From the IMG/VR virus record IMGVR_UViG_2703719354_000013, positions 1 to 4,235 of that record: a DNA stretch of 4,235 bases; one strand, written 5' to 3'. This DNA comes from a virus (Duplodnaviria; Heunggongvirae; Uroviricota; Caudoviricetes). Below are positions 1 through 4,235 of this stretch, piece after piece. The position numbers were made by a program, and so were the translations under genes. Positions within the stretch are counted from its first letter, which is position 1, and each line of letters starts with the position of its first letter. Below the pieces are notes generated by a model, which saw only the letters and a program-made list of their open reading frames with translations, was not told where the DNA came from and made no database searches.

Positions 1-9
1 TGAGTAAAC

Positions 10-17
10 GGGAGAGG
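10..17 (+). promoter_or_regulatory. Ribosome-binding site of I (GGGAGAGG)
   Basis: GGGAGAGG at 10-17 lies 11 nt upstream of the ATG at 29, directly after the in-frame TAA at 5-7. Confidence 0.55.
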
Positions 18-28
18 TATTCCGAAAA

Positions 29-706
29 ATGGCAACGACGAACGCATTCTGTCTGGCGTCACCGCCACTGGCACGCATCTGCCTTCACGGGGATTTACAA
101 CGATTTGGCCGCCGCCTCAGCCTGTACGTGAACACGGCAGCGGAAGCCATCCGTGCCCTGTCGCTGCAGGTGCCGGGATTCCGCCGCCAGATGAACGAAG
201 GCTGGTACCAGATACGTATTGCCGGTGATGACACGGCACCGGAGGCGGTGTATGCCCGCCTTCACGAACAACTGGGTGAGGGGGCGGTCATCCATATTGT
301 GCCGCGACTGGCCGGTGCAGGGAAAGGCGGACTGCAGATTGTGCTGGGGGCGGCAGCCATCGTGGGCTCTTTCTTCACGGCCGGAGCATCGATGGCAGCC
401 TGGGGTGCAGCGCTGAGTGCCGGCGGTTTTTCTGCCACCACGATGCTGTTTTCACTGGGTGCCAGCATGATTCTGGGTGGTGTGGCACAGATGCTGGCCC
501 CGAAGCCAAAAACACCGGAATACAGGGCAACGGATAACGGTAAACAGAACACGTACTTTTCGTCGCTGGATAACATGATTGCCCAGGGTAACCCTATGCC
601 GGTGCCTTATGGTGAAATGCTGGTTGGTTCACGACGGATATCCCAGGACATCAGCACCCGTGATGAGGGCGGAGACGGGAAAGTGGTGGTTATCGGGCGG
701 GGATGA
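29..706 (+). CDS. I: Phage tail assembly protein I (lambda gpI family), complete, 225 aa
   Basis: ATG at 29 is preceded by a GGGAGAGG Shine-Dalgarno at 10-17 and the frame is closed upstream by TAA at 5-7; stop TGA at 704-706. The translation (MATTNAFCLASPPLARICLHGDLQRFGRRL...GAVIHIVPRLAGAGKGG...NGKQNTYFSSLDNM...VVVIGRG) matches lambda gpI as I recall it in length (about 223 aa) and along its length, including the glycine/alanine-rich central stretch. A search was not run. Confidence 0.9.
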   Translation: MATTNAFCLASPPLARICLHGDLQRFGRRLSLYVNTAAEAIRALSLQVPGFRRQMNEGWYQIRIAGDDTAPEAVYARLHEQLGEGAVIHIVPRLAGAGKGGLQIVLGAAAIVGSFFTAGASMAAWGAALSAGGFSATTMLFSLGASMILGGVAQMLAPKPKTPEYRATDNGKQNTYFSSLDNMIAQGNPMPVPYGEMLVGSRRISQDISTRDEGGDGKVVVIGRG

Positions 707-744
707 AAATAAAAAAATCCCGCAGAGTTAGCGGAGCTGCGGGA
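707..744 (-). terminator. Rho-independent terminator-like hairpin plus U-tract on the - strand
   Basis: An 8-bp stem, TCCCGCAG (718-725) pairing with CTGCGGGA (737-744), has an 11-nt loop. Read on the minus strand the hairpin is followed immediately by TTTTTTTATTTT (complement of the A-run 707-717). On the + strand no U-tract follows the hairpin, so it is unidirectional for minus-strand transcripts. Confidence 0.45.
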
Positions 745-751
745 GAGAACG

Positions 752-871
752 ATGAAGATTAACGTTATGGAGTTATTTTTCAGGCATCAAAAAAGTAACG
801 CAGCGTCATTATTGCGGCTACAGGCAATTGCCGGAAATGTGAAGAGTTTCAGAAATTTTATTCCGTCATGA
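752..871 (+). CDS. Small hypothetical ORF, 39 aa, basic peptide MKINVMELFFRHQKSNAASLLRLQAIAGNVKSFRNFIPS, in the I-J spacer
   Basis: ATG at 752 lies 6 nt downstream of a GGGAGAG/GGAG Shine-Dalgarno (741-747); stop TGA at 869-871 is followed 1 nt later by a strong intrinsic terminator. It sits in an AT-rich insert (about 38% GC over 751-870 by my count). I recognise no homolog, and it is below the length cut-off of the ORF track. It could be non-coding. Confidence 0.3.
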   Translation: MKINVMELFFRHQKSNAASLLRLQAIAGNVKSFRNFIPS

Positions 872-872
872 C

Positions 873-904
873 ACAGGCACCCTCCGGGGTGCCTGTTGTT
901 TTCT
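873..904 (+). terminator. Rho-independent terminator-like hairpin plus U-tract on the + strand
   Basis: A perfect 10-bp stem, ACAGGCACCC (873-882) pairing with GGGTGCCTGT (887-896), closes a TCCG tetraloop (883-886) and is followed directly by TGTTTTCT (897-904). It lies between the small ORF stop and the J Shine-Dalgarno. Confidence 0.5.
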
Positions 905-930
905 GGCATAAACAGATTCAGACATCAGAC

Positions 931-940
931 AGGAGAGGGG
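931..940 (+). promoter_or_regulatory. Ribosome-binding site of J (AGGAGAGGGG)
   Basis: AGGAG at 931-935 and a G-run at 936-940 lie 6-11 nt upstream of the GTG start at 947. Confidence 0.6.
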
Positions 941-946
941 GACAGA

Positions 947-3900
947 GTGGGTAAAGGGGGCGGCAAGGGGCACACACCGCGTGAGGCGAAGGATAATCTC
1001 AAATCCACGCAGATGATGAGTGTGATTGATGCGATTGGTGAGGGACCGATAGAAGGCCCGTTGAAGGGACCGCAGAGTATCCTGGTGAACAAAACCCCGC
1101 TGACGGACACGGACGGTAATCCCGTGATACACGGTGTGACGGCGGTCTGGCGTGCCGGGGAGCAGGAGCAGACACCACCGGAAGGCTTTGAGTCCTCCGG
1201 AGCTGAAACCGGACTGGGCGTGGAAGTGACGAAGGCAAAGCCGGTGACGCGCACCATTACGTCCGCGAACATTGACCGCCTGCGGGTTACCTTCGGGGTG
1301 CAGTCACTGGTGGAGACCACCTCAAAGGGTGACCGTAATCCCTCTTCTGTCCGGCTGCTGATTCAGCTTGAGCGTAACGGTAACTGGGTGACGGAAAAGG
1401 ATGTCACCATTAACGGCAAGACCACCTCGCAGTTTCTGGCGTCGGTGATTCTGGATAATCTGCCGCCCCGTCCTTTTAACATCCGGATGGTCCGGGAGAC
1501 AGCGGACAGCACCTCGGACCAGCTGCAGAATAAGACGCTCTGGTCGTCATACACCGAAATCATCGATGTGAAACAGTGCTACCCTAATACGGCGATTGTG
1601 GGCCTGCAGGTGGATGCGGAGCAGTTTGGTGGCCAGCAGATGACGGTGAACTACCATATCCGCGGTCGCATCATTCAGGTACCGTCAAACTATGACCCGG
1701 AAAAACGCACTTACAGCGGTATCTGGGACGGCAGCCTGAAACCGGCATACAGCAATAACCCGGCCTGGTGCCTGTGGGACATGCTGACCCACCCGCGCTA
1801 CGGCATGGGAAAACGCCTGGGGGCGGCGGATGTGGACAAGTGGGCACTGTATGCCATCGGGCAGTACTGTGACCAGACGGTCCCGGATGGTTTCGGGGGC
1901 ACAGAGCCGCGGATGACCTTCAATGCGTACCTGTCACAGCAGCGTAAGGTCTGGGATGTCCTGGGGGATTTCTGCTCGGCGATGCGCTGTATGCCGGTAT
2001 GGAACGGCCAGACGCTGACGTTCGTTCAGGACCGCCAGTCGGATGTGGTGTGGCCGTACACCAACAGCGATGTGGTGGTGGATGATAACGGCGTGGGGTT
2101 TCGCTACAGCTTCAGCGCCCTGAAGGACCGCCACACGGCGGTGGAGGTGAATTACACCGACCCGCAGAACGGCTGGCAGACCTCCACGGAACTGGTGGAA
2201 GACCCGGAAGCCATACTGCGCTACGGGCGCAACCTGCTGAAGATGGATGCGTTCGGTTGCACCAGTCGCGGTCAGGCCCACCGTGCCGGGCTGTGGGTGA
2301 TAAAGACCGGACTGCTGGAAACGCAGACGGTGGATTTCACGCTCGGGTCACAGGGGCTGCGTCACACACCCGGTGACATTATTGAAATCTGTGATAACGA
2401 CTATGCCGGGACCATGACCGGCGGACGTGTCCTGTCCATCGATGCCGCCAGCCGCACCCTGACGCTGGACCGTGAGGTGACCCTGCCGGAGACCGGTGCC
2501 GCCACGGTGAACCTGATTAACGGCAGCGGTAAGCCGGTGAGCGTGGCCATCACTGCACACCCCGCGCCGGACCGGATACAGGTCAGCACCCTGCCTGATG
2601 GTGTGGAGACATACGGTGTATGGGGACTCTCCCTGCCGTCACTGCGTCGTCGCCTGTTCCGCTGTGTCTCCATCCGGGAAAACACGGACGGCACCTTTGC
2701 CATCACGGCGGTGCAGCACGTACCGGAAAAAGAAGCCATCGTGGATAACGGGGCCAGCTTTGAGCCGCAGTCAGGCACCCTGAACAGCGTTATTCCACCG
2801 GCAGTGCAGCACCTGACGGTGGAGGTGAGCGCGGCTGACGGTCAGTATCTGGCACAGGCGAAATGGGACACGCCGCGGGTGGTGAAGGGTGTGCGCTTCA
2901 GTCTGCGCCTGACCAGCGGAAGCGGAGAAGACAGCCGTCTGGTGACCACCGCCATCACTGCGGATACAGAGCATCGTTTCAGTGGTCTGCCGCTCGGGGA
3001 ATACACCCTGACAGTCAGGGCAATTAACAGTTATGGCCAGCAGGGGGAACCGGCCACCACCACGTTCAGGATTAATGCACCTGCGGTACCCGCCACGATT
3101 GAGCTGACACCGGGCTATTTTCAGATAACAGCGGTCCCGCGTCTTGCGGTGTATGACCCGACGGTACAGTTTGAGTTCTGGTTTTCGGAAACGCGGATTA
3201 CCGATATCAGGCAGGTTGAAACCACAGCCCGCTACCTTGGCACGGGGCTGTACTGGATAGCCGCCAGTATCAATATCAAACCGGGCCATGATTATTACTT
3301 TTATATCCGCAGTGTGAACACCGTTGGCAAATCGGCATTTGTGGAGGCTGTTGGCCAGCCGAGTGATGATGCATCCGGCTATCTGGATTTTTTCAAAGGA
3401 GAGATAGGGAAAACCCATCTGGCTCAGGAGTTGTGGACTCAGATTGATAACGGTCAGCTTGCGCCTGACCTGGCGGAAATCAGAACGTCCATCACGGATG
3501 TCAGTAATGAAATCACGCAGACCGTCAATAAGAAACTGGAAGACCAGAGTGCAGCGATCCAGCAGATACAGAAGGTTCAGGTTGATACAAATAATAATCT
3601 GAACAGCATGTGGGCTGTGAAGCTGCAACAGATGAAGGACGGACGCCTTTATATTGCGGGTATCGGTGCCGGTATTGAGAATACGCCAGCAGGAATGCAG
3701 AGTCAGGTGCTGCTGGCGGCAGACAGGATTGCGATGATTAATCCTGCGAATGGCAACACAAAGCCGATGTTTGTTGGTCAGGGCGATCAGATATTCATGA
3801 ACGACGTGTTCCTGAAACGCCTGACGGCTCCCACCATTACCAGCGGCGGTAATCCTCCGGCATTTTCCCTGACACCGGACGGAAAGCTGACCGCTAAAAA

Positions 3901-4235
3901 TGCAGATATCAGTGGCAGTGTGAATGCGAACGCCGGGACGCTCAACAATGTCACAATTAATGAGAACTGTCAGATTAAGGGGAAACTGTCAGCCAACCAG
4001 ATTGAAGGCGATATAGTCAAAACAGTGGGTAAGGCTTTTCCGCGGGACTCCCGGGCACCGGAGCGGTGGCCATCAGGGACCATTACCGTCAGGGTTTATG
4101 ACGATCAGCCGTTTGACCGGCAGATTGTTATTCCGGCGGTGGCATTCAGTGGCGCTAAGCATGAGAGAGAGCATACTGATATTTACTCCTCATGCCGTCT
4201 GATAGTGCGGAAAAACGGTGCTGAAATTTATAACC
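947..4235 (+). CDS. J: Host specificity protein J / central tail fibre (lambda gpJ family), 5' complete, 3' end runs off the window
   Basis: The frame is open from GTG at 947 to the last base with no stop, about 1096 codons. The N-terminus [22 protein letters not shown] aligns with lambda gp[23 protein letters not shown], and long blocks match ([131 protein letters not shown]). AGGAG at 931-935 with a G-run at 936-940 precedes the GTG. It is absent from the supplied ORF track presumably because it has no in-window stop codon. Confidence 0.93.

Follow-up and report, generated by a model that had tools for sequence, protein, structure and literature searches.

A prophage small RNA gene of the PasB/EcOnc22-24 type very probably lies between tail genes I and J of a lambdoid phage

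The window, by which we mean the whole stretch of viral DNA analyzed here (4,235 nucleotides), contains gene I, the 5′ part of gene J and a spacer between them. The I label follows the annotation of VT1-Sakai and RefSeq (I/tail assembly protein), and J is annotated in related records. The J reading frame stays open for 1096 codons, through the window end, and is preceded by a Shine-Dalgarno sequence, GGAGAGGGGGA, at positions 933–943. The features discussed below are as follows.

29–706, plus strand: gene I (tail assembly), a 225-aa ORF with its stop codon TGA at 704–706, from the ORF list and translation
707–946, unstranded: I-J intergenic spacer, 240 bp
707–717, minus strand: U-tail of the predicted sRNA terminator, U7 at 717–711 followed by AUUU, adjoining the I stop codon
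711–801, minus strand: predicted primary transcript of the sRNA (EcOnc22 type, PasB family), 91 nt if it starts 7 nt past the −10 element
718–744, minus strand: predicted Rho-independent terminator hairpin of the sRNA, an invariant stem of 7 bp (CCCGCAG/CUGCGGG) extended by one U-A pair and enclosing a loop of 11 nt
727–788, minus strand: position of the EcOnc22/23/24 Hfq-CRAC peak, coordinates converted from NC_002695.1 to NC_002695.2
752–871, plus strand: 39-codon ORF preceded by GGGAGAG, judged non-coding, antisense to the sRNA body and promoter
753–785, minus strand: exact match to the RNase E-CLASH read half of EcOnc22/23/24, GCCTGAAAAATAACTCCATAACGTTAATCTTCA (PMC5286369 Table EV7)
754–762, minus strand: UUAAUCUUC, which has the highest conservation of any single-stranded block and immediately precedes the terminator on its 5′ side; AUCUU is invariant; candidate seed
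772–780, minus strand: (ARN)3 motif AAAAAUAAC, candidate Hfq distal-face site under the Hfq-CRAC peak
808–813, minus strand: predicted −10 hexamer of the sRNA promoter, AATAAT here and TATAAT in most variants
838–853, unstranded: CRP-like palindrome TGTGA-N6-TCAGA, one mismatch, upstream of the sRNA promoter
873–906, plus strand: hairpin (stem 873–896) with a T-rich tail, located before the J ribosome-binding site
947–4235, plus strand: gene J (host specificity), 5′ 3.3 kb, with a GTG start at 947

The preliminary description of this locus stated that the I-J spacer is enlarged and has an AT-rich core, and both statements proved correct. The spacer (707–946) is 240 bp long compared with 60 bp in lambda (I end 15444, J start 15505); HK629 and PhiR29_2 also have 60-bp spacers, and the surplus over these three junctions is ca. 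180 bp. A comparison of I-J junctions, which had been proposed as a check, showed that the insert is present in some of them and absent from the 60-bp junctions of lambda, HK629 and PhiR29_2. The GC content is 38.3% between positions 751 and 870, versus 56.7% at 961–1020 and 56.7% in the whole window. This is the sole AT-rich spot in 4.2 kb: 21 segments of 120 nt have a GC content of 40% or below, and all of them start at positions 740–760. Fold z-scores were −3.0 for the plus strand of the spacer, −3.5 for the plus strand of 860–946 and −3.7 for the minus strand of 706–801. The ORF, its Shine-Dalgarno sequence and the two terminators listed in the description are all present where it placed them.

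Between positions 500 and 1200, three terminator-like sites were found, compared with 0.6 ± 0.9 in shuffled sequences. In the minus-strand hairpin, nucleotides 719–725 pair with 737–743, and the stem has eight pairs if 718/744 is counted. In our comparative set of 38 unique spacers from 81 loci, this stem is retained in every spacer and the loop changes; among 21 variants the stem is invariant and the loop measures 4 to 17 nt. The hairpin has the G+C-rich stem of 7–8 bp and the U-tail of at least six residues (U7 here) that characterize terminators of Hfq-dependent sRNAs. The U-tail of a Rho-independent terminator is a contact for the proximal face of Hfq. RNAalifold analysis of the 21 variants recovered only the invariant terminator stem; it showed no covariation, and no structure in the sRNA body was supported. 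A contig search with the terminator pattern AAAAATCCCGCAG-N(4-23)-CTGCGGG was abandoned as too generic, since it retrieved unrelated terminators from many phyla.

The plus-strand stem (873–896) has 10 pairs, 7 of them G-C, and a loop of 4 nt, and is followed by TGTTTTCTGG. Across 11 variants, 98% of cells pair; one C-G to U-A compensatory pair is observed, and there are G-U wobbles that pair on the plus strand only. Since lambda has a hairpin with a U-rich tail (−21 kcal/mol) at the equivalent position, the plus-strand hairpin is probably a feature of the I-J junction and not part of the sRNA insert. The two terminators had been called convergent. Both are there, but they point away from each other, with the minus-strand terminator on the left edge and its plus-strand counterpart on the right; by themselves, they do not imply overlapping convergent transcripts.

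The spacer closely matches loci for which RNA data have been published. It is identical at 239 of 240 bases to the spacers of prophages Sp11, Sp14 and Sp15 of EHEC Sakai, where the EcOnc24, EcOnc23 and EcOnc22 peaks, respectively, coincide with the J-I spacers and are antisense to the tail operon. EcOnc22/23/24 were detected as Hfq-CRAC peaks, gave a signal of ca. 85 nt on a northern blot and were destabilized in an hfq deletion (Tree et al. 2014, Mol Cell, PMC4104026 Table S2). The published coordinates were converted using a shift of +135 to +137; the CLASH read sequence and the late promoter PR′ and terminator tR′ of the Stx1 phage provided the calibration. The only difference is C799 of the window, which is T in Sakai and falls among the first three transcribed bases if transcription starts at 801. 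Locus, strand and sequence are as in the window; the papers on EcOnc22-24 give peaks and size but do not describe the I-J position, the promoter or the family. The best match to the window as a whole in complete genomes is just 96.7% identical, J being mosaic downstream.

We conclude, with a probability of about 85%, that the I-J spacer holds a minus-strand gene for a prophage Hfq-dependent sRNA, the EcOnc22/23/24 variant of the PasB family. Expression of the sRNA in the window is deduced from the fact that loci differing by one base have published RNA data. The sRNA locus that the preliminary description had mentioned as an alternative is thus borne out, the EcOnc22/23/24 peaks lying at 788–727 of the minus strand. 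Its statement that the insert has no described function stands only as far as function goes; the element itself is already known and has been published twice under different names (EcOnc22/23/24, PMC4104026; PasB, PMC8550237). EcOnc22-24 were entered with “targets unknown” by Sy & Tree 2021 (PMC7873438). The only CLASH partners recovered for them are yjbJ and ECs5349, and the yjbJ hybrids consist of 1–2 reads with an FDR of 0.11–0.34 and a site within the coding sequence.

PasB of EPEC E2348/69 is an 83-nt RNA (NC_011601 1466343-1466261, minus strand; Pearl Mizrahi et al. 2021, Sci Adv, PMC8550237 Table S6) that decreases in an hfq deletion (log2 −6.8 and −2.4) and has 37 RIL-seq interaction partners (PMC8550237). 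We find that it is located antisense within a 240-bp I-J spacer of prophage PP6 (I end 1466255, J start 1466496, NC_011601), with its annotated 3′ end after the seventh U, 5–6 nt from the I stop codon. The PasB northern probe, AATCCCGCAGTGATCGCGGAGCT, corresponds to the terminator region of the spacer variants. With gaps counted, PasB and the window sRNA are 73.5% identical. They share the terminator stem, the U7 tail, the ARN block, the AUCUU block and a 5′ GCGUUA, as well as the −10 element and the upstream palindrome. PasB nevertheless belongs to a separate 90%-identity cluster and has diverged too far to count as a near-identical copy: it has five ARN triplets where the window has three, and its promoter is near consensus (TTCACA-16-TATAAT), whereas the −35 element in the window is weak. 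The PasB seed has been placed just upstream of the terminator in a study that also treats PasB distribution (Zhu, Shabalina & Storz 2026, bioRxiv 10.64898/2026.05.13.724894). The link between PasB and EcOnc22-24 is absent from these sources: Table S6 leaves the homologue note of PasB blank, and “EcOnc” appears nowhere in Zhu et al. Judged by their sequences, PasB and EcOnc22-24 belong together in a single diverse sRNA family whose genes always sit at the junction of tail genes I and J.

The 3′ end that we assign to the window sRNA is based on homology to PasB (1466261, after U7). For the 5′ end there are two candidates. Position 785/786, the published detected end, is based on the PasB annotation and on CLASH read starts and would make the sRNA ca. 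76 nt long, and position 801 is predicted from the promoter. The 785/786 end could be a processing site, the product of a second promoter or the result of RNase trimming.

A consensus promoter scan of both strands between 500 and 1200 found none in the window’s variant, and the minus-strand promoter was recognized because variants were compared. In 36 of the 38 unique spacers, a −10 hexamer, mostly TATAAT, is found at a fixed spacing from the upstream palindrome; in other lineages the hexamer is GATAAT, GATAAA or TATCAT. Most variants have the −35 element TTCACA 16 bp upstream of the −10 element; the corresponding TCCGGC of the window is weak. All 36 unique spacers without sodC have the palindrome, with fixed half-sites, a variable N6 and a distance of 24 bp to the −10 element (25 bp in one spacer). 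In the window it occurs once, against 0.21 matches expected by chance. Its center, 845.5, is at −44.5 relative to a start at 801 and at ca. −60 relative to the 785/786 end; the reference positions for CRP are near −41.5 or −61.5. The PasB level is higher in overnight LB than in DMEM, and Spot 42, which is CRP-repressed, shows the opposite. The sRNA promoter may be controlled by CRP through the palindrome, for which the evidence is circumstantial.

In the sRNA body, at least three consecutive A-R-N triplets occur at the equivalent position in 31 of 32 sRNA sequences, across lineages that differ in sequence (shuffle P per sequence, 0.000–0.05).

The sRNA gene can be pictured as a compact unit between the I stop codon and the plus-strand hairpin that precedes J in lambda-type phages too. 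Read leftward on the minus strand, it would begin with the palindrome TCTGA-N6-TCACA (853–838), followed by a predicted σ70 promoter with its −10 element at 813–808. The sRNA body, of some 76–91 nt, would be AU-rich and mostly unstructured, with the (ARN)3 motif at 780–772 and UUAAUCUUC at 762–754, and would be followed by the terminator (744–718), whose U7 tail would stop 4–5 nt short of the I stop codon. Published experiments on loci that are identical or homologous to this one have shown that lysogens produce the RNA, that it can be crosslinked to Hfq, that it loses stability when Hfq is absent and that it enters many Hfq-mediated RNA-RNA chimeras (PMC4104026; PMC8550237). We infer that the RNA may work in trans on host and accessory transcripts, either regulating them by base pairing or serving as a sponge for them. 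Hfq would hold the U-tail at its proximal face and the ARN motif at its distal face, and the seed would be close to the conserved block that precedes the terminator on the 5′ side. The lineage-specific variable segments may direct different prophage copies to different targets.

These elements can be joined into a wider scheme, in which PasB/EcOnc22-24 would form a large mosaic family of “sRNA morons” located invariably at the I-J junction of lambdoid prophages of the EHEC/EPEC type, with a conserved (ARN)3-5 motif and U-tail, behaving as class-II-like Hfq sRNAs or sponges in the manner of AgvB, transcribed from a promoter with a CRP-like palindrome, having copy-specific targets and possibly acting in cis on the tail-operon mRNA of rival prophages. 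As a whole, this scheme is speculative and we consider it rather unlikely. If it were true, polylysogens with up to 9 copies would carry a panel of catabolite-responsive regulators.

Of 5426 complete E. coli genomes, 802 contain the spacer, with 2771 occurrences in all, and the sRNA gene can be detected in 1229. In many EHEC genomes the spacer is 100% identical, and EHEC genomes contain up to 9 spacer-matching places (median 3). The sRNA region falls into at least 10 clusters (single linkage, 90% identity), and a BLAST search with PasB only would greatly underestimate the diversity and copy number of the family. Among phage records, the long spacer is present in 147, versus 148 with a J N-terminus at least 90% identical. 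Other prophages carry sodC at the same I-J junction; in these sodC-bearing spacers the sRNA promoter has been lost, with no obvious loss of tail genes.

Phage morons (Juhala et al. 2000), such as sodC in EHEC and Gifsy prophages, are likewise extra DNA between conserved late genes. The I-J insert shares with them a deviant composition, a terminator of its own, a predicted promoter and expression from the prophage, the last known here from the literature on relatives, but its cargo is a non-coding RNA and not a protein. The moron signature claimed for the insert therefore holds as regards the variable junction, the deviant GC content and the presence of sodC at the same site, and fails as regards protein cargo, since the ORF is not conserved. 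There is also a likeness to AgvB/AsxR and HnrS (EcOnc10-12), which are short, multicopy, prophage-borne RNAs with Rho-independent terminators and ARN motifs (PMC4104026; PMC13502914), a conserved 3′ part, a lineage-variable 5′ part and moron-type insertion sites. These RNAs, however, have validated targets (GcvB, FnrS, hha), and the I-J sRNA has none. Identity with any of them was ruled out: AgvB and AsxR differ in sequence and are found downstream of PR′, and HnrS is a separate locus elsewhere in the late genes. A scan of the whole window with Rfam 15 (both strands, E ≤ 1) gave no match, which excludes AgvB, AsxR, Esr41, STnc100 and similar families.

What is new here is the joining of EcOnc22-24 of EHEC and PasB of EPEC as variants of one family at I-J, together with the conserved (ARN)3-5 motif, the invariant CRP-like palindrome upstream and the presence of sodC at the same junction in other prophages. 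The ARN repeats, the AUCUU block and the palindrome are features that can be tested experimentally. With several copies present on the Stx and other prophages of EHEC and EPEC, the role of the sRNA is of some interest. Since the locus has no RefSeq annotation and Rfam has no family for the PasB/EcOnc22-24 RNA, it can be expected to turn up again in genome scans as an unexplained “small ORF with terminators”.

One can also imagine that the sRNA acts mainly in cis, by causing RNase III/E processing between I and J or by altering J expression, including that of co-resident or superinfecting lambdoid phages. By construction, the sRNA is fully complementary to the plus strand over 711–801; its gene is always at the I-J junction, and the up to 9 spacer-matching places per EHEC genome would make cross-talk between prophages possible. 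However, the complementarity ends ca. 130 nt before the J Shine-Dalgarno sequence and does not overlap I coding sequence, so the sRNA could not block translation directly. Trans-acting sRNAs typically show the strong Hfq dependence and the dozens of RIL-seq partners recorded for PasB, and the sRNA is detected in lysogens, where late mRNA is absent; moreover, the sodC-bearing spacers have dispensed with the promoter without evident damage to the tail genes. We regard a mainly cis-acting role as improbable, and a trans-acting Hfq-dependent sRNA remains the preferred reading. The idea that the sRNA pairs with the J ribosome-binding site was considered separately and rejected, as the match is 6 nt only and, by eye, is not conserved in other variants.

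The insert could also be read as a protein-coding moron, in which a 39-aa peptide would be translated from its own Shine-Dalgarno sequence and the plus-strand terminator would end the mRNA. The ATG at 752 does have GGGAGAG 5–11 nt upstream, and the hairpin with its T-run comes right after the stop codon. Yet among 27 unique variants this ATG is replaced by ACG or ACA in 12, and the frame from 752 to the stop is intact in 9, which equals the one-in-three chance rate under free indels; ATG and full frame occur together in only 6 of 27, and ORF lengths vary from 7 to 43 aa. The supposed Shine-Dalgarno sequence is an arm of the sRNA terminator stem, the consensus scan of 500–1200 found no plus-strand promoter, the lambda junction has a plus-strand hairpin and still no ORF, and RefSeq annotates no gene at the spacer ORF. 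Translation of this ORF as a gene is very unlikely on these counts, and we judge it non-coding, a probable by-product of sequence antisense to the sRNA.

No more credible is a type I toxin-antitoxin-like locus or a sense/antisense RNA pair with overlapping transcripts that end at both terminators, as the description had also suggested. Terminator-like sites on opposite strands do lie within 200 bp of each other, and the small ORF is antisense to the sRNA. With outward-facing terminators, however, transcripts from the center would diverge without overlap; no plus-strand promoter is seen, and the plus-strand hairpin has its lambda counterpart. The tail-operon strand has no Hfq-CRAC peak at these junctions in Table S2 (PMC4104026), the ORF is neither conserved nor similar to hydrophobic toxins, and no toxin-antitoxin RNA family of Rfam matches.

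That the insert is neutral filler or a decayed remnant riding along with the EHEC-type J has a negligible probability: its strict linkage to one J lineage (147 versus 148 phage records) could be explained by hitch-hiking, but the terminator stem, AUCUU, the ARN periodicity, the −10 element and the palindrome half-sites are invariant across at least 10 clusters where the intervening sequence turns over, and northern, Hfq-CRAC and RIL-seq signals have been published.

The window covers the K'-I-J portion of a lambda-like tail operon. Its I-J spacer is 240 bp long, compared with 60 bp in lambda, HK629 and PhiR29_2, and the spacer core is AT-rich (38.3% GC at 751-870 versus 56.7% at 961-1020); all 21 of the 120-nt segments with at most 40% GC start within 740-760. 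Three terminator-like sites were found between positions 500 and 1200, compared with 0.6 +/- 0.9 in shuffled sequences. The expanded spacer, the AT-rich core and the presence of a hairpin with a T/U-run on each strand, all noted in the preliminary description, were thus borne out, while its interpretation is supported only in part. ORF calling and the terminator search gave the following features:

29-706, plus strand: gene I (ORF call)
718-744, then U7, minus strand: hairpin (terminator search)
752-871, plus strand: 39-codon ORF (ORF call)
873-896, then a T-run, plus strand: hairpin (terminator search)
947 to window end, plus strand: gene J, GTG start, 1096 codons open (ORF call)

The two terminators had been described as convergent and as suggesting a sense/antisense RNA pair. 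In fact they face outward, and overlapping convergent RNAs are therefore not implied by the terminators alone.

The minus-strand terminator is that of a published sRNA, EcOnc22/23/24 of EHEC Sakai. Hfq-CRAC in this strain yielded three homologous peaks, EcOnc22 (prophage Sp15), EcOnc23 (Sp14) and EcOnc24 (Sp11), and EcOnc22 was detected on a northern blot at ~85 nt and was destabilised in an hfq deletion (Tree et al. 2014, PMC4104026, Table S2). The coordinates in that paper refer to NC_002695.1, and their offset to the current Sakai record was calibrated in two ways. The start of the Stx1 phage late promoter PR' and the terminator tR' (Sy et al. 2020, PMC7547250) gave +136. The EcOnc22/23/24 halves of reads printed in the RNase E-CLASH table (Waters et al. 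2017, PMC5286369, Table EV7), GCCTGAAAAATAACTCCATAACGTTAATCTTCA, match window 785-753 on the minus strand exactly, which sets the offset at +135 to +137. In the current record, each of the three loci falls within the J-I spacer of its prophage and is antisense to the tail genes; a single base, position 799, distinguishes these spacers from that of the window. After the offset, the Hfq-CRAC peaks cover window 788-727 of the minus strand, i.e., the body of the RNA plus the terminator's 5' arm. The same shift of +135 to +137 bp between NC_002695.1 and NC_002695.2 affects coordinates in EHEC sRNA papers of 2014-2020 over 2.17-2.93 Mb; unshifted, they would put the peaks on the plus-strand hairpin and not on the sRNA. 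The earlier statement that the insert has no described function holds only insofar as a 2021 review lists EcOnc22 (=23, 24) under "targets unknown" (PMC7873438); the element itself was already published as an sRNA.

A second published RNA, PasB of EPEC E2348/69, is 83 nt long and is encoded on the minus strand at 1466343-1466261 of NC_011601 (Pearl Mizrahi et al. 2021, PMC8550237, Table S6). With the end of I at 1466255 and the start of J at 1466496, PasB in this strain is antisense within the 240-bp I-J spacer, and its 3' end follows the seventh U. The PasB northern probe, AATCCCGCAGTGATCGCGGAGCT (PMC8550237), is the sequence of the terminator region of several spacer variants. PasB drops by log2 -6.8 and -2.4 in an hfq deletion and has 37 RIL-seq partners (PMC8550237). 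Identity between the window-type RNA and the PasB-type RNA is 73.5%, and the two types belong to separate 90%-identity clusters, of which there are at least 10; NC_049945 and NC_011356, both cited in the PasB literature, were matched by the spacer search. Neither PasB paper (PMC8550237; bioRxiv 10.64898/2026.05.13.724894) links PasB to EcOnc22-24, and the family link seems to be absent from the literature so far. Table S6 of PMC8550237 names EHEC homologues of PasA and PasD and none of PasB, and the EcOnc names do not occur in the 2026 survey (bioRxiv 10.64898/2026.05.13.724894). Rfam holds no family for the sRNA. The element is thus a known sRNA and the new part is modest: EcOnc22-24 and PasB are one family, which is diverse, occupies a fixed position, the I-J junction, alternates there with sodC, and has in common a conserved ARN motif as well as a palindrome upstream that is invariant.

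Many EHEC genomes of serogroups O157, O103 and O145 carry the 240-bp spacer with 100% identity. The spacer was counted at 2771 places in 802 of 5426 complete E. coli genomes (median 3, maximum 9 per genome), and none of these places carries an annotation at the spacer. A blastn search seeded with PasB gave 1158 hits (bioRxiv 10.64898/2026.05.13.724894) and, compared with these 2771 places, probably undercounts the family. The whole window had no exact match among the 5426 genomes; the best match was only 96.7% identical because J is mosaic.

The anatomy of the sRNA was derived from a comparison set of 80 related IMG/VR loci, to which reference phages and prophages of Sakai were added; the set yielded 81 I-J junctions and 38 unique spacers of 237-263, 341-347 or 854 bp. 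The following elements were recognised, all in minus-strand orientation:

853-838: palindrome TCTGA-N6-TCACA
813-808: -10 hexamer of the predicted promoter, AATAAT here and TATAAT in most variants
772-780: ARN motif, 3 consecutive A-R-N triplets here and 3 to 5 among the variants
762-754: conserved block UUAAUCUUC, AUCUU invariant
718-744 and U7: sRNA terminator, 7-bp stem invariant, loop of 4 to 17 nt

The palindrome is present in 36/36 unique spacers without sodC, with fixed half-sites and a variable N6, and its distance to the -10 hexamer downstream is 24 bp, or 25 bp in one variant. Most variants have TTCACA 16 bp upstream of the -10 hexamer, where the window variant has only TCCGGC. GCGUUA is conserved in the predicted initial transcribed sequence. 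The ARN triplets occupy the same place in 31 of 32 sRNA sequences (per-sequence shuffle P = 0.000-0.05), and their letters differ between lineages (AAAAAUAAC, AAGAAUAAU, AGUAACAAAAACAAC, AAUAAAAACAAA). The variant comparison supported no further structure beyond the terminator stem. The predicted promoter places the 5' end near 801, giving an RNA of 91 nt; by the annotation of PasB and by the CLASH reads it corresponds to 786/785, for a length of ~76 nt here and 83 nt for PasB, as against ~85 nt on the Sakai northern.

The same alignment of I-J junctions bears on the 39-codon ORF, which had been proposed as a small gene with its own Shine-Dalgarno sequence. The ORF is present in the window, and neither its start nor its frame is conserved in the short spacer class, which comprises 27 unique sequences. 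At the position of ATG752, 15 of these have ATG and 12 have ACG or ACA; 9 retain an intact reading frame between 752 and the stop at 871, the one-third expected under unconstrained indels; only 6 combine ATG with the full frame, and ORF lengths range from 7 to 43 aa. Its "Shine-Dalgarno", GGGAGAG, is an arm of the minus-strand terminator stem. Judged from these sequences, the ORF is not a gene and was rejected as such.

Identical or homologous loci express the RNA from the prophage, and Hfq binds and stabilises it (PMC4104026, PMC8550237); at the homologous locus it forms many Hfq-dependent chimeras (PMC8550237). The RNA is probably a trans-acting base-pairing regulator or sponge, its U-tail presumably contacting the proximal face of Hfq and its ARN repeats the distal face, the same two-face mode as that described for AgvB and AsxR (Tree et al. 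2014, PMC4104026). The seed would lie around the conserved block adjoining the terminator, where Zhu et al. also place that of PasB (bioRxiv 10.64898/2026.05.13.724894). The only CLASH partners seen for EcOnc22-24 were yjbJ and ECs5349. The yjbJ hybrids (EcOnc22/23, window 785-753) comprise 1-2 reads and are not significant (FDR 0.11-0.34); the site is within the coding sequence (678-709 of the Sakai locus L090), and sRNA CCAUAACGUU is perfectly complementary to AACGUUAUGG over 10 nt. Action in cis on the I-J part of the late mRNA, to which the RNA is antisense, is less likely than action in trans, given that neither ribosome-binding site falls within the complementary stretch.

The palindrome at 838-853 resembles a CRP site, a similarity in sequence that we regard as a lead and not a finding. 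Read on the plus strand it is TGTGA-N6-TCAGA, CRP-like with one mismatch, and is the sole window match to TGTGA-N6-TCACA with at most one mismatch (0.21 expected by chance). PasB levels in overnight LB exceed those in DMEM, and Spot 42, which is CRP-repressed, shows the opposite; growth phase differs between these conditions. Counted from a start at 801 the palindrome is centred at -44.5, and counted from 785/786 at about -60; the geometry is therefore not canonical for CRP until the start site is settled.

In the plus-strand hairpin (873-896), 98% of cells pair across 11 variants, and one pair changes in compensation from C-G to U-A; there are also G-U wobbles, which would not pair in a minus-strand transcript. 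A G+C-rich hairpin with a U-rich tail (-21 kcal/mol, z = -2.8) is found in the 60-bp lambda spacer too, in the same place directly upstream of the J ribosome-binding site; as the two sequences cannot be aligned, the analogy is positional only. By this analogy the plus-strand hairpin appears to be part of the junction, not of the insert. It may act on plus-strand RNA not modified by Q, or on the 3' end of I-containing RNA, and would be read through by antiterminated late transcription.

The long spacer occurs in 147 of 50,697 phage records and a J N-terminus at least 90% identical to that of the window in 148; the lambda-type J lineage (~77% identity) has the 60-bp junction. The 854-bp spacers (loci L089, L083 and 8 others) carry sodC, encoding Cu/Zn superoxide dismutase, with its own terminator:

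~721 (start) to 195 (stop), spacer coordinates, minus strand: sodC

A PasB-like body and terminator are retained downstream of sodC. With the -10, the -35 and the palindrome lost, this copy of the sRNA is either dead or transcribed only when sodC transcription reads through. In the 341-347-bp spacers (L055, L044 and others), ~100 extra bp lie between the sRNA promoter region and J (spacer positions ~160-346), a different, strong hairpin, AAAACCCCGGTATCTGCTGATACCGGGGTTT, replaces that at 873-896, and the only ORFs are spurious ones of 60-63 aa. With sodC and other segments found there, the I-J junction is a genuine insertion hot spot. The idea of a phage moron was therefore right in spirit, the cargo here being an RNA gene.

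The 30 bp proximal to the J Shine-Dalgarno sequence vary by spacer class (GGAGAGGGGGACAGA, AAAGGGTGAGACA, GGGGAAGGCTGT). Directly 5' of it, the 7-nt unit CAGACAT is present in two copies (916-932) and in four in the L087 spacer, a small copy-number variation adjoining the J translation start. J starts with GTG in the window (947) versus ATG in lambda and E2348/69 (loci compared: L003, 806; L091, 997). The start codon of gene I is annotated inconsistently between records: RefSeq gives 579 nt from an internal start (Sakai ECs_2945 and ECs_2721; L005, L006), and in the older VT1-Sakai record and the window ORF it has 678 nt, so that I and the 3' end of K overlap, as they do in lambda.

Follow-up and report, generated by a model that had tools for sequence, protein, structure and literature searches.

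Phage and prophage RNAs related to the locus

The OOP RNA of phage λ is a short phage-encoded cis-antisense RNA that has its own promoter and an intrinsic terminator. It overlaps the 3' end of cII and acts on the cII mRNA through RNase III. Nearer to the locus described here are three Hfq-CRAC peaks, EcOnc22, EcOnc23 and EcOnc24, reported from prophages Sp15, Sp14 and Sp11 of E. coli O157:H7 Sakai (Tree et al. 2014, PMC4104026, Table S2). The corresponding RNAs are antisense to I/J, measured ~85 nt on Northern blots and were destabilised in Δhfq (PMC4104026). RNase E-CLASH returned hybrid reads labelled EcOnc22/23/24 (Waters et al. 2017, PMC5286369), including hybrids with yjbJ (ECs5028) and ECs5349 that comprised 1-2 reads with weak statistics; a 2021 review gave the targets as unknown. 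Furthermore, an 83-nt RNA named PasB was reported from prophage PP6 of EPEC E2348/69 (Pearl Mizrahi et al. 2021, PMC8550237, Table S6). PasB fell by log2 6.8 in Δhfq, took part in 37 RIL-seq interactions and is listed with a U-tract of 7 (PMC8550237; Table S5 for the U-tract), and it was more abundant under the non-activating condition than under the activating one. According to a recent preprint, PasB lies embedded in a phage structural-gene operon and has a 3' stem-loop and poly-U terminator, with a seed proposed just upstream (Zhu, Shabalina and Storz 2026).

Comparison with these systems places the hairpin and U-tract at positions 706-744 of the sequence examined, with high confidence, as the Rho-independent terminator of a known prophage sRNA, EcOnc22/23/24, of which PasB appears to be an allele. 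The EcOnc22/23/24 RNAs occupy the same I–J spacer in antisense orientation, the spacer differing from the present one by 1 nt (G799→A, RNA sense); their probe and CLASH fragments match the sequence, the RNA is Hfq-bound and Hfq-stabilised, and nothing essential is different. PasB is likewise Hfq-dependent and shares the position and orientation, the terminator stem, the U7, the -10 box and a CRP-like box, but differs in an insertion of 6 nt within the body, in a loop reading …GCGAUCA… where the present allele has …GCUAACU…, and in having AUUGAUCUUC in place of GUUAAUCUUC.

Other prophage sRNAs resemble the locus in type. AgvB, AsxR and HnrS (EcOnc10-12) are also short Hfq-binding prophage sRNAs, carried as late-region morons, often multicopy and ended by an intrinsic terminator, and AgvB and AsxR share with the present sRNA a conserved 3' part joined to a variable 5' part. 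Their sequences are different, however, and their loci lie downstream of Q/PR' or near lysis genes. Identity with AgvB or AsxR, suspected from an ACAACA stretch near position 890, was rejected on the different sequences and loci and on the lack of any RF02702 or RF02703 match at E ≤ 1. Identity with HnrS (PLoS Pathog 2026, "up to nine copies") was also rejected, HnrS being EcOnc10-12 and a different sRNA. Like OOP, the present sRNA is a short phage RNA that is transcribed opposite to an adjacent gene and terminates at a hairpin and U-tract; unlike OOP, it overlaps an open reading frame (ORF) that is not conserved, and published data point to Hfq-mediated trans interactions.

Genomic setting of the I–J spacer

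The window, that is, the whole stretch of 4,235 nt that was analyzed, comes from a lambdoid EHEC prophage, in which it covers the tail region around I and J, as indicated by sequence identity and Pfam domains. A stretch of 271 bases around the hairpin was 100% identical to E. coli O157:H7 prophages and 99.6% identical to Stx1 phage VT1-Sakai (Sp15). Of the 5,426 complete E. coli genomes, 802 contained this stretch, with a median of 3 sites each and no more than 9. The protein-coding and plus-strand features that frame the spacer are as follows.

29 to 706, plus strand: tail assembly gene I (Pfam Lambda_tail_I, E = 3.4e-16; RefSeq annotation of the identical locus)
873 to 905, plus strand: terminator-like hairpin with a 10-bp stem and loop UCCG, followed by UUGUUUUC (top hit of the terminator scan; fold)
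947 to 4235, plus strand: tail tip / host specificity gene J, GTG start at 947, running off the window (six Pfam GpJ domains; RefSeq annotation)

Gene I ends with TGA at 704-706, leaving an I–J spacer of 240 nt (707-946) that holds the minus-strand sRNA gene. The I–J gap of phage λ is only 60 nt, and its alignment with the window showed that the sRNA module, including the hairpin after I, is absent from λ and that ~180 bp carrying the module are extra in the window. In every allele examined the module occupied one place, directly following the I stop and preceding J, and it is kept in inducible Stx phages, for example in phage records H1-H30. The plus-strand hairpin at 873-905 (-27 kcal/mol, z -5.3) lies 42 nt upstream of the J start and was conserved in all alleles; λ has a hairpin and T-run at the equivalent position of its 60-nt gap. 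This hairpin, which Q-modified polymerase presumably reads through, is context and not part of the sRNA.

No Rfam 15 family matched the window at E ≤ 1 on either strand over its whole length. Neither Rfam 15 nor the RefSeq annotation of ~800 complete E. coli genomes includes the sRNA, so that scans working from sequence only keep "rediscovering" it. A 50-aa ORF at 579-731 on the plus strand (374-526 in allele L007) overlaps the end of gene I and crosses the terminator hairpin of the sRNA. Probably spurious, this ORF carries the label "hypothetical protein" in the annotation of phage 1720a-02 (KF030445).

The module was also observed in more than one copy per locus. E. coli 2014C-4135 (L015) carries two different alleles in tandem between I and J, at 184-214 and 404-435, ~220 bp apart. 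Six IMG/VR contigs (L161, L168, L200, L201, L205 and L206) have two matches each, 225-675 bp apart, as judged by match spacing alone. The tandem copies, together with mosaic combinations of loop and body, point to frequent recombination at the I–J site.

The terminator hairpin and its conservation

The terminator consists of two adjoining elements, both read on the minus strand.

718 to 744, minus strand: terminator hairpin, 8-bp stem UCCCGCAG / CUGCGGGA with an 11-nt variable loop (fold, allele conservation, PasB probe)
706 to 717, minus strand: U-tract composed of U7 at 717-711, A710 and U4 at 709-706 (sequence; the PasB 3' end aligns to 711)

On the minus strand, 744-737 (UCCCGCAG) pairs with 725-718 (CUGCGGGA) around a loop at 736-726; six of the eight base pairs are G-C, and the U7 follows immediately. 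When the minus strand from 760 to 700 was folded, the hairpin was both the minimum free energy (MFE) and the centroid structure at -13.2 kcal/mol (z = -3.6), a stability matched by none of 200 shuffles. The earlier note had placed a hairpin at 718-744 with a 7-U then 4-U tract, and sequence reading and folding agree with it on both points. A terminator consensus scan reported the hairpin only as a 5-bp sub-hairpin with a 7-nt loop, because its loop limit is 8 nt; the same scan found 8 terminator-like sites in the window, versus 3.2 ± 2.0 in shuffles. The 11-nt loop (10-11 nt in other alleles) lies outside the 3-8 nt typical of intrinsic terminators, and RNAmotif called no terminator for EcOnc22 (Tree 2014 Table S2, PMC4104026). 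Among the hallmarks of a Rho-independent terminator, the GC-rich stem and the directly adjoining U-run are thus present and the short loop is not, while an RNA 3' end at the U-run is supplied by homology only, through the annotated PasB 3' end at window position 711. On the plus strand, the sequence after the hairpin (GGGAGAGAACGATG) holds no T-rich stretch, and the terminator is therefore unidirectional, as had been claimed for right-to-left transcription.

Conservation was examined in two sets of alleles. The first, unconditioned set, selected without use of the stem, was made up of 11 distinct alleles found in phage and E. coli entries. A second set of 47 alleles was drawn from 120 IMG/VR contigs with the stem in the search pattern and is therefore uninformative on stem conservation. 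The 8-bp stem was invariant in all 11 unconditioned alleles, as were six of the seven U7 positions, the last being C in two of them, L013 and L018. Among the same 11 alleles variation was seen in the loop, in the 5' body of the RNA and even at the end of gene I, and RNAalifold returned the terminator as the sole helix in their consensus. The 47 IMG/VR alleles contained 13 terminator-loop variants.

Published RNA evidence mapped to the window

Reads and probes from the published studies were located on the window. The Northern probe for EcOnc22/23/24 (sequence from PMC4104026) corresponds to plus-strand positions 741-775, with 23 nt contiguous and identical and the remaining differences resembling text-extraction noise; it therefore detects a minus-strand RNA directly 5' of the hairpin. 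The sRNA fragment of the CLASH hybrids, GCCTGAAAAATAACTCCATAACGTTAATCTTCA, equals the minus strand from 785 to 753 at 33/33 positions, and the Hfq-CRAC peak, after correction for genome version, spans approximately 788 to 728. The correction is required in that papers on EHEC Sakai sRNAs use NC_002695.1, whose coordinates run ~128-135 nt below those of NC_002695.2 in this part of the genome; AgvB1 gave an offset of ~130 nt, and the CLASH read fixed it at +135 here. A placement of the EcOnc22 peak at 863-923, on the wrong hairpin, was discarded as an artefact of reading the uncorrected coordinates on NC_002695.2.

PasB lies antisense between two genes whose RefSeq annotations are tail assembly protein and J; its locus in E2348/69 PP6 and the EcOnc loci in Sakai Sp15, Sp14 and Sp11 all correspond to positions 707-946 of the window. 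The PasB probe, AATCCCGCAGTGATCGCGGAGCT, is the terminator hairpin with an allelic loop, and the RNA aligned to window positions 786 to 711, with 64 of the 76 window positions identical and its 3' end at the final U of the U7. NC_049945 has an I–J spacer 99.6% identical to that of the window, and by elimination this record appears to be the PasB-bearing RefSeq phage of the 2026 preprint. An explicit equation of PasB with EcOnc22-24 was not found in Pearl Mizrahi 2021 or Zhu 2026; on the alignments, the two appear to be alleles of one gene.

These data come from copies that differ from the window by 0-1 nt (Sakai) or are ~84% identical to it (PasB). In such identical or allelic copies, published experiments have shown that a minus-strand RNA of ~83-85 nt exists, ends at the U7, binds Hfq, is stabilised by it and occurs in CLASH and RIL-seq chimeras. 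The antisense transcript that the earlier note had deduced from the terminator is accordingly documented by Northern blotting, Hfq-CRAC, RNase E-CLASH and RIL-seq. The behaviour of this transcript is that of an Hfq-bound RNA that has numerous trans partners, not that of a dedicated cis regulator of the small ORF at 752-871. A 10-bp duplex between the sRNA and yjbJ was predicted (CCAUAACGUU/AACGUUAUGG); yjbJ and ECs5349 are weak candidate targets.

Transcript ends and conserved motifs

Homology with the published copies defines the following segments of the RNA.

711 to 786, minus strand: mature sRNA, 75-76 nt in the window allele (homology to PasB ends, CLASH fragment, Northern probe and CRAC peak)
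752 to 763, minus strand: single-stranded motif GUUAAUCUUCAU, candidate seed (kept in allele alignments)
769 to 772, minus strand: CUCC motif, anti-Shine-Dalgarno-like (allele alignments and consensus)
787 to 801, minus strand: possible 5' leader of the primary transcript, GCGUUACUUUUUUGA, including a conserved U-run (predicted start G801)

The motif GUUAAUCUUCAU is the complement of ATGAAGATTAAC, the apparent start of the ORF at 752-871. Most allele folds and the consensus left it unpaired, but in the MFE fold of the window allele it was partly paired. CUCC, the other conserved unpaired motif, may also be of functional relevance.

Estimates of RNA length disagreed slightly: the mapped ends give 75-76 nt and the predicted start 91 nt, the Northern value of ~85 nt falls between these two, and annotated PasB has 83 nt. 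The 5' ends given by the PasB annotation and by CLASH read starts fall at 786 and 785, respectively, while the predicted start at G801, based on the spacing of GCGTTA to the -10 box, corresponds to the 91-nt primary transcript. The mismatch between 801 and 785/786 could reflect trimming of the 5' end after the U-run, or else the use of a second, weak TAnnnT promoter at 797-792.

Candidate promoter and CRP-like site

Upstream of the RNA, two conserved elements were recognized in the allele comparison.

808 to 813, minus strand: -10 box, AATAAT in the window (47-allele comparison)
835 to 856, both strands: CRP-like palindrome AAATGTGA-N6-TCAGAAAT, upstream of the -10 box (pattern match and allele conservation)

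The -10 box read TATAAT in 17 of the 47 alleles, AATAAT in 15, TATCAT in 10, CATAAT in 2, GATAAA in 2 and GATAAT in 1. GCGTTA followed it at exactly 6 nt in 44 alleles and was not located in the other three. The box had been missed by the consensus scan because its -35 is weak. The earlier note had named a different pair, TTGATG at 790-785 with TAACGT at 767-762, as the best on the minus strand though weak. Both hexamers are present at these positions, but they lie inside the transcribed region, where CLASH reads are continuous over 785-753 and the Northern probe covers 741-775, and therefore cannot be the promoter of the RNA; a start near 755 would yield an RNA of ~45 nt, versus the 83-85 nt observed. 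The -10 box at 813-808 is the better promoter candidate, judging from its recurrence among alleles.

An invariant TTCACA (843-838, minus strand) was considered as a -35 element and rejected on its excessive spacing from the -10 box, 24 nt in 45 of the 47 alleles. This hexamer lies within the CRP-like palindrome and is better understood as part of one of its halves. At ≤3 mismatches, AAATGTGANNNNNNTCACATTT had a single match in the window, at 835-856, with 0.01 expected by chance. The site matches at 13 of 16 positions, with half-sites that are near-invariant and an N6 that is variable across the 47 alleles. Its center would lie at -44.5 from the predicted start at 801 and at approximately -60.5 from 785, compared with standard distances of -41.5 and -61.5. 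A putative CRP site would fit the higher level of PasB in the non-activating condition.

The small ORF and alternative explanations

The window allele contains a small plus-strand ORF at 752-871, with ATG at 752, 39 codons and a stop at 869-871 that adjoins the plus-strand terminator at 873-905. An SD-like GGGAGAG lies 4 nt before the ATG, and the sRNA is perfectly complementary to 741-754. This arrangement underlay the proposal of the earlier note that the minus-strand RNA is a cis-antisense regulator masking the Shine-Dalgarno sequence and start codon of the ORF, a geometry like that of type I toxin-antitoxin systems. The geometry and the antisense RNA are both real, but dedicated control of the ORF did not hold up. 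The start codon was ACG or ACA in 18 of the 47 alleles, and the remaining alleles encode products of 10-54 aa whose frames diverge past ~10 codons, so the ORF is not conserved. The 39-aa product had no Pfam or PHROG match and is not hydrophobic, and a consensus scan found no promoter-like site on the plus strand upstream of the ORF. Nucleotide conservation of ATGAAGATTAAC is accounted for by constraint on the unpaired motif of the sRNA, and the 37 RIL-seq interactions of PasB show many trans partners on Hfq. Masking of this ORF by a cis-antisense RNA is very unlikely on this evidence. A type I toxin-antitoxin pair was also rejected, given the absence of a conserved hydrophobic ORF or a family match and the loss of the start in 18/47 alleles.

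An additional or even predominant role in cis, on the Q-antiterminated late mRNA, was also considered: the sRNA would alter I–J processing or J expression in lytic growth, in the manner of OOP and the cII mRNA of λ. In keeping with such a role, the module has a constant position between the I stop and J in all alleles examined and is kept in inducible Stx phages such as H1-H30; over 75-91 nt the sRNA is fully complementary to the late transcript, as it must be by construction. The sRNA is, however, made in lysogens, which lack the late mRNA, and its Hfq dependence and multiple chimeric partners argue for trans activity, leaving cis action on the late mRNA rather unlikely. That the hairpin is a plus-strand mRNA element, for instance one that stabilises the I message at its 3' end or terminates transcription in both directions, with the minus-strand reading incidental, agrees with the ability of the same stem to form in plus-strand RNA 12 nt past the I stop. 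Such an element is scarcely credible given that no T-run lies 3' of the hairpin on the plus strand, that the A7 run (the U7 of the minus strand) is kept at 6/7 positions, as a minus-strand terminator requires, that the published 3' end of PasB falls at the U7, and that λ has no such element after I. Least credible is a terminator-like sequence that arose by chance and has no function. The bare pattern AAAAAATCCCGCAG-N8-14-CTGCGGG is indeed unspecific, occurring in at least 120 stretches of bacterial genomes, the 80 matches listed all coming from unrelated taxa. The z of -3.6 against shuffles and the invariance of the stem and most of the U-tract amid variable surroundings in the 11 alleles are not expected of a chance sequence, and the published Northern, CRAC, CLASH and RIL-seq data already refute it.

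Proposed mode of action and significance

As the terminator of an Hfq-bound, trans-acting sRNA, the hairpin would complete a transcription unit that can be sketched as follows. Transcription would proceed from the -10 box at 813-808, possibly aided by cAMP-CRP at 835-856, with a primary 5' end near 801 that may be trimmed to 785/786. From its anatomy, the terminator stem with the 3' oligo-U would serve as the Hfq-binding module, and the unpaired GUUAAUCUUCAU, perhaps together with CUCC, would be the region that pairs with trans targets. The variable 5' body and the terminator loop may diversify between alleles. The module as a whole would represent a moron-like insertion of ~180 bp relative to λ, which Q-antiterminated late transcription would read through on the other strand. 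A broader reading would combine a cAMP-CRP switch acting through the TGTGA-N6-TCAGA box, cis tuning of J or of late-mRNA processing, and allele-specific trans targets set by the mosaic body and loop, sometimes in tandem copies; this combination is possible but doubtful.

The sRNA itself is already known, having been detected in 2014 and again in 2021, with its distribution analyzed in 2026, and as a discovery the present result matters little. Linking the names EcOnc22-24 and PasB pools the Hfq-CRAC, CLASH and RIL-seq evidence. Furthermore, the -10 box, the CRP-like box, the seed-like motif and the complementarity to the late mRNA provide concrete hypotheses on the function of this sRNA that can be put to the test.
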